Shown: positions 1-64,000 of the stretch, piece by piece
How positions within the stretch are numbered: position 1 is the stretch's first letter
How the letters are laid out: each line of letters opens with the position of its first letter
Assembly (NCBI GenBank): GCA_964291285.2
Contig: OZ219787.1
Coordinates: forward strand, 1,952,001-2,016,000
Length of the DNA stretch: 64,000 nt
Source of the DNA: Alphaproteobacteria bacterium
GTDB taxonomy: Bacteria; Pseudomonadota; Alphaproteobacteria; Bin95
Direction of reading: 5' to 3'
The notes under the pieces: model-generated
Databases searched by the model: none
What the model was told of the DNA's origin: nothing
What the model saw: the letters and a program-made list of their open reading frames with translations, nothing else
Position numbers and translations under genes: made by a program

Positions 1-287
1 ACGTCCCGGCGACCGGGATTGTTGAGATAGACGACCCGCCGGCCCGCCTCTTCGGGCGTCACCAGGTCGAGGGACCGCAGGACATGGCCGCGCAGCGCGC
101 GATAACGCCAGACGACCGGGACGGACTGCGAGACGGGCTCCCACGGCTCGATCCTGTTGGCGACCGTCCACAACGCACCGGCGTCGAGGCCGTCGAGCTC
201 GTCGTAATAGGCCAGCAGTTCCGGCGTGTCCGCGACATTCGCCCTGCCGGGCGTGTCTTCCCGGTAGTTCTCGTGCTTCCTGCCCAT
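1..287 (-). CDS. Cupin ring-cleavage dioxygenase, gentisate 1,2-dioxygenase family (5' part; runs off the window edge)
   Basis: Not in the ORF track. Manual translation from ATG 287: MGRKHENYREDTPGRANVADTPELLAYYDELDGLDAGALWTVANRIEPWEP...VWRY...AGRRVVYLNNPG, typical of the GDO N-terminus. GGAGG RBS upstream. Confidence 0.8.
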   Translation of the reverse strand, partial: MGRKHENYREDTPGRANVADTPELLAYYDELDGLDAGALWTVANRIEPWEPVSQSVPVVWRYRALRGHVLRSLDLVTPEEAGRRVVYLNNPGRRD

Positions 288-329
288 CTGCCGCGCCTCC
301 CGACGATGACCGTCAACAGGCCCTCCGCC

Positions 330-1487
330 TCACTCCGCCGCGGCCTTGCGCGCCTCTTCCCTGGCGATTTCGGCGGCGATGGCTTCGGCGGCGGTGCCGA
401 CGAAGAGTTCCCGGTTCTCGTGGCTGTAGTCGTAGGACTCGCGCCTGAGCGCGTTCGAGCCGTGGAAATGCGGCATCACATAACGCTGCACCAGCTCGAA
501 ATGGCGCCTGGTCGCGGGGAAGTCGGCCCAGTTGTGGGCGAGTTCGAGGAAGGCGCCGAAGCCGCCGGAGCCTTCCTGCAGGCGTTCGATATGCTCGATC
601 ATGTCATCGGGCGTGCCGATCACCGCCATGCGGTTTTCGATCAGATAGGTGATCGGGTCGTCGATCTCCGGCGGCACGATCGGGAAGGTCGCGATCTCGC
701 GGAAATATTTCGCCCAGAGTTCGAGGCCGAATTCGACGTTCCGGTAGGCCTGCTCGCGCGTCTCGGCGATATGGGCGAGCGTGACGATGCGCCAGTTCTC
801 TCGGTTCACCGCCCTGCCGTTCTCCGCCGCCGCGCGCTCGCAGAGCTTCCAGTTGTTCGCGTGCGCCTCCAGCGCCTCGGGCGAGGTGCCGCCGATGGAG
901 AGCATGCCGAGCCCGTGCCGGCCCGCCGCCAGCCCGCCCGCCGGTGAGCGCGCGCAGGCCACCGCCATTTCCATGTGCGGCCAGCTGTAGTTCGGCATCT
1001 GGAGCTGTGCCTCGCGGAGCTCGAACCAGTCCGTCTTCATCGAGACGCGCTCGCCCCGGAGCAGCGCCATCAGCGCGTCGAGGGCCTCGTTCATCATGCG
1101 GCGCTGCTCGCGCGGGTCGATCCCCATGCGGAAAGCGTCGCCCGCGAGCGCGCCCGGCCCCACGCCGAACATGGCGCGTCCCTTCGTCATGTGGTCGAGT
1201 TGCACCATCCGGTCCGCAAGCGCGAAGGGGTGGTGGTAGGGCAGCGAGACGACGCCGGTGCCGAGGCGGATATGCCGGGTCCGCTCGGCGGCGGCGGCGA
1301 TGAACAGTTCCGGGCACGCGATGATCTCGAAGCCGCCGGAATGGTGCTCGCCGACCCAGACCTCGTGATAGTTGAGCCGGTCGAGATGCTCGATCAGCTC
1401 CATGTCCCGGTCGAGGCAGGCGGTCGGGTTCTCGTTCACCGGGTGAAACGGAGCGAGAAAGATTCCGAAGCGGAGCGGGGCGGGCAT
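330..1487 (-). CDS. LLM-class flavin-dependent monooxygenase (limonene monooxygenase LimB-like)
   Basis: RFGIFLAPFHP, WVGEHHSGG, RLGTGVVSLPYHHP luciferase-like motifs. Confidence 0.9.
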   Translation of the reverse strand: MPAPLRFGIFLAPFHPVNENPTACLDRDMELIEHLDRLNYHEVWVGEHHSGGFEIIACPELFIAAAAERTRHIRLGTGVVSLPYHHPFALADRMVQLDHMTKGRAMFGVGPGALAGDAFRMGIDPREQRRMMNEALDALMALLRGERVSMKTDWFELREAQLQMPNYSWPHMEMAVACARSPAGGLAAGRHGLGMLSIGGTSPEALEAHANNWKLCERAAAENGRAVNRENWRIVTLAHIAETREQAYRNVEFGLELWAKYFREIATFPIVPPEIDDPITYLIENRMAVIGTPDDMIEHIERLQEGSGGFGAFLELAHNWADFPATRRHFELVQRYVMPHFHGSNALRRESYDYSHENRELFVGTAAEAIAAEIAREEARKAAAE

Positions 1488-1558
1488 GGGAATTCAGGTC
1501 CTTCTGGCAGGTCGCCGCCCATAATGGGCCTCGCGCCCGGATTAGAAAAGACGCACGC

Positions 1559-2797
1559 TCATGGCGGCGCGGGCGCGCGCCAGGGGCGGAGCGCGGGGAT
1601 GGCCAGCAGCACCAGCGCCATGCAGACAAGTCCTTCCGCCGCCATGATGCCGACGGCGGTCTGGGGGCCGAAATGCTCCGCCATGAAGCCGACATGCAGC
1701 GTGCCGACCGGCCCGCCGGCGCCGATGGCGACCGTCATCACCCCCATGACCCGCGCGCGCATCGCCGGCGCGGCGCTGTGCAGGATGAGGGCGCCCTGCA
1801 TGGCCGCGAAACCGGCGAAACCGATGCCGCTCGCCAGCAGCACGGCCATGGCTTCGCGGTAGCCGGGAGCGAAGGAGAAGCCCACGACGCAGGCGAGGAA
1901 CGTCGCGCCGGCAATGACATAAAGGCGCAGGAAATGCCGCGGCCGGACGAACGCGGCAATGACCAGCGCGGTCGCGAATGCAGTCGCCGCCTCGGCGGAC
2001 ATGAGCGAGCCGGTCGCCGTTGCGTCGAGCTGCAGCGTCTGGCGCCCGATGACCGGGAGCATGTTGAGATAAGGGAAGCCGAAGACGTTCATCACGATCG
2101 TAAGCAGGACGGTGCCCAGCACCGCCTGCGCATGCGGCAGATAGGCGAAGGCATCGCGAATGTCGGAAAGGACGCCGCGGCCCGCAGGCGGGGCGGACGG
2201 CCGCCGGTATGAGGCGGAGAAAAGGAGCCCCGCGCTGCAGGCGAAGCAGGCCGCGCCCGCCAGGTAAGCGCCGCCGATGCCGATAGTGTCCATCAGCACG
2301 CCGCCCACGAGCGGCCCCAGCATGCGGGTGAAGTTGGCCGTCGCGCTGTCGAGCGCCATGGCCGTGCCGATGCGGGGCCGTCCGGCGAGGTCTCCCAGCA
2401 TCGTGCGCCGCACGGGGAAGTCGAGCGCCCAGAATACGCCGCTGCAGAACATGCCGACTGCCGCGTGGTGGACTTCCAGTTCGCCGGCGAAGGCAAGCAG
2501 GCAGAGCGCGCCGTTGACGACGGTCATGGCGAGAAAGCCGGCAAGCAGGATCAGGCGGCGGTCGCTGCGCTCGGAAAGCGCGCCCGCAAAGGCCCCGAGC
2601 AGGAACATGGGCGCGAGCCGCAGGAACAGCACGAGCGACACGATCATCGGCGAACCGGTTTCGTCGGTGACGAACAGGCCGATGGCCAGCACTTCCAGCC
2701 AGCGCACGCCGCCTGCCACGGCCCCGGCCGCCCATGCGCGGCGGAAAGGCCTGCGCGCCAGCAGGCGCAGCGGAGCAGGCAGGGCCCGGGGATTCAT
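1559..2797 (-). CDS. MFS transporter
   Basis: About 12 hydrophobic segments; motif A-like GALSERSDRR; 412 aa. Confidence 0.85.
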   Translation of the reverse strand: MNPRALPAPLRLLARRPFRRAWAAGAVAGGVRWLEVLAIGLFVTDETGSPMIVSLVLFLRLAPMFLLGAFAGALSERSDRRLILLAGFLAMTVVNGALCLLAFAGELEVHHAAVGMFCSGVFWALDFPVRRTMLGDLAGRPRIGTAMALDSATANFTRMLGPLVGGVLMDTIGIGGAYLAGAACFACSAGLLFSASYRRPSAPPAGRGVLSDIRDAFAYLPHAQAVLGTVLLTIVMNVFGFPYLNMLPVIGRQTLQLDATATGSLMSAEAATAFATALVIAAFVRPRHFLRLYVIAGATFLACVVGFSFAPGYREAMAVLLASGIGFAGFAAMQGALILHSAAPAMRARVMGVMTVAIGAGGPVGTLHVGFMAEHFGPQTAVGIMAAEGLVCMALVLLAIPALRPWRAPAPP

Positions 2798-2835
2798 GAA
2801 AGCGCCGGACGAGCGGTGCCGCCCGGCCTATCGGC

Positions 2836-2863
2836 AAAAGGCCCGGCGCTCGGCCGGGCCTTT
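2836..2863 (-). terminator. Intrinsic terminator downstream of tRNA-Ala
   Basis: GGCCCGGC/GCCGGGCC stem followed by TTTT on the minus strand. Confidence 0.7.
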
Positions 2864-2872
2864 CGGGCGGGT

Positions 2873-2948
<76 letters not shown>

Positions 2949-3045
2949 CCGGCATGTCCGTGCAACGCGCAGGCCCGCAGCCGGCCGGTTGCGAAGCCTC
3001 AATATAGTCCCTGCCGCCGATTGCCGACAAGGGCAGGTCGGCAGT

Positions 3046-3366
3046 TCAGCCGTCGTCCTCCCCTTCCTTCTTGGCGCCGCCGGCGACGACGTCGCCGAGG
3101 TCTTCGTCGTCGTCAAGGTCCTCGACGTCCCCGTCGTCCTCGTTCTCGTCGTCGAGAGCGATATCGTCCTCGCTCTCGTCCTTCGGCGGGGGCTGCTTCG
3201 GCGCGGCGCGCGGGGCGGGCGGTTTGGCGCGGCGGGGCTTCAGGAAGCTCGCCTGGGAATGCTCCGCCCCGCATTCCGGGCAGGTCGCAGGGTCCTTTCC
3301 GAGGTCGTAGAACTTGGCGCCGCATGAGGGACAAACACGCTTGCTGCCGAGATTCGGACGGGCCAC
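3046..3366 (-). CDS. TIGR02300 / FYDLN_acid family zinc-ribbon protein
   Basis: GTG start; [28 protein letters not shown] plus acidic tail; usual position between tRNA-Ala and aroA. Confidence 0.92.
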
Positions 3367-3457
3367 GGGCGGTCTCCGAAAATTATATGAAACGAAAGCG
3401 GCGAGCGTTTGCCAGAAGGGCGGCGGAGTGTCAAAACGAATTCGACAGGGCGGGGCA

Positions 3458-4792
3458 ATGAGTCCGGAGGTTCGATCGGTGACCGGGACTGGCAGGGCGG
3501 TTTCGCATCCTTGCGGCGCGCTCCGGGGGGAGGCGCGTGCGCCGGGCGACAAATCGGTTTCGCACCGGGCGCTGATGCTCGCCGGCGTCGCCGTCGGCGA
3601 GACGAGGATCGACGGGCTGCTCGAAGGCGAAGACGTGCTGGCGACTGCGGCCGCCATGCGCGCGCTGGGCATCGAAGTGGAGCGCACCGGGCCCGGAAGC
3701 TGGCAGGTCAACGGACGCGGGGTCGGCGGGCTGACCGAGCCGGAGAACGTGCTCGACATGGGCAATTCCGGCACGGCGGCGCGCCTTTTGCTCGGCCTGC
3801 TGGCGACGCACAGGCTGACCGCGACCCTGACGGGCGATGCCTCGCTCCGGTCCCGCCCGATGCGCCGGGTGAGCGAACCGCTGTCCCGATTCGGCGCGGC
3901 CTTTCACGGCCGGGCGGGCGGCATGTTGCCGCTCACCGTCGTCGGCACGGGCTTCCCGGTGCCGGTGCGCTACGAACTGCCGGTCGCCTCGGCGCAGGTG
4001 AAGTCGGCGGTGCTGCTGGCAGGGCTCAACACGCCGGGCGAGACGGTGGTGGTGGAGCCCTCGCCGACGCGCGACCACACGGAGCGCATGCTGCGGCATT
4101 TCGGAGCATCCGTGCAGCAGGAGGAAGACGGCGTCGTGCGGCTCACCGGCGAGCCGGAGCTTGTTGCACGTCCGGTGTCGGTGCCGGGGGACATTTCCTC
4201 GGCCTCCTTTCCGCTCGCGGCCGCGGCCATAGTGCCGGACTCGCGCGTGACGGTGGCCGGCGTCGGCCTCAATCCGGGGCGTATCGGGCTGGTTGAGACG
4301 CTCCGCGAGATGGGGGCCGATATCTCCGTGACGAATGAGCGCGTCGAAGGCGGCGAGCCGGTGGGCGACATCGCTCTCGCCTGGAGCCGGCTTGCAGCCG
4401 TGGATGTCCCGCCATCGCGCGTGCCGAGCATGATCGACGAGTTTCCCATCCTCGCGGTAGCCGCGGCGTTTGCGGAAGGAACCACCCGCATGTCGGGCCT
4501 GGCCGAACTGCGCGTCAAGGAAAGCGACCGCCTGGGCGCGATGGCGGCCGGGCTCGCGGCCTGCGGCGTCGAGGTGCGGGAAAGCGCCGACACGCTGGAG
4601 GTCACGGGCGGGCGGCCCCGCGGCGGCGTCGAGATCGCGAGCCGGCTCGACCACCGCATCGCCATGGCCTTCCTGGTGCTGGGCATGGGCGCGCGCGAAG
4701 CGGTGCGGATTGACGATATCGCGCCGGTGGCGACTTCTTTTCCCGGCTTTGTCGGGCTGATGAACGAACTCGGCGCGGCGGTCGAGGTGTGA
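3458..4792 (+). CDS. aroA: 3-phosphoshikimate 1-carboxyvinyltransferase (EPSP synthase)
   Basis: [45 protein letters not shown] motifs. Confidence 0.97.
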
Positions 4793-5445
4793 TCGTGACC
4801 ATCGATGGGCCGGCGGCGGCCGGCAAGGGCACGCTGGCGCGGCGGCTCGCGACGGCGCTCGGCTATGTCTATCTGGACACGGGCGCGATCTACCGGGCGG
4901 TCGCGAAGTCGGTGCTGGACGCCGGCGGCGATCCGGACGACCCCGGAGAGGCCGCCGCGCACGCGGAAGCGCTGGATCCGGCCATGCTCGACGCCCCCGG
5001 CCTGCGCGGCGAGGCGGTGGGCGATGCGGCTTCCCGCGTGGCCGCCCTGCCGGCCGTGCGGACCGCCTTGCTTGCCTTCCAGAGGCGGGTGGCGGCGACG
5101 CCGCCGGGGGCCGTGCTGGACGGGCGCGACACCGGCACCGTCATCTGCCCGGACGCGGAACTCAAGCTGTTCGTTACGGCCGGCCTGGAGGAGCGCGCGC
5201 GCCGCCGTCTGGAAGAGTTGCGGTCAAAGGGGGAAACGCTTATGTTACCGGAGGTTCTGGCCGAGGTTGCCGCGCGCGACTCCAGAGACCGCGCCCGTCT
5301 GATCGCGCCATTGCGGCAGGCGGGTGATGCCGTCGAGATCGACACCACGGGGATGACCCCGGATGCGGTCTTCCAGCAGGCGTTATTGCTGGCGACGGAG
5401 CGTCTCGCGGCATTGCAAGGCGGGCCGGACCCGGGCGGACGATGA
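4789..5445 (+). CDS. cmk: Cytidylate kinase
   Basis: [12 protein letters not shown]-loop, [23 protein letters not shown]. Confidence 0.96.
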
Positions 5446-5522
5446 GAAAGGATCGGCCTGCCTTTCGCCGATGAGGGCGGATGGCGAGCCGGTTTGCAGT
5501 TGGAAAGGAACGCAGCAGCCGA

Positions 5523-7283
5523 ATGGCTACTTCTCTTGCCGAAGCCGGCGCGGCAGGCGCCGAAAAAGAAAATTTCGCAGCCCTTCTGGAAGAGTCGCTG
5601 GATGCGACCAGGGGCTTCGAAGGAACGGTCGTCAAAGGCCGGGTGATCGCTGTTGAAAACGACATGGCGCTGATCGATGTCGGGCTCAAGGCGGAGGGGC
5701 GGGTGCCTCTCAAGGAATTCGCGACACCGGGCCGGCCGGCGGAAATCTCGACGGGCGACGAGGTCGAGATTTACGTCGAACGCCTTGAGGACAAGAACGG
5801 CGAAGCGGTGCTCAGCCGCGACAAGGCCAAGCGCGAGGAAGCGTGGAGCCATCTCGAAACCGCGTTCAAGGCGAACGACAAGGTTTCGGGCGTCATCTTC
5901 GGAAAGGTGAAGGGCGGGTTCACCGTCGATCTCTCAGGCGCGGTCGCGTTCCTGCCGGGCAGCCAGGTGGACATTCGCCCGGTGCGCGACATCGGGCCGC
6001 TGATGGGCGCTCCGCAGCCCTTCCTGATCCTCAAGATGGACCGCTCGCGCGGCAATATCGTCGTGTCGCGGCGCGCCGTGCTGGAGGAAAGCCGCGCCGA
6101 GGCGCGCAACGAGCTCATCGCCAATCTGCGCGAGGGTCAGGTGCTGAACGGCGTCGTCAAGAACATCACCGATTACGGCGCATTCATCGACCTTGGCGGC
6201 GTGGACGGGCTGCTGCATGTGACCGACATCGCATGGCACCGCATCAACCACCCGAGCGAAGCCCTCAGTATCGGCCAGACGGTCGAGGTGCAGGTCATCC
6301 GCTTCAACCTGGAAACCCAGCGCATCTCGCTCGGCATGAAGCAACTCCAGGTGGACCCGTGGGAGGGCGTGGCCCTCAAATACCCGGTGGGGGCCAATTA
6401 CCGCGGGCGCGTCACCAACATCACCGACTACGGCGCCTTCGTCGAGCTGGAGCCGGGCGTCGAGGGCCTTGTCCATGTCTCGGAGATGAGCTGGACCAAG
6501 AAGAACGTCCATCCCGGCAAGATCGTCTCCACCAGCCAGGAAGTGGATGTGCGCATTCTCGACCTGGACCTGGAGAAGCGCCGCATCAGCCTCGGCATCA
6601 AGCAGACCCAGGCCAATCCGTGGGAGAACTTCCTGGAGCAGTTTCCGCTCGGCAGCACGGTCGAGGGCGAGGTCAAGAACATCACCGAGTTCGGCCTGTT
6701 CGTCGGCCTTCCGGGCGACATCGACGGCATGGTCCATCTTTCCGACCTCGCCTGGGGCCGGCAGGGCGACGACGCGGTGCAGGACTTCTCCAGGGGCGAC
6801 ACGGTCCAGGCGAAAGTGCTGGATGTGGACGTTGAGAAGGAGCGCATCAGCCTCGGCATCAAACAGCTCACCGAGGACCCGTTCGAGAGCGCGACGCGCG
6901 GCGGCGCGCGCAGCGGCGCCCTGCGCCGCGGCTCGGTGATGACCGTGACGGTGGCGGCCGTGCTCGACAACGCCCTCGAAGTGACGCTGCCGGGCGAGCT
7001 CACCGGCGTCATCCGGCGCAGCGAACTCGGTCGGGACCGCTCGGAGCAGCGCCCGGACCGCTTCGCCGTGGGCGAGCGCCTTGATGCCAAGGTCACCCAG
7101 GTGGACAAGGCCGGTCGGCGTATTCAGCTTTCGATCAAGGCGCTGGAAATCGACGAGGAACGTTCGGCGATGGAACAGTTCGGCTCTTCCGACAGCGGCG
7201 CGAGCCTTGGCGACATTCTCGGCGCAGCGCTCCGCGACCGGGCTCAGCGGGAAGAGGAAGAGAACGACAACCCGGACAGCTAG
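5523..7283 (+). CDS. rpsA: 30S ribosomal protein S1
   Basis: Six S1 repeats (VKNITDYGAF, VTNITDYGAF, VKNITEFGLF), C-terminal GASLGDILG. Confidence 0.98.
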   Translation: MATSLAEAGAAGAEKENFAALLEESLDATRGFEGTVVKGRVIAVENDMALIDVGLKAEGRVPLKEFATPGRPAEISTGDEVEIYVERLEDKNGEAVLSRDKAKREEAWSHLETAFKANDKVSGVIFGKVKGGFTVDLSGAVAFLPGSQVDIRPVRDIGPLMGAPQPFLILKMDRSRGNIVVSRRAVLEESRAEARNELIANLREGQVLNGVVKNITDYGAFIDLGGVDGLLHVTDIAWHRINHPSEALSIGQTVEVQVIRFNLETQRISLGMKQLQVDPWEGVALKYPVGANYRGRVTNITDYGAFVELEPGVEGLVHVSEMSWTKKNVHPGKIVSTSQEVDVRILDLDLEKRRISLGIKQTQANPWENFLEQFPLGSTVEGEVKNITEFGLFVGLPGDIDGMVHLSDLAWGRQGDDAVQDFSRGDTVQAKVLDVDVEKERISLGIKQLTEDPFESATRGGARSGALRRGSVMTVTVAAVLDNALEVTLPGELTGVIRRSELGRDRSEQRPDRFAVGERLDAKVTQVDKAGRRIQLSIKALEIDEERSAMEQFGSSDSGASLGDILGAALRDRAQREEEENDNPDS

Positions 7284-7302
7284 CCGGGGACGGCGGAGGA
7301 CA

Positions 7303-8214
7303 GTGGCCGCGCTCGCACCGATCCGCCATGCGTGGCTGAAGCGCCAGCTTCGGCTCTGGCGGTTCGGCGCCTTGTTCGCGGCGGCGGCGGCGCTGGCGGC
7401 GGTGCTGTATTCGGCGGCGGAACCGTTTGCCGATGGCGGCGACCATGTGGCGCGGGTCCATGTCGAAGGCTTCATTCGCGACGACCGCGCGCTCCGGCGC
7501 CGGCTCGACGAAATCGCCGCGGATGATCGCGCCCGGGCGCTTCTGGTCGTCATCGACAGTACGGGGGGTGCAGCAGCCGCGGCCGAAGCCCTGTATTCCG
7601 CGCTGAGAAGGGTCAGTTCAGCCAAGCCCGTCGCCGCCGTCATGGGTGCGACGGGCGCGTCCGGCGCCTATCTGGTCGCCGTCGGCGCGGACCGGATCTT
7701 CGTGCGGAAGACCACGATCACCGGGTCGATAGGCGTCATTCTGCAGGCGCCCCAGGTCGTCGGGCTCATGGAAAAGCTCGGCATTGACGTGGATGTCGTG
7801 CGCAGCGGGCCGTTGAAGACGGTGCCGAATCCGGTGGAACGATTGACGCCTGCCGGCCGCGCCGCCATCCGGTCGCTGGTGAACGAAATCCACGCTCTGT
7901 TCGTCGATACGGTGGTCGAGCGCCGTCAGCTCACACGGACGGAAGTGCTGGCCCTTGCGGACGGGCGGGTTTTCACCGGGTGGTCGGCCGTCGGGAACGG
8001 CCTCGTCGATGCCATTGGCGGTGAGACTGCGGCGCGCGACTGGCTCGCGGCGGAACATGGCATTGGGCGGACTCTTGCATCGGTTGACCGGGATCCGGAA
8101 CGCAATAAGAACTGGTTGGACCGGATTGCGGGTCGTTTATTCGGACAAGGCACGGCTGCAGAGAGTCTTTTGCTTGACGGGGTATTGGCAGTTTGGCATC
8201 CTGCGCTGCGTTAG
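7303..8214 (+). CDS. sppA: Signal peptide peptidase SppA (S49)
   Basis: GTG after GGAGGA; N-terminal TM segment, [21 protein letters not shown]; follows rpsA. Confidence 0.88.
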
Positions 8215-8239
8215 TATTGGGGGCGTCGGGGGATTTTAC

Positions 8240-8527
8240 ATGACACGTTCCGAACTCATCAAACGAATTGCAGAACGAAATCCGGAGTTAGCTTACGGCG
8301 ACGCTGTGAAATTAGTTGCTACTTTTTTCGAAGAAATCTCCGAAGCGCTGGCGGAGGGCGACCGAGTGGAATTAAGGGGATTCGGCGCCTTTTGGACCAA
8401 GGAAAGACAGGCGCGCACAGGCCGGAACCCGGCAACCGGCGCGCCCGTGTCGGTCGAGGCAAAACTCCTGCCCGCCTTCAAGGCGGGAAAGCGTCTTCGC
8501 GAACGTTTGAACGGAAAAGCGGAGTAA
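8240..8527 (+). CDS. ihfB: Integration host factor subunit beta
   Basis: MTRSELI...[10 protein letters not shown]...RTGRNPATG...[12 protein letters not shown]. Confidence 0.95.
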
Positions 8528-8540
8528 AGGCGGATCGGCC

Positions 8541-8849
8541 GTGGCTTTCATCCGGGCAGCTTCCATTCTGGCGATTGCCTTGGTCGCAGCCCTTTTTGCC
8601 GTTGAAAACATGCACGAAGTTGCGATCGGTGTCTTCCCGGTCGGATCGAGCGTATCGCTCCCGGTTTATCTGATTGTCCTGGTTCCGCTTGCGGTCGGCC
8701 TGGTGGCGGGCTGGGCGTTGTCGGGGATAGCGGGCGGCAGGGCGCGCAAGCGCCGCCTCCGCCGGCAGGCAACGCAGGCAGGCGGCCGGAAGGAAACGGT
8801 TGCGGCAGGCGCTGGCGGAAAGAACCCGGCGCTGCCCGCGGCTCCCTGA
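8541..8849 (+). CDS. LapA-family membrane protein
   Basis: Two TM segments, FAVEN motif, position after ihfB. Confidence 0.75.
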   Translation: MAFIRAASILAIALVAALFAVENMHEVAIGVFPVGSSVSLPVYLIVLVPLAVGLVAGWALSGIAGGRARKRRLRRQATQAGGRKETVAAGAGGKNPALPAAP

Positions 8850-9490
8850 TGTCCGTCCAGGTCAAGATTTGCGGCATCCGGGACCGGGAGGTTCTGGAAA
8901 GCGCCGTGGAGGGCGGAGCCGCGGCGGTGGGCTTCGCCTTCGTTGCGGGCAGCCCGCGGGAACTGTCGCCCGGTGAGGCGGCCCGCCTCGCTCCGCACGT
9001 GCCCCCCGCCGTGCTCAAGGTCGGCCTGTTTGTGGATGCGGAGGACGAGGCAATCGGACAGGCAGCCGAAGCGGCTGGGCTCGATGTCCTGCAGTTGCAC
9101 GGTCGCGAGACGCCGCGGCGCGCCTCCGAAGTCCGTGGGCGTTTCGGCCTTGAGGTGTGGAAGGCGCTGCCCGTTTCCGGGCCGGCCGATGTCTCGGCGA
9201 CCTTTGCATATGAGGACGCGGTTGACCGCCTGCTGTTCGATTCGCGCCCGCCGGCGGGCGCGCGCCTGCCGGGCGGCAACGCCCTTGCCTTCGATTGGTC
9301 GCTGCTTGCCGCGCCCTTGCCGGACCTGCCCTGGCTGCTGTCCGGCGGGCTGACGGCCGACAATCTGGAGGAGGCGGTGGGCGCTTCCGGGGCGGTCGCG
9401 GTCGATGTGTCCTCCGGCGTGGAACGGAGCCGGGGCGTCAAGGACCCGGCGCTGGTCCGCGCTTTCCTGGAGAAGGCGGCAACGCTTTGA
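8849..9490 (+). CDS. trpF: Phosphoribosylanthranilate isomerase
   Basis: [27 protein letters not shown]. Confidence 0.96.
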
Positions 9491-9548
9491 TTTCACAGCC
9501 GGCGCGCGTATGGTCCGGCCCGATTGCGCGACCCGGGGAACGAAGGCG

Positions 9549-10769
9549 ATGAGTCCCGATACCGCCGCCAACAGCTACCGCCTGGGGCCCGACGAGCAGG
9601 GCCATTTCGGCCTCTATGGCGGTCGGTATGTGGCGGAGACGCTGATGCCGCTGATCCGCGAGGTCGGCACCGCCTATGAGGAGGCGAAGAACGATCCGGC
9701 GTTCCACGAGGAGATGGGCCGGTTCCACAAGCACTATACCGGCCGGCCGAGCCCGCTCTATTTCGCCGAACGGCTGACGGCGCATCTGGGCGGCGCGAAG
9801 ATCTACTTCAAGCGCGACGAGCTGAACCACACCGGTTCGCACAAGATCAACAACTGCCTCGGCCAGATCCTTCTCGCCCGGCGCATGGGCAAGACCCGGA
9901 TCATCGCGGAGACCGGGGCCGGGCAGCATGGCGTGGCGGCAGCGACGGTCTGCGCCCGCTTCGACCTGCCCTGCACGGTCTATATGGGATCCGTCGATAT
10001 CGCCCGGCAGGCGCCCAACGTCTTCCGCATGCGCCTGCTCGGCGCCGAGGTGAGGGCGGTCGAAAGCGGCTCTCGCACGCTGAAGGACGCGCTCAACGAG
10101 GCGCTGCGCGACTGGGTCGCCAATGTCCACGATACCTTCTACATCATCGGCACGGCCGCCGGGCCGGCGCCCTATCCGGAGATGGTGCGGGACTTCCAGT
10201 GCGTCATCGGCGACGAGGTGCGCTCGCAGATCGTGGAGGCCGAGGGGCGGCTGCCGGACACGGTGGTCGCCTGCATTGGCGGCGGGTCGAACGCCATTGG
10301 CCTCTTCCATCCCTTCCTGGACGAGCCGGACGTGTGCATTGTCGGCGTCGAGGCGGCGGGGCGCGGGCTGGAAAGCGGGGAACATGCCGCCTCGCTCACC
10401 GGCGGCTCGCCGGGCGTGCTGCACGGCAACCGCACCTATCTGCTCCAGAACGAGGACGGCCAGATCACCGATGCGCATTCGATCTCGGCCGGGCTCGACT
10501 ATCCCGGAATCGGGCCGGAGCACGCCTGGCTGAAGGATGCGGGGCGTGCGGAATACATGTCGGCGACGGACGCGGAAGCGCTCGAGGCCTTCCAGCTCTG
10601 CGCCCGGCTGGAGGGTATCATTCCGGCGCTGGAGCCGGCGCACGCGCTCGCCTGGGTAGTCCGCGCCGCGCCGGACCTGCCGCGCGACCACATCCTGGTG
10701 ATGAACATGTGCGGACGCGGCGACAAGGATGTCTTCAGCGTCGGCGAAGCGCTGGGGATCGACCTGTGA
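9549..10769 (+). CDS. trpB: Tryptophan synthase beta chain
   Basis: [36 protein letters not shown]. Confidence 0.98.
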
Positions 10770-11569
10770 GCCGGATCGCGGCGCGCTTCGAGGCCCTGCG
10801 GAAGGCGGATCGCGCCGCCTTCATGCCTTTCGTCAGCGGCGGCGACCCGGATTTCGACACCAGCCTCGCCATTCTGCGCCGGCTGGCGGAGGCTGGCGCC
10901 GACCTGCTGGAAATCGGCGTCTCGTTCACCGACCCGATGGCGGACGGGCCGACGATCCAGGCGGGCGGCGCGCGCGCGCTTGCGGCCGGCATGAGCACCA
11001 GGCGCGTCCTCGACCTCGTGCGCGCCTTCCGGGCCGGGGATGACACCATGCCGATCGTGCTCATGGGCTATTTCAACCCGATATACCGCTATGGCGCGGA
11101 GCGCTTTGCGGCCGACGCGAAGGCGGCGGGCGTGGACGGGCTGATTACCGTCGATCTGCCGCCCGAGGAGGAGGACGAGCTGCGCGGCCCTGTCGAGCGT
11201 GCGGGCCTCGACATTGTCCGCCTGGTCGCGCCGACGACGGATGAGACGCGCCTGCCCGTCGTGCTCAAGCGCGCCAGCGGCTTCGTCTATTACGTCTCGA
11301 TAGCCGGCATCACCGGCACGCGCTCGCCCACGATGGCGGATGTGGAGTTCGCCGTCGGCCGGCTGCGCCGCTTCACCGACCTGCCGGTGGCGGTCGGCTT
11401 CGGCATCAACACCGCGGAGCAGGCCGGCGCCATCGCCCGCGTCGCGGACGGCGCCGTCGTCGGATCAGCCCTTGTCCGCGAGATCGGCGCGGGCGGCCCG
11501 GACATGCTGGAGCGTGTGGATGCGCTCGCCCGCGAGCTTGCCGGCGGCGTCGCGGGAGCGCGCGCGTGA
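10766..11569 (+). CDS. trpA: Tryptophan synthase alpha chain
   Basis: GTG overlaps the trpB stop; [26 protein letters not shown]. Confidence 0.96.
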
Positions 11570-12525
11570 ACTGGCTCACCGAATTCGTCCGGCCGCGCCT
11601 GCGCAGCCTCGTCCGCAAGACGGACGTGCCGGAGAACCTCTGGCTGCAATGCGACAATTGCGGGCAGATGATCTTCCACCGCGAACTGCGCGAGCGGATC
11701 AATGTCTGCCCGCATTGCGACCACCATATGCGTCTCGACGCGGCGGAACGCCTGGCGATGCTGTTCGACCACGGCATATACGAGACCATCGAGCTGCCCG
11801 ACGCGCCGGTCGATCCGCTGAAGTTCCGCGACCGGCGGCGCTATACCGACCGGCTGCGGGATGCCCAGGCGACGCTGAAGACCAAGGACGCCATGCGCGT
11901 GGCGCACGGCACCATCGACGGCCAGCCGGCGGTGGCCGCCCTGCTTGATTTCGCCTTCATGGGCGGCTCGATGGGCATTGCCGTGGGCGAGGCCTTCCTG
12001 GCGGCGGCGAGGCTCGCGGTGGTGCAGCGGGCCGCGCTGATCGCGGTCACGGCATCGGGCGGCGCCCGGATGCAGGAAGGCATCCTGTCGCTCATGCAGA
12101 TGCCGCGCACGACGATCGCGGTCTCGGAGGTCAAGGAAGCGGGGCTGCCCTACATCGTGCTGCTGACCGACCCGACCACGGGCGGCGTTTCGGCCTCGTT
12201 CGCCATGCTGGGGGACGTCGCCATTGCGGAGCCGGGCGCGGCCATCGGTTTCGCCGGGCAGCGGGTCATCCAGCAGACGATCCGCGAGACCCTGCCCGAG
12301 AATTTCCAGCGCGCGGAGTATCTGCACGACCATGGCATCATCGACATGGTGGTGCATCGGCGGGAACTGCGCGGCACGATCGGCAGCCTGCTTTCCATGC
12401 TCATGCAGCCGAAACCGCCGCCGGACGAGGGTGACGGCACGGCCATGCTGCCCAATCCGGAGATCGTCGAGACGGCGGCGGCGAACGATTCCGACGGGGC
12501 AGGCGGGGAGCGGATAGAGGGTTGA
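11566..12525 (+). CDS. accD: Acetyl-CoA carboxylase carboxyltransferase beta subunit
   Basis: Zn finger [30 protein letters not shown]. Confidence 0.97.
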
Positions 12526-13748
12526 GCGCGCTCGACCCGGTGCTGGCGCGGCTGACGGCGCTGCATCCGAAACTGATCGACCTCAAGCTCGACCGGGTGC
12601 GGTGGCTCCTGGCGCGGCTGGGGAACCCCGAGCGCCGGCTGCCGCCCGTCATCCATGTCGCCGGCACCAACGGCAAGGGCTCCACCGTCGCCTTCATGCG
12701 CGCCATGCTGGAGGCGGCCGGCCGGCTCGTTCATGCCTATACCTCGCCGCATCTGGTGCGGTTCAACGAACGCATCCTCGTCGCCGGGGAGACGCTCCCG
12801 GACGGCGAACTCCTGGCGCTGCTGGAGGAGTGCGAGCGGGCGAACGAAGGCCGGCCGATCACCTTCTTCGAGATCACCACGGCGGCGGCGTTCCTCGCCT
12901 TCTCCCGCGCGCCCGCCGACGTCCTGCTGCTGGAAGTCGGGCTCGGAGGCCGGCTCGACACCACCAATACCGTCGAGCGCCCCGCGGTGACGGCGATAAC
13001 CCCGGTCGCCCGCGACCACACGCAGTTCCTCGGCGAGACCCTGGCGGAGATCGCCGCCGAGAAGGCCGGCATCATAAAGCCCGGCGTCCCGCTGGCGCTC
13101 GCCCCGCAGGAGGAGGAGGCCAGGGCCGTCATCCTGGCGAAGGCGGCGGCAGCGGGCGCGCCCGTCCATGACGGTTGGCGGGTGTCGGACGGCGTGTACC
13201 ACGGACGCCGGCTGGCGCTTCCCCTTCCGGGGCTCGGCCTCGCGGGGGCGCACCAGGCGGGCAATGCCGGCCTTGCACTCGCCTGCCTCGAAGGTTTCGG
13301 GCTGCCGGAGGAGGCAATGGTTCGCGGCCTCGCAACCGCGCACTGGCCGGCCCGGCTCCAGCGGCTCTCGGAGGCGCCCGAAATCTGGCTCGACGGCGGC
13401 CACAACCCGGCCGCGGGCCGCGTGCTGGCTGCGTGGCTGGCAGGGCGGGCGGAGCGCTTCGACCTCGTCGTCGGCATGCTGGACACCAAGGACCGCGACC
13501 GCTTCCTCGCCGCGCTGGCCCCGCATGTCGGGCGGACCGTGACGGTGCCCGTGCCCGGCAGCGCGGCGTCGGTACCTGCGGAAGCGCTGGCCGAAACGGC
13601 GCGTGTTGCCGGCATGGAAGCGGCGGCGGCGCCCGATGTGGAGGCGGCCCTCGAATGCCTCGGCGGCGTCAGGCCCGTCCTGATTGCCGGCTCGCTCTAC
13701 CTCGCCGGCGCGGTGCTTGCCGGGCGCGGCGGCCTTCGTTCCCGATAA
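12522..13748 (+). CDS. folC: Folylpolyglutamate synthase / dihydrofolate synthase
   Basis: HVAGTNGKGS, YTSPHL, LEVGLGGRLD, LDGGHNP. Confidence 0.95.
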   Translation: MSALDPVLARLTALHPKLIDLKLDRVRWLLARLGNPERRLPPVIHVAGTNGKGSTVAFMRAMLEAAGRLVHAYTSPHLVRFNERILVAGETLPDGELLALLEECERANEGRPITFFEITTAAAFLAFSRAPADVLLLEVGLGGRLDTTNTVERPAVTAITPVARDHTQFLGETLAEIAAEKAGIIKPGVPLALAPQEEEARAVILAKAAAAGAPVHDGWRVSDGVYHGRRLALPLPGLGLAGAHQAGNAGLALACLEGFGLPEEAMVRGLATAHWPARLQRLSEAPEIWLDGGHNPAAGRVLAAWLAGRAERFDLVVGMLDTKDRDRFLAALAPHVGRTVTVPVPGSAASVPAEALAETARVAGMEAAAAPDVEAALECLGGVRPVLIAGSLYLAGAVLAGRGGLRSR

Positions 13749-13751
13749 AGA

Positions 13752-13796
13752 TTTATTTCCTGAATGGGCTTGCAATTCGCCGCGCCCGGACTATAT
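13752..13796 (+). promoter_or_regulatory. Promoter-like element (CTTGCA-N16-CTATAT) with an AT-rich upstream tract, facing a non-coding region
   Basis: TTTATTTCCTGAA at 13752-13764, CTTGCA at 13769-13774, CTATAT at 13791-13796; fits alphaproteobacterial RpoD/RpoH consensus. Confidence 0.55.
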
Positions 13797-13944
13797 TGCC
13801 TCTTGCGTCATGGCATGATTTTCAAACCCGCTTTCGCGCCGTTCGGGGCAGAACAGGGGCGCGGGGGCAGACAGGACAGGTGCGCCCGCCCGCATGCCCG
13901 CAAACGCGAATATCCCGGTATTGTGTCCGTGAGGTTCGACGGTT

Positions 13945-14349
13945 TCAGCGGAAAGTGTCCGAAGAGGTTGAGTCGGTCCGGCGCGAATTCGCCGGCGGCC
14001 GGCCGATTCGCCGCTCGACGCCGTGGCGTTTGAGGAAGCGGTTCATCGCGCTGCGGCTGAAGACGAGGCCCTGCTCGCGAAGAGCCGCGCACAACGCATT
14101 TGCGGGCAGGTCCGGGTCCGCCTCCAGCAGGGCGAATATCCGGTCCCGCTCCGCCTCGATTCTCCAGGCGCGGGTCCTGCCGGTCCGCCCCTTCGGCCGC
14201 AGATGGCCGCGCGCGCGTTCCAGCCGCCGCCAGCCGGCGATGGTGCCCACGCCGACGCGGAACAGCCGGGCCGCCTCCGCCCGGGTCATCCCCTCCGCCA
14301 GCGCCGCCATCACCCGCTCCCTGAGTTCCACGGGAAGCGCCTTGCCCAT
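13945..14349 (-). CDS. IS630-transposase-derived DNA-binding protein (HTH + winged HTH only, no DDE domain)
   Basis: MGKALPVELRERVMAALAEGMTRAEAARLFRVGVGTIAGW resembles IS630 OrfA; GAGGAGG RBS; no A-rich frameshift run and no downstream OrfB. Confidence 0.75.
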   Translation of the reverse strand: MGKALPVELRERVMAALAEGMTRAEAARLFRVGVGTIAGWRRLERARGHLRPKGRTGRTRAWRIEAERDRIFALLEADPDLPANALCAALREQGLVFSRSAMNRFLKRHGVERRIGRPPANSRRTDSTSSDTFR

Positions 14350-14390
14350 ATCCGTCCTGCCCTCCTCGTCCGGTGGCGGGAGGCGCTATA

Positions 14391-14405
14391 GAACAAATTT
14401 AGCAC
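14391..14405 (-). promoter_or_regulatory. Putative LexA (alpha-type SOS) box
   Basis: GAAC-AAATTTA-GCAC, one mismatch to GAAC-N7-GAAC, in the 17-bp spacer of a TTCATA/TATAGC promoter candidate, about 42 bp upstream of the ATG. Confidence 0.6.
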
Positions 14406-14440
14406 AATATGAAGACACCACTCTTCCCGCCACAACCTCG

Positions 14441-14487
14441 TCCGCAAGCTCCAGGCAGGCTCCTTCGGCAAGCCCAGGGCAGGCCCC
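14441..14487. repeat. Degenerate tandem copies of a CCTTCGACAAGCTCAGG-type REP-like repeat
   Basis: CCTTCGGCAAGCCCAGGGCAGGC matches 52447-52469 at 20/23 positions; a weaker copy precedes it. Confidence 0.55.
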
Positions 14488-14549
14488 TCTTCGTCACCCC
14501 GGCCTCCGATCCGTGAATCCAGTAGACGTATCGGCGGGGCGCGGCTCGG

Positions 14550-15107
14550 TCAGGGCCAGAGGGCGCCGAGGGGGAAGGCCACTGCCTCGAAGGGCGGAAG
14601 GGACACCGGCTCGTCCTCCCGTGCCGCGCCGGCGGGCGTCCATGCGCCGTCTCCGAGCGCGAACGCCTCCAGGGTCCGGGCGGACGGATCGACGAGCCAG
14701 AGATGGCCGACCCCCTCCCGCGCATAGACCGGGCGCTTCTCCTCAAGGTCGAATTTCCGCGTCGAGGGGGAGAGGATTTCGCACACCCAGTCGGGCGGCA
14801 GGGTGAAATAAGGCGTATCCGGGTAGTCGGGCATCCGTTCCCGGCGCCAGCCGGCGAGGTCCGGCACCAGGATGTCCTCGCCGAAATGGAATTCCGGCTC
14901 AGCGACAATCCACCAGCCGCCCGGTCCGCCCCGGCCTTTCTGGAACGGGCTGACCAACTCGTCGCCGAGCGACAACCCCGCCAGCGCATGCCGGCTGGCC
15001 GGCCTCCGCTGGAGGTGCAGCACGCCGTCCACGATCTCCGCCACCATATGGGGCGGCGCATCGAGCACGTCCCGGTAGCTCGCCCTGCGGGCTGCCTTCG
15101 CCTTCAT
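14550..15107 (-). CDS. Uma2-family (PD-(D/E)XK) endonuclease-like protein
   Basis: AEIVDGVL, GGWWIVAEPE, LVPDLAGWR, PDWVCEILSPST, YAREGVGHLWLVDP. Confidence 0.92.
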   Translation of the reverse strand: MKAKAARRASYRDVLDAPPHMVAEIVDGVLHLQRRPASRHALAGLSLGDELVSPFQKGRGGPGGWWIVAEPEFHFGEDILVPDLAGWRRERMPDYPDTPYFTLPPDWVCEILSPSTRKFDLEEKRPVYAREGVGHLWLVDPSARTLEAFALGDGAWTPAGAAREDEPVSLPPFEAVAFPLGALWP

Positions 15108-15202
15108 GCCGTCCGCTCCGCTCGCCGATGCCGCCCCACGCTACGCCCGCGCGGCCGAACCGTCACGGCGCCGCAAGCGGTCGCCCTTGCCATGGCGACC
15201 GC

Positions 15203-15231
15203 TTGCGGCGCGTAGCGCGACGCGCTACAGT
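15203..15231 (+). promoter_or_regulatory. higBA promoter with palindromic operator
   Basis: TTGCGG-N17-TACAGT, overlapped by the perfect palindrome GTAGCGCG-A-CGCGCTAC (15212-15228); ATG 6 bp after the -10. Confidence 0.7.
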
Positions 15232-15237
15232 GCCTCG

Positions 15238-15510
15238 ATGAAGGTCAGGCACAGGGGATTGCGAGCGCTGCACGAACGGGACGATGCTGCGCGGCTGCCC
15301 GCCGGTCTCGCACCGCGGCTGCGGCGCATCCTGTTCCGGCTGCAGGAAGCGGCGCATCCGCGCGATGCCGACGCACCGGGATTCCGGCTGCATCCCCTGA
15401 AGGGCGACCGTGCCGGCCAATGGAGCGTCCGCGTCTCCGGCAATTGGCGCGTGGTGTTCCGCTTCGAGGACGGTGAGGCCGTGGATGTGGACCTGGTCGA
15501 CTACCATTGA
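15238..15510 (+). CDS. higB: HigB-family toxin (RelE/ParE superfamily)
   Basis: RHRGL...RLHPLKGDRAGQWSVRVSGNWRVVFRF...VDLVDYH. Confidence 0.92.
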   Translation: MKVRHRGLRALHERDDAARLPAGLAPRLRRILFRLQEAAHPRDADAPGFRLHPLKGDRAGQWSVRVSGNWRVVFRFEDGEAVDVDLVDYH

Positions 15511-15530
15511 CTGCGAGGGAGCGCGGAACC

Positions 15531-15818
15531 ATGAACGAGACTATCAGCGAACGTGTCGGCCCCATGCCGAACCCGCCGCACCTGGGCGAACTGGTCCGCG
15601 AGAGCATGGAAGAGGCCGGCTGGAACGTCACCCAGACGGCGGATCGTCTGCGCTGCGAGCGGGGCACGCTGTCGCGCCTGCTGAACGGCAAGGCAGGCCT
15701 GTCGGCAAACATGGCGCTGGCGCTGGAAGCCATCGGCTGGGGCACCGCCGAACACTGGATGCGGATGCAGGCAAGCTACGAACTGGCCCAAGCCCGCCGC
15801 AACCGGGCCGCCGCCTGA
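15531..15818 (+). CDS. higA: HigA-family antitoxin (XRE HTH)
   Basis: MPNPPHLGELVRE...TLSRLLNGKAGLSANMALAL...AEHWMRMQASYEL; follows the toxin. Confidence 0.92.
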   Translation: MNETISERVGPMPNPPHLGELVRESMEEAGWNVTQTADRLRCERGTLSRLLNGKAGLSANMALALEAIGWGTAEHWMRMQASYELAQARRNRAAA

Positions 15819-15828
15819 CGGCTTTTTT

Positions 15829-15884
15829 CGTCGCGAGGCCCCGGCTCCCCCGCGCACCGGCGGGGGAGCCGGGGCCTCGCGACG
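15829..15884. repeat. Perfect 25-bp inverted repeat with a 6-nt loop
   Basis: CGTCGCGAGGCCCCGGCTCCCCCGC-gcaccg-GCGGGGGAGCCGGGGCCTCGCGACG. Confidence 0.9.
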
Positions 15885-16010
15885 CCGGGGTACAGCCTTT
15901 CGACGCCGCCGCAAGCCGCCCAAAGCCCCGGAGCGCGGCTGGGTCTGCCTTAGGTCGCCGGCGCGTCCCCGTCCATCACGCCGGCGGCCGGTCTTACCGC
16001 CGCCGCCCGC

Positions 16011-16331
16011 TCACACCACCGAGTCGAGCCACTGCTTGAGGGCGCTCTTGGGCATGGCGCCGACGCGCTGGGCGACCATTTCGCCGTCGCGGAAGACCAT
16101 GAGGGTCGGGATGCCGCGCACGCCGAGCTCGCCGGGGGTCTTCGGGTTGTCGTCGATATCGAGTTTCACGACGTCGAGGCGCTCTTCCATCTCGGACGCG
16201 ATGTCTTCCAGGAAGGGCGCGATCTGCTTGCAGGGGCCGCACCATTCGGCCCAGAAATCGACCACGACGGGCTTGGCCGCCTGCCTTACGTCCTCGTCGA
16301 AACTCGCATCCGTCGTGTGCCGCGTGGCCAT
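16011..16331 (-). CDS. trxA: Thioredoxin
   Basis: DFWAEWCGPCK active site; follows addA. Confidence 0.97.
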   Translation of the reverse strand: MATRHTTDASFDEDVRQAAKPVVVDFWAEWCGPCKQIAPFLEDIASEMEERLDVVKLDIDDNPKTPGELGVRGIPTLMVFRDGEMVAQRVGAMPKSALKQWLDSVV

Positions 16332-16393
16332 TCCCGTCCCTCCCGAGAAGTCATCCGCCTTTCGCCTTCAAGTGGCCGCAAAGCGCCGGGCCG

Positions 16394-19300
16394 TCAAGGC
16401 ATATATGGCGCAAGGCAGCTTTCGGGAATCGGCATCAGCAGGGGCGCCTCGGTCCAGAGCAGGGCGGCGCGGACCGGCCGGTCGGGGCGCAACTGCCCGA
16501 GCAGCGCCGCGTAGCGCGCCAATTGCCGCAGATAGCCGGGCGGAACCTGCGCGAGGTCCGCCGGCGCGCGCCCGGTCTTGAAGTCGACCACCAGCGTTTC
16601 GTCGTCCAGCAGCGCCAGCCGGTCGATTCGCGCGCTCACGGTCTCGCCGCCGATGCGCCCCACCAGCGGCGCCTCCGCCCGGCTGCCGGGGCCGAACACG
16701 GCGCCGAAGGCGGGGTCGTCGAGCACCGCCAGCGCCTCCCGCGCCGTCGCCCCGGCGTCCGCCGCCAGCGCCGGGTCGGCCTCCAGGAAGCGGCGCGCGG
16801 CCTCGAACCGCCGTTCGGGCGCGACCTCCGGCAGCAGCTCCAGCAGCTTGTGGACCGCAAGGCCGCGCCGGAACCGCGCGCCCGGCCCGCCGCCGAGCGG
16901 GGAGGCGGCCGCGAACGCTTCCCCGCCGTCGCCGTCGGGCGGGGCCGCGGCCGGGACCGGCGGCGCGGGCCGGCGGGCCCAGCCGGGCAGGGGAGGGAGG
17001 GCTTCGCGGTCTTCGGCCGGCCTCTCCGCTTCCGCGTCCGCCGCGCGCTGCTCCATGACCAGGAGGGGCTTGGCGAAATCGGGGTCCTCTTCCGGCGTCA
17101 TGCGGTCCCGCAGCCCGTCCGACACCGCGTTGTACCAGCAGTCCTCGTGCAGCTCCCTGCCGCTGTTGTTCCATCCGCAGACCACCAGGCGGTCGGCGGC
17201 GCGCGTCATGGCGACATAGAGCAGGCGGCGGTGTTCCGCCTCGTCCTCCCGGTCGGCCCGGTCCAGCAATTCCCCGGAATAGGGGTCGATCCGGTCCCTG
17301 TTCGTGGAGGGCGGCCAGAGCAGCACCCCGCCGTCGCGGTAGAGGGTCTGGCGGCGGCTCGGATGGGCGGGGGCGGCGGCCGTGTCCGGCAGGATGACGA
17401 CCGGGGCCTCCAGCCCCTTGGCGCCGTGGACGGTGCTCACCCGCACCTCGTCGCGGCCGTGCCGGTCGAGCTGCCGCTTCACCTCCGCCTCGCCGCTCCT
17501 GAGCCATTGCAGGAAGCCCTGGAGGCCCGGCGGGTGGCGGCGCTCATAGTCGAGCGCGGCGTTCAGGAACTCGTCTATCGGGTCGTTCGCCTCCTCGCCG
17601 AGCCGGGCCGCGATCCTGCGGCGGAAGCCGCGTTCCGCCAGCAGGTCCGCGAAGAAGGCGTGGACGCCGACATAATCAGCCTTGCCGAGCAGCGCGCCGA
17701 GCGCCTCGAAGCAGGGGCCGAAGCGCTCCGTGCCCCGGCGCTTGCGGAGCGCGGCCCAGAGCGTGTCCTTGCGCCCGCGGGCAAGCTCGAACAGCGCCTC
17801 GTCGTCGAAGCCGAACAGCGGCCCCTTCAGCACGGTGGCGAGCGTCAGGTCGTCTTCCGGCAGCAGCACGAAATCGCCGATGGCGGCGAGGTCCATCGCG
17901 GCGAGCTCGCCGGTCAGCGTCATGCGGTCGATGCCGGCGACCGGGACCTCCAGCTGCTTCAGCGCCGCGATGACGCGGGGGATGAAAGCCCGGCCCGACC
18001 GGCGCGGCAGCAGGATCATGATGTCGCCGGGCCGCATGCGCCGGCCGCCGGGCGCAACCGGCTCGCCCCGGTCGAGCCATGTCCGGATGCGCCGGGCGAT
18101 CCGGTCGGCCAGCGCGGTTTCCGCCGCGTCCTCGCGGAGATAGGCCGCGGGCGGCTCGAACGGGTCTCCCGGCTCGCGTTTCTCGCCGATTTCGAGCGGC
18201 CAGACCTCGACGCGCCCGCCGGCGCCGCTGCGGCTCGGCTTGTGGACGGGCGCCGGGCCTTCCAGGCCGAGGCCGTGCTCGCCGGCGAACACCGCGTCCA
18301 CGGCCTCCAGAAGCACGGGCGCGGCGCGGAAGGAGACTTCCAGCGGCACGTCCTCCCAGCGCTGTCCGGCGTCCTGTGCGCGTTTGCCGAGTTTGCGGCG
18401 CATCTCGTCGAAGCGGGCCGGCTCCGCGCCCTGGAAGCGGTAGATCGACTGCTTGGGGTCGCCGACGGCGAACAGCGTGCGCGGGCCTTCGCCCGCCCCT
18501 TCGCCGGCGAAGAACTCCTGCGTCAGCGCCTCCACGACGTCCCATTGCTCGGGGCTGGTGTCCTGCGCCTCTTCGATCAGCACATGGTCGATGCCCCGGT
18601 CGAGCTTGTAGTGGACCCAGGCGGCGGGCGCGTGCCGAAGCAGGTCGCGCGCGCGCTCGATCAGGTCGTCATAGTCGAGCAGCCCGGCCCGGCCCTTGGA
18701 CCTTCGGTATTCGCGGTCCACCGCCTCGCCCAGCGCCAGCGCCGCCTCGGACGCGGCCAGGGTCGCCTCGATCCGGCGGCGCGTGTGCAGCCGCTCGATC
18801 CGCTCGCGCTCGTCGGCCAGCAGGCCCGGCAGGCGTTCGCGGCCGGGGAGGTTCTTCGTGCCGAATTCCTCGCGTTCCTCGCCGTTCGACTTGAAGAAGA
18901 CCTTGCGGACCTCGTCGATATCGTCGTCCGAAGGCTCGCCGATGTCCGCCCAGCGTTGCAGGCTTGCGGCGTGACGCCTGTCGGTCACGCCCCCGCCCGC
19001 CAGGATCGCCGCCGCCTCGCGGAGTGCCTTCATCCCCTTTTTCGTGCGCTCCGGGACCTCCGGCAGGACCAGCGCGCTCCTCAGCGTGTCGAGCGCCTGC
19101 GGCCCGAAGGCGCTGCGGTTGCGGAGCAGTTCGGCGATGAAGGCGCGGATATTGTACTCCGAGAGGTTGTCGGCGATCCGGGCCACGGCCTCCCCGATGC
19201 CGTCTTCGCGCCGGTCCAGCACGGCGTCGCGCGCGTTCGCCTGCCTCGTCAGCGCCTCGCGCTCGTCGGCGAGCTGGAACCAGGGCGAGACGCCGGCCTC

Positions 19301-19726
19301 TATCGGGAAGCGCCCGAGCAGGCTCTGGCAGAAGGCGTGGATGGTGTCGATCCTGAGCCCGACCGGCGCATCGACCGTGCGGGCGAACAGCCGGCGCGCG
19401 CGGGCCTTCATGTCTTCGTCGGGGGCCTCGGCGCCCAGATCGACGAGGGCCCTGGCGAGGTCCGTGTCCGGGGCCGTCGCCCATCCGGCGAGCTCGCGCT
19501 CGATGCGGATGCGCATTTCGGCCGCGGCCGCGCGGGTGTAGGTGAGGCAGAGGATGCGCTCCGGCAACGCGCCCTGCAGCAGCAGCGCCAGCACGCGGTC
19601 GGCCAGCACCTTGGTCTTGCCGGAGCCGGCATTGGCGTCCACCCAGGCCGAGGCCGCCGGGTCGGCCGCGCGGCGCTGCTGCGCCGTCGCCGCGTCGACC
19701 GCCGGGTTCAGAGCGTCCGCGCCCAT
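16394..19726 (-). CDS. addA: Double-strand break repair helicase/nuclease AddA
   Basis: ANAGSGKT, VGDPKQSIYRFQGA, TVHGAKGLE, LLYVAMTRA, C-terminal RIDRL...VDFKTG; start M at 19726. Confidence 0.95.
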   Translation of the reverse strand: MGADALNPAVDAATAQQRRAADPAASAWVDANAGSGKTKVLADRVLALLLQGALPERILCLTYTRAAAAEMRIRIERELAGWATAPDTDLARALVDLGAEAPDEDMKARARRLFARTVDAPVGLRIDTIHAFCQSLLGRFPIEAGVSPWFQLADEREALTRQANARDAVLDRREDGIGEAVARIADNLSEYNIRAFIAELLRNRSAFGPQALDTLRSALVLPEVPERTKKGMKALREAAAILAGGGVTDRRHAASLQRWADIGEPSDDDIDEVRKVFFKSNGEEREEFGTKNLPGRERLPGLLADERERIERLHTRRRIEATLAASEAALALGEAVDREYRRSKGRAGLLDYDDLIERARDLLRHAPAAWVHYKLDRGIDHVLIEEAQDTSPEQWDVVEALTQEFFAGEGAGEGPRTLFAVGDPKQSIYRFQGAEPARFDEMRRKLGKRAQDAGQRWEDVPLEVSFRAAPVLLEAVDAVFAGEHGLGLEGPAPVHKPSRSGAGGRVEVWPLEIGEKREPGDPFEPPAAYLREDAAETALADRIARRIRTWLDRGEPVAPGGRRMRPGDIMILLPRRSGRAFIPRVIAALKQLEVPVAGIDRMTLTGELAAMDLAAIGDFVLLPEDDLTLATVLKGPLFGFDDEALFELARGRKDTLWAALRKRRGTERFGPCFEALGALLGKADYVGVHAFFADLLAERGFRRRIAARLGEEANDPIDEFLNAALDYERRHPPGLQGFLQWLRSGEAEVKRQLDRHGRDEVRVSTVHGAKGLEAPVVILPDTAAAPAHPSRRQTLYRDGGVLLWPPSTNRDRIDPYSGELLDRADREDEAEHRRLLYVAMTRAADRLVVCGWNNSGRELHEDCWYNAVSDGLRDRMTPEEDPDFAKPLLVMEQRAADAEAERPAEDREALPPLPGWARRPAPPVPAAAPPDGDGGEAFAAASPLGGGPGARFRRGLAVHKLLELLPEVAPERRFEAARRFLEADPALAADAGATAREALAVLDDPAFGAVFGPGSRAEAPLVGRIGGETVSARIDRLALLDDETLVVDFKTGRAPADLAQVPPGYLRQLARYAALLGQLRPDRPVRAALLWTEAPLLMPIPESCLAPYMP

Positions 19727-22614
19727 TCGTCCTTCCTCGAAAGGTGGCGGTAATCGTTCCAGGCCCCGGCGAATTCCGGCCTCGGCTCGGCGAGATAGGG
19801 CATCGCCTCCTCGTCGAACGCGGCGACGAAGCGCCGGATGCCCTCGCGCGTCGCCTCGACGACCTCCTCGACATTGTAGGGGCCGCGCGACCTGCCCCGC
19901 TCCTGCCTGTCGTTGGCGACCGAAAGCGGCGCCGGCCTGTCGCCGCGTCCGCCGCCGGTGCGCCAGTATTCCAGCGCGGCCGCCCCGCCCGCCGGGCAGC
20001 CGGGAAAGCCGCCGTCCGCGGCGATGACGGCCTCGATGGGCAACTGCCGCGCGGTGCGCCGGGCGACATCGGTCGCCGACGGCGGGTTGCCGGACTTGTA
20101 ATCGACGATGACGGGGCCGCCGCGGGCGCGCAGTTCCAGCCGGTCGGCGCGGGCCGTCAGCGTGAACGGGCCTGCCGGGCACTCCAGCCGCGTCTTGCCG
20201 GCAATCTCGGTCAGGATGCGCTCGATGGCGGGCCGGCGCGCCTGCTCGACGGTCCAGACATTGGCGGCCGCGCGCTCGAACCGCGGGTTCCAGAAGGCCG
20301 CCGCCAGCGGCCGGTCCCCGTATCGGGCGAACGCCTCCCGGCCGATGGCGAGCAGGTGCTCCCAGGCTTCGTCCGGCAGGTCCGGGCCCGGATAGCCGCG
20401 CATGAAGCGCTCCAGCGCCTCGTGGATCGTCGAGCCGAAATCGCGCGCTTCCGGGTCGGCGTCGATGGGGTCGAGCGGGCGGAGGCCGAGGATGTGGGAA
20501 GCGTAGATGCTGTAGGGGTCCTGGAGCCAGGTCTGGATGCGGGTGGCGGAGAGCTTGCGGGGCCGCGCGGCCACGGGCGGGCGGGGCCGCGGCGGGTCGC
20601 AGGACCGCACCTCCTCCGGCCGGTCCAGCGCCGCCTGCCAATGGGCCCAGCGCCGGTCCTCGATGTCCCGCCCGAGCGCCCGGGCCACGGTCTCCAGCCG
20701 TTGCAGCCAGGGCGAGGGCACGGTCGGGTCGGTGCCCACCCGCTCGGCGCGCGTCAGCACCACTTCGCCGGACCCCAGCGCCTGGGCGAAATCGTGCGCT
20801 GCCAGGCCCTGCCGCGCCTCCGCCGGGGGCAGGCCGAACTGCATGCGCATCTCGCGGCTCATCCACGGGTCGGGCGCGGGCTCCGCCGGCCACGCGCCCT
20901 GGTTCAGCCCGGCGAGCACCAGCCGGTCGGCGCGCTGCAGCCGCGCTTCCAGCGGCCCGAGAATGGCGAGGCCCGGATGACAGGCGCGCGGGAGGCGCAC
21001 CGTCTGCCCGGCGGCCAGCTCGTCGAAGAGCGCGGCATAGTCGGCGGGCGCGACGGACGGCCAGGCGCCCGCAGCCTCGTCGAGCTCGGCCAGCAGCGCC
21101 GCCGCCGCTTCCCCGTCTGCGCCGCGCCAGGGGCCGGTTTCGCCGGCGAGCGCCTCCGCCGTTTCGACATGCGCGGCCAGCAGCTCCGCCAGCGGCGCCG
21201 CCTGCCGCCGGTGCAGCGCCGCCAGCGGCCGGAAGGCGCGGGCGATCCGCCGCGCCGTCTCGGCCACGCGCTTGTCCTTCGCGTCTTTCGCCTTGGCCAG
21301 CAGCCCGTCCAGCCCGTTGCCGGGGCGCGGGCCGCGCAGCAGTTCGCGCTCCAGCCGGCGGACGGCCTGGCGGAAGCGCGCGGGCTCCATGCCGCAGGAC
21401 GCGAGCGGGTGCTTGAGCGCGGCGAGCAGTTCGGCGGGGGCGAAATCCGCCGCTGCATGGGCGATGAGCCGCAGGAAGGCGCCGGCGGGCGTCCTGCCGA
21501 GCGGTATGCCGGCGCTGTCGTCCGCCAGAAGGCCCCAGCGCCCAAGCTCCACCGACACCCGCCGGGCGAGGTCGCGGTCGGGCGTCACCAGCGCGGCGGT
21601 CCTGCCGTGCTCCACCGCCTCGCGCAGCATGAGGGCGACGGCGCCCGCCTCGGCGGCCGGGTTGGCGAAGCGGGCGGTGCTCAGCCCTTCGGCGCCGTCG
21701 CCGAGTTCCGGCGCGAGGCTTTGCCAGGCTTCGGTCGTCGCCGCCGGCCGCATGGCTTCCGCCACCAGCCGGCTGCGGGGCGAGGGGCGCGCCTCCGGCC
21801 AGTCCGGCACGTCGCCGCGCGCCATGCCGAGCCGGCCCAGCAATTGCTTCAATGCCCATTGCGGATGGCCTTCTTCGACCGCCTCCCAACCCCCGTCGTC
21901 GAGATGGCGGTCGAGGCCCGGCAGCACGACGAGGCCCTGCGGCATGGCGGCGATGCAGGCCAGCAGGTCGGCCGTTGCCGGCATCACGCCGGTCGAGCCG
22001 GCGGCGATGACGCGCCCGGCCGGGGGATACTTCCGCCAGAGCGCGATCTGCGCTGCGTAGAGCCGGTTGCGCCGGTCGATGGGGTCGAGCCGCCCCTGCT
22101 CCTCCAGGATCGCCGGCCAGCGCTCCGTGACGATGGCGAGGAAGTCCAGCGTCTCCTGCCAGTGCTCCGCGAACTCCTCCGCCACCAGCGTGTCGAGGCG
22201 GCTGAAATCGAGGCGGTTGAACTGCACCTCGTCGATCAGCCGGGCGAGCGCGCCGGCAAGCTGCAGGGCGCGGTCGGGCGGAATTTGGCGGTCGCGCTGC
22301 ATGACGAGCCGGGCGAGCAGCAGGCGGCGGCCGAGCGCGGGGATTGCGGGCCTGAGGCTGAGATCGTCCGCGAGCCCGGGCTCGGCTTCGGCGCGGATGG
22401 CGATTTCGTCGGCGTCCAGCTCGCCGAGGGAGAGGATGCGCGGCAGCAGCAGCGCCTCGCCGCCCGCCGCCTCCGCGAACGCCTCGACGAGCGCGCGCCC
22501 GGCGCGGTGCGTCGGCAGGAGCACGATGTCGTCGGCGAGCGCCGGGCTGCCGATAAGCGCGCCGGCGAGCGTTTCGAGGAAGGGCGCGCCCGCGGGGATG
22601 GAGACGGTATTCAC
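19708..22614 (-). CDS. addB: Double-strand break repair protein AddB
   Basis: SIPAGAPFL, LLPTHRA, AAGSTG, ILGPLEARL, LSATRI..WL.DPY, ADRLE...VDYKSG; GTG overlaps the upstream stop. Confidence 0.94.
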   Translation of the reverse strand: MNTVSIPAGAPFLETLAGALIGSPALADDIVLLPTHRAGRALVEAFAEAAGGEALLLPRILSLGELDADEIAIRAEAEPGLADDLSLRPAIPALGRRLLLARLVMQRDRQIPPDRALQLAGALARLIDEVQFNRLDFSRLDTLVAEEFAEHWQETLDFLAIVTERWPAILEEQGRLDPIDRRNRLYAAQIALWRKYPPAGRVIAAGSTGVMPATADLLACIAAMPQGLVVLPGLDRHLDDGGWEAVEEGHPQWALKQLLGRLGMARGDVPDWPEARPSPRSRLVAEAMRPAATTEAWQSLAPELGDGAEGLSTARFANPAAEAGAVALMLREAVEHGRTAALVTPDRDLARRVSVELGRWGLLADDSAGIPLGRTPAGAFLRLIAHAAADFAPAELLAALKHPLASCGMEPARFRQAVRRLERELLRGPRPGNGLDGLLAKAKDAKDKRVAETARRIARAFRPLAALHRRQAAPLAELLAAHVETAEALAGETGPWRGADGEAAAALLAELDEAAGAWPSVAPADYAALFDELAAGQTVRLPRACHPGLAILGPLEARLQRADRLVLAGLNQGAWPAEPAPDPWMSREMRMQFGLPPAEARQGLAAHDFAQALGSGEVVLTRAERVGTDPTVPSPWLQRLETVARALGRDIEDRRWAHWQAALDRPEEVRSCDPPRPRPPVAARPRKLSATRIQTWLQDPYSIYASHILGLRPLDPIDADPEARDFGSTIHEALERFMRGYPGPDLPDEAWEHLLAIGREAFARYGDRPLAAAFWNPRFERAAANVWTVEQARRPAIERILTEIAGKTRLECPAGPFTLTARADRLELRARGGPVIVDYKSGNPPSATDVARRTARQLPIEAVIAADGGFPGCPAGGAAALEYWRTGGGRGDRPAPLSVANDRQERGRSRGPYNVEEVVEATREGIRRFVAAFDEEAMPYLAEPRPEFAGAWNDYRHLSRKDEWARTL

Positions 22615-23318
22615 GCGCTTGCCAGCGTCGCTTCGGCATGGGCGAGCCGCTCCGGCGTGCCGGCGTCCAGCCACATGCCCCCGCAGACGAGGCCGAAGAG
22701 CCGGCCCTCCGCTTCCGCCCTGTCATAGGCGCGCGTCAGCCGCCAGGCGCCGGGCGGCGGGTCGTCGAACAGGCCGGGGACGAGGATTTGCGCGCCGGTG
22801 AACAGGAAGGACGCGGTCTCGGGGTCCCGCCGCCGGCAGAGCCGCCCGTCCGACGAGAGGTGAAAATCGCCGCGTCCCTCGTAATGCACGGCCCGCGCCG
22901 TCCGGTAGAGCAGCAGCAGCGCGTCCATCCGGCGGGGGTCGAAGCCGGCCGCGAGCCTGCCCAGCCAGTCCGCGCCGTCCGGACCCCAGACGAGGTCCGA
23001 GTTGAGGACGAAAAAGGGTTCGCCGCCGAGAAGCGCCAGCGCATGGGCGACGCCGCCGCCCGTTTCCAGCCGTTCCCGCTCGCGGGAGATCAGAATGTCC
23101 GGCTGCGCCCGCCCGGCGAGATGGGCCTCGATCTCCTCCGCGCGGTGGTGGGTGTTGACGACCACACGCTCGATCCCGGCTCGCGTGAGCATGTCGAGCG
23201 CGCGGTCGATCAGCGCCCGGCCGCCGACGCGCCGGAGCGGCTTCGGCGGGCCGCCGCCGAGGCGCGAGCCGAGCCCCGCTGCCAGCACCATGGCGGTATG
23301 CGGCCGCGCGCCCGTCAT
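22611..23318 (-). CDS. murU: Nucleotidyltransferase (MurU-like, MurNAc-1-P uridylyltransferase)
   Basis: AMVLAAGLGSR, PKPL, LETGGG, WLDAGTPE; lies between amgK and addB. Confidence 0.85.
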   Translation of the reverse strand: MTGARPHTAMVLAAGLGSRLGGGPPKPLRRVGGRALIDRALDMLTRAGIERVVVNTHHRAEEIEAHLAGRAQPDILISRERERLETGGGVAHALALLGGEPFFVLNSDLVWGPDGADWLGRLAAGFDPRRMDALLLLYRTARAVHYEGRGDFHLSSDGRLCRRRDPETASFLFTGAQILVPGLFDDPPPGAWRLTRAYDRAEAEGRLFGLVCGGMWLDAGTPERLAHAEATLASA

Positions 23319-24289
23319 TCGGCCACCGGGATGCGAAGGTCGGTCGCGACATGGCGGCGGAGCCACGCCGCCAGCGGCTCCAGTGCCGGATGGGCGAGAT
23401 TGCGCTCCAGCATCCGCCGGAGCCGGGGCAGGTGGCGCATGTAGCCGGGCTTGCCGTCGCGCCGGGCGAGCCGCATGAAGGTCCCGAGCACGCGGATATG
23501 CCGCTGCGCGCCGAGGACGGCGATATCGCGCTCCAGGTTCCGGGTGTCCGGAAAGGCGGCGCGGTAGCGGGCCAGCACTGCCCTGCGCACACTTTCATCG
23601 ACATCGCGCCTGGCATCCTCGATCAGTGAGGCGAGGTCATAAGCCGGAGGGCCGCCGGCGGCGTCCTGGAAATCGAGCAGCCCGCAGGCGGCCGCGCCTT
23701 CCCGTCCGCCCAGCCGCACGAGATTGTCCACATGGTAGTCGCGCAGCATCAGCGTCTCGGGTCCCGCCAGCACGGGCGCCAGCACCTGCCGCATCGCTGC
23801 GATGAACCCTTCCCGGTCCCTCGCCTGCCTGCCGGCGGCGGGCAGGTACCAGTCGAGGAAGAGTCCCGCGCCGGCGACGAACCGGTCCTCTCCGAAAGGC
23901 GGGAATCCGTCCGCGGCGCCCGCCCGGCCCTGCAAGGCCGCCAATGCGTCGGTTGCAAGAAGATACAGTCCTTCCTCGCTTTCGCCGCTTTCCAGCAGCC
24001 GGGTGAAGGTGTCGTCGCCGAAATCCTCCAGCAGCAGCAGCCCATGCGCCGGGTCGGCTCTATAGACTTCCGGCGCGGAAAGGCCCAGTTGCCGGAGCCG
24101 CGCGGCCACCGCCGTGAAGGGCCGCACGTCCTCCTCGGGCGGCGGCGCGTCCATCAGCATAACCGTCTCCCGGCCGCGCCTGAGCCGAACATAGCGGCGG
24201 AAGGAGGCGTCGCCCGGCAACGGCTCGCGGCGGGCCTCTTCCCAGCCCGCACCGGCAAGAAAGGCTGCGATCGCGGCTTGCCGGCTCAA
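23315..24289 (-). CDS. amgK: Anomeric MurNAc/GlcNAc kinase (APH-family phosphotransferase)
   Basis: LPGDASFRRY, LMDAPP, LLLEDFG, RDYHVDNL, LDFQDA; TTG start inferred. Confidence 0.85.
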   Translation of the reverse strand: MSRQAAIAAFLAGAGWEEARREPLPGDASFRRYVRLRRGRETVMLMDAPPPEEDVRPFTAVAARLRQLGLSAPEVYRADPAHGLLLLEDFGDDTFTRLLESGESEEGLYLLATDALAALQGRAGAADGFPPFGEDRFVAGAGLFLDWYLPAAGRQARDREGFIAAMRQVLAPVLAGPETLMLRDYHVDNLVRLGGREGAAACGLLDFQDAAGGPPAYDLASLIEDARRDVDESVRRAVLARYRAAFPDTRNLERDIAVLGAQRHIRVLGTFMRLARRDGKPGYMRHLPRLRRMLERNLAHPALEPLAAWLRRHVATDLRIPVAE

Positions 24290-24726
24290 CGGCGGTCCTC
24301 GATCCGCGCCCGCCGCGCATCCCCGCAAGCGATCTCGAAGGCGATGTCGAGCCGCCGGTCGGGCAGGAAGCCGCCGAGCCGTTCCGGCCACTCGACCAGC
24401 GCCACGCCCTCGCCGAGCGCCTGTTCCAGCCCGAGTTCCACCGCCTCCTCCGGCGCGGCGAGCCGGTAACAGTCGAAATGCCAGACCGGCGGAGTCGGCT
24501 GTTCATAGACCTGCACCAGGGTGAAGGTCGGGCTCGGCACCGTCTCGGGCCTGAGCCCGGCATCCCTTTGGCGGCCTTGGATCAGCGCGCGCGCAAAGGC
24601 GGTCTTGCCCGCGCCGATGCTCCCGATCAGCCCGACCGCATCGCCCCGGCGGAGCGACGCCGCGACCTGCCGGGCGAGCCGTCCGGTCGCGGCGAGGTCG
24701 GGCAGATCGACGGCTTCGGGGAGCAT
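24286..24726 (-). CDS. tsaE: tRNA threonylcarbamoyladenosine biosynthesis ATPase
   Basis: GSIGAGKTAFARA, VPSPTFTLVQ, HFDCYRL, VEWPE. Confidence 0.94.
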   Translation of the reverse strand: MLPEAVDLPDLAATGRLARQVAASLRRGDAVGLIGSIGAGKTAFARALIQGRQRDAGLRPETVPSPTFTLVQVYEQPTPPVWHFDCYRLAAPEEAVELGLEQALGEGVALVEWPERLGGFLPDRRLDIAFEIACGDARRARIEDRR

Positions 24727-24803
24727 GGCGGCGGGACTTGATCGGGCAGGATGCGGCTTCCATGATAGTGGCCGCTGCGGCGCCCTCCAATCCCGGAGCA
24801 TCC

Positions 24804-25811
24804 ATGGAACACGAGACCGATGTGGCGATCGTCGGTGCGGGGCCGGTCGGCCTGTTCGCCGTGTTCGAGCTCGGCATGCTCCGGATCCGCGCGCATGTGG
24901 TGGACTCGCTGGAGGCGATCGGCGGGCAATGCACGGCGCTCTATCCCGAAAAGCCGATCTACGACATTCCCGGCTTCCCGAGGGTGGATGCCGGCGACCT
25001 GATTGAGCGGCTGGAGGAGCAGGCGGCGCCGTTTGCACCCGTCTATCACCTGGACCAGCGGGTCGAGGCGTTGACGCCTCTGGACGGCGGATGGCGGGTC
25101 GAGACCGCGAAGGGCACGGCGATTCGCTGCAAGGCGGTCATCGTCGCGGCCGGCGTCGGCGCGTTCGGCCCCAACCGCCCGCCGCTCGAGGGGCTGGCGG
25201 CCTATGAGGGCAGGAGCGTGTTCTACGCCGTCCGCCGGCGAGAGGACTTCCGGGACAAGCGCGTGGTGATCGGCGGCGGCGGCGACAGCGCGGTGGACTG
25301 GGCGCTTTCGCTCTCGGAAGTCGCGGCCTCGGTCGCGGTCGTCCACCGGCGGCCGAAGTTCCGCGCCGCGCCGGAGAGCGTCGCGCGTATGAAGGCGCTG
25401 GAGGCGGACGGGAAGCTGGAATGCGTCATCCCCTACCATCTCGACGGGCTGGAGGGCGAGGACGGCCGGCTGGACGCGGTCCGGGTGAAGACGCTGAAGG
25501 GCGAGACGCGCCGGCTCGAAGCCGATGTGCTGCTGCCCTTTTACGGGCTCGCAATGAATCTCGGCCCCATCGCGGAGTGGGGCCTGGGGCTTGACCGCAA
25601 CCACATCGCCATCGACCCCTCGACCTCGATGACGGACCGCGACGGCATCTACGCCATAGGCGACATCGCGACCTACAAGGGCAAGCTCAAGCTGATCCTG
25701 ACCGGCTTCGCCGAGGCCGCGGCGGCGGCGCACGACATCCATCCCCGCGTCTTTCCGGACGAGGTGCTGCACTGGGAATATTCGACGACGAAAGGCATAC
25801 CCGAGCCATGA
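24804..25811 (+). CDS. Ferredoxin--NADP reductase (TrxB-like YumC type)
   Basis: IVGAGPVG, GGQC.ALYPEKPIYDIPG, GGGDSAVDW, Y.GKLKLILTGF. Confidence 0.9.
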   Translation: MEHETDVAIVGAGPVGLFAVFELGMLRIRAHVVDSLEAIGGQCTALYPEKPIYDIPGFPRVDAGDLIERLEEQAAPFAPVYHLDQRVEALTPLDGGWRVETAKGTAIRCKAVIVAAGVGAFGPNRPPLEGLAAYEGRSVFYAVRRREDFRDKRVVIGGGGDSAVDWALSLSEVAASVAVVHRRPKFRAAPESVARMKALEADGKLECVIPYHLDGLEGEDGRLDAVRVKTLKGETRRLEADVLLPFYGLAMNLGPIAEWGLGLDRNHIAIDPSTSMTDRDGIYAIGDIATYKGKLKLILTGFAEAAAAAHDIHPRVFPDEVLHWEYSTTKGIPEP

Positions 25812-25827
25812 CCGACCCGTCCCCGCC

Positions 25828-26724
25828 ATGCCGAAAGGGCGCCGACTGTTGATCCCGACCTACACGATGCCCGGAGTGCTGACCATGCTGGGGCCCTCCG
25901 GCCCGGTGAGGCCGCTCGTGCTCGACTCGCCCCATAGCGGCACCGATTACCCCGCCGATTTCGATGCGGCGGTGGATCGGGCCACGCTGCTCGACGCCGT
26001 GGACACGGCGGTGGACCAGCTGTTCGGCGACGGACCGAGGCTGGGCGCGGCGCTGCTCAAGGCGCATTTCCCGCGCACCTATATCGACCCGAACCGCGCC
26101 GTGGACGACCTCGACGCGCGCCTTATCGACGGGTGCTGGCCCGATCCGCTCGCACCGACCGAGAAGACCCGGCGCGGCATCGGCCTGATCCGGCGCACCA
26201 TCGGCGATGACGACAGGGCGCTCTATGACCGCCGGCTCGGCGTCAAGGAGGTGCAGGCGCGGATCCGCCGCTACCACGCGCCCTATCACCGCGCCCTCGG
26301 CGGGGCGCTGGACAGGCTGATGGAGCGCTTCGGCGCGGTCTATCACCTGAATTGCCACTCCATGGGCTCGCAGAGCCGCGAGGACATGAGCCGGCGGCCG
26401 GACATGGTGCTCGGCGACCGCGACGGCACGACCTGCGAGGCGGACTTCACCGCCTACGCCGCCGAGGTGCTGGGCGGGCTCGGCTACAAGGTGCGGACCA
26501 ACCACATCTTCAAGGGCGTGGAACTCGTCCGCGCCTTCTCGGCCCCGGACGCTGGCCGCCACAGCCTCCAGATCGAGATCAACAAGGCCCTCTATATCGA
26601 CGAGGCCACCCGCCGCCCGCGCCCGGACTTCGCATCGGTCCAGGCCGATCTCGCGCATCTCATAGACCGGCTGGCCGCCTTCGCCGAAGAGCGCGCCAAC
26701 GATGCAGGGAGGGACGTGGCGTGA
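25828..26724 (+). CDS. N-formylglutamate amidohydrolase family protein
   Basis: DSPHSG, RTYIDPNR, PYH, NCHSM, LQIEINK; exact start uncertain. Confidence 0.85.
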   Translation: MPKGRRLLIPTYTMPGVLTMLGPSGPVRPLVLDSPHSGTDYPADFDAAVDRATLLDAVDTAVDQLFGDGPRLGAALLKAHFPRTYIDPNRAVDDLDARLIDGCWPDPLAPTEKTRRGIGLIRRTIGDDDRALYDRRLGVKEVQARIRRYHAPYHRALGGALDRLMERFGAVYHLNCHSMGSQSREDMSRRPDMVLGDRDGTTCEADFTAYAAEVLGGLGYKVRTNHIFKGVELVRAFSAPDAGRHSLQIEINKALYIDEATRRPRPDFASVQADLAHLIDRLAAFAEERANDAGRDVA

Positions 26725-29153
26725 AGACCCATGCAGAGGTCGTCGTTGTCGGCGGCGGGGTGATCGGCGCTTCGGTGCTGTACCACCTGACGAAGCGCGG
26801 CTGGAAGGATGTCGTGCTGGTCGAGCGCGACGAGCTCACCTCCGGGTCGAGCTGGCACGCCGCCGGCGGCATGCACACCATCAACGGCGACCCGCATATC
26901 GCGAAGCTCCAGAAATACACCATCGACCTTTACCCGGAGATCGAGACCGCATCGGGCCAGTCGGCGGGGCTGCATGTGACGGGTGGCTACCTGCTGGCCG
27001 GCACGCCCGAACGCATGGAATGGCTGAAGATGACGCATGCGCGCGGACGCTATCTCGGGCTCGATACCGAAATCGTCTCCGCCGAGGAGGCGCACAGGCA
27101 CATGCCGCTGCTCGACCCCCGGCATTTCGTGGGCGCGCTCTGGAACCCCAGTGACGGCCATGTGGACCCCTCCGGCACGACCCACGCCTATGCCGCTGCG
27201 GCCCGCGCCCAGGGCGCGGAAATCTATCGCTTCACGAAGGTCGAGGCGCTGGCGCCCCTGCCCGCCGGCGGATGGCTGGTGACGACCGGCAAGGGGGAAA
27301 TCCGCGCCGAGCATGTCGTCAATGCCGGCGGGCTCTGGGCGCGCGAGGTCGGGCGCATGGTCGGCCTCGAACTGCCGATCCTGGCGATGGAACATATGTA
27401 CCTCGTCACCGACGACATGCCGGAGGTGGAGGCATACAATCGCGAGACGGGCGGCGAGATGCTGCATGTCGTGGATTTCGAGGGCGAGATCTATCTGCGC
27501 CAGGAAGGCCGCGGCATGCTGATGGGTACCTATGAGAAGGCCTGCAAGCCCTGGTCGCCGGTGAACACGCCCTGGGATTTCGGCCACGATCTGCTGCCGC
27601 CCGACCTCGATCGCATCGCGCCGTCGCTGGAGGTCGGGTTCGAGCATTTCCCGGCCTTCAAGGAAGCCGGCATCAAGCAAGTCATCAACGGGCCGTTCTG
27701 TTTCGCGCCGGACGGCAACCCGCTGGTCGGGCCGGTGCGCGGGCTGCCGGGCTTCTGGTGCGCCTGCGCGGTGATGGCCGGCTTCAGCCAGGGCGGCGGC
27801 GTCGGCCTCGCGCTCGCCAACTGGATCGTGGACGGCGACCCCGGTTTCGACATTCACGCCATGGATGTCGCCCGCTATGGCGCCTGGGCGACGCCCGCCT
27901 ACACGCAAGCCAAGGTCCGCGAGAACTATTCCCGGCGCTTCTCGATCCGCTTCCCGAACGAGGAACTGCCGGCGGCGCGCCCGCTCCGCACCACGCCGGT
28001 CCACGACCGGATGGCGGACATGGGCGCGGTGTTCGGCGACGCCTGGGGGCTGGAGCAGCCGCTCTGGTTCGCGCCGCCGGGCGTGGAGGACCGGCTCTCG
28101 TTCCGCCGTTCCACGGACTTCGAGCATGTGGGCGCGGAATGCCGGGCCGTGCGGGAGGGTGTCGGCGTTGCGGAGACCAGCGGCTTCGCCGCATACGACG
28201 TGACGGGACCGGGCGCGGAAGCCTGGCTCGACCGGATTCTGGCAAGCCGCCTGCCGCGCGAGGGGCGCATGGGGCTGACGCCGATGCTGAACGAGGGCGG
28301 CAAGCTCATCGGCGATTTCACGCTCGCCAATCCCGGCGGCGGGCTCTGGCGGCTGGTTGGCTCCGGCCCTGCCGAGGAATACCACATGCGCTGGTTCGTC
28401 CGGCATCTGCCGGCGGACGGGTCGGTATCGGTCGTGCCGCTTGGGGCCGGCCTGAACGGACTCGCGATAGCCGGGCCGAAGGCGCGCGATGTGCTGGCGG
28501 CGCTTGTCCGCGAGGATGAGGATATTTCCGCCGAGGCGTTCCGTTTCATGGATGTGCGCCGCATGACGCTCGGTGCCATGCCGGCTCTGGTAGGCCGGGT
28601 CAGCTATACGGGCGGCCTCGGCTACGAGATCTGGGTTGCGCCCGACTACCACCGCCTTCTGCTCGACCTGCTGCTGGAGGCCGGCGGGGCGCACGGCATC
28701 CGCCCCTTCGGCAGCCGCGCGCTGAACGGGCTCCGCGTCGAGAAGCACTACGCCTCCTGGATGCGGGAATACCGTCCGCTCTACGGCCCGGTGGAGGCGC
28801 GGCTCGACCGCTTCGTCGCCTATGGCAAGCCGGCGGACTTCATCGGCAAGGAGGCGGCGCTCCGGGAGCGGGACTCGGGGGGCGAAGTGCGGCTCTGTTT
28901 CTTCTCGGTGGACGCCGACGATGCCGACGCCATGGGCGACGAGCCGGTCTGGCGCGGCGGCGAGGTCGTGGGCGCCGTCACCTCCGGCGGCTATGCCCAC
29001 TGGTCCGGCGTTTCCGTCGCCTGCGGCTATGTGCCGAAGGCGCTGGCGGCCGAAGAGGAGGGCTGGGAGATCGAAATCCTCGGCGACCGCCGCCCCGCCC
29101 GCCTCCAGCCCCATCCGCTCTTCGACCCGAACGGTGCGGCGATGCGGGGGTGA
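26721..29153 (+). CDS. GcvT-family FAD-dependent oxidoreductase (dimethylglycine dehydrogenase-like)
   Basis: GGGVIG, LTSGSSWHAAG, FAPDGNPLVGP, C-terminal aminomethyltransferase domain (VTSGGY). Confidence 0.92.
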   Translation: MKTHAEVVVVGGGVIGASVLYHLTKRGWKDVVLVERDELTSGSSWHAAGGMHTINGDPHIAKLQKYTIDLYPEIETASGQSAGLHVTGGYLLAGTPERMEWLKMTHARGRYLGLDTEIVSAEEAHRHMPLLDPRHFVGALWNPSDGHVDPSGTTHAYAAAARAQGAEIYRFTKVEALAPLPAGGWLVTTGKGEIRAEHVVNAGGLWAREVGRMVGLELPILAMEHMYLVTDDMPEVEAYNRETGGEMLHVVDFEGEIYLRQEGRGMLMGTYEKACKPWSPVNTPWDFGHDLLPPDLDRIAPSLEVGFEHFPAFKEAGIKQVINGPFCFAPDGNPLVGPVRGLPGFWCACAVMAGFSQGGGVGLALANWIVDGDPGFDIHAMDVARYGAWATPAYTQAKVRENYSRRFSIRFPNEELPAARPLRTTPVHDRMADMGAVFGDAWGLEQPLWFAPPGVEDRLSFRRSTDFEHVGAECRAVREGVGVAETSGFAAYDVTGPGAEAWLDRILASRLPREGRMGLTPMLNEGGKLIGDFTLANPGGGLWRLVGSGPAEEYHMRWFVRHLPADGSVSVVPLGAGLNGLAIAGPKARDVLAALVREDEDISAEAFRFMDVRRMTLGAMPALVGRVSYTGGLGYEIWVAPDYHRLLLDLLLEAGGAHGIRPFGSRALNGLRVEKHYASWMREYRPLYGPVEARLDRFVAYGKPADFIGKEAALRERDSGGEVRLCFFSVDADDADAMGDEPVWRGGEVVGAVTSGGYAHWSGVSVACGYVPKALAAEEEGWEIEILGDRRPARLQPHPLFDPNGAAMRG

Positions 29154-29238
29154 CGGCCTGTCGTCACGGTCTGGCATGGCAACCGGGAGCCGGGCATATT
29201 CGTCATCACAGGGACTCGCGACGGGCGTGGAGGGACCT

Positions 29239-29772
29239 ATGAAAACAGCAATCGTCATGCGTGGAATGCTTGCCCTGATTGGCATTTTCGCGCTGGCCTC
29301 GGCTTCGGCGGCGCAGCATGCGCACGGGACCTCGCCGTATGCGCATGGACAAAGCGCTGAAATCCCGAGCCTGACGCCGGAGGAGATTCGGGAACTGCGC
29401 GAAGGCGACGGTATGGGCCTTGCGCGGGCGGCCGAACTCAACCGCTTTCCGGGGCCGAGGCATGTTCTCGACCTCGCGTCCGAACTAGGCCTCGCCGGTG
29501 ACCAGGTCCGGCGAATGCAGGCCATTTACGAAGAGATGAAGGCCCAGGCAGTCGCAAAGGGCGAGAGTATCCTGGCGGCGGAGCGCCATCTGGCGGCGCT
29601 ATTTTCGTCCGGTCGGCCGTCGGCTGCGGAGGTGACGCGGGTGACGGGCCATCTCGGGGCAATGCAGGGGGAACTGAGGGCGATCCACCTGCTGGCGCAT
29701 ATCGAAGCCGCTCGCGAACTCTCTCCCGAGCAGGTCGAGAACTACCATCGGCTCAGGGGTTATTCGCATTGA
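29239..29772 (+). CDS. Secreted Spy/CpxP-like protein
   Basis: Signal peptide, SPYA, G.GMGLARAAELN.FPGP.HVL, C-terminal LSPEQ...Y.RLRGY. Confidence 0.7.
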   Translation: MKTAIVMRGMLALIGIFALASASAAQHAHGTSPYAHGQSAEIPSLTPEEIRELREGDGMGLARAAELNRFPGPRHVLDLASELGLAGDQVRRMQAIYEEMKAQAVAKGESILAAERHLAALFSSGRPSAAEVTRVTGHLGAMQGELRAIHLLAHIEAARELSPEQVENYHRLRGYSH

Positions 29773-29844
29773 CCGCAGCGGGATGCTTGAACGACACGCG
29801 GCCCGTTGGTCCGTGCCCGTAATTTTTGATCGCTAACGGCTCGT

Positions 29845-31902
29845 ATGGCAGAACTTCGAATGCGATACCGCATCGGCGTCGATGTCGGGGGCACATTCAC
29901 GGACCTGATGGTGCTGGATGCCGAGACCGGCGAAGTCCATGCGCTCAAGACCCCGACCACGCCGGCGGACCCCTCCGAGGGGCTGCTCGCCGGCATAGCC
30001 GAAGCGAAGGAACGCCTCGGCTTCGAGCCGGGGGAGGTCGGGTTCATCCTGCATGGCACGACCATCGCCACCAATGCCGTGCTGGAGCGCAAGCTGCCGG
30101 AAGGTGCGCTGATCGCCAACAGGGGCTTCGCCGATGTGCTGGAGATCGGCCGGCATGTCCGCCGCGAGCCCTATACGCTGAAACCGACGCCCCAGACGGT
30201 GCTGGTGCCTCGCGACAGGCGCTACGGCATCGAAGGGCGGATGCGCTGGGACGGCAGCGAGGAGGTGCCGCTCGACGAGAAGGCCGTAGCCGGCATTGCG
30301 CGCGAGATATCGGAAGCGGGCATCGGCGCCGTCGCCGTCGCGTTCCTGCATGCCTATCGCGACCCCGTGCATGAGCGCCGCGTGGAGGACATACTGACCG
30401 AGGCGGCGCCCGGCATTCCGGTGTCGCTGTCCTCCGACGTGAGCCCGGAAATTCGCGAGTTCGAGCGGGCTTCGACCACGGTGCTCAACGCCCTGCTCGT
30501 GCCGGTGGTGAATGACTATCTGGCGCGGCTGGAAGCGCGGCTCCGGGAGGCCAGGCTTTCGGCGCGGCTCTATCTCGTGCAGTCCAATGGAGGGGTGACG
30601 ACGCCGTCCCAGGCCGCGCGGCTGCCTGTCCGCCTGCTGCTCTCCGGCCCTTCGGGCGGGGCCATGGCGGCGGCGGACCTCTCGGGAACGCTCGGGCGGC
30701 CCGACCTCGTGGCGGTCGATATGGGCGGCACCAGCTTCGATGTGTCGGTGGTCCGGGGCGGCGAGAGCACGGTCGTGACGGAAGGCGAGATCGACGGCCT
30801 GCCGGTGCGCCTGCCGATGGTGGAGATGCGCACCATCGGCGCGGGCGGTGGCTCCATCGCCTCCGTGGCACCCGGCGGAGCGCTCAGCGTCGGACCGGCC
30901 AGCGCGGGCGCCGACCCGGGACCGGCGGCTTACGGGAAGGGCGGCGCCGAGCCGACCGTGACTGACGCCAATATCGTGCTCGGCCGGCTGGACCCGAATT
31001 TCTTCCTCGGCGGCGCGCTGAAGCTCGATGCGGGCCTCGCTCGGGCCGCCGTGGCGGAGCGGGTGGCAGGTCCGCTCGGGCTCGGCGTGGAGGAAGCCGC
31101 CGAAGGCATTCTCGCCGTCGTCAACGCGCATATGGCGTCCGCGATCAAGCTCAGCCTGTTCGAGAAGGGCGCGGACCCCCGCGACTTCGCCATCGCCGCC
31201 TTCGGAGGGGCAGGCGGCCTGCATGCCGTGAGCCTCGCGGAGGAGCTGGAAATGGCTGAGGTGGTGTTCCCGCGAGACCCCGGCACCTTCTCGGCGCGCG
31301 GCATACTGACGGCCGACATTGCCCATGACGTGGCGCGCTCGCGCCTGCTGGATGCGGCGGAGAGCGCGCTGCCGGTTTTGGCTGAACTTGCGGCGGAACT
31401 GGCCGGGGAAGGCCATGCGCTGCTCGCCGCCGACCGCATTGCCGGGGACGCGCGCCGGATCCGTCTGGCGGCCGACATGCGCTATCGCGGCCAAGCTTAT
31501 GAACTTCTGGTTCCCTGGGGCGACGTGCGGCCCGACAAGCGGTCTCTCGCCCGCCTCGTCGCCGATTTCCACGACCTGCATCAGGCACGCTATGCGCATT
31601 CCGACCGTGAAGCGCCGGTCGAGATCGTCACCTTGCGCGCAACCGCCAGGGGCCTGCTGCCCAAGCCAGCCATAGCGCCGCCTGCCGCAATGGATGCCGG
31701 GCCGAAGGGCGAACGGCGCGTCTGGATCGCGGGAGGCTGGCGCGACGTGCCGGTTTATGACCGCGACCGCCTGCCGGAGGCGGTCGAGGGGCCTGTCATC
31801 GTCGAGGAAGCCCATGCGACGCTTCTGGTGCCGCCGGGATGGCGTCTGGCAATGTCGTCCGGCGGCCATCTGGTCGCGCGGCGCGGGGGAGAAGGCGCAT
31901 GA
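29845..31902 (+). CDS. Hydantoinase/oxoprolinase A subunit
   Basis: IGVDVGGTFTD, HGTTIATNA, DMGGTSFD, SAGADPGPA. Confidence 0.93.
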   Translation: MAELRMRYRIGVDVGGTFTDLMVLDAETGEVHALKTPTTPADPSEGLLAGIAEAKERLGFEPGEVGFILHGTTIATNAVLERKLPEGALIANRGFADVLEIGRHVRREPYTLKPTPQTVLVPRDRRYGIEGRMRWDGSEEVPLDEKAVAGIAREISEAGIGAVAVAFLHAYRDPVHERRVEDILTEAAPGIPVSLSSDVSPEIREFERASTTVLNALLVPVVNDYLARLEARLREARLSARLYLVQSNGGVTTPSQAARLPVRLLLSGPSGGAMAAADLSGTLGRPDLVAVDMGGTSFDVSVVRGGESTVVTEGEIDGLPVRLPMVEMRTIGAGGGSIASVAPGGALSVGPASAGADPGPAAYGKGGAEPTVTDANIVLGRLDPNFFLGGALKLDAGLARAAVAERVAGPLGLGVEEAAEGILAVVNAHMASAIKLSLFEKGADPRDFAIAAFGGAGGLHAVSLAEELEMAEVVFPRDPGTFSARGILTADIAHDVARSRLLDAAESALPVLAELAAELAGEGHALLAADRIAGDARRIRLAADMRYRGQAYELLVPWGDVRPDKRSLARLVADFHDLHQARYAHSDREAPVEIVTLRATARGLLPKPAIAPPAAMDAGPKGERRVWIAGGWRDVPVYDRDRLPEAVEGPVIVEEAHATLLVPPGWRLAMSSGGHLVARRGGEGA

Positions 31903-33524
31903 CCGATCTGAGCCCCATCGATATCGAGATCATCCGCAACGCGCTGGTCGCGGCGGCGGAAGACATGAACGTGACCATCTGGCGCACGGCCCGTTCCACG
32001 GTCGTCCGCGAGACGCTCGACTATTCGACGGCCGTGTTCGACGCGGAGGGGCGAAATGTCGCGCAGTCCGCGCGCATCGCCATCCACCTGAACTCCATGG
32101 CGACCTGCCTCGAAGGCATCCTCGCAGGACCCGTCCCGCTGGCGGAATGGCGGGAGGGCGACGTCATCGTCACCAACGACCCCTATGCCGGCGGCCAGCA
32201 CCTGCCCGATGTGCTGACCTTCAAGCCCGTCTATTTCAAGGGCCGGCGGATCGCGATTACCGGCACGCTGACCCACCACACCGATGTCGGCGGCGGCGCG
32301 CCCGGCAGCTATGACGCGAGCGCGCGCGAGATCTACCAGGAAGGGCTGCGGATCCCGCCCTGCAAGGTGGTGGAGGCCGGACGGGTCAACAGCGCGTTGC
32401 TCGGCGTCTTCTACGCCAATACCCGCGAGCCGGAGAAGGTGCGCGGCGTTTTCGAGGCGCAACTCGCCTCGCTCGACATCGGCGCGGCCGGCGTGCTGCG
32501 GCTGGCGGAACGGTTCGGCCCGGAGAGGCTCCAGGCCGCGACCGACCGCATTCTCGACCGCTCGGAAGCCGCGATGCGCACGGCCATCGCCGGCATTCCG
32601 GACGGCGCGTACCGTTTCGAGGATTTCGTGGACGATGACGGCATCACCGAGGAGCCGCGCCTCATCGCCGCCGAGGTTCGCATCGACGGCGAGACCGCAA
32701 AGGTCGATCTCTCCGCTTCGGGGCCGCAGGCGGCGGGGCCGGTCAACTGCACGCTCAACATGTCGAAATCGGCGGTCTATTGCGCCTTCATGTGCGCCGC
32801 CGGGCTGGAGGTTCCGGCCAATTCCGGTGCCTATCGGCCGGTCGGGATCACGGCGCGCGAGGGCACGATCTGCAATGCGCTGCCGCCCGCGCCGGTGGCG
32901 AACCGCATGGCGACCGCGCACCGCATCGTCACCACCGTTCTGGGCGCGCTCGGCCAGGCGGCGCCGGAGCGCATATCCGCTGCCTATTACGGCGTGAGCT
33001 ACGTCTATGCGCTGGGCCTCAAGGGGCGGTCCGGCCGGCCCGAGGTCTATTTCGACATCGAGGTCGGCGGCTGGGGCGCGCATCCGGATGCCGACGGCGC
33101 GAATGCGCTCTCCGCCTGCCTGCACAATCTCGCCAACACGCCCATCGAAATGGTGGAGAGCCTTTATCCGCTCACCATCATCGAATACGGGCTGGCGCCC
33201 GGCAGCGGCGGCGAGGGCAGGCGGCGCGGCGGGCTCGGCCTCCGGCGCGAGTTCCGGCTGGACGCCGGGGAAGGCATGCTGTCCACCAATTACGACCGTT
33301 TCCGGGTTCCGCCCTACGGGCTTGCCGGCGGCGGCGCGGGCGCGCCGGGCCGCTCCGTGCTGACGCGGGACGGCGAGGCGGTCGAACTCGGCTCGAAGGT
33401 GTCGAACCTGCCCGTACGCCGGGGCGACCGCATCCTGCTGCAGACCTCCGGCGGCGGCGGGCACGGCGCGCCGGAAGACCGCGACCCGCAGGACGCCGCC
33501 CGGGACCGGCGGCTCGGCTACTGA
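31899..33524 (+). CDS. Hydantoinase B/oxoprolinase subunit
   Basis: TNDPYAGGQHLPD, HHTDVGG, EIYQEG, GGGGHG. Confidence 0.93.
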   Translation: MTDLSPIDIEIIRNALVAAAEDMNVTIWRTARSTVVRETLDYSTAVFDAEGRNVAQSARIAIHLNSMATCLEGILAGPVPLAEWREGDVIVTNDPYAGGQHLPDVLTFKPVYFKGRRIAITGTLTHHTDVGGGAPGSYDASAREIYQEGLRIPPCKVVEAGRVNSALLGVFYANTREPEKVRGVFEAQLASLDIGAAGVLRLAERFGPERLQAATDRILDRSEAAMRTAIAGIPDGAYRFEDFVDDDGITEEPRLIAAEVRIDGETAKVDLSASGPQAAGPVNCTLNMSKSAVYCAFMCAAGLEVPANSGAYRPVGITAREGTICNALPPAPVANRMATAHRIVTTVLGALGQAAPERISAAYYGVSYVYALGLKGRSGRPEVYFDIEVGGWGAHPDADGANALSACLHNLANTPIEMVESLYPLTIIEYGLAPGSGGEGRRRGGLGLRREFRLDAGEGMLSTNYDRFRVPPYGLAGGGAGAPGRSVLTRDGEAVELGSKVSNLPVRRGDRILLQTSGGGGHGAPEDRDPQDAARDRRLGY

Positions 33525-33555
33525 ACGCATCTGAGACAAAGGACGGCAAGGGGCC

Positions 33556-34332
33556 ATGACACTGGAGACCGACGGGTTCCGTATTGAGACCGACCCGGAC
33601 AACGAACGCGTGGACATCGTGCTCGACCGCCCGCCGCTCAATGTCGTGCGGATGGCGCAGCGCCCGCTGCTGCGCGCGGCCTTCGAGGCGTTCGACCGCG
33701 ACCCGGCAGTGCGCGTGGTCGTCGTCCGGGGGGAGGGCGAGCATTTCACCAGCGGCGGCGACATTCCGGGTTTCATGGAAGCGAGCCCCGAGACGGTATC
33801 GCAGCTTCACAAGAACATCGCCGCCGCCGAGCGCTGTTCGAAACCGGTGATCGCCGCCATACGGGGTTTCTGCATGGGCGTGGGCTTCGAACTGGCGCTT
33901 GCCTGCGATTTCCGCATCGTGACCGAAACGGCCCGGCTTGCGCTGCCGGAGATCAATCTCGGCATGATTCCGGGCTCCGGCGGTTCGGCCCGGCTGCAAC
34001 GCATGATCGGCATTTCGCGCGCCAAGAACGTGGCGATGCGCGCCCGCCGGATCACCGGACAGGAGGCCTTCGACTGGGGCCTCGCCTGCGAACTTGTCGA
34101 AGACGCGGAACTCGAAGCGGCGACGGATGCGCTGGTCAATGAGTTGCGCCGTTTCTCCCCGCTCGCCCAGCGCACGCTGAAGCAGGTGTTCAACGCGGGC
34201 GAGAACGCGCCGCTCGAACAGGCGATGGAGATCGAGGGCCAAGCCTACGGCCGGCTGCGCATGAGCGCCGATTTCGCCGAGGGCGTTGCCTCTTTCGTCG
34301 AGAAACGCCGCCCGAACTTCAGGGGCGAGTAG
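33556..34332 (+). CDS. Enoyl-CoA hydratase/isomerase family protein
   Basis: FTSGGDI, GVGFELALACD, LPEINLGMIPGSGG. Confidence 0.92.
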   Translation: MTLETDGFRIETDPDNERVDIVLDRPPLNVVRMAQRPLLRAAFEAFDRDPAVRVVVVRGEGEHFTSGGDIPGFMEASPETVSQLHKNIAAAERCSKPVIAAIRGFCMGVGFELALACDFRIVTETARLALPEINLGMIPGSGGSARLQRMIGISRAKNVAMRARRITGQEAFDWGLACELVEDAELEAATDALVNELRRFSPLAQRTLKQVFNAGENAPLEQAMEIEGQAYGRLRMSADFAEGVASFVEKRRPNFRGE

Positions 34333-34341
34333 AGCGGAGGC

Positions 34342-34384
34342 GTTTCGGATCGGCCCGACATACGTTCCAATCCGAAACTCTTTT
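34342..34384 (+). terminator. Hairpin between convergent genes, probable terminator
   Basis: GTTTCGGATCGG...CCAATCCGAAAC (11/12 paired) followed by TCTTTT. Confidence 0.45.
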
Positions 34385-34399
34385 GCCTTGGAAAGCCCT

Positions 34400-34684
34400 T
34401 TACCCGTCGGCCTCGCGGCGTTCTTCTGCGCGGCGCTCAGCAATCAGTTCATCGGCCATAGAGACGCCTTCACGCGCCTCGTCGCGCACTATCCGCTGCA
34501 AATGGGCGACGGCCGCTTTCGGCGCAAGTATCCTCAGTTCCCCGTCGACCACGCGCGCGGTCAAGAGACCGGTTTTGTCGACAAGCATCGCTTCACGCAT
34601 GTCGGCAGGGATCACGAGTCCTCCGTCCTCGTCGATGCGCAATCTCTGCGAATCGACATTGCCCGGGCCGACAGGCTGTCCCAT
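34400..34684 (-). CDS. AbrB/MazE/SpoVT-family antitoxin (orphan)
   Basis: RLRIDEDGGLVIPADMREAM...DGELRI...SMADELIAERRAEERRE; no PIN toxin downstream; could start at GTG 34708. Confidence 0.8.
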   Translation of the reverse strand: MGQPVGPGNVDSQRLRIDEDGGLVIPADMREAMLVDKTGLLTARVVDGELRILAPKAAVAHLQRIVRDEAREGVSMADELIAERRAEERREADG

Positions 34685-34704
34685 TTCGGATTTCCGGGGC
34701 CTTG

Positions 34705-37287
<2,583 letters not shown>

Positions 37288-37363
37288 ATGTCCGTCTCCG
37301 TCTTCAGACGCGAGCCTCTGTCGGGAGGGCCGCAGCCTGCGCGCCGCTCCCGCTCGAAGACGG

Positions 37364-37392
37364 ATATGGGAACCGGCGGCGGCGCGCGCAAG
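37364..37392 (-). promoter_or_regulatory. RpoH (sigma32)-type promoter of clpB
   Basis: CTTGCG-N16-CCCATAT on the minus strand, upstream of a heat-shock gene. Confidence 0.7.
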
Positions 37393-37425
37393 GAGATGCG
37401 ATGCCCCGCCCGGCGCGACCGGAGG

Positions 37426-37944
37426 TCAGACCGCTTCGGCTGTAGCCTCTTCGGCGGGAGCGCCTTCCGCCGGCTGCGTCGCCTCGCCGGTTTCGGCGGC
37501 GGTCTCCTCGACCGGAGCGTTGCGCTGGCGGCGGCGGCGGCGCGGACGGGGATTCGCCGATTCGCTGCCCTCGGCCTCGGAAGGCCGGTCGGCAGCCTCC
37601 CGGTCGGGCCGGGCCTCGGCCTCGGACTCCTGTGCGCCGTCGGCGTTGCGCTGAGCGTCCGCCGGCGCCGGCTGGGGCTGCTGCGCCTGAGGCGGCGCGA
37701 ACTGCGCCACCAGGCGCTGGTAGTGCTCGGCATGCTGGAACAGGTTCTCCGCCAGCACCGAGTCGCCGCTGGACTGGGCGTCGCGCGCCATTGCCAGATA
37801 GCGGTCGAGGATCTGCTGCGCGGTGCCGCGCACCCGTCCTTCCGGTCCGTTGCTTTCGAGGGCCTGGTTGCGGTGGGCGGGCGCACGTCCGCTCCGCATG
37901 TTGCTGCGGCCGCGTGAGCGGCGCGGTGGCAGGTTTTGCTTCAT
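37426..37944 (-). CDS. DUF4167 domain protein
   Basis: ESNGPEGRVRGTAQQILDRYLAMARDAQSSGDSVLAENLFQHAEHY; usual clpB neighbour. Confidence 0.93.
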   Translation of the reverse strand: MKQNLPPRRSRGRSNMRSGRAPAHRNQALESNGPEGRVRGTAQQILDRYLAMARDAQSSGDSVLAENLFQHAEHYQRLVAQFAPPQAQQPQPAPADAQRNADGAQESEAEARPDREAADRPSEAEGSESANPRPRRRRRQRNAPVEETAAETGEATQPAEGAPAEEATAEAV

Positions 37945-38120
37945 GTGCTCTCTGTATCTAGAGGCGGTGACGAACGACGCGAGGCCAGCGGGCTCTCATT
38001 CGCGTCGTTCCGGCTCCGCTGCAATAGCTTCCCCGCGGAACCCGACGCAAGGTTAGCCCGGATGCGCAGCTTTGCAACCCCCTCCTGTTTCGCGTGCCGG
38101 GACAGCTATATGCCGCCCCG

Positions 38121-38473
38121 TCAGGCGGCGCGTATCAGGTCCACTTCCATGCGGACGCCGTCATAGGGAAAGCTCATGCGGCCGCCCTCGCCGCGGTCGA
38201 GGAGTCCGGCCTTGACGAGCGCGGTCATGTCCCGGTGGACCGCCTTTACGTCGCGTTCCACCCGCCGCGCGACCTCGCGCACGGGTAGCGGCCCCGCACC
38301 GGCCATCGCCTGCAGGATCGCAAGGCGCTTCGGCGCGTATACCCTGTGAAGCAGATCGACGGACGCGAAGGCGATGCAGGGTTCCGTTTGCCGGCCCGCC
38401 AACGCCTCATCCGCGTACCGGGTTCGCTCCTCGGAGCTACCGTAAGCGTCACGGTCCGTTTCTTCGCAGCCAC
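38121..38473 (-). pseudogene. Frameshifted HVO_A0114-like winged-HTH antitoxin/regulator
   Basis: N-terminal RTVTLTVA and the body IAFASVDLL...PVREVARRVERDVKAVH.D...FPYD are in different frames; shift near 38405. Confidence 0.7.
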
Positions 38474-38477
38474 CTGC

Positions 38478-39164
38478 CTAAACGACTTTCACCTCAATCC
38501 GCCCGACGCCCTCGACCTCGCCTTCGAGGCGGTCGCCGGGGGAGACGGCGGCGACGCCGGCGGGGGTGCCGGTCATGATGAGGTCGCCCGGCATGAGCGC
38601 GAAGAGCGCCGAGATGTGCGCGATCACCTCCGGCAGGCTCCAGATCATCTCCGAGATATCGCCGTCCTGCCGCAGTTCGCCGTTGACATGCAGGCGCACG
38701 GCCCCTGTCTCCGGGTGGCCGATCTCGCTTGCCATCACTACGGGCGAGCAGGGCGCGGCATGGTCGAACGCCTTGCCGATCTCCCAGGGCCTGCCGAGCT
38801 GCTTGGCGACGCCCTGCAGGTCCCGGCGCGTCATGTCGAGGCCGGCGGCATAGCCGAAGACATGGCCGAGCGCGTCCTCCTCGCCGATATCCCGCCCGCC
38901 GGTCCCGATGGCGGCGACAAGCTCCATCTCGTGGTGCAGGTCCGCGGTGCCGGGCGGATAGGGCATGTCGCCGCCGCCTGCGACGATGGAGGTCGCGGGC
39001 TTCATGAAGAAGAAGGGCGGCTCGCGGTCCGGGTCGTGGCCCATCTCGCGCGTGTGCTCGGCGTAGTTGCGCCCGACGCAGAAGATCCGCCCGACGGGAA
39101 ATACCGCCTCCGATCCCCTGACCGGCAGGACCGTCCGGGCCGGAGCCGGAACCGCATAGGTCAT
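38478..39164 (-). CDS. Fumarylacetoacetate hydrolase family protein (fumarylpyruvate hydrolase-like)
   Basis: RIFCVGRNYAEH, FFMKP, HHEMEL, DMTRRDLQ, MTGTPAGV. Confidence 0.92.
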   Translation of the reverse strand: MTYAVPAPARTVLPVRGSEAVFPVGRIFCVGRNYAEHTREMGHDPDREPPFFFMKPATSIVAGGGDMPYPPGTADLHHEMELVAAIGTGGRDIGEEDALGHVFGYAAGLDMTRRDLQGVAKQLGRPWEIGKAFDHAAPCSPVVMASEIGHPETGAVRLHVNGELRQDGDISEMIWSLPEVIAHISALFALMPGDLIMTGTPAGVAAVSPGDRLEGEVEGVGRIEVKVV

Positions 39165-39315
39165 GATGCCGCTTCCTTCCTTTGCATGGCGCCGCATCTT
39201 GCCCGCCGCCGGGAGGCAGTCAAGGAACGCGCATTGCCTTTTTCGTTGCCGAGCGTGTCACTGCATGGAAACATTGGACGCCGGCCGACGGGACGGCCGG
39301 ACACGGGGAGGGACG

Positions 39316-41328
39316 ATGAGCACGAACGCGCGATGCGTGGCCCTTGTGGGCCCTTATCTCAGCGGCAAGACGAGCCTGATGGAAGCCATGCTGCACGCCG
39401 CCGGGGCATTGACGCGCAAGGGCAGCGTCAGGGACGGCAACACGGTCGGCGACGCCTCGCCGGAGTCGCGCGACCGGAACATGAGCACGGAGATCCTGCC
39501 GGCTCGCTTCAACTATCTGGGCGACGACTGGACGGTGCTGGACTGCCCCGGCTCGGTCGAATTCCTGCAGGAGGCGATGCACGGCGCGGTGGTCGCGGAC
39601 ATCGCGGTGGTGGTCTGCGAACCGGACCCGGCGCGCGCCATCATGCTGGCGCCGATCCTGCGCTTCCTCAATGCGCGCAACATCCCGCACATCATCTTCA
39701 TCAACAAGATCGACACCGTGACCCAGGGGCTGGCGGAAACCATGGAGGCCTTGCAGGGGGTCTCCGGCAAGCCGTTGGTGGTGCGCCATATACCCGTCGT
39801 CGAGGGCGAAGCCGTGTCGGGCTATGTCGATCTCATCAGCGAGCGCGCCTACAGCTACAGCGAAGGCGGGCCCTCGGAGCTTATCAAGGTTCCGGACTCG
39901 GTGGGGGACGACACCGAGCTCGCGCGCCAGGAGCTCATGGAGGCGCTGGCGGACTTCGACGACACGCTGCTTGAGGCGCTGCTGGAAGAGGCCATTCCCG
40001 CCCGCGACGAGATCTACGCCTATTTCAAGGCCGCGCTGGCGGAGGGCCATATCGTGCCGGTGATGCTCGGCGCGGCGGAGCGGGACCACGGCATAGTCCG
40101 TCTGCTCAAGGCGCTGCGCCACGACACGCCCGATGTCTCGCGCGCCGCCGCCCGGTTCGAGGCCGGCGACGGCAAGGTGCTGCAGATTTTCAAGACCTAC
40201 CATGCGCAGCACCAGGGCAAGCAGAATCTCGCCCGCGTCTTTTCGGGCATACTCAACGAGGGCGACAATCTCGGCGGCGAGCGCCTCGGCAATCTGGCCA
40301 GCATGCACGGCGCCAACCTGACCAAGGTGAGCTCGGCCGAGGCGGGCGATGTCGTCGCTATCGGGCGTCTCGACGCCTTCGAGACCGGCCAGATGCTGAC
40401 CGCCGGCGGCGCGGAGAGGCCGGACGCCTGGCCGGGACGGCTCAGCGCGATCTACGCCGTGGCGCTCCATGCCGAGAAGCGCAGCGACGAGGTGAAGCTT
40501 TCCGGCGCCCTCCAGCGGCTTGCGGAGGAGGACGGCTCCTACCGGATCGAGCCCAACCCGGAGACGCATCAATTGCTGCTCTGGGGCCAGGGGGACCAGC
40601 ATCTCCAGGTCGGCGTCGCGCGGCTCCAGAGCAAATACAACATCGCCGTGGAAACCGAGCGCCCGCAGACGCCCTACCGCGAGACCATCCGCAAGGGGAC
40701 GGAGCAGCATTCGCGTTTCAAGCGCCAGTCCGGCGGCCACGGGCAGTTCGGCGATGTGGTGGTCGATATCGCGCCGCTGCCGAGAGGCGAGGGCTTCGCC
40801 TTCGAGGAGAAGGTGGTCGGCGGGTCGGTGCCGCGCCAGTTCATCCCGGCGGTGGAGACCGGCGTGCGCGAGTTCCTGTCCCGCGGACCGCTCGGTTTCC
40901 CGGTGGTGGACCTCGTGGTGACGCTGAAGGACGGCAAGCACCATCCCGTGGACAGCTCCGAACAGGCGTTCAAGACCGCCGGACGGCTCGCCATGAGCGA
41001 GGGGCTGCCGAATTGCAGCCCGATCCTGCTGGAACCGATCCTGAAGGTGCAGGTGCATATCCCGTCCGAATACACGGCGAATATCCAGCGGCTGCTGGCA
41101 GGCCGCCGCGGCCAGATACTCGGTTTCGACGCCCGCGAGGGCTGGGCCGGATGGGACCGGGTGGACGCTTTCCTGCCGCAGTCGGAAATGTCCGACATGA
41201 TTATCGAACTGCGCTCGCTGACGCTCGGCGTGGGCACGTTCGACTGGGAATTCGACCATCTCCAGGAACTGTCCGGAAAGCTCGCCGACGACATCGTCGA
41301 GGCGCGCAAGCAAGCGGAGGCGCACTGA
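39316..41328 (+). CDS. Elongation factor G-like paralog (FusA2 type)
   Basis: GPYLSGKT, DCPGS, NKID, GGHGQFG, VDSSEQAF, ILLEPI; not in the str operon. Confidence 0.9.
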   Translation: MSTNARCVALVGPYLSGKTSLMEAMLHAAGALTRKGSVRDGNTVGDASPESRDRNMSTEILPARFNYLGDDWTVLDCPGSVEFLQEAMHGAVVADIAVVVCEPDPARAIMLAPILRFLNARNIPHIIFINKIDTVTQGLAETMEALQGVSGKPLVVRHIPVVEGEAVSGYVDLISERAYSYSEGGPSELIKVPDSVGDDTELARQELMEALADFDDTLLEALLEEAIPARDEIYAYFKAALAEGHIVPVMLGAAERDHGIVRLLKALRHDTPDVSRAAARFEAGDGKVLQIFKTYHAQHQGKQNLARVFSGILNEGDNLGGERLGNLASMHGANLTKVSSAEAGDVVAIGRLDAFETGQMLTAGGAERPDAWPGRLSAIYAVALHAEKRSDEVKLSGALQRLAEEDGSYRIEPNPETHQLLLWGQGDQHLQVGVARLQSKYNIAVETERPQTPYRETIRKGTEQHSRFKRQSGGHGQFGDVVVDIAPLPRGEGFAFEEKVVGGSVPRQFIPAVETGVREFLSRGPLGFPVVDLVVTLKDGKHHPVDSSEQAFKTAGRLAMSEGLPNCSPILLEPILKVQVHIPSEYTANIQRLLAGRRGQILGFDAREGWAGWDRVDAFLPQSEMSDMIIELRSLTLGVGTFDWEFDHLQELSGKLADDIVEARKQAEAH

Positions 41329-42116
41329 TGTCGAGAGCAAAAACCGCCGCAGCGTTCCTGCGCGAGGCGCGTCTGGCGGGACGGCGCGAGCCTGCTATTC
41401 CGGAGGCCTGCGCGCCCCGCAACGAGGATGAGGCGAAGGCCATCTGGCAGGCGCTGCATGCGATGGAGGACCGCAGGATCGTCGGCTGGAAGATCGGCGC
41501 GACTGCGACCGCCGCGCAGCAGGCGATGGGCCTCTCCGGGCCGTTCGCCGGCCACATTTGCGAGGGCATGGTCGATGAGGGAGCCGAGATCGATTACCGG
41601 TTTGCGGACCTGCTGGGGCCGATCTACGAGAGCGAATACGGCTTCCGGCTCTCGGCCGACCTGCCGGCGCGGGCGCAGCCTTACAGCCGGGAGGAGGTCG
41701 AGGCCGCAATCGGTTCGCTGATCGCCGGCATCGAGCTCCCGGAGCGCCGGCTTGCGGACGACCAGCCGCTCGGCCCGATCGGCACCATCGCCGACCATGG
41801 TGGCACCGGGCGCTACATCGTCGCGCACGAATTCGAGGACTGGCGCGATATCGACTGCGTGGACCAAGAGGTGAGCCTGACCTTCAACGGCGTGGAAGCG
41901 GGGCGCGGCACCGGCCGGGCGATGATGGGTCACCCGGTCGAGGCGGTGCGCTGGCTCGCCAACCATCTCTCCGGTCTCGGCCTCGGGATGACCGAGGGCC
42001 AGTTCGTGACCACAGGCTCCTGCACGGGCGTTCTGCCGGTGCCGGGACCGGACACGCTGGCGGTCTCCGATTTCGGGCCTCTCGGACGTATCCAAGTGAA
42101 CTTCGCAGGGTCCTGA
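41328..42116 (+). CDS. 2-keto-4-pentenoate hydratase family (FAH fold)
   Basis: GWKIGAT, ESEYGF, GHP.EAV.WLAN, VTTGSCTG. Confidence 0.85.
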   Translation: MSRAKTAAAFLREARLAGRREPAIPEACAPRNEDEAKAIWQALHAMEDRRIVGWKIGATATAAQQAMGLSGPFAGHICEGMVDEGAEIDYRFADLLGPIYESEYGFRLSADLPARAQPYSREEVEAAIGSLIAGIELPERRLADDQPLGPIGTIADHGGTGRYIVAHEFEDWRDIDCVDQEVSLTFNGVEAGRGTGRAMMGHPVEAVRWLANHLSGLGLGMTEGQFVTTGSCTGVLPVPGPDTLAVSDFGPLGRIQVNFAGS

Positions 42117-42158
42117 CCGGCTGGATTTTCGGCGCGCCGCTGCTATGGTCGCGGCCCC

Positions 42159-42944
42159 ATGAGAATACCGCTCTACCAGGTGGACGCCTTTGCGGACCGG
42201 GCGTTCGCCGGCAATCCGGCCGCCGTCTGCCTGCTGGAGGAATGGCCGCCGGATTCGCTTCTGCAATCCATCGCGCTTGAGAACAATCTTTCCGAGACGG
42301 CCTTCCTGGTGCCGGAAGGGCCGGTATGGCGGCTGCGCTGGTTCACGCCGAAGGTCGAGGTCGATCTGTGCGGCCATGCGACGCTGGCTTCTGCCCATGT
42401 CGTCTTCGAGCATGTCCACCGGGAGGTGCAGAAGGTCGAGTTCGAGACGCGCAGCGGCAGGCTGACCGTTTATCGCAACGGCCCTGTTCTGAGCATGGAG
42501 TTCCCGGCCAATCCGCCCGAAGCGGCCGCGGAGCCGGAGGGGCTGGCGGATGCGCTGGGGACGGCTCCCGAAGCGGTTCTGGAGGCCCCGTTCATATGCG
42601 TGGCGGTCTTCCCCGACGAGCCGTCCGTCCGGGCGCTCAGTCCCGACTTCCGCCGTCTGGCAGCGCTGAACGGCGGAATTACCGCGGCCACCGCGCCGGG
42701 TGGCGAGGTGGATTTCGTGTCGCGCTGCTTCGCGCCCGGCGCGGGGATCGACGAGGACCCGGTAACCGGTTCGGCGCATTGCGCTCTGGCTCCCTATTGG
42801 GCGGACCGGCTCGGCAAGACAGCGCTGACGGCCCGGCAGGTATCGGAGCGCGGCGGGCGGCTTGCCTGCACCATGCAGGGGGACCGGGTGGTGATTTCCG
42901 GGCGCGCGGCGCCCTATCTCAGCGGGACCATCGAACTGCCATGA
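42159..42944 (+). CDS. PhzF-family isomerase/epimerase
   Basis: VDAF..GNPAAV, NLSETAF, EVDLCGHATLA, EDPVTGSAH. Confidence 0.93.
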   Translation: MRIPLYQVDAFADRAFAGNPAAVCLLEEWPPDSLLQSIALENNLSETAFLVPEGPVWRLRWFTPKVEVDLCGHATLASAHVVFEHVHREVQKVEFETRSGRLTVYRNGPVLSMEFPANPPEAAAEPEGLADALGTAPEAVLEAPFICVAVFPDEPSVRALSPDFRRLAALNGGITAATAPGGEVDFVSRCFAPGAGIDEDPVTGSAHCALAPYWADRLGKTALTARQVSERGGRLACTMQGDRVVISGRAAPYLSGTIELP

Positions 42945-43888
42945 CACTGCCCGGAAAGACGGAAATCGAGGCGGCGGCCGAGTTGGTTTACGGCGCATTC
43001 CCGGCGACCCCGCAGCGGGTCTGGCCGTTGCTAGCCGAGCGCGTCGGCACCGAGGCCTGGGTCAAGCACGAGAACCACACGCCCATCGGCGCTTTCAAGA
43101 TCCGGGGCGGGCTGGCCTACATGGCCCAGTGCGAAGCCGGAGGCATGGTGACGGCGACGCGCGGCAATCACGGCCAGTCCGTCGCCTATGCCGCCCGGCA
43201 GGCGGGCAAGCGGGTCACGGTCGTCGTGCCGGAGGGCAACAGCCGCGAGAAGAATGCCGCGATGCGGGCTTTCGGGGCCGACCTCGTGGTGCATGGCAGC
43301 GACTTCCAGGACGCCTTCGAGCATGCCCGCGCGCTGGCCGAAGGCGAAGGCCTGCATTTCCTGCCGTCCTTCCATCCGGCGCTGGTGGCCGGGGTGGCGA
43401 CCTACAGCTACGAGCTTCTCAGCGCCGCGCCGCATCTGGACACGCTCTATGTGCCCATCGGGCTCGGCTCCGGCATTTGCGGCGCTATCGCCGCGCGCGA
43501 GGCGCTGGGGCTCAGGACGGAGATCGTCGGCGTCGTCGCCCGAAAGGCGCCCTGCTACGCGCTGAGTTTCGAGGCGGGTCGGGCGGTTTCCACCAACAGC
43601 GCCGACACCATGGCCGACGGCATGGCCTGCCGCACGCCGGACGAGTCTGCGCTCGCGATCGTCCTGGAGCACGCGGCCCGCATCGTTGTCGTCGAGGATG
43701 ACGAGATCGAGGCGGCCATGCGCCATTACTTCACCGATACGCACAATGTGATCGAGGGCGCGGGCGCAGCACCCCTGGCGGCGCTGCTGAAGGAACGCGA
43801 CCGCATAGCAGGCAAGGCGGTCGGCCTCGTGGCGAGCGGCGGCAATATCGATATCGAGGTCTATCGCCGGGTGCTGGCCGGGGATTGA
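42941..43888 (+). CDS. PLP-dependent threonine dehydratase-like protein
   Basis: KHENHTPIGAFKIRGG, TRGNHG, PIGLGSG, SGGNID. Confidence 0.9.
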   Translation: MTLPGKTEIEAAAELVYGAFPATPQRVWPLLAERVGTEAWVKHENHTPIGAFKIRGGLAYMAQCEAGGMVTATRGNHGQSVAYAARQAGKRVTVVVPEGNSREKNAAMRAFGADLVVHGSDFQDAFEHARALAEGEGLHFLPSFHPALVAGVATYSYELLSAAPHLDTLYVPIGLGSGICGAIAAREALGLRTEIVGVVARKAPCYALSFEAGRAVSTNSADTMADGMACRTPDESALAIVLEHAARIVVVEDDEIEAAMRHYFTDTHNVIEGAGAAPLAALLKERDRIAGKAVGLVASGGNIDIEVYRRVLAGD

Positions 43889-43916
43889 TCCGGGGCGCAG
43901 GAGAGGACAGGCGACC

Positions 43917-44945
43917 ATGAAGGCGTCGATCGGCGTCGGCGGCTACGACCGGAGCGGCGGCGTAGAGCTCACCGAATTCGTGCAGGAGGCCGAGCGGCTG
44001 GGCGTGGATACCGCCTGGTCCGCCGAGGCGTGGGGGGCGGATGCCGCAACGTCGCTCGCCTTCCTTGCCGGGCGGACGACGCGCATCCGGCTCGGCACAG
44101 GCATCATGCAGATCAGCGCCCGTGCGCCGTCCATGACCGCGATGACGGCGCTGTCGCTGCACCACCTCTCCGGCGGGCGCTTTGCGCTGGGCCTCGGCGT
44201 CAGCGGCCCGCAGGTGGTGGAAGGGCTGCACGGCGCGGCCTATGCCCGCCCGCTCTCGCGGCTCAGGGAGACGGTCGCCATCATGCGCATGGCCTTTGCG
44301 GGCGAGAAATTGCAGTTCGAGGGCGCGGAATACCGGCTGCCGCGGCCGGGCGGCGAGGGCAAGGCGATCCGGCTGGATTTCCCGCCGACGGAGATACCCA
44401 TCTACCTGGCGACGCTCGGGCCCCGGGCGCTGGAATATACCGGCGAGGCGGCCGACGGCTGGCTCGGCACCTCCTTCTCGCCCGACTATCCGCAAGCGCA
44501 TCTCGACTATCTCCGCCGGGGCGCCGAGCGCGCCGGACGCACGCTCTCGGACCTCGACCTTGAGGCAGCCTGCACGGTCGCCATCGGCGAGGATGTCGAG
44601 CGGATGATCGAGGACCGCCGCCCCGGCGTCGCCTTCCAGATGGGCGCCATGGGGTCCGCGCGCACCAACTTCTACAACGACGCCTTTCGCCGGGCGGGCT
44701 TCGAGGAGGACGCACGGGCGATCCAGCGGCTCTGGATCGAAGGCAAGCGCGAGGAAGCGGCGAAGCGGGTGCCGGACGAGATGATTACCGCCTTCGGCGC
44801 CATCGGCACGCCGGACATGGTGCGCGCCCGCTTCGAAGCCTACCGGGATTGCGGCATGGACGGCATCAACCTGCGCTTCGATGCGCGCCTCGGCCACGCG
44901 GCCAGGATCGCCCAGCTCGAACAGGCCATGGACCTCCTGCCATGA
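43917..44945 (+). CDS. LLM-class (F420-type subfamily) oxidoreductase
   Basis: [35 protein letters not shown]. Confidence 0.88.
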
Positions 44946-45634
44946 CGGCGCTCGTCCTGCTCCGACACGGCCAGAGCGTGTGGAACCGCGAGGACCGCTT
45001 CACCGGCTGGGTCGATGTGGACCTGACCGAAGCGGGCGTGGCGGAGGCCGAGCGCGCGGGGGATGCGCTCCGCGCCCACGGGTTCGATTTCGACATCGCC
45101 TACACCTCGGTGCTGAAACGCGCCGTGCGCACACTCTGGATCGCGCTCGACCGCATGGATCGCATGTGGCTGCCGGTGATCCGCGACTGGCGGCTGAACG
45201 AACGCCATTACGGCGGGCTCACCGGCCTCAACAAGCAGGAGATGCGCGAGCTTCACGGCGAGGAGCAGGTGCATATCTGGCGGCGGAGCTTCGACACGCC
45301 GCCGCCCGCCCTCGAACGCTCGGACCCGCGCTGGCGGGAACAGGCGGCCGACCGGCGTTATGCCGGTGTGCCCGGCGGGGTGCCGACCTACGAGACGCTG
45401 AAGCTCACCATCGAGCGGGTCCGGCCCTATTGGGACGCCGAGATCGCGCCCAGGGTCCGGCGCGGCGAGCGGGTGCTGGTCTCCGCGCACGGCAACTCGC
45501 TCCGCGCGCTCATCAAGCATCTCGAGGGCATTTCGGACGCGGACATCCCGTCCTTCGAAATCGCGACCGGCCGCCCGCGCGTCTATGAGCTCGACGACGG
45601 GCTGAAACCCGTCAACGTCTTCGACCTCGACTGA
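44942..45634 (+). CDS. gpmA: 2,3-bisphosphoglycerate-dependent phosphoglycerate mutase
   Basis: [30 protein letters not shown]. Confidence 0.96.
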
Positions 45635-45635
45635 G

Positions 45636-46424
45636 ATGCAACTCCGCCGCCGCCCGACCGTCGCCGTCCTGCCGCTTGCGGGCGTGATCGGCGTGCCGGG
45701 CCGCAGCGGCGCCCGCGCGCTCACCTATGAGGCGGTGGCGCCCGGAATCGAGCGCGCCTTCGGCTACAAGCGGCTGGCGGCCGTCGCGCTTTCGATCAAC
45801 AGCCCCGGCGGCAGCGCCGTCCAGTCCGCCCGGATCGCCGACCGCATCCGCAGGCTCGGCGAGGAGAAGGGTGTGCCGGTGCTGAGCTTCGTGGACGATG
45901 TCGGCGCGTCGGGCGGCTACTGGCTTGCCTGCGCCGGATCAGAAGTCTTTGTGCATCCGGCATCCATCCTCGGCTCCATCGGCGTCATCTCCGCCGGGTT
46001 CGGCTTCGACGGCGCGCTTGCGCGGCTTGGTATCGAGCGCCGGGTGCATGCGTTGGGCGAGCGCAAAGGGATGCTGGACCCGTTTCGGCCCGAAAAGCCG
46101 GAAGACGTCGAAACGCTGCGCGCCATGCAGGAAGACATCCACGGCGTCTTCATCGATTGGGTGCGCGAGCGCCGGGGCGTACGCCTGAAGGAGGAGGGGA
46201 ACGACCTCTTTTCCGGCAGGGTGTGGACCGGCCGGCAGGCGGTCGAGCTCGGCCTCGCCGACGGGCTGGGCGAGATGCGCCAGGTGGTCCGCGAGCGGTT
46301 CGGCAAGCGGGTCCGGCTGCGGGTGGCGTTGCGCCGCCGCCGGCGCTTTCCGCTGCTGCCGGCGCTGCCGGGCCTCGCCGATGCAGTCGAGGAGCGGTTG
46401 CTTTGGGCGCGCTACGGTCTATGA
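45636..46424 (+). CDS. S49 family peptidase
   Basis: INSPGGS.VQS, ASGGYWLA, GSIGVI, FSG.VWTG. Confidence 0.9.
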   Translation: MQLRRRPTVAVLPLAGVIGVPGRSGARALTYEAVAPGIERAFGYKRLAAVALSINSPGGSAVQSARIADRIRRLGEEKGVPVLSFVDDVGASGGYWLACAGSEVFVHPASILGSIGVISAGFGFDGALARLGIERRVHALGERKGMLDPFRPEKPEDVETLRAMQEDIHGVFIDWVRERRGVRLKEEGNDLFSGRVWTGRQAVELGLADGLGEMRQVVRERFGKRVRLRVALRRRRRFPLLPALPGLADAVEERLLWARYGL

Positions 46425-46451
46425 AGGGGCCGGTGAAGGGAGAATCCGCCC

Positions 46452-46640
46452 ATGCTCTGGAAATTGCTGCTTCTCGCCGCCGTCATCGGGCTGGTGTTCT
46501 TCGGCTGGAAGCGGATCGAGGGCATGGCCCGCAAGGCCAACAAGCTCGTGAACAAGGTGCGGGACGAGCAGGACGCGGAGCCGATCGACCTCGAGCGCGA
46601 CCCGGAAAGCGGGTCCTACCGGAGGCGGGACCGGGACTGA
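46452..46640 (+). CDS. Small membrane-anchored hypothetical protein
   Basis: N-terminal TM segment, C-terminal [11 protein letters not shown]; AGGGAG RBS; between S49 peptidase and glyQ. Confidence 0.7.
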
Positions 46641-46689
46641 TGCGCACGCGCGTCGACGCAGACCGGCGCGCCCGGGCCGCGGCCGCGCC

Positions 46690-47568
46690 ATGACGCCCGC
46701 GCCCAGCTTCCAGGAACTGATCCTGGCGCTCCAGCGCTTCTGGGCGGGGCAGGGCTGCGCCGTGCTGCAGCCCTACGACATGCAGGTGGGGGCGGGCACC
46801 TTCCATCCGGCGACGACCTTGCGCTCGCTCGGGCCGGAGCCCTGGCGCACCGCCTATGTGCAGCCCTCGCGCCGCCCGACCGACGGGCGCTACGGCGAGA
46901 ACCCCAACCGGCTCCAGCACTACTACCAGTTCCAGGTGCTGCTGAAGCCGAGCCCGCCGGACATTCTGGACCTCTATTTCGCCTCGCTGGCGGAAATCGG
47001 CATCGACGCGCGCGAGCACGACCTGCGGCTGGTCGAGGACGACTGGGAGAGCCCGACGCTCGGCGCCTGGGGCCTCGGCTGGGAGGTCTGGTGCGACGGC
47101 ATGGAGGTGAGCCAGTTCACCTATTTCCAGCAGGTCGGCGGCTATGACTGCAACCCGGTCTCGGGCGAGATCACCTACGGTCTGGAACGCCTCGCCATGT
47201 ATGTGCAGGGCGTCGAGAATGTCTACGACCTCGATTTCAACGGCGCGGGCCTCTCCTACGGCGACGTCTTCCACCAGGCCGAGCGGGAGTTCTCGGCCTA
47301 CAATTTCGAACATGCGGACACCGACGCGCTGTTCCGCCATTTCGCCGACGCGGAACGGCAATGCGCGGCGCTGGTGGAGGCGGGGCTGGCGCTGCCGGCT
47401 TACGACCAGTGCATTCTGGCAAGCCACGCCTTCAACATGCTGGACGCGCGCGGCGTCGTCAGCGTGACCGAGCGGGCGGCCTATATCGGGCGGGTGCGCG
47501 CGCTTGCGCGGGCCTCGGCCGGCGTCTGGCTCCGCTCCCGCGGCCACCTGGACAAGGCGGCGGCATGA
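46690..47568 (+). CDS. glyQ: Glycine--tRNA ligase alpha subunit
   Basis: [41 protein letters not shown]. Confidence 0.98.
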
Positions 47569-49616
47569 GCGAGCTGCTCGTCGAACTGCTGTCGGAGGAG
47601 ATTCCGGCCCGGATGCAGGACCGCGCGCGGCGCGATTTCGAACGCCTTGTGCTGGACGGGCTGAAAGAAGCCGACCTCGCACACGGAAGCTCGCGGGCCT
47701 TCGCCACGCCGCGCCGGATCGCGCTGGTCGTCGAGGGCCTGCCGGACCGCCAGCCGGACCGCACCGAGGAGCGCAAGGGCCCCCGCGTCGGCGCGCCGGA
47801 CCGGGCGGTGGAGGGCTTCCTGAAGGCGGCCGGCCTCGCCAGCCTCGACGAGTGCGAGCGCCGGCGGCAAGGCAAGGCCGAGTTCTGGTTCGCCGTGCGC
47901 AAGGTGCCGGGCCGTCCGGCGCGCGAGGTGCTGGCGGAGATCGTGGCGGATGCGGTGGGCGGCCTCGCCTGGCCCAAATCCATGCGCTGGGGCGATGCGC
48001 CGATGCGCTATGTGCGCCCGCTGCGCGGCGTGCTGGCGGTGTTCGCCGGCAAACCGCTGCCCGGCGGCATAGAGGTCGGCGGCACGGAAGGGCGGCTCGA
48101 CTTCTCGAATCGCACACAGGGCCACCGCTTCATGGCGCCGAAGGCCTTCCCGGTCGCCGGCTTTGCCGATTACGAGGCGAAGCTGCGGGCGGCCTTCGTG
48201 CTGATCGATGCGGAAGAGCGCATGCAGCACATCCGGGAGGGAGCGCCGGAGGGAGTGCGCCTCTCCGAACACCTGCTGGCCGAGAATGCGGGCCTCACCG
48301 AATGGCCGGTGCCGGGCGTCGGCGGTTTCGATCCTGCCTTTCTCGAACTGCCGCCCGAGGTGCTGGTGACGAGCATGGAGTCGCATCAGCGCTATTTCCC
48401 GGTGGAGGACGAGGCGGGCGGGCTCGCGCCGCGCTTCCTGTTCGTCGCCAATATCGAGGCGCCCGACGGCAATGCGGCGGTCCGGGCCGGAAACGAACGC
48501 GTACTGCGTGCGCGTCTCGCCGACGCGAGGTTCTTCTGGGAACAGGACCGTTTGCGCCTGCTGGAAGACCGCCTGCCCATGCTCGACAAGGTGGTGTTCC
48601 ACGCGAAGCTCGGCAGCATCGGCGACAAGGTCCGGCGTCTGGAGCGGCTGGCGGAACGGCTGGCTCCCTTCGTCCCCGGCGCCGACCTTGTCCGTTGCCG
48701 GCAGGCCGTGCGCCTCGCCAAGGCCGACCTCGTGACGGGCATGGTCGGCGAGTTTCCCGAATTGCAGGGCGCGATGGGCCGCTATTACGCGCTCGGCGAG
48801 GGGCTGGACACCGAAGTGGCCGATGCGGTGGCGGCGCATTACCGCCCGCAGGGGCCCGGCGACGAAGCCCCGAATGCGCCGGTGTCCATCGCCGCGGCGT
48901 TGGCAGACAAGTTCGACACGCTCGCCGGGTTCTTCTCCATCGACGAGCGGCCGACGGGTTCGCGCGACCCGTTCGCGCTCCGCCGCGCGGCGCTCGGCAT
49001 CGTGCGCATCGTGCTGGAGAACGGCCTGCGCCTTCCGCTGCGCCCCGCGATTGCGGCGGCGCTGGAGGGCTACGGAACGGACGAGGGCGGCGAGGCGCTG
49101 TTCGCCTTTTTCGAGGACCGCCTCAAGGCGCATCTGCGCGAGCGCGGCGCAAGGCATGACCTTGTGTCCGCCGTCTTTGCGCTCGGTACCGAGGACGACC
49201 TGACCCGTCTGATGGCGCGCGTCTCCTTCCTCGAACGCTTCGTGGACGAGGAGGACGGCGCCAACCTGCTGGCCGCCTGCAAGCGCGCCGGCAGCATCCT
49301 CGCCATCGAGGAGAAGAAGGACAGCGCCTCCTACGGCGCGGATCCCGACCCGTCGGCCTTTGCCGTCGAGGCGGAACGCGCCCTGCACGCGGCGCTCGCG
49401 GAGGCCAGCACGGCGGCCTCCCGCGCGGTCGAGGCCGAGGACTTCTCCGCTGCAACACAGGCGCTGGCGACATTGCGCGCGCCGGTGGACCGGTTCTTCG
49501 ACGAGGTGACGGTCAATGCCGACGATGCCGCGCTTCGGGCCAACCGGCTCCGGCTGCTCGCCGGCATCCGCGCCGCGACCGCAGGCGTTGCGGACTTCTC
49601 CCGGATAGAGGGCTGA
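47565..49616 (+). CDS. glyS: Glycine--tRNA ligase beta subunit
   Basis: [40 protein letters not shown]. Confidence 0.97.
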
Positions 49617-49619
49617 GGC

Positions 49620-52286
49620 ATGGCCCGCTGGGTTTACGCCTTCGGCGGCGAGCGGACCGACGGGCGCGCGGAGATGAACGCGCTTTTGGGCGGCAAGGGC
49701 GCCAATCTCGCGGAGATGGCGCGGCTCGGCCTGCCGGTGCCGCCGGGTTTCACCCTCACCACGGAGGTCTGCACGCGGTTCTACGCCGACGGCGAACGCT
49801 ATCCCGACGGGTTGGAAGAGCAGGTCGAGGCGGCTTTGGCGGAAGTGGAGGCGGCCGTCGGCAGGCGCTTCGGCGGCGAGGCGGACCCGCTTCTGGTCTC
49901 GGTGCGCTCGGGCGCGCGGGTGTCCATGCCCGGCATGATGGACACGGTGCTCAATCTCGGCCTGAACGACCGGACGGTGGAGGCGCTCACGGCGAGCTCC
50001 GGCGACCGGCGCTTCGCCTTCGACAGCTACCGGCGCTTCGTCCAGATGTTCGCCGATGTGGCGCTGGGCGTGGACCGGGGCTTGTTCGAGGAAGAGATCG
50101 AGATCCTGAAGGACGAGAAGGGCGTGGACGCCGACGCCGATCTCGACGCGGGCGACTGGAGCAGCCTCGTCGCCCGCTTCAAGGAGATCGTGCTGGAGGA
50201 GACCGGCGCGCCCTTCCCGCAGGAGCCGCGCGCCCAGCTTTGGGAGGCCATAGGCGCGGTGATGCGAAGCTGGCAGACGCCGCGCGCGCGGACCTACCGC
50301 CGCCTGCACGGCATTCCCGAGGAGTGGGGCACGGGCGTCAATGTGCAGGCCATGGTGTTCGGCAATATGGGCGAGGACTGCGCCACGGGCGTCGCCTTCA
50401 CCCGCAATCCCTCCACCGGCGAGAATGCGCTTTACGGGGAATATCTGGTCAACGCCCAGGGCGAGGACGTGGTGGCCGGCATACGCACGCCGCAGAGCCT
50501 GACAGTGGCGGATGCGGAAGCGCGCGGCTCGACCCTGCCGCCGATGGAGCGCGCCATGCCGGAGGCGTTCGCCCGGCTCATGGAGATGCGCGACCGGCTG
50601 GAACGCCACTTCCATGACATGCAGGACATCGAGTTCACCGTCGAGACGGGCCGGCTCTGGATGCTCCAGACGCGCTCGGGCAAGCGCACCGCCCAGGCCG
50701 CGCTGCAGATCGCCGTCGATCTGGTGGATGAAGGAACCATCGGGCCGGACGAGGCGGTCATGCGGGTCGAGCCGCAGGCGCTGGAGCAGCTTCTGCATCC
50801 GACGCTCGACCCCGATGCCGAACGCGATGTGATCGCGCGCGGCCTGCCGGCCTCGCCCGGCGCGGCCTCCGGCCGGATCGTCTTCACCGCGGATGCCGCC
50901 GAGCAGGCGGCCGCGAATGGCGAGGCGGTCATCCTGGTGCGCAGCGAGACCAGCCCCGAGGACATTCACGGGATGCATGCAGCGCGGGGTATCCTCACTT
51001 CGCGCGGCGGCATGACGAGCCATGCGGCGGTGGTCGCGCGCGGCATGGGACGGGCCTGCGTTTCAGGCGCGGGCGCGGTCAGGATCGATGTCGAGGACGG
51101 GGTCATGCTTGCGGGCGGGCGGACCTTCAAGACCGAAGACCGGATCACCATAGACGGCGGCACCGGCGAGGTGATGGCGGGCGAGATCGCCACCATCCAG
51201 CCGGAGGTGACCGGCGGTTTCGCGCGGCTGATGGAATGGGCGGACGATGCGCGGCGGCTCCGGGTGCGCGCCAATGCGGAGACGCCCCGCGACGCCGAGG
51301 CCGCGCGCGCCTTCGGCGCCGAGGGCATCGGGCTCTGCCGCACCGAGCACATGTTCTTCGACGCGGGCCGCATCCTCGCCATGCGCGAAATGATCCTGGC
51401 CGACGACGAGGCCGGGCGCCGCGCCGCGCTCGCCAAGCTGCTGCCGATGCAGCGGCAGGATTTCGCCGACCTGTTCCGGATCATGGACGGCCTGCCGGTG
51501 ACGATCCGGCTGCTGGACCCGCCGCTGCACGAATTCCTGCCGCGCACCGAGGAGGAGACCGCCGAGGTGGCCGAGGCCGCCGGGGTCGATGCGGTGAAGC
51601 TGCGCCGCCGCGCGCTGCGCCTGGAAGAAGCCAACCCGATGCTCGGCCATCGCGGTTGCCGGCTCGGCATCACCTGGCCCGAAATCTACGAGATGCAGGC
51701 CCGCGCGATCTTCGAGGCCGCCGCCGAAACCGGGGCCGAGCCCGAGGTCATGGTGCCGCTGGTCGCGGCCGGCAGCGAGCTCGAACGCATCGGGGCGGTG
51801 ATCGACCGGACGGCGGCGATGGTTGCGGAAGAGACGGGCAGGGCGCTCGCCTACAGCACCGGCACGATGATCGAGCTGCCGCGCGCCGCGCTCAGGGCTG
51901 CCGAGATCGCCGCCGCCGCGGAGTTCTTCTCCTTCGGCACCAACGACCTGACGCAGACCGCCTTCGGCATTTCCCGCGACGACGCCGGCTCTTTCCTGGG
52001 CGCCTATCGCGACAGCGGCATCCTGGCGAACGACCCGTTCGAGACGCTGGACATCGAAGGCGTGGGCGAGCTGGTGCGCCTCGCCGCCGAACGCGGCCGG
52101 GCCACGCGGCCGGACCTCAAGCTCGGCATCTGCGGCGAGCATGGCGGCGACCCGGCCTCGGTCGCCTTCTGCCACGAAATCGGCCTCGACTACGTCTCCT
52201 GCTCTCCCTACCGCGTCCCCGTAGCCCGGCTCGCCGCCGCCCAGGCCGCGCTGGCTGCGGGGGAGGAGAGCGGGGAAGAGGGATAG
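49620..52286 (+). CDS. ppdK: Pyruvate, phosphate dikinase
   Basis: LGGKGANLAEM, GGMTSHAAVVARG, GLCRTEHMF, GICGEHGG. Confidence 0.98.
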   Translation: MARWVYAFGGERTDGRAEMNALLGGKGANLAEMARLGLPVPPGFTLTTEVCTRFYADGERYPDGLEEQVEAALAEVEAAVGRRFGGEADPLLVSVRSGARVSMPGMMDTVLNLGLNDRTVEALTASSGDRRFAFDSYRRFVQMFADVALGVDRGLFEEEIEILKDEKGVDADADLDAGDWSSLVARFKEIVLEETGAPFPQEPRAQLWEAIGAVMRSWQTPRARTYRRLHGIPEEWGTGVNVQAMVFGNMGEDCATGVAFTRNPSTGENALYGEYLVNAQGEDVVAGIRTPQSLTVADAEARGSTLPPMERAMPEAFARLMEMRDRLERHFHDMQDIEFTVETGRLWMLQTRSGKRTAQAALQIAVDLVDEGTIGPDEAVMRVEPQALEQLLHPTLDPDAERDVIARGLPASPGAASGRIVFTADAAEQAAANGEAVILVRSETSPEDIHGMHAARGILTSRGGMTSHAAVVARGMGRACVSGAGAVRIDVEDGVMLAGGRTFKTEDRITIDGGTGEVMAGEIATIQPEVTGGFARLMEWADDARRLRVRANAETPRDAEAARAFGAEGIGLCRTEHMFFDAGRILAMREMILADDEAGRRAALAKLLPMQRQDFADLFRIMDGLPVTIRLLDPPLHEFLPRTEEETAEVAEAAGVDAVKLRRRALRLEEANPMLGHRGCRLGITWPEIYEMQARAIFEAAAETGAEPEVMVPLVAAGSELERIGAVIDRTAAMVAEETGRALAYSTGTMIELPRAALRAAEIAAAAEFFSFGTNDLTQTAFGISRDDAGSFLGAYRDSGILANDPFETLDIEGVGELVRLAAERGRATRPDLKLGICGEHGGDPASVAFCHEIGLDYVSCSPYRVPVARLAAAQAALAAGEESGEEG

Positions 52287-52373
52287 GCGCGGGCGGGGCG
52301 GCGGGTTGCCGTGCGCCGCTCTCCGTCACCCCGCCCTCATCCCAACAGCGGCGCCAGCCCGGCCGCTTCCCAC

Positions 52374-52513
52374 CCCTCATCCTGAGTAGCGCCGCTTCCG
52401 GCGTCAGCCGGGAGCGGCGCGTATCGAAGGACCGTCCCCGCCGTCCCCTTCGACAAGCTCAGGACAGGCTTTCGATACGCGCCCGCTGACGCGGCCGCTA
52501 CTCAGGATGAGGG
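52374..52513. repeat. Composite REP-like palindromic element
   Basis: Outer IR CCCTCATCCTGAGTAGCG/CGCTACTCAGGATGAGGG, inner IR GCGCGTATCGAA/TTCGATACGCGC, nested CCTTCGACAAGCTCAGGACAGG. Confidence 0.85.
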
Positions 52514-52587
52514 AGTTGGCGGCCCCATGTCGTCGCTCCGGAGCCCGCTGCGAGGCCTTGTGCGGATAGGGCGACGGTGGGGGAATC

Positions 52588-52842
52588 TCACGAAGCTTCG
52601 CGCACATGAACGCGGTCATGGACCCGGTCTCCCGCGACAGAGCGGTGGGCGAACAGGAGGCACGCCTGGATATCCTCCGGGGTCAGGTCGGGATATTCCT
52701 CCAGTATCGTTTCCGCGCTGTCCCCGGCGGCCAGCATTCCGAGCACATGCTCCACGGCAATTCGCATGTCGCGGACCAGCGGCTTTCCGCCGAAGACATC
52801 CGAGCGCACCGTGATTCGCGCCAGCAATTCCGCGTCGGTCAT
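52588..52842 (-). CDS. DUF433-family antitoxin (orphan)
   Basis: RITVRSDVFGGKPLVRDMRIAVEHVLGML...YPDLTPEDIQACLLFA. Confidence 0.9.
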   Translation of the reverse strand: MTDAELLARITVRSDVFGGKPLVRDMRIAVEHVLGMLAAGDSAETILEEYPDLTPEDIQACLLFAHRSVAGDRVHDRVHVREAS

Positions 52843-53019
52843 GGTTCCGCTCCGACCGTTCGACCCGGCTCCGGGCGAGCGGCGTCCGGGTTGCGCGCCC
52901 GGGCAGCCGCGCCCTGCGGGACCCAGACTAGCACACCCGGAGGTTCGTTTGCCGCAAGCTCTTCGCTTCAGGCAGAACCGCACCCTCTATATGGCCGGAA
53001 CAGGCCGCGGGTTGCGCGG

Positions 53020-54069
53020 TTACTGCGCGCGGCCGAGATTGTATTTCATGATCCGGCCGTGGCGGCCGGACCTGTCGCCCTCCAACTCGTAGATGCCGCC
53101 GTTCGGGCCGCGGCGGCGCGCGAGCACGGCGTCGATGGCGAAGCGGTCGTCCCGGTCGAGCTCCAGGTCGAAGATGGATACCGTCTCCGCAAGGCGGCCG
53201 GCAGTGCGCGCGCCGATGATGACGGCGCCGACCTGCGGCCGATCCAGCACCCAGCGGGCGGCGACGGCGCCGATGGCCGCTCCGTGCTTCAGGGCGACGG
53301 CCGCCAGCGCCTCCATCAGCTGCTGGAACAGCGCCCAACCGCCGAACTCGTCGATGATGAGCCGGTATTTGACCAGCGAGCGGTTAGCAAATTCGTATCC
53401 CGGATCGGCGGCGCCGAGCCAGCGCCCGGTCAGGAAGCCGCCGGCAAGCGTCCCGTAACACAGCATCTTCATCCGGTTCCCGGCGCACCAGCGCGCGAAG
53501 GCGCCCGCCGGCCGGTTGTCGAGCAGGGAATACTGGACCTGCGTCGAAACCAGGTCGAAACCCGCATCGATGAAGGGCTGCATCGCCGCTTCGCTCCAGT
53601 TGTTGACGCCGAGCAGCCCGATCTTTCCCTTTCGCTGAATGTCCTTCAGGCAGGACAGGACCTCGTAGGGGCGACCGCGCGCCAGGTCCCACCAGTAGAA
53701 CTGGACCAGCGGCAACCGCTCCAGGCGCAGCCGTTTCAGCGACCTGTCGACGATCGCCTCGACGCCGGCGGGCGAGATCGTCTCCAGCCGGTCGAGGTCG
53801 GGCACCAGCTTGGTGTGCACCTTGATCGCGTCGGCCGCCTCCGGGCCGCGGGTCCGGCGCACGCGCTCGATGAACTCGCCGATCATCTCCTCCACGCCGG
53901 TATAGATGTCGGCGCAGTCGAAGGCGGTGATGCCGGCGTCGAGGAAGCGTTCCATGTCGGCGACCGCCCGCGCGCGGTCTACGGGGCCGTGGTCGCCCGC
54001 CAGTTGCCAGCCGCCCTTTATGACGGGCGCGAACTCGTAGCCCGGCCAAAGCGATACCGGCCTAACCAC
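53020..54069 (-). CDS. Aldo/keto reductase
   Basis: IKGGWQLAGDHG, FDCADIYTGVE, HTKLVPD, QVQYSLLD. Confidence 0.92.
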   Translation of the reverse strand: MVRPVSLWPGYEFAPVIKGGWQLAGDHGPVDRARAVADMERFLDAGITAFDCADIYTGVEEMIGEFIERVRRTRGPEAADAIKVHTKLVPDLDRLETISPAGVEAIVDRSLKRLRLERLPLVQFYWWDLARGRPYEVLSCLKDIQRKGKIGLLGVNNWSEAAMQPFIDAGFDLVSTQVQYSLLDNRPAGAFARWCAGNRMKMLCYGTLAGGFLTGRWLGAADPGYEFANRSLVKYRLIIDEFGGWALFQQLMEALAAVALKHGAAIGAVAARWVLDRPQVGAVIIGARTAGRLAETVSIFDLELDRDDRFAIDAVLARRRGPNGGIYELEGDRSGRHGRIMKYNLGRAQ

Positions 54070-54433
54070 AAGCTCCGTCCTTGCGCCACCAGGGCGTGCC
54101 CCGCGCCTCCGGAAGGCCGGTCGTTTCCGCGTGGGTGAAGCGGCGCTTCCCCAGGCGCGTGATGCGGAAGCGCCCGCCGCAATGCGGGTCGGGGCAGGCG
54201 ACCTCGGTATCCGTCGTCATCCAGTCGTTTTCGTCCGTGACCCGCTGCTTTGCGGGCAGCAGGGGCAGAATCGCGGCGAGCGGGAACATCGGGAAACGGT
54301 CGGTGCCGGAAAAGACGAGGGTCTCGCCCTCCACCGTGAAATAGGCGCCCTCGGGGTGGTTGCAGACCATCGGCCCGTCGCCGGCGACCACCTCCACCTT
54401 CAGGTCGTAAAGCTCGAACGGTCTTTCCGCCAA
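54062..54433 (-). CDS. TIGR04076-family protein
   Basis: FELYDLKVEV...C.H..G...LPLLPAKQR...NDWM..D..VACPDP.CG; TTG start after AAGGAAGG. Confidence 0.8.
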   Translation of the reverse strand: MAERPFELYDLKVEVVAGDGPMVCNHPEGAYFTVEGETLVFSGTDRFPMFPLAAILPLLPAKQRVTDENDWMTTDTEVACPDPHCGGRFRITRLGKRRFTHAETTGLPEARGTPWWRKDGACG

Positions 54434-54543
54434 TGTCCGCCCCCTTCCTTCGACGCCCGCCGCCGTTCCCGGCTCCCGGTCCAGCCTAACACATGCCGCC
54501 GCCAGCGCCGGAGGGTTGCAACGATCCCGGATGGATTTATTTT

Positions 54544-54558
54544 GTTCTTTATTTGTGC
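54544..54558 (+). promoter_or_regulatory. Putative LexA (alpha-type SOS) box
   Basis: GTTC-TTTATTT-GTGC, one mismatch to GTTC-N7-GTTC, in an AT-rich island about 35 bp upstream of ATG 54593. Confidence 0.6.
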
Positions 54559-54592
54559 TTTTATGTGTGAAATCGCAGCGGGAGGCGCCGGC

Positions 54593-55291
54593 ATGGCGAA
54601 GGCCTATTCCCCCGACCTGCGCAAGCGGGTCCTTGCAGCCGTGGCGGAAGGGATGCCGCTTGCGGAGGCGGCGGAGCGGTTCCGGGTCAGCGTGCCGAGC
54701 ATCGTGCGCTGGCGCGCGCTCGAACGCGGGGGGCGGGGCGTCGGGCCGAAACCGTTCGCCGGGGGCCGGCGGCCGGTGCGGGTCGAGGCGGCGCGGGATA
54801 CCATCCTCGCCCTCCTGCGCGAAAATCCGGGCCTCTCTACCGAAGCCCTGCGCGCGGCGCTGGCGAAGCGCGGCCTCGTCTTCAGCTACGGCTCGCTCTA
54901 CCGTTTCCGCCAACGCCACGGCGTCCGGCGCCGCGAAGACCGCTGCGAGGCGCGGGTGGGAGCGGCGCGGGAGGCGATCTTCGCCCTTATGAGAGGAAAT
55001 CCGGGCCTCCCGACCCGCGCGCTCCGCGCAGCCCTGGCGGAGCGCGGCTTCGTCCTGGACTACGGCACCCTCCACCGGTTTCTCGCGCGCCACGGTTTGA
55101 AGGGCAAGAAGGCGGGCCGGCAGGACGGTCCGGCTGCCGGAAACGGCCGTACCGGCCCCCGGGCTCTTGCCGACGACCTGCGGCAGCGGATCGTTGCAGC
55201 CGTGGCGGCGGGGATGTCCTATGCGGAGGCGGGCCGGTTGTTCCGCGTCAACCCGGTCACCATCGCCCGCTGGCACGGGCGCCGGCGGTAA
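54593..55291 (+). CDS. IS630-transposase-derived multi-HTH protein (HTH-wHTH-wHTH-HTH, no DDE domain)
   Basis: MAKAYSPDLRKRVLAAVAEGM... IS630 OrfA-like start; internal duplication (ILALLRENPGLST / IFALMRGNPGLPT); C-terminal second HTH (DDLRQRIVAAVAAGMSYAEAGRLFRV); GGAGG RBS; 232 aa. Confidence 0.78.
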   Translation: MAKAYSPDLRKRVLAAVAEGMPLAEAAERFRVSVPSIVRWRALERGGRGVGPKPFAGGRRPVRVEAARDTILALLRENPGLSTEALRAALAKRGLVFSYGSLYRFRQRHGVRRREDRCEARVGAAREAIFALMRGNPGLPTRALRAALAERGFVLDYGTLHRFLARHGLKGKKAGRQDGPAAGNGRTGPRALADDLRQRIVAAVAAGMSYAEAGRLFRVNPVTIARWHGRRR

Positions 55292-55330
55292 AGCGGGGCA
55301 GCGGGCGGCCTGCCTGCCGCCCGCGATCGG

Positions 55331-55613
55331 CCGAAACGGATTTTCGAGGCCCGCCCCGAGGGCGCCTGCGCTCGACCGAAACGGACTGTTCGCACCGGCC
55401 TCCGAGGCAACCCATGCCGGGGCGGAGACGCCGAATCCGGCCGTCCGGAAACAGGGCGATGCTCAACCGAAACGGATTTTCGAGGCCTGCCCCGAGGGCC
55501 CTGCGCTCGACCGAAGCCGGCTGTTCGCACCGGCCTCCGAGGCAACCCATGCCGGGGCGGAGACGCCGAATCCGGCCGTCCGGAAACAGGGCGATGCTCA
55601 ACCGAAACGGATT
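55331..55613 (+). repeat. Tandem direct repeat: two 135-136-bp units plus a 12-bp third start
   Basis: Units begin CCGAAACGGATT at 55331, 55467 and 55602 and are nearly identical. Confidence 0.92.
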
Positions 55614-55761
55614 GCCGCCGGCGGCGGGCGCACGTCGCCGGTTGCTCTGCGGGAGCCCCTTTCGCCCAGGCTTTCCTGCCGCAGCGATCCGCCGCGACCG
55701 TTCGTCAGGGTGGCAAGTCCTTCATCCGCTTCGTCCCCGCCCGTTCCTCCGGTCCGCCCCT

Positions 55762-55805
55762 ATATGGGGGCGTTGTTCCTGCATGGCAAGGTTTCAGGGA
55801 AAAAA
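55762..55805 (-). promoter_or_regulatory. Promoter-like element (CTTGCC-N16-CCCATAT), divergent from sdhC, facing the repeat tract
   Basis: Minus strand reads TTTTTTCCCTGAAAC-CTTGCC-N16-CCCATAT; overlaps the palindrome TCAGGG-N8-CCCTGA (55794-55813). Confidence 0.5.
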
Positions 55806-55869
55806 TACCCTGATATTCCGGCAGGCGGTCCGGGACGGGCGCGGCGGCCGCCGGCCGGCGGCGCTCCGA

Positions 55870-55898
55870 TTGACAGCGCTACGGTCCGGGACTAGGGA
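55870..55898 (+). promoter_or_regulatory. Putative sigma70 promoter of sdhCDAB
   Basis: TTGACA-N17-TAGGGA (alpha-type -10 lacking the final T). Confidence 0.55.
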
Positions 55899-55938
55899 GA
55901 ACGGTGCATTGTCCTTGCGCGTGAGACAGGCTTCTTCC

Positions 55939-56322
55939 ATGGCATCCGACAACCGGCCGCTGTCGCCGCATCTCCAGATTTACCGCCCGCAACTCACCTC
56001 CATGCTCTCCATCGCCCATCGCGGCGCCGGGATTGCGCTGGGCGCGGGCGCGGCGTTCTTCGCCTGGTGGCTGCTGGCCGCCGCCTCGGGGCCGGAGGCC
56101 TACGGAGCCGCGCAATCCTTCTTCGGTTCGGTCCCGGGCATCATCGTCCTGGCGGGCTTCTCCTTTGCGCTCTTCTATCATCTCTGCAACGGCATCAGGC
56201 ACCTGTTCTGGGATGCGGGCATGGGGCTGGAACTCGACCAGGCCTACCGGTCCGGCTGGGCGGTCGTCGCGGCGGCGGCCGTGCTGACCGCGGGCGCCTG
56301 GCTCTGGGCCTGCGCGGGCTGA
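55939..56322 (+). CDS. sdhC: Succinate dehydrogenase cytochrome b556 subunit
   Basis: RPLSPHLQIY, SIAHR, HLCNGIRHLFWD. Confidence 0.97.
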   Translation: MASDNRPLSPHLQIYRPQLTSMLSIAHRGAGIALGAGAAFFAWWLLAAASGPEAYGAAQSFFGSVPGIIVLAGFSFALFYHLCNGIRHLFWDAGMGLELDQAYRSGWAVVAAAAVLTAGAWLWACAG

Positions 56323-56341
56323 GCGGGGGAGGCGGGAGCCC

Positions 56342-56722
56342 ATGGAATTCAGGACATCCGCCAAGGCGGTGCGCGGGCTGGGTTCGGCCCGGGAGGGCGC
56401 GGCGCACTGGTGGGCGCAGCGGATGACGGCGCTGGCGCTGGTGCCGCTCAGCGTCTGGTTCGCGGTCTCGGTCATCCGGCTCGCCGGCGCGGACCACGGC
56501 GCGTTCGCGGAATGGCTCGCCTCGCCCTTCAACGCCGTCGCCATGCTGCTGTTCACGGTCGCCGGCTTCCACCACGCCGCGCTCGGGCTGCAGGTGGTGC
56601 TGGAAGACTACATTTCCGGCGAAGGCCGGCGGGTCGCGGCCATCGTGGCCGTCAAGGGCGCATGCTGGGCGCTCGCCGCCGCCTGCGCCTTCGCCGTCCT
56701 CAAGATCGCTCTCGGAGGCTGA
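56342..56722 (+). CDS. sdhD: Succinate dehydrogenase membrane anchor subunit
   Basis: GLGSAREG..HWWAQR.TA, H..LGLQVVLEDY. Confidence 0.96.
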   Translation: MEFRTSAKAVRGLGSAREGAAHWWAQRMTALALVPLSVWFAVSVIRLAGADHGAFAEWLASPFNAVAMLLFTVAGFHHAALGLQVVLEDYISGEGRRVAAIVAVKGACWALAAACAFAVLKIALGG

Positions 56723-56731
56723 GGCGCCCCC

Positions 56732-58534
56732 ATGAACGCCAACGGCAAACCCGCATACGAGGTGACCGACCACAGCTACGACGTCGTCGTCGTCGGCGGC
56801 GGCGGCTCCGGCCTGCGCGCAACGCTCGGATGCGTCCAGGCCGGGCTGAAGACCGCCTGCGTCACCAAGGTGTTCCCGACCCGCAGCCACACCGTCGCCG
56901 CGCAGGGCGGCATCGCCGCCAGCCTTGCCAACATGAGCGAGGACGACTGGCGCTGGCACATGTACGACACGGTGAAGGGCGCGGACTGGCTCGGCGACCA
57001 GGACGCCATCGAATATATGTGCCGCAACGCCGTGCCGGCGGTGATCGAGCTCGAACATTTCGGCATGCCGTTCTCGCGCACGCCGGAAGGCAGGATCTAC
57101 CAGCGGCCCTTCGGCGGCCACATGAAGAACTGGGGCGAGAGCCCCGCACAGCGCGCCTGCGCGGCCGCCGACCGGACCGGCCACGCGCTGCTGCACACGC
57201 TCTACCAGCAGAGCCTGCGCCACGCGGCGGAGTTCTTCGTCGAGTATTTCGCGCTCGACCTCGTCATGGGGCCGGAGGGCGACTGCCGGGGCGTCGTCGC
57301 CTGGAACCTCGACGACGGCACGATCCACTGCTTCCGGGCGAAGCTGGTGATCCTGGCCACCGGCGGCTACGGGCGCTCCTATTTCTCCTGCACCTCGGCG
57401 CATACCTGCACCGGCGACGGCAACGGCATGGTCGCGCGCGCGGGCCTGCCGAACCAGGACATGGAGTTCGTGCAGTTCCACCCGACCGGCATCTACGGCG
57501 CCGGCTGCCTCATCACCGAAGGCGCGCGCGGCGAGGGCGGCTACCTCACCAACTCCGAGGGCGAGCGCTTCATGGAGCGCTATGCGCCGACGGCGCGCGA
57601 CCTCGCCTCGCGCGATGTCGTCTCGCGCTCGATGACCGTCGAAATCCTGGAAGGCCGCGGCGTCGGCGCGGGCAACGACCATATCTTCCTGCACCTGGAG
57701 CATCTGGGCGGCGACGTGCTCCAGCGCCGCCTGCCGGGCATCACCGAGACGGCGCGCATCTTCGCCGGCGTCGATGCCTCCCGCGAGCCGATCCCGGTGC
57801 TGCCGACGGTCCACTACAATATGGGCGGCATCCCGACCAACTATCACGGCGAGGTGCTGAGCCCGACCGCCGACGACCCGGACAGGGTCGTGCCGGGGCT
57901 GATGGCGGTCGGCGAATGCGCGTGCGTCTCCGTGCACGGCGCGAACCGGCTCGGCTGCAACTCGCTGCTCGACCTTGTCGTGTTCGGGCGCGCGGCGGGG
58001 CTGCGCGCGGCCGAGACAGTGGACGGCCCGGGCGCCGTGCCGGATGCGCCGGCGGATGCGGCCGAACGCCCGCTCGCCAGGCTCGACCGCCTGCGCCACG
58101 CCTCCGGCTCGCTGATGACCGGCGAAATCCGCGACGGCATGCAGCGCATCATGCAGAACAACGCCGCCGTGTTCCGCGACGCCGGGGTGCTGGAGGAGGG
58201 CTGCCGCCAGATGGACCAGTCCGCCGCCAGCCTTTCCGACATCAGGCTCTCCGACCGCTCGATGATCTGGAACTCGGACCTCGTCGAGGCGCTGGAGCTC
58301 GAGAACCTGATGGTCTGCTCCATGTCCACCATGTTCTCCGCGGAGGCGCGCAAGGAGAGCCGGGGCGCGCACGCCCGCGAGGACCTGCCCGACCGGGACG
58401 ACGAGAACTGGATGGTGCACACGCTCGCCGCTTGCGACGAGGACTGCAAGGTCACGCTCTCATACCGCCCGGTGCACGATTACACCCTGACCGGCGAGGT
58501 GGAGTACATCCCGCCGGTCGAGCGGGTTTACTAG
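56732..58534 (+). CDS. sdhA: Succinate dehydrogenase flavoprotein subunit
   Basis: [13 protein letters not shown] attachment site, QFHPTG, HYNMGG, HGANRLG. Confidence 0.98.
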
Positions 58535-58552
58535 CGAGGAACGGCAACGCCC

Positions 58553-59329
58553 ATGGCCCAGCTCACCCTGCCGAAGAACTCCAGGGTCGGCGCCGGCAAG
58601 ACCTGGCCCGCACCGGCGGGCGCCGGGAAGACGCGGCGCTTCAAGGTCTATCGCTGGTCTCCGGACGAGGGCGGCAACCCGCGCGTCGACAGCTACGATG
58701 TGGACATGGACAGCTGCGGGCCGATGGTCCTGGACGCGCTCATCAAGATCAAGAACGAGGTCGATTCCACGCTGACCTTCCGCCGGTCCTGCCGCGAGGG
58801 CATCTGCGGGTCCTGCGCGATGAATATCGACGGGACCAACACGCTCGCCTGCACCCAGGCCATCGCGGACATACGCGGCGACGTGAAGATCTACCCGCTG
58901 CCGCATCTCAGGGTGGTCAAGGACCTTGTGCCGGACCTGAACGAGGCCTATGCGCAACTCGCGTCGGTCGAGCCCTGGCTCAAGACGGTGAGCGCGCCGC
59001 CGGAGCGCGAACGCCTCCAGTCGGAAGAGGACCGCGGCAGGCTGGACGGGCTCTGGGAGTGCATCCTCTGCTTCTGCTGCGCCACGAGCTGCCCGAGCTA
59101 CTGGTGGAACGGCGAGCGCTATCTCGGGCCGGCGGTGCTCTTGCAGGCGTACCGCTGGGTCGCCGACAGCCGCGACGAGATGACCGGCGAGCGTCTGGAC
59201 GACCTCCAGGACCCGTTCCGGCTCTATCGCTGCCACACCATCATGAACTGCACCAAGACCTGCCCCAAGGGCCTCAATCCGGCCAAGGCGATTGCCGAGA
59301 TCAAGAAGCTCATGGTGGCGCGGCGCTGA
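58553..59329 (+). CDS. sdhB: Succinate dehydrogenase iron-sulfur subunit
   Basis: [33 protein letters not shown]. Confidence 0.98.
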
Positions 59330-59357
59330 CGATTCAGCGGGACTGGACGCCGCGGTA

Positions 59358-61208
59358 ATGGACGGCGAGCTCGGTCCGGTCCTGGCCTTCGGGGCCATAG
59401 CGGTGGCGCTGGCGCTCTATGCGACGCCGAAGCTGCCGCTGGAATTCTCCTCGCTGTTCGTGGTCTGCCTGCTCCTGGTGGCCTTCTACGCCTTTCCGCA
59501 GACCGGGCCGGACGGCCGCAATCTGCTCGGGCCGGAATCCCTGCTCGCCGGGTTCGCCAACCCCGCGCTCCTGGCATTGCTCGGCTTGATCGTGATGGGG
59601 CAGGGGCTGGCGCAGACCGGCGCGCTCGACCACGGCGCCCGCGCGCTTCTCCGGATTGCCGGCGGGCGGACCGAGACGGCGCTGGTCGCGTCCTTGCTCG
59701 CCGTATTGCTCATCAGCGGGGTGCTCAACAACACGCCGGTCGTCGTCATCTTCATCCCGATCCTCCAGACCTTCGCGAGCCGTGGCGGCGCGCCGCCCAG
59801 CCGGTCGATGATGGTGCTCAGCTTCGCCTCGATCCTCGGCGGCATGACGACACTGATCGGCTCCAGCACAAACCTGCTGGTCTCCGGCATGCTGACCGAT
59901 CTCGGCGAACCGGGCTTCGGCTTCTTCGATTTCACCTTGCCGGGCCTCGCCGTGGCTTTGCCCGGCCTGGTGTTCGCGATTCTGGTGGTTCGCCGGCTGC
60001 TGCCGGAGCGCAGCGCTGCGGGAGGCACCGGGATTGCGACCGGCCGGCAGTTCCTTGCACAGATCGACGTCGTGGCGGGCCGGCCGCTGGACGGGCTGAT
60101 GCCGGCCGGCGGCTTCTTCCCGGACCTTGCCGATGTGACGGTCCACGCCATCAGGCGCGGCGAAGCTCGCCTGCTGCCGCCCTTCGGCGGGGAGGCGGCG
60201 CCGCAGCCGGGCGACATCCTGATCGTGAGCGCCACGCGGCAGGCACTGACCGACGCCGTCCGCGGCGAGATGGACCTGCTGCACCCCTCGCTCGGCGACA
60301 GCTGGGCCGTGCGCGACGACGAGACCCACGGCAAGCCGCCCTGGCTGCGCGGGCGCCAGCTGCTCGGCGAGGTGCTGGTGACACCCGGCTCCGAGCTCAT
60401 CGGCCGCACGCTGGAGCAGATCGGTTTCCGCTACCGCTACAACTGCGTGGTCGTCGGCGTGCAGCGCCGCGCGGCGCGCCGCCACGGGCCGATCACCGAC
60501 CTGCCGCTCGCCGCCGGCGACGTGCTGCTGGTGCAGGGCACGGCGGAAGCGAAGGCGGCACTGCGGGGGCGGCCCGGCATCCTGCCGATCGAGTGGTCCG
60601 CAAGCGAGGTGCCGTCGGCTCCGGAAGCGCGGCGCGCGCTCGCGATCTTCGCGGTCGTGGTGGGACTGGCGGCGTTGGATATCCTGCCCATCGTCATCGG
60701 CGCCATGGCGGGGGCGGCCGCCATGCTGGCGACGGGCGTGATGACCTTGCGCCAGGCCGGGCGCGCGATCGGGGCCGACCTCGTGCTGACCATTGCCGCG
60801 GCGCTCGCTCTCGGCAAGGCGCTGCAGGAAACCGGCGGGGCCGCGATCCTGTCCGACCTGCTGGCGGGCGCACTGGCCGGCGCGCCGGTGTCGGTGGTGC
60901 TGTCCGCCTTCTTCCTGCTGGTGGCGGGGCTTGCGAACCTGGTCGGCACGAAGGCGGTGGCGGTGTTGTTCACGCCGATAGCCGTTTCGCTCGCCCAGGG
61001 CCTCGGCGCCCCGGTGGAGCCCTTCGCGGTGGCCGTTGTCTTCGCGGCCAACTGCGCCTTCGCGACGCCGATGGGCTACCAGACCAACCTGCTGGTCATG
61101 GGCCCCGCCGGATACCGCTTCCAGGACTATGTGCGCGCCGGCCTGCCGATGCTGCTCTTCGTCTGGGCGACGGCGAGCCTTGTGCTGCCCTTCTATTACG
61201 GCCTTTAG
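59358..61208 (+). CDS. SLC13-family permease with TrkA-C domains
   Basis: LNNTPVV, GGMTTLIGSSTNLL, FATPMGYQTNLLV, central RCK-C repeats. Confidence 0.9.
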   Translation: MDGELGPVLAFGAIAVALALYATPKLPLEFSSLFVVCLLLVAFYAFPQTGPDGRNLLGPESLLAGFANPALLALLGLIVMGQGLAQTGALDHGARALLRIAGGRTETALVASLLAVLLISGVLNNTPVVVIFIPILQTFASRGGAPPSRSMMVLSFASILGGMTTLIGSSTNLLVSGMLTDLGEPGFGFFDFTLPGLAVALPGLVFAILVVRRLLPERSAAGGTGIATGRQFLAQIDVVAGRPLDGLMPAGGFFPDLADVTVHAIRRGEARLLPPFGGEAAPQPGDILIVSATRQALTDAVRGEMDLLHPSLGDSWAVRDDETHGKPPWLRGRQLLGEVLVTPGSELIGRTLEQIGFRYRYNCVVVGVQRRAARRHGPITDLPLAAGDVLLVQGTAEAKAALRGRPGILPIEWSASEVPSAPEARRALAIFAVVVGLAALDILPIVIGAMAGAAAMLATGVMTLRQAGRAIGADLVLTIAAALALGKALQETGGAAILSDLLAGALAGAPVSVVLSAFFLLVAGLANLVGTKAVAVLFTPIAVSLAQGLGAPVEPFAVAVVFAANCAFATPMGYQTNLLVMGPAGYRFQDYVRAGLPMLLFVWATASLVLPFYYGL

Positions 61209-61217
61209 CGGACCGGA

Positions 61218-62114
61218 CTACCCGTCGCCCGGCACGGTACCCGCCGGCAGGCTCTCGACATGGCGGCAGATCTCGCCGGGGCGGGTGAGCCAGATGCGGT
61301 CCCGGTGCCGGGCGATATGCTCGAACGCGCGCCGCAGCGCGCGCATCCGGTAGGGCCGGCCGACGACGAAGGGATGCAGCGAGATCGGGAAGACCAGCGG
61401 CATGGCGGTGGACTGGTCGAGCATCTCGTCGAAACAGTCGATCAGCATGCGGGCATAGTCGTCGGAGGAGTATCGGAACCAGACGAGCGCGCGGTTGTCG
61501 TTGGTCTCGATGGGGTAGGGCATGGAGAGGATGCGCCCGCCCGAGCGCGTGCGCATCCAGACCGGCTGGTCGTCATGCGTCCAGTCCATCACATAGCGGT
61601 AGCCGGCCTCCTGCAGCAGGTCGAGCGTGACCGCGCTGTTGGAGAGCCAGGGGCTCATCCAGCCGGTCGGCGGCGCGCCTTCGTTCTCGGCAATGGCGCG
61701 CGTCACCTCCTCGATATGCGCGCGCTCCCCGTCTTCCGGCAGCCCGCCCTGTTCGTCCGAGTTGGTGACGCCGTGGCCCAGGATCTCGTCGCCCCGCGCC
61801 CTGAGCCGTTCCGTAATGTCGGGGCAGTGCTCATAGACGGCGGTGTTGATCTGCGCCTGGCAGGGAATGTCGAGCGCGTCGAACATCTCGAACAGCCGCC
61901 AGATGCCGACGCGGTTGCCGTAGTCGCGCCAGGAATAGACCGACGCGCTGACCGCCTGGTCCGGCGGCGCGACGCCCGCGCCCTTGCCGCGCCCCCAGGC
62001 GAACACCTCGACATTGAGCGCGACATAGACGGCGAGCCGGTTCCCGTCCGGCCAGTCATAGACCGGGCGCGAGACGATGCTCGAATGGTCGTAGCGTCCG
62101 TGGGTCTCAAGCAT
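61218..62114 (-). CDS. Polysaccharide deacetylase family protein (PuuE-like)
   Basis: WPDG.RLAV, SWRDYGNRVGIWR, GHG, GWMSPW, ISLHPFVVG. Confidence 0.88.
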   Translation of the reverse strand: MLETHGRYDHSSIVSRPVYDWPDGNRLAVYVALNVEVFAWGRGKGAGVAPPDQAVSASVYSWRDYGNRVGIWRLFEMFDALDIPCQAQINTAVYEHCPDITERLRARGDEILGHGVTNSDEQGGLPEDGERAHIEEVTRAIAENEGAPPTGWMSPWLSNSAVTLDLLQEAGYRYVMDWTHDDQPVWMRTRSGGRILSMPYPIETNDNRALVWFRYSSDDYARMLIDCFDEMLDQSTAMPLVFPISLHPFVVGRPYRMRALRRAFEHIARHRDRIWLTRPGEICRHVESLPAGTVPGDG

Positions 62115-62886
62115 GGGGCTTCTCCGCCAGGAATTCGGCAAGCCGCGCATTGTATGCGTCCGGCTTCTCGGCATAGGCCGCGTGGCCCGCGCCCTCGAAG
62201 TGGGTGATACGGGCGTCGGGGAGCAGCGCGGCGATTTCCTCCCCGCGTTCCGGCGGCGCGATGCCGTCCTGCCTGCCGCAAAGCACGAGCGCCGGGAGGC
62301 CGAGCGCCCGGAGGATATCGCGGTTGTCGGTCCCGTTCAGCACGGCGACGCCGCCGGCGAACGCCTCGCGCGTCACCTCGCCCGCGATCAGGGCGAGGCG
62401 CGCCAGCACGTCCGCCGACGCTCCCGGCGCGGCCATGCCCGCGGCCCGCGTCCTGCCGCGTTCCTCGGGCGTGAGCGTGTCGAATTCCCGCAGCCGTTCT
62501 TCCCATCCGAGCGCTCCGACGAAGCCGGCGCGCGTCCCGGACAGGACGAGCCTTTCGATACGGCCCGGATGGCGGGCGGCGACGCGCGGCGCGATGATTC
62601 CGCCCATGGAGTGGCCGAGCAGCACGGCCGTTTCGACGCCGAGCCGGTCCAGCAGGCCCGCCGCCTCGTCGGCCCAGCGGTCGGCGGATGCCTCCGGCGC
62701 CGGGTCGGAGCCGCCGAAGCCGGGCGCATCCCAGCCGATCACCCGATGGCTGGCGGCGAAGGCCCGGTATTGCTCCTCCCAGGTCTTCGAGCTGCCGCCG
62801 ATGCCGTGCATCAGCATCAGCGCAGGCCCCTCGCCCGCCTCGCGATAGGCGATCGGGCCAGACCGGCTGAGTTCGGGCAGGGTCAT
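62107..62886 (-). CDS. Alpha/beta fold hydrolase
   Basis: HGIGG, WDAPGFG, GHSMGG nucleophile elbow, GAGH. Confidence 0.9.
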   Translation of the reverse strand: MTLPELSRSGPIAYREAGEGPALMLMHGIGGSSKTWEEQYRAFAASHRVIGWDAPGFGGSDPAPEASADRWADEAAGLLDRLGVETAVLLGHSMGGIIAPRVAARHPGRIERLVLSGTRAGFVGALGWEERLREFDTLTPEERGRTRAAGMAAPGASADVLARLALIAGEVTREAFAGGVAVLNGTDNRDILRALGLPALVLCGRQDGIAPPERGEEIAALLPDARITHFEGAGHAAYAEKPDAYNARLAEFLAEKPHA

Positions 62887-62940
62887 CGGAAGGCTCCTCT
62901 CATCGACGCCTCGGCATCGTGGCGTTGCGGCTGGCGGCAA

Positions 62941-63792
62941 TCAAGGCCGGCCGGGCCGGGTGGTCAGGATGGCGGCGGCGACGACCATGACGCCGCCGGA
63001 GACGATCCAGATGTCGGGCAGGTCGCCCCAGAGCCACCAGCCGAAACCGACCGCCCAGACAAGGCTGAGATAGCGCAGCGGCGAGACGAGCGAGGCCGGC
63101 GCAAGGCGGAAGGATGCGATGATGAGATATTGCGCGATGCCCGCCATGATGCCGGCGGCGCCGAACAGCAGCCAGTCGAACCAGCCGGGCCAGTGCGCCT
63201 CCCAGAACAGGCTGAGGCCGCCGCCGACCAGCGTCAGGACCTGGCTGTAGAGGAAGATGGTCGTGGAGGCCTCCAGCGTGCCGAGCTTGCGGGTGATGAC
63301 GTCGCGGCCGGCGGAGATGACGGCCGCTGTGATGGGCACGATCACCGCCCACTGGAACGCCGAAGTGCCGGGGCGCATCATCACCAGCACGCCGACGAAA
63401 CCGATGAGAACGGCGGCCCAGCCGCGCCATCCGACGCGCTCGCGGAGGAAAATGGCGGACATGATCGTCAGGATGACCGGGCTCACGAAGACGACCGCCA
63501 TGGCGTCGGCCAGCGGCAGCACGGCCCAGGACATCACGATGACAAGGCTGCAAAGGACCGCGAGCACGCCGCGCAGCATGGTCAGCTTCGGCGCGCGGGG
63601 CACCGCCAGCCGCCAGCCGCCGTCGCGGCGCATCAGCCAGGCGACGACCGCCATGCCCGAAATCGTGCGGTAGAACAGGATTTCGCCGGAATGGTAGTCG
63701 GCGGTGAGCCATTTCGCGATGGCGTCCTGCGCCGTCAGGATGATGGTGCTGAGCACCATGTAGAGCGCGCCCAGCCGCGCATCCCTGTCCAC
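62941..63792 (-). CDS. DMT/EamA-family transporter
   Basis: About 10 TM segments, LPLADA, LRERVG..GW.AV..GFVGV...RPG; start approximate. Confidence 0.88.
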   Translation of the reverse strand: MDRDARLGALYMVLSTIILTAQDAIAKWLTADYHSGEILFYRTISGMAVVAWLMRRDGGWRLAVPRAPKLTMLRGVLAVLCSLVIVMSWAVLPLADAMAVVFVSPVILTIMSAIFLRERVGWRGWAAVLIGFVGVLVMMRPGTSAFQWAVIVPITAAVISAGRDVITRKLGTLEASTTIFLYSQVLTLVGGGLSLFWEAHWPGWFDWLLFGAAGIMAGIAQYLIIASFRLAPASLVSPLRYLSLVWAVGFGWWLWGDLPDIWIVSGGVMVVAAAILTTRPGRP

Positions 63793-63834
63793 GAGCCGCT
63801 TGTTCCCGCCACCGGAGGGCGTAGAGTAACCGTC

Positions 63835-64000
63835 ATGGAAGCATTCGTCTCTACGGAATGGCTGGCGGCGCGCCTGGACGATCCGGCGCTCCGCATTCTC
63901 GACGCGACCGTCCACCTGCATGCCCTGCCGGGCGGCGACATGCGGGCCGAGAGCGGGCGCGGGGACTATCTCAAGGGCCATATTCCGGGCGCCGTGTTCG
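63835..64000 (+). CDS. Sulfurtransferase (rhodanese/SseA family), 5' part
   Basis: Not in the ORF track: MEAFVSTEWLAARLDDPALRILDAT...YLKGHIPGAVF. Confidence 0.85.
   Translation, partial: MEAFVSTEWLAARLDDPALRILDATVHLHALPGGDMRAESGRGDYLKGHIPGAVF

What the first reader, a model, noticed from the sequence alone, without database searches (positions are those of the whole stretch)
13752..14405. Candidate new system: recurring module of SOS box, catalytic-less IS630 HTH gene, motif repeats and convergent promoter (copy 1; copy 2 at 54544-55813)
Seen in sequence: two loci about 40 kb apart, in unrelated gene contexts, share four elements in the same order. These are (i) a GTTC/GTGC-N7 box 35-42 bp upstream of the ATG; (ii) an intact ORF with a good RBS made only of IS630-OrfA-like HTH and winged-HTH domains; (iii) CTCRACC-N4-CGGA motifs at or after the 3' end; (iv) a convergent CTTGC-N17-C(T/C)ATAT promoter-like element preceded by TTTWTTTCC(C)TGAA. 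The two proteins are clearly diverged, with no DDE domain, slippery A-run or obvious terminal inverted repeats. Established: IS630 elements need the DDE OrfB, and alphaproteobacterial LexA binds GTTC-N7-GTTC. Inference: these are domesticated, DNA-damage-inducible DNA-binding proteins paired with a counter-transcript or cognate sites, rather than random IS debris.
Basis: partly seen in the sequence, partly recalled or inferred. Interest (0 to 1): 0.85.

Follow-up and report, generated by a model that had tools for sequence, protein, structure and literature searches.

The report
Transposase-less IS630 gene modules, multi-copy
The two loci are real members of a roughly 45-copy family, confined to one genus, of insertion-sequence remnants that kept only the DNA-binding half of an IS630 transposase together with a conserved promoter and non-coding arm, and that appear to be kept by selection.

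Summary
All four elements are present at both loci. The finding is much larger than reported. The genome holds 45 loci encoding IS630-OrfA-like paired-domain proteins, 43 of them intact, and none lies beside a DDE domain.

Seven loci are "A-type" and include both window copies. They carry a GTTC-N7-GTTC-like box in the gene's promoter. Downstream lies an inverted non-coding arm: an inward-facing promoter, a conserved core and short repeats.

The other 38 are "B-type". In 30 of them the same core is the 5' leader. Ten carry a perfect GTTC-N7-GTTC over the -10, resembling the boxes at lexA and an imuA-like gene.

The proteins are 44-51% identical to OrfA of active 1057-bp IS630 elements in sister genomes, so the origin is IS630.

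These are not plain debris:
- Copy 1 is syntenic in 6 of 16 congeners, with dN/dS of 0.18-0.34.
- The odd 232-aa protein of copy 2 is conserved in at least 3 congeners.

Two B-type units are discrete insertions with empty sites in relatives, and show no inverted ends or TA duplication.

SOS control, transcription of the arm and protein binding to the repeats are all inferred. Support for an RNA structure is weak.

Verdict: a new variant of a known kind, of moderate to high interest.

The parts
13750..13797 (+). Copy 1, arm promoter. An A/T-rich UP-like stretch (GATTTATTTCCTGAA) is followed by TTGCAA-16-TATATT, facing into the module and convergent with the HTH gene.
   Evidence: The promoter scan calls it. 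It is the best-conserved intergenic stretch across 7 orthologous loci. The same layout is seen in 6 of 7 A-type paralogs.
13804..13990 (+). Copy 1, non-coding arm in the direction of its promoter. It holds a degenerate 5' box (about 13812-13823), the 3' box ACAGGACAGGTGCGCCCGCC (13870-13890), then the short-repeat and hairpin region. It overlaps the 3' end of the ORF in antisense.
   Evidence: An nhmmer core hit lies at window 13832-13896 with E 1e-4 genome-wide and 1.9e-6 locally. Orthologs in L004, L006 and L007 keep CATGACCTGA. No terminator-like site was found.
13958..13972 (-). Copy 1, CTCAACC-N4-CGGA motif. In arm orientation it is part of CCGAAGAGGTTGAG.
   Evidence: Found. It is conserved at DNA level in 7 orthologs although the protein tails differ there.
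13945..14349 (-). Copy 1, gene for a 134-aa paired-domain (two three-helix bundles) DNA-binding protein of the IS630 OrfA type.
   Evidence: Supported. It is 44% identical to OrfA of an active IS630 element. dN/dS is 0.18-0.34. The model has pLDDT 76, and PAX6/Pax5 paired domains, SETMAR, Mos1 and Tc3 are among the best fold matches.
14385..14415 (-). Copy 1, gene promoter region with the LexA-like direct repeat GTGC-N7-GTTC (14391-14405), followed by a CTATAG -10-like hexamer.
   Evidence: Supported. In orthologs the distal half-site varies (ATTC, GTTC and others). One ortholog (L006) has a perfect GTTC-N7-GTTC, and the GTTC next to the -10 is invariant in the 5 orthologs that reach that far.
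54534..54592 (+). Copy 2, left edge of the module and gene promoter, with GTTC-N7-GTGC (54544-54558) and the RBS.
   Evidence: Supported. Homology with the module-less genome G007 ends at about 54533. Orthologs keep the GTTC, with GTGC or ATTC as the second half-site.
54593..55291 (+). Copy 2, gene for a 232-aa protein with the layout HTH-wHTH-wHTH-HTH, an internally duplicated OrfA type.
   Evidence: Supported. Intact 232-245-aa orthologs at 69-77% identity are present in G014, G010 and G005.
55331..55613 (+). Copy 2, short-repeat region of the arm. It is a 135-bp tandem duplication (2.1 copies) carrying three CTCRACC-N4-CGGA motifs. In arm orientation the repeat reads AATCCGTTTCGGTTGAGC.
   Evidence: Supported. 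The roughly 24-nt repeat occurs 2-4 times in orthologs, with varying number and spacing.
55620..55730 (-). Copy 2, core of the arm. The 3' box (CCGGCGACGTGCGCCCGCC) lies at about 55623-55645 and a degenerate 5' box region at about 55703-55727.
   Evidence: Based on a manual alignment with the other A-type arms and with orthologs. It is not detected by the nhmmer profile.
55760..55857 (-). Copy 2, arm promoter (TTGCCA-17-CATATA, preceded by TTTTTTCCCTGAA), convergent with the gene, and the right edge of the module.
   Evidence: Supported. It is conserved in G014, G010 and G005. Homology with G007 resumes at about 55858. It is not called by the simple promoter scan.

Best explanation
Both loci are A-type members of a genus-restricted family of about 45 copies per genome. 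The members are derivatives of an IS630-family insertion sequence that have lost orfB.

Each module keeps three parts:
1. The OrfA gene, encoding a bipartite paired-type DNA-binding protein.
2. A sigma-70-type promoter. In many members its spacer or -10 carries the alphaproteobacterial LexA-type direct repeat.
3. A non-coding arm of about 0.3 kb. It consists of an inward-facing promoter, a conserved core and 2-4 member-specific short direct repeats. The core has a 5' box, RATGACCTGAC, about 30 nt after the -10, and a 3' box, ACRGGnnAGGTGCGCGCGCC, 74-105 nt further on. The repeats resemble IS630 termini.

In B-type modules the arm is the 5' leader of the gene. In A-type modules (the two in the window) the arm lies downstream and inverted, like the right end of an IS. 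Its promoter therefore fires convergently into the 3' end of the gene.

Proposed working, all inferred:
- LexA represses the gene promoter and DNA damage relieves this.
- The protein binds its own repeats, as a transposase N-terminal domain binds its ends. This gives autoregulation and possibly acts in trans on related IS630 ends.
- In A-type modules the arm's transcript adds antisense or collision control.

Shown: the anatomy, the copy number, the IS630 origin, purifying selection and synteny for the two window copies, and insertion polymorphism for two B-type units.

Not shown: transcription, LexA or protein binding, any phenotype, and how the units spread.
For: **Family size and integrity**
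- tblastn finds 46 hits, which are 45 loci.
- 43 of 45 ORFs are at least 110 aa.
- Pairwise identity ranges from 34 to 100%, with a median of 55%.

**No DDE**
- There are 32 DDE_3 matches, all elsewhere.
- The nearest lies about 0.9 kb from one locus, in a separate 1169-bp IS630 copy whose end I compute at about 180 nt from that ORF.

**IS630 origin**
- NCBIfam's IS630 model matches at positions 2-122.
- Active 1056-1057-bp elements in G007 and G010 are TA-flanked, multi-copy and carry orfA plus orfB.
- Their OrfA is 44% identical to copy 1 and 51% to copy 2.
- In the 1.84-billion-protein library only 1 of the best 150 hits exceeds 300 aa.
- The fold is that of a paired domain.

**The arm is linked to the gene**
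- 34 of 38 nhmmer core hits lie within about 330 nt of an HTH locus. Three of the four orphans are explained by IS insertions or loss of the gene.
- The core is a leader in 30 of 38 B-type loci and convergent in 4 of 7 A-type loci by nhmmer, or 6 of 7 by eye.

**Boxes**
- 10 of the 15 perfect GTTC-N7-GTTC sites in the genome with at least 6 of 7 A/T spacer bases lie in unit promoters.
- Three more lie at lexA, an imuA-like gene and an S24 LexA-like gene.
- 6 of 7 A-type genes have one mismatch.
- The motif itself is established for alpha-Proteobacteria (PMC3323433; passage read).

**Selection**
- Copy 1 is syntenic after folC in 6 of 16 congeners, with 7 intact ORFs and 21 pairwise dN/dS values of 0.18-0.34.
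- The copy 2 architecture, box, arm promoter and repeats are conserved in G014, G010 and G005.

**Repeats resemble IS ends**
- CGGTTGAG occurs in the arms and in the left end of the resident 1169-bp IS630.
- CATGAYCTGAC occurs at the very end of the G007 element.
Against: - There is no expression data. No RNA run holds the stretch, so the promoters are predictions.
- Both window boxes deviate from GTTC-N7-GTTC by one base, and the loose pattern is not enriched in the window.
- In B-type units the box overlaps the -10. Conservation of the promoter alone, or an operator for the HTH protein itself, could explain it.
- 14 of 38 B-type units have no better than 2 mismatches, and 3 have no better than 3.
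- Similarity of the core to IS termini is short. nhmmer of the core profile against the active elements is not significant, with a best E of 0.4.
- No full-length element with such long arms was found.
- Purifying selection was measured for copy 1 only. For copy 2 there are just intact orthologs.
- Two B-type units are recent insertions. That fits selfish spread as well as host function.
Confidence: 0.6

Rival explanations
1. The modules are non-autonomous mobile elements that are still active. They spread as discrete units of 0.8-1.3 kb, mobilised in trans by an IS630 OrfB or by a host or SOS recombination function. The OrfA protein and the arm serve the element, not the host.
For: - The unit at G000 C5:113.5 kb is an insert of about 790 bp found in 1 of 17 genomes. 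At least 6 congeners have an uninterrupted site.
- The unit at C3:2039 kb lies in a 1.25-kb insert present in 2 of 17 genomes, with 5 empty sites. Related units sit about 1.6 kb away in G007, G012 and G014.
- Up to 43 matches per genome, and 14 of 16 congeners have matches.
- The copy 2 module is one indel relative to G007.
- Copy 1 sits in a 2.27-kb island between folC and trxA.
Against: - There is no pair of inverted ends and no TA duplication at either analysed insertion. One is flanked by a direct repeat of about 43 bp of target sequence; the other replaces about 20-25 nt.
- Apart from two segmental duplications, the closest paralogs within the genome are only 82-88% identical over about 700 bp, so there has been no recent burst.
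- Homology between paralogs ends at the promoter and at the stop codon.
- Copy 1 and copy 2 are stable across several species.
Confidence: 0.2
2. The modules are neutral IS debris: decaying left or right halves of old IS630 copies with no present function. The shared motifs are merely inherited.
For: - The origin is IS630, and the modules lack a DDE domain, paired inverted ends and a TA duplication.
- Two loci are truncated, at 47 and 73 aa.
- Several units are disrupted by other IS elements.
- Presence in the genus is patchy.
Against: - 43 of 45 ORFs are intact despite a median of only 55% identity between paralogs.
- dN/dS is 0.18-0.34.
- The promoters, the 10-nt 5' box (invariant in 15 of 15 aligned group-1 leaders) and the 3' box are conserved while the sequence between them varies.
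- The unusual 232-aa protein is kept intact in 4 species.
Confidence: 0.1
3. The conserved core is a structured non-coding RNA that works with the paired-domain protein as an RNA-protein pair. It could act as a guide, a scaffold, or a cis-acting switch or attenuator that gates transcription into the gene. Transcription runs in sense in B-type and in antisense in A-type modules.
For: - The distance from the -10 to the 5' box is constant at 27-41 nt, even behind two different promoter types.
- A-type arms keep their own strong promoter across paralogs and orthologs.
- In 15 alignable leaders, 4 helices are 95% paired. In the first long hairpin 6 of 9 pairs vary on one side only and stay paired through G-U wobble, which is specific to the sense strand.
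- The covariation score is 0.141 against 0.121 in shuffles, and 5 of 500 shuffles reach it.
Against: - There is no Rfam match, even at E up to 10.
- RNAalifold finds no consensus fold across 20 diverse copies, at -0.6 kcal/mol.
- Within group 1 the covariation term is +0.06, and only 2 of 28 pairs change on both sides.
- Whole-core MFE z-scores average -0.54 against 0.05 +/- 1.4 in controls.
- The hairpin signal is equal on both strands, with z of -0.83 and -0.78.
- The tool's own caveat is that shuffle counts like these arise in 5-25% of unconstrained alignments.
Confidence: 0.1

Closest known systems
IS630-family insertion sequences with orfA/orfB (IS630/Tc1/mariner superfamily). Examples are the active 1056-1057-bp elements in congeners G007 and G010 and the 1169-bp IS630 in this genome.
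   Same: The N-terminal bipartite HTH protein is the same: 44-51% identical to OrfA of the active elements, with a match to the first 122 positions of NCBIfam's IS630 model and a paired-like fold. Short motifs in the arm resemble IS termini.
   Different: The modules have no DDE orfB, no frameshift site leading into one, no pair of terminal inverted repeats and no TA target duplication at the two insertions analysed. They have a conserved core of about 130-150 nt and a LexA-like promoter that the active elements lack.
Alphaproteobacterial SOS (LexA) regulon genes with the GTTC-N7-GTTC direct repeat.
   Same: The direct repeat lies inside or over the promoter. Ten B-type units have a perfect site with an A/T-rich spacer, as do lexA and the imuA-like gene of this genome. 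The motif is given in a passage of PMC3323433.
   Different: The window copies have one mismatch each. No binding or induction data exist. The gene product is a transposase-derived DNA binder, not a repair function. About 20 such promoters in one genome would be an unusually large addition to a LexA regulon.
Transposase-derived repressors and DNA binders: IS1 InsA, IS911 OrfA, KP repressors of the Drosophila P element, eukaryotic Tc1/mariner/pogo domestications such as SETMAR, CENP-B and the Pax paired domain, and LexA control of the Tn5 transposase promoter. These examples are recalled, not taken from any call. For pogo and Tc1/mariner domestication I saw only the search listings of PMC7386202 and PMC13548663.
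   Same: A DNA-binding part of a transposase is expressed without the catalytic domain and could bind transposon ends or its own sites. The fold matches the Pax paired domains and the SETMAR-TIR complex.
   Different: Here the family is bacterial, multi-copy (about 45 per genome), genus-restricted and coupled to a conserved non-coding arm. No repressor activity has been tested.
IR/DR-type Tc1 elements such as Sleeping Beauty, whose long inverted ends each hold two direct-repeat binding sites. This is recalled, not from any call.
   Same: Several similar short sites lie in direct orientation within one arm of about 0.3 kb next to the gene. The arm is upstream and direct in B-type modules and downstream and inverted in A-type modules, as left and right ends would be.
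   Different: No module has both arms, and no full-length parent with such arms was found. The arm also carries an inward-facing promoter.

Membership tests
IS630-family insertion sequence (complete element) | DDE (DDE_3) catalytic domain, in the same ORF or in an orfB reached by a frameshift | tested here: not met
   Pfam and NCBIfam match only the N-terminal HTH part. All 32 DDE_3 matches in the genome lie elsewhere. No conserved downstream coding region is shared among the 45 loci.
IS630-family insertion sequence (complete element) | Terminal inverted repeats and a TA target-site duplication | tested here: not met
   Paralog homology runs only from the promoter to the stop codon. Two insertions with empty sites in relatives show a direct repeat of about 43 bp, or a small target deletion, and no inverted ends. 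True IS630 copies show TA and TIRs.
IS630-family insertion sequence (complete element) | N-terminal bipartite HTH (paired-like) DNA-binding domain of the OrfA type | tested here: met
   NF033545 matches at positions 2-122 with 54.7 and 70.5 bits, below the whole-protein cut-off of 100. Identity to OrfA of active elements is 44-51%. The model has two three-helix bundles, and the best fold match is the PAX6 paired domain at E 7.5e-4.
Alphaproteobacterial LexA (SOS) regulon | [quoted passage not shown] | tested here: inconclusive
   The window copies have one mismatch each. Among A-type loci, 6 of 7 have 1 mismatch and 1 of 7 has 2. Among B-type loci, 10 of 38 are perfect and 11 of 38 have 1 mismatch. 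For comparison, lexA and the imuA-like gene are perfect, and recA has GTTC-N7-ATTC.
Alphaproteobacterial LexA (SOS) regulon | LexA binding and induction by DNA damage | not testable with these tools
   No run on record as RNA holds the stretch.
Any described RNA family (Rfam 15) | Match to a curated covariance model | tested here: not met
   At the gathering threshold the window gives only a tRNA. E-value searches of both loci give nothing below E 0.5, and all hits are far under the gathering scores.
Structured non-coding RNA (new family) | Conserved secondary structure supported by covariation | tested here: inconclusive
   There is no consensus fold across 20 diverse copies. Within 15 close copies the structure is 95% paired, but only 2 of 28 pairs change on both sides and the covariation term is +0.06. 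z-scores are weak and symmetric between strands.
MITE-like non-autonomous IS630 derivative | Two IS-type inverted ends flanking a short internal segment, with many near-identical copies | tested here: not met
   Each module has one arm only. Nearest paralogs are 82-88% identical except for two segmental duplications.

The most novel reading that the evidence does not exclude
The modules are a new kind of SOS-triggered mobile or self-propagating unit that spreads without a DDE transposase. On this reading a paired-domain protein and the transcribed core, acting as an RNA partner or as a folded site, direct insertion of the 0.8-1.3-kb unit with help from host recombination or repair functions. 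This would explain three observations together: discrete insertions without inverted ends or TA duplication, a direct repeat of about 43 bp of target sequence at one junction, and the strict linkage of core and gene.
Probability: 0.1. Interest if true: 0.9.

Novelty: new variant of a known kind. Interest (0 to 1): 0.6.

Why it matters
Domesticated or repressor-type transposase DNA-binding domains are well known in eukaryotes but are hardly documented as large families in bacteria.

Here a single genus carries up to about 43 copies per genome of an orfB-less IS630 derivative. Each has a conserved non-coding core and, in many copies, a promoter that looks LexA-controlled.

If the proteins bind IS630-type ends, the family could be a bank of transposition regulators wired to DNA damage.

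If the units still move, they do so in a way not described for IS630.

Either outcome can be tested with ordinary experiments in a cultured member of the genus.

There is also a practical point for annotation. These genes are easily labelled "IS630 family transposase" although they cannot transpose on their own.

Tried and rejected
**A known RNA family.** Rfam gave nothing at the gathering threshold or by E-value.

**A coding reading of the core.** The 5' box reads as Met-Thr-stop. The GTG in the 3' box is in no consistent frame with the gene: the frames split 9, 8 and 5 among others. I dropped this reading.

**A conserved downstream protein.** A hidden orfB would have shown up in tblastx of the 1.8 kb after each gene. 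No shared coding region appeared.

**A thermodynamic structure signal.** It is weak.

**A 5' hairpin before the 5' box.** There is no signal: mean z is -0.02.

**Homology of the whole core to active IS630 elements.** It is not significant. Only a short terminal match remains.

**Inverted repeats at the ends of the A-type modules.** Only copy 2 shows an imperfect similarity of about 11 nt, and the other A-type copies do not. This was judged by eye.

**Empty-site test for copy 1.** It gave a 2.27-kb island rather than the module alone.

**Expression.** No RNA holder is listed for the stretch. I did not use read laying, because only DNA contigs were on offer.

**Solved structures by sequence.** No hit.

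**Literature.** Three searches found no description of such a bacterial family. The terms were LexA/IS630/SOS/Alphaproteobacteria; GTTC-N7-GTTC; and IS630/domesticated/DNA-binding domain/truncated transposase. I saw only listings, plus passages of PMC3323433. Supplementary files were not consulted.

**Not done.** I ran no genus-wide LexA motif model, no family-wide dN/dS, no covariance-model search and no complex prediction.
Full report
**The observation**

- Copy 1 encodes a 134-aa protein at 13945-14349 (-).
- Copy 2 encodes a 232-aa protein at 54593-55291 (+).
- Pfam and NCBIfam see only the helix-turn-helix part of IS630-type transposases. NCBIfam's IS630 model matches at positions 2-122 of 299, below its whole-protein cut-off.
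- The boxes GTGC-N7-GTTC (14391-14405, -) and GTTC-N7-GTGC (54544-54558, +) are there. The loose pattern is not enriched in the window: 8 found against 9.1 expected.
- CTCRACC-N4-CGGA occurs 4 times against 0.14 expected, always inside the two loci. The three in copy 2 lie in a 135-bp tandem duplication.
- The convergent promoter of copy 1 is called by the scan. That of copy 2 has the same layout with one more spacer base and is not called.

**The family**

The window lies in a 6.13-Mb genome of 5 contigs at 68% G+C.

- tblastn with copy 1 finds 46 hits. These are 45 loci, because one hit is the internal repeat of copy 2.
- 43 of the 45 ORFs are at least 110 aa. Pairwise identity runs from 34 to 100%, with a median of 55%.
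- The genome has 32 DDE_3 matches, none next to these genes. The one nearby match belongs to a separate 1169-bp IS630 copy.
- No shared coding region follows the genes.

Seven loci form an "A-type" group that includes both window copies. Their median identity is 53% within the group and 43% to the rest. The other 38 loci are "B-type".

**The shared non-coding part**

Downstream of 6 of the 7 A-type genes lies a convergent promoter preceded by an A/T-rich stretch. Behind it are conserved boxes.

The same boxes form the 5' leader of B-type genes, in the same direction as the gene. The order of parts is:
1. The promoter.
2. A gap of 27-41 nt.
3. The 5' box, RATGACCTGAC.
4. 74-105 nt of variable G+C-rich hairpins.
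5. The 3' box, ACRGGnnAGGTGCGCGCGCC.
6. 50-200 nt with short direct repeats that differ between paralog groups.
7. The RBS and start codon.

An nhmmer profile of this core finds 38 copies in the genome. Of these, 34 lie within about 330 nt of an HTH gene. Three of the four orphans are explained by other IS insertions or by loss of the gene.

By nhmmer the core is a leader in 30 of 38 B-type loci and convergent in 4 of 7 A-type loci. Eleven loci give no hit, copy 2 among them. The boxes of copy 2 are recognisable only by alignment.

In B-type units this arm sits in front of the gene. In A-type units it sits behind the gene and inverted.

**Origin**

Congeners G007 and G010 carry multi-copy elements of 1056-1057 bp that are 99-100% identical between copies. 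They are TA-flanked, have inverted ends, and carry orfA plus a DDE orfB.

- Their OrfA is 44% identical to copy 1 and 51% to copy 2, as close as the paralogs are to each other.
- In a library of 1.84 billion protein representatives, 1350 proteins match at E up to 0.001. The best 150 are nearly all 82-280 aa, and only 1 exceeds 300 aa.
- The only named relative is a "hypothetical protein" from an uncultured alphaproteobacterium.
- The predicted structure (pLDDT 76) has two three-helix bundles joined by a basic linker, followed by a disordered basic tail.
- The best fold matches are the PAX6 and Pax5 paired domains. The SETMAR-TIR complex, Mos1 and Tc3 rank lower.

Short motifs in the arm resemble IS630 ends:
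- CATGAYCTGAC sits at the very terminus of the G007 element.
- CGGTTGAG occurs in the arms and twice in the left end of the resident 1169-bp IS630.

The core profile as a whole does not match the active elements; the best E is 0.4. I therefore treat the link to IS ends as a lead, not a result.

**The SOS box**

The GTTC-N7-GTTC direct repeat is the published alphaproteobacterial LexA site (PMC3323433; passage read).

- The genome has 111 perfect sites. This is close to the roughly 107 I estimate from base composition (my own arithmetic).
- Of the 15 perfect sites with at least 6 of 7 A/T spacer bases, 10 lie in B-type promoters and overlap the -10.
- Three more lie at lexA, an imuA-like gene and an S24 LexA-like gene.
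- One lies at a methyltransferase gene behind a promoter of the same type, and one is unassigned.
- recA has GTTC-N7-ATTC.

Among B-type units, 10 of 38 have a perfect site, 11 have one mismatch, 14 have two and 3 have three. Among A-type units, 6 of 7 have one mismatch and 1 has two.

In orthologs of copy 1 the GTTC next to the -10 is invariant and the other half-site varies. One ortholog is perfect. In orthologs of copy 2 the first GTTC is invariant.

LexA control is plausible, and more so for B-type than for the window copies. It is not shown. Promoter conservation alone, or an operator for the HTH protein itself, would look the same.

**Selection and stability**

Copy 1 lies after folC in 6 of 16 congeners.
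- All 7 ORFs are intact, at 130-139 aa.
- The 21 pairwise dN/dS values over the first 115 codons are 0.18-0.34.
- The arm promoter and the repeat motif are conserved at DNA level even where the protein tails differ.
- In 5 of the 6 congeners examined that lack it, folC abuts trxA. In this genome a 2.27-kb island (13749-16020) separates them. The island holds the module, a Uma2-like gene and a higB/higA-like pair.

Copy 2 lies before sdhC.
- G014, G010 and G005 keep an intact 232-245-aa protein with the same odd architecture (69-77% identity), the box, the arm promoter and 2-4 copies of the roughly 24-nt repeat.
- G007 lacks the whole 1.32-kb module as one indel.

**Mobility**

Close paralogs share only the stretch from about 15 nt before the -35 to the stop codon, roughly 700 bp, with unrelated flanks. 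Apart from two segmental duplications, the nearest paralogs are 82-88% identical.

Two B-type units are insertion polymorphisms:
- One lies in a 1.25-kb insert present in 2 of 17 genomes, with 5 clean empty sites. It is flanked by a direct repeat of about 43 bp of target sequence.
- The other is an insert of about 790 bp found only in this genome. At least 6 congeners have uninterrupted sites, and about 20-25 nt of target were replaced.

Neither shows inverted ends or a TA duplication. How the units spread is open.

**RNA or DNA element?**

- There is no Rfam match.
- Across 20 diverse cores RNAalifold finds no common fold.
- In 15 alignable leaders from six genomes, four helices are 95% paired. 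In the first long hairpin, 6 of 9 pairs change on one side only and stay paired through wobble.
- Only 2 of 28 pairs change on both sides, and the covariation term is about zero. 5-7 of 500 shuffles reach the observed values, which the tool warns can happen without any constraint.
- MFE z-scores are weak and equal on both strands.
- The fixed distance from two different promoter types to the 5' box, and the separately conserved promoter of A-type arms, argue that the arm is transcribed. This is inference.
- No run on record as RNA holds the stretch.

**Conclusion**

The best reading is a genus-restricted family of IS630 derivatives that have lost orfB. Each is an OrfA-type DNA binder with a probably LexA-gated promoter and an arm of IS-end-like sites behind an inward-facing promoter.

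The two window copies are old, syntenic and under purifying selection. Other members are recent insertions.

I put 0.6 on this description with an autoregulatory or IS-regulatory role. I put 0.2 on still-active non-autonomous elements, 0.1 on neutral debris, and 0.1 on the core being a structured RNA partner.

The finding is a new variant of a known kind.

Noticed in passing
window 13749-16020: A 2.27-kb island separates folC from trxA, whereas the two genes abut in 5 of 6 congeners examined. Besides the module it holds a Uma2-family-like gene (14550-15107, -) and a higB/higA-like toxin-antitoxin pair (15106-15818, +).
   Followed up: partly
window 14550-15107 (-): The Uma2-like gene belongs to a large multi-copy family. 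The DNA search with this stretch hit dozens of places in every congener at 68-85% identity.
   Followed up: no
window 8098-8112 (-): A perfect GTTC-N7-GTTC (GTTCTTATTGCGTTC) lies close to the start of an IHF/HU-like ORF of 133 aa on the + strand. It is not an obvious SOS gene.
   Followed up: no
G000 C1:958219 (-), outside the window: A promoter of the B-type kind (CTTGAC-N17 with GTTCGTTTTAAGTTC) lies about 214 nt before a 279-aa DNA methyltransferase-like gene. This promoter type is therefore not confined to the HTH units.
   Followed up: no
G000 C1:992446 (-), outside the window: A second LexA-like protein (HTH plus S24 peptidase, 220 aa) has its own GTTC-N7-GTTC 47 nt upstream, in addition to the canonical lexA at C3:1242756.
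   Followed up: no
G000, e.g. C3:200171 and C3:952730 (outside the window): A true IS630 of 1169 bp has a TA duplication, ACCAGCGG termini and orfA (177 aa) plus a frameshifted orfB. The six copies aligned are 99.7-100% identical, and 13 DDE_3 matches share its 91.9-bit or 89.8-bit score.
   Followed up: partly
L033:1424-2479, L035:1437-2493, L037:1435-2491 (G007, G010): Active IS630-family elements of 1056-1057 bp are present in multiple 99-100% identical copies. Their OrfA is the closest full-element relative of the window proteins.
   Followed up: yes
L049:2531-2802 (G000 C3:2039.8 kb): A REP-like or MITE-like repeat lies downstream of a B-type unit, with copies at 78-91% identity elsewhere in G000 and in G002.
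   Followed up: no
L049:1543-1585 and 2832-2874: An imperfect direct repeat of about 43 bp flanks the 1.25-kb insert. It duplicates the 5' end of the downstream gene, and the left copy has diverged. The shared part contains GCATGA, reminiscent of the core's 5' box.
   Followed up: partly
G000 C3:2121747 (-) and C3:1168947 (-): Two cores are cut off from their genes by other insertion sequences. One is an IS1595-like transposase gene inside the core. The other is an insertion of about 1.1 kb between the core and the HTH gene, and it is 99.7% identical to sequence upstream of another unit.
   Followed up: partly
L062 (G007 C3:2638300-2639800): At the site where G000 carries the C5 unit, G007 has a 421-aa adenylate/guanylate-cyclase-like gene instead. 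The spot therefore varies for reasons unrelated to the family.
   Followed up: no

Follow-up and report, generated by a model that had tools for sequence, protein, structure and literature searches.

The open reading frame (ORF) at 54593–55291 of the window, the 64,000-nt stretch of DNA analyzed here, is best read as a functional, vertically inherited host gene without a catalytic domain, in which the DNA-binding N-terminal part of an IS630-type transposase would have been turned into a four-module host protein. We put the probability at roughly 0.6 that its product is a domesticated, IS630-derived, site-specific DNA binder that probably acts at its own locus. Taken singly, the proposition that the ORF is a real host gene for a DNA-binding protein, with the binding assigned by homology, appears very probable, and the proposition that the protein acts on the DNA motifs linked to its gene is a tentative one. 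Throughout the text, G000 denotes the genome holding this ORF and P0001 its 232-amino-acid product, whose four helix-turn-helix (HTH) units are called A, B, B', and A' in the order in which they occur (Table 1).

Table 1. Features of the four-HTH locus in window coordinates
Feature	Residues	Coordinates	Strand	Remarks
AT-rich 5' box TTTTGTTCTTTATTTGTGCTTTTATGTGTG, probable promoter/operator		54540–54569	+	GTTC-N7-GTGC at 54544–54558; ~25–55 nt upstream of the start codon
Shine-Dalgarno GGGAGG		54580–54585	+	7 nt before the ATG
Gene encoding P0001, the 232-aa four-HTH protein		54593–55291	+	ATG to TAA, stop codon included
Unit A (first HTH, PAI-like)	4–46	54602–54730	+	Pfam HTH_23 at 8–46; dN/dS 0.19
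Unit B (second HTH, RED-like)	63–111	54779–54925	+	Pfam HTH_32 at 39–104; dN/dS 0.33
Unit B' (tandem duplicate of B)	121–169	54953–55099	+	HTH_Tnp_Tc3_2 at 127–176; dN/dS 0.42
Unit A' (diverged extra A-type HTH, C terminus)	191–230	55163–55282	+	HTH_28 at 197–227, HTH_Tnp_IS630 at 193–231; dN/dS 0.25
Direct-motif array, core CCGAAACGGA		55327–55613	+	Cores at 55331, 55376, 55467, and 55602, in a 135-nt tandem repeat
Inverted promoter/leader homologous to that of the two-HTH paralogs		55611–55849	-	~240 nt; includes invariant GTCAGGG at 55704–55710
Putative sigma-70-like promoter		55761–55789	-	TTGCCA (55789–55784), 17-nt spacer, CATATA (55766–55761); by eye from the alignment
sdhC, first gene of sdhCDAB		55939–56322	+	Conserved downstream neighbor, not part of the unit

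The unit order A-B-B'-A', which had been proposed in a first-pass annotation of this DNA, was borne out when the units were compared with each other against 2000 residue shuffles per comparison. A (residues 1–50) and A' (residues 183–232) are identical in 21/43 positions with a z score of 17.3, and B (residues 58–116) and B' (residues 116–174) in 33/57 positions with a z score of 30.3; in neither case was any of the 2000 shuffles as good, while the control comparisons of A with B and of A' with B' did no better than shuffles (z 0.3 and -0.2). The same relationships are visible in the DNA as two direct repeats, one of 107 nt with 74% identity for A/A' (54613–54719 versus 55174–55280) and one of 147 nt with 75% identity for B/B' (54775–54921 versus 54949–55095), the latter with a start-to-start spacing of 174 nt, or 58 codons. 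Since all four units share one orientation on a single strand, the “mirror” architecture suggested at first holds for the unit order only and not as a palindrome. The proposed origin of the units in IS630 DNA-binding domains was confirmed by profile scans. Pfam returned two stretches each of HTH_23, HTH_28, HTH_32, and HTH_Tnp_IS630, and the NCBIfam IS630 model NF033545 matched P0001 with 70.5 bits, which is under its 100-bit cut-off, connecting residues 10–118 to profile positions 2–117 of 299, that is, to the DNA-binding part, without any match past profile position 117. By these Pfam and NCBIfam matches, all four units belong to the bipartite HTH region at the N terminus of IS630 transposases. 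The translation start is conserved as well, both in the start codon and in the Shine-Dalgarno sequence: GGGAGG precedes the ATG in five of the six upstream regions of orthologs and paralogs that were compared, the sixth (L019) reading GGAAGG, and a fuller string, CGGGAGGCGCCGGCATG, is found in three of them (G000, L016, and L021). Long spurious ORFs overlap the 54593–55291 region on both strands.

To picture how such a chain might fold, we turned to an AlphaFold2 model of P0001 built from a 15-sequence alignment (mean pLDDT 73.9, pTM 0.28). The model predicts four separate three-helix bundles with a pLDDT of ~80–92, and linkers at residues 47–62, 112–118, and 172–191 with a pLDDT below 50. The helices are placed at residues 7–18, 23–29, and 34–45 in unit A and at residues 60–77, 83–92, and 99–109 in unit B, and the model contains no predicted packing between units. 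Two earlier structural proposals are not supported by the model. B and B' had been taken for winged-HTH units, but they are modeled as plain three-helix bundles with no beta wing; the whole protein had been taken for a single-chain pseudo-dimer, but the model gives no fixed pseudo-dimeric structure and instead resembles four beads on disordered linkers. The DNA motifs linked to the gene, described below, are direct and not inverted, and they therefore give no hint of a two-fold symmetric site. Foldseek found no match to the model at E ≤ 0.001; its best matches were weak and led to the paired domain of Pax5 (E 5.4e-3) and to Pax6 (E 8.2e-3), with the DNA-binding domains of SETMAR, Mos1, and Tc3 further down, and Sleeping Beauty gave weak sequence matches to P0001. 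The units are thus modeled as paired-like three-helix HTH subdomains joined by flexible linkers, and we infer DNA binding from their homology with IS630/Tc1 DNA-binding domains.

Several lines of evidence indicate that the ORF is real and maintained. Assembled Logan contigs from three runs of one study (X1, X2, and X3, which carry the same organism label and possibly stem from the source strain) each cover 54300–55415 in one piece with 0 differences and break only within the 135-nt tandem repeat further downstream; the ORF is thus reproduced by short-read contigs from three runs, which argues against a misassembly. The first-pass annotation had also named the possibility that no homolog shares the architecture, and this was dispelled by a first set of 41 related genomes, with G000 among them. 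There, full-length matches with the same unit order were found in four other species of the genus, at amino acid identities of 77% (G014), 74% (G012), 72% (G010), and 69% (G005). In addition, G006 has a three-unit form, G016 has an A-B-B' form, and G012 has a frameshifted copy. A search of 37 genomes of the order gave matches at E ≤ 1e-32 in seven of the 16 other genomes of the genus, no such match in the remaining nine, and none in two sister genera (0/10 and 0/10). Five of the 16 (G005, G006, G010, G012, and G014) hold a full-length or near-full-length open copy. Among the genomes searched, the four-HTH gene is restricted to one genus. Large protein collections contain six full-length clusters (P0002–P0005, P0010, and P0011), four three-unit clusters (P0006–P0009), and two A-B-B' clusters (P0012 and P0013), and frameshifted forms (P0015, P0023, and P0059) are present in the protein databases. 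In a search of 1.84 billion representatives, the P0010 cluster is the only one of the best 150 matches listed that extends over residues 1–232. The closest database relatives of P0001 are 128-aa proteins labeled “transposase” by their sources, matches in the ESM Atlas were to IS630 OrfA-like clusters only, and searches with PADLOC and PHROGs returned nothing informative.

Selection on the reading frame was assessed by Nei-Gojobori counting, for which the five intact four-unit genes were aligned by codon. Between pairs of genes, dN/dS ranges from 0.32 to 0.51 and is ~0.37 overall, values that come from simple counting in a genome with strong GC3 bias and with shifted frames as the only control; in these two shifted frames, the same DNA gives 1.24 and 1.46. 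Broken down by segment, the ratio is lowest in the HTH units (Table 1), while the three linkers give 0.48, 1.05, and 0.66, a pattern that points to selection acting on every HTH unit but sparing the linkers. All indels among the five genes are in frame and confined to linkers or the tail, and together with the low dN/dS of the units this indicates that the frame has been kept open by selection and not by chance. The coding pattern GC3 > GC1 > GC2 is found in every segment of the gene. Conservation is nonetheless only moderate, both by the overall dN/dS and by a GC3 of 0.858, which lies under the 0.90–0.94 of the neighboring housekeeping genes.

Natural variants add to this picture. The 174- to 179-aa forms are without exactly one 58-codon B unit, and A' is kept in every three-unit variant. 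Because the deletions in P0006/P0007 and in P0008/P0009 lie at different registers, they go back to two independent unequal-recombination events, and the retention of A' in both of these independent one-unit deletions indicates that A' matters. The duplication of B is old, since B and B' each cluster with their own kind across species, the A-B-B' forms included. Unit A is 63–67% identical to ordinary IS630 OrfA domains, whereas A' and the A of its own protein share only 50% identity. In a domain tree of 43 columns, the branch that leads to A' is long (length 1.3) and has a support of 100/100; the A' sequences of P0010/P0011 fall inside the family's own A clade. The source of A' may have been either an internal duplication followed by fast change or another element.

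The genomic setting is that of a host gene and not of an insertion sequence. The four-HTH gene lies directly upstream of sdhC in G000, G014, G005, G006, G010, and at one of two loci in G012 (G012:C3). Of the sdhC-linked copies in the five other species, four are intact (that of G006 in the three-unit form) and one, at G012:C3, is broken by a frameshift in B. Nucleotide identity across species is 76–89% for the gene, similar to the 74–87% of the sdhC flank. As the frameshifted sdhC-linked copy of G012 shows, the gene is dispensable at its ancestral site, although G012 has an intact second copy of the whole unit on another contig (G012:C5); a search of the genome contigs for related loci returned two G012 loci only. 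Within G000, the full-length match to P0001 is single, the next best being 64% identical over residues 1–117. The genome holds 32 DDE_3 matches, the nearest of which is 130 kb away from the gene. Of 44 A-B matches to P0001 in G000, not one falls within an ORF that contains DDE_3. Two have an rve domain within 3 kb, and a single one has a DDE_3 domain within 2.5 kb, at a distance of 872 nt that we judged too far upstream for it to belong to that DDE ORF. The DDE-less A-B loci of this two-HTH family number ~50 in G000. Terminal inverted repeats were sought by local alignment of the 5' flank with the reverse complement of the 3' flank, and at three of four loci the result was no better than shuffles (66/300, 112/300, and 23/300 as good); the flanks of the fourth, L019, beat most shuffles (9/300), but the match is a short GC-rich run. 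Likewise, a repeat search gave no pair of this kind, and two paralog elements have no terminal inverted repeats. As the gene comes without DDE_3, without terminal repeats, and without multiple copies, it falls functionally outside the IS630 transposases and their IS family.

Three non-coding features are inherited together with the gene. The first, the AT-rich box upstream of the start codon, is conserved in each of the six upstream regions of orthologs and paralogs that we compared and is common to the six closest of the 42 G000 paralogs and to none of the others. The box has the form GTTC-N7-GTGC, or GTTC-N7-ATTC in G014, with one half-site imperfect, and one paralog has an N6 spacing. The consensus of the alphaproteobacterial LexA (SOS) operator is a GTTC-N7-GTTC direct repeat, and in G000 lexA and recA, which we compared with the box, have GAACCAATATAGAAC and GTTCCTGAAATATTC, respectively. 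Read by eye against this consensus, the box gives a tentative lead toward the SOS regulon. The box is probably a promoter or operator.

The second feature is an array of the motif CCGAA(A/G)CGGA downstream of the stop codon, of which the window contains four exact copies, all on the plus strand. Across five loci, 14 forward and 0 reverse copies occur in 2950 nt, which amounts to a ~500-fold enrichment over the genome background of 0.0096 per kb per strand, and four of the seven G000 matches with at most one mismatch are at this locus. The first copy lies 39–41 nt past the stop codon in three loci, and a 45-nt spacing recurs in G000, L017, and L019 and, by eye, in L016 via a variant copy. The array, including the 135-nt tandem repeat, is unique in G000, and between species the number of copies varies from one to at least five, with varying spacing as well. 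Since the motifs are direct and variable in both number and spacing, they are possibly by-products of local duplication and not sites. An origin of the array as debris of the segment coding for linker 1 was considered and rejected: in two of the five loci this segment gives the best local alignment, but not above dinucleotide shuffles (86/200 and 35/200).

The third feature, a region of minus-strand homology between the array and sdhC, resembles the promoter/leader of the two-HTH paralogs, with nhmmer E values of 2.5e-61 for the copy at 55611–55849 and 1.4e-42 for the paralog. A sequence model of this leader region, R1, has matches in 12 of the 17 genomes of the genus. Its 11 strong matches (E ≤ 1e-30), spread over nine genomes, are all located downstream of a gene of the clade and on the same strand, nine of them within ~600 nt of the gene and two split off from it by insertions of 2.1 and 3.7 kb. 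Thirteen weaker, near-full-length matches were compared by eye, and 11 of these lie directly upstream of two-HTH paralogs in the opposite orientation, the other two being downstream of a paralog in the same orientation. The leader alignments show the same conserved blocks behind the four-HTH gene and before the paralogs, where the order is a TTGACA-type hexamer, a 17-nt spacer, a (C/T)ATATA-type hexamer, a ~130-nt leader, and the start codon. Since these blocks precede the paralogs the other way round, what follows the four-HTH gene is an inverted copy of the family promoter/leader. One leader block, GCAAACCGGCGAnnTGCGC, is found with at most three changes upstream of 12 of the 42 paralogs, pointing at the gene, and it is found downstream and pointing back only at the four-HTH gene and its closest paralog; genome-wide it has 130 matches, versus 36 for a control read backward.

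Within this leader, we infer a minus-strand sigma-70-like promoter from a consensus match seen by eye. The first hexamer begins with TTG in nine of the 10 rows of the leader alignment and is TTGACA in five of those, and in a paralog TTGACT ... TATATA precedes the gene. A consensus scanner run over 54300–56100 called no sigma-70 promoter, and a terminator-like hairpin at 55755–55772 from the same scan coincides with the palindromic -10 region. Rfam gave no family at E ≤ 1 over 54300–56100. The leader folds with -29.5 kcal/mol on the minus strand versus -17.6 kcal/mol on the plus strand, and RNAalifold found a covariation term of about zero with few compensated pairs. A minus-strand mini-ORF in the leader, reading MKDLPP, MKDVPP, or MKDMPP before a stop in six of eight sequences, was discarded as a candidate, since distant paralog leaders have M-T-stop. 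The closest G000 paralog, which is 141 aa long and has A-B only, displays the same layout, in which the box and the gene are followed by three related direct motifs and then the inverted leader, and this unit sits before a cupin-like gene. By eye, the motif nearest the leader resembles the segment that follows the leader in a paralog.

Because these three features are inherited with the gene, the likeliest targets of P0001 would be found at its own locus. In the mechanism that we favor, four three-helix HTH modules on flexible linkers would bind DNA sequence-specifically in a regulatory or architectural role, with the 5' box, the one-stranded CCGAA(A/G)CGGA array, or the leader as candidate sites. 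The inverted family-type promoter/leader would fire back toward the 3' end of the gene, and P0001 might regulate transcription from its own or the antisense promoter or the expression of the neighboring sdhCDAB operon. It is tempting to extend this into a wider scheme, rather unlikely in our estimate, in which the genus recruited the IS630 module as ~50 DDE-less two-HTH regulators, and the four-HTH gene, the inverted leader, and the array make up an antisense control cassette that tunes host operons. Within this scheme, at least 12 two-HTH regulators may share one promoter/leader, the cassette may have been placed three times independently before host operons (sdhCDAB, the cupin-like gene, and an MFS transporter), and the A-B-B'-A' order may let one chain read two sites without dimerizing.

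Alternatively, though we consider this unlikely, the gene could be cargo of a non-autonomous and rarely mobile cassette that consists of the HTH gene, the motif array, and the leader. Such a cassette would move when dispersed repeats recombine or when a transposase acts on it in trans, and the protein would serve the cassette and not the host, for instance by binding its ends or controlling its copies. This reading draws on the whole unit, from the 5' box to the leader, being present at a second, non-syntenic place in G012, between panE-like and MFS genes, where the copy is flanked by 33-nt direct repeats, as well as on the paralogous unit of the same layout before the cupin-like gene of G000 and on the ~50 DDE-less A-B family loci of that genome. 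However, the 33-nt repeats are not specific to the unit: they form the ends of a dispersed repeat that G012 carries in 74 copies, and we rejected them as a unit-specific att site. Moreover, the unit lacks terminal inverted repeats, and the gene is single-copy in G000 and syntenic across five other species, with an identity like that of the sdhC flank.

Another reading, which takes up the second suggestion of the first-pass annotation, is that P0001 inhibits the transposition of IS630-family elements or MITEs in trans; it would occupy or bridge transposon ends and so block the active transposase. In our view this is quite improbable. The genome is rich in mobile DNA, with its DDE_3 matches and a 134-nt MITE in ~28 near-identical copies, a transposase-type protein reduced to DNA binding is the typical composition of an inhibitor, and four HTH units could hold two ends. 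Yet the N termini of the active IS630 transposases have no match to P0001 at E ≤ 0.001, which makes a shared DNA specificity unlikely, and the ends of ISs and MITEs did not yield the gene-linked motif, which by eye has only a short CGACCG core in common with the MITE end. These two observations weaken the idea of an inhibitor, and since all 44 matches lie outside ORFs with DDE_3, the earlier proposal of a competition with IS630 transposases finds no support. Finally, it is highly improbable that the ORF is a non-functional relic of two or more IS630 fragments fused by chance and open merely because stops are rare at 73% G+C, for although spurious ORFs overlap the region, one ortholog is frameshifted, and so are P0015, P0023, and P0059, dN/dS is well below 1 in each unit and near or above 1 in linkers and shifted frames, the indels are in frame, the architecture is conserved at 69–77% identity in four species, and so are the start codon and the Shine-Dalgarno sequence.

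The preferred reading, a domesticated IS630-derived DNA binder, can be set beside several known systems. According to PMC2170065, the transposase of ISY100, a member of the IS630 family, binds the terminal repeats of its element via an N-terminal two-HTH domain. Units A-B of P0001 match the corresponding part of IS630 transposases and split-ORF OrfA proteins (profile positions 2–117 of NF033545), but P0001 adds B' and A', in an order that no transposase has, and unlike an IS630 element, its gene comes as a single, syntenic copy without DDE_3, terminal inverted repeats, or a TA-flanked element. With Pax, Tc3, Mos1, Sleeping Beauty, and SETMAR, which have the PAI-RED arrangement, it has linker-joined three-helix HTH subdomains in common; in contrast to these paired-type domains, P0001 carries four subdomains in one chain, in the order PAI-RED-RED-PAI, and has no match to them at E 0.001. 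Among the titles and abstracts returned by our literature searches, none describes a bacterial protein with the A-B-B'-A' order or a family of DDE-less IS630-OrfA genes.

DNA-binding-only derivatives of transposases that regulate transposition are known from IS1 (InsA), IS911 (OrfA), and Tn5 (the Tn5 inhibitor). The gene for such a protein is part of the element itself, and the protein has the DNA specificity of that element. P0001 resembles them as the DNA-binding part of a transposase without catalytic activity, but its gene does not belong to any element and stands at a distance from the DNA-binding domains of the active IS630 copies in the genome. Eukaryotes offer well-documented cases of transposase DNA-binding domains that became host proteins, such as Pax, CENP-B, and SETMAR, and proteins like CENP-B and SETMAR go back to Tc1/mariner/pogo transposases. 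CENP-B binds a short box that is repeated in arrays. It is described as a host protein in which a transposase DNA-binding module has been kept under selection (PMC4231638, PMC13548663), and P0001 is like CENP-B and SETMAR in this respect; it differs from them in being bacterial, in having no remnant of a catalytic domain, and in its duplicated subdomains, and for P0001 the binding of an array is only a candidate activity. Taken together, the locus is a clean case of bacterial domestication, with a clear domain origin, no catalytic remnant, and each module under purifying selection. It also illustrates that an annotation as “transposase” or “IS630 fragment” can stand for a host gene; in G000, 43 of the 44 matches have no DDE_3 within 2.5 kb. 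Thanks to the variants that differ by one module, the adjacent candidate cis sites, and the clear origin, the four-HTH gene offers an easy system in which to follow how new DNA-binding proteins are put together from parts of mobile elements.

Two-HTH proteins of the IS630-OrfA type, comprising only the A and B units, are encoded at about 44 to 50 loci across the whole genome of the source organism (G000), and these loci are mutually divergent. A DDE_3 domain, the catalytic domain of IS630, lies within 2.5 kb of only 1 of 44 such loci, and an rve domain within 3 kb of 2 of the 44. The two-HTH loci look like an expanded stand-alone gene family and not like IS copies. One such paralog, located in the window, shares 52% identity with residues 1-120 of the 232-aa four-HTH protein (P0001) and is preceded by an AT-rich 5' box, GTGC-N7-GTTC, of the same type as that of the four-HTH gene.

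The box of the four-HTH gene itself, GTTC-N7-GTGC (GTTC-N7-ATTC in the congeneric genome G014), resembles sequences upstream of lexA (GAACCAATATAGAAC, G000:C3, upstream of 1242759) and recA (GTTCCTGAAATATTC, G000:C2, upstream of 932541), both of which look like alphaproteobacterial SOS boxes. Because of this resemblance, the sequence suggests that the four-HTH gene may be damage-inducible.

Downstream of the four-HTH gene, the inverted leader that points back toward it contains a six-codon ORF, MKDLPP-stop. This peptide, or a one-residue variant of it (MKDVPP, MKDMPP), is present in 6/8 close leader sequences (alignment A2), and the codons for Asp and Pro show synonymous changes. In leaders from further away in the family, M-T-stop takes its place; the element that stays invariant is CCCTGAC.

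Coordinates of the mini-ORF, the MITE and the four- and two-HTH gene copies.
Feature	Location	Strand	Remark
Six-codon ORF MKDLPP-stop	window 55704-55740	-	alignment A2 of leader
134-nt MITE, one copy	G000:C1:195686-195819
Four-HTH gene, sdhC-linked copy	L043:1350-2090 (G012:C3)		frameshifted
Four-HTH gene, second copy	L017:1501-2196 (G012:C5)		intact
Two-HTH (A-B) paralog of P0001	window 13990-14349 = G000:C3:1965990-1966349	-	DDE-less

In G012, another species of the genus, the sdhC-linked gene copy is frameshifted inside unit B, where a short stretch around ...KLSTEAL... is duplicated; another contig carries a second, intact copy of the gene together with its linked non-coding features. Directly 3' of the stop codon of the sdhC-linked copy, one MITE copy is inserted. 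The MITE is 134 nt long and its terminal inverted repeats (ATACCACCGG... / ...CCGTTGGTAT) are imperfect; G000 contains about 28 near-identical copies (the one in the table plus about 27 more). It is absent from the window, its nearest relative lying at C3:2019048, 3 kb past the window end. Matches to a related end number 74 in G012, 20 in G010 and 13 in G014. Separately, an element of about 2.02 kb (e.g., C1:117534-119554) is present in G000 in dozens of copies of 99.8-99.95% identity and seems to be an IS that is still active.

Two unrelated proteins, P0107 (367 aa) and P0189 (505 aa), are made up of 6 and about 10 tandem copies, respectively, of an A-type transposase HTH unit; therefore, arrays of such units arise repeatedly. 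Both arrays follow a simple tandem order, unlike the A-B-B'-A' arrangement of P0001.
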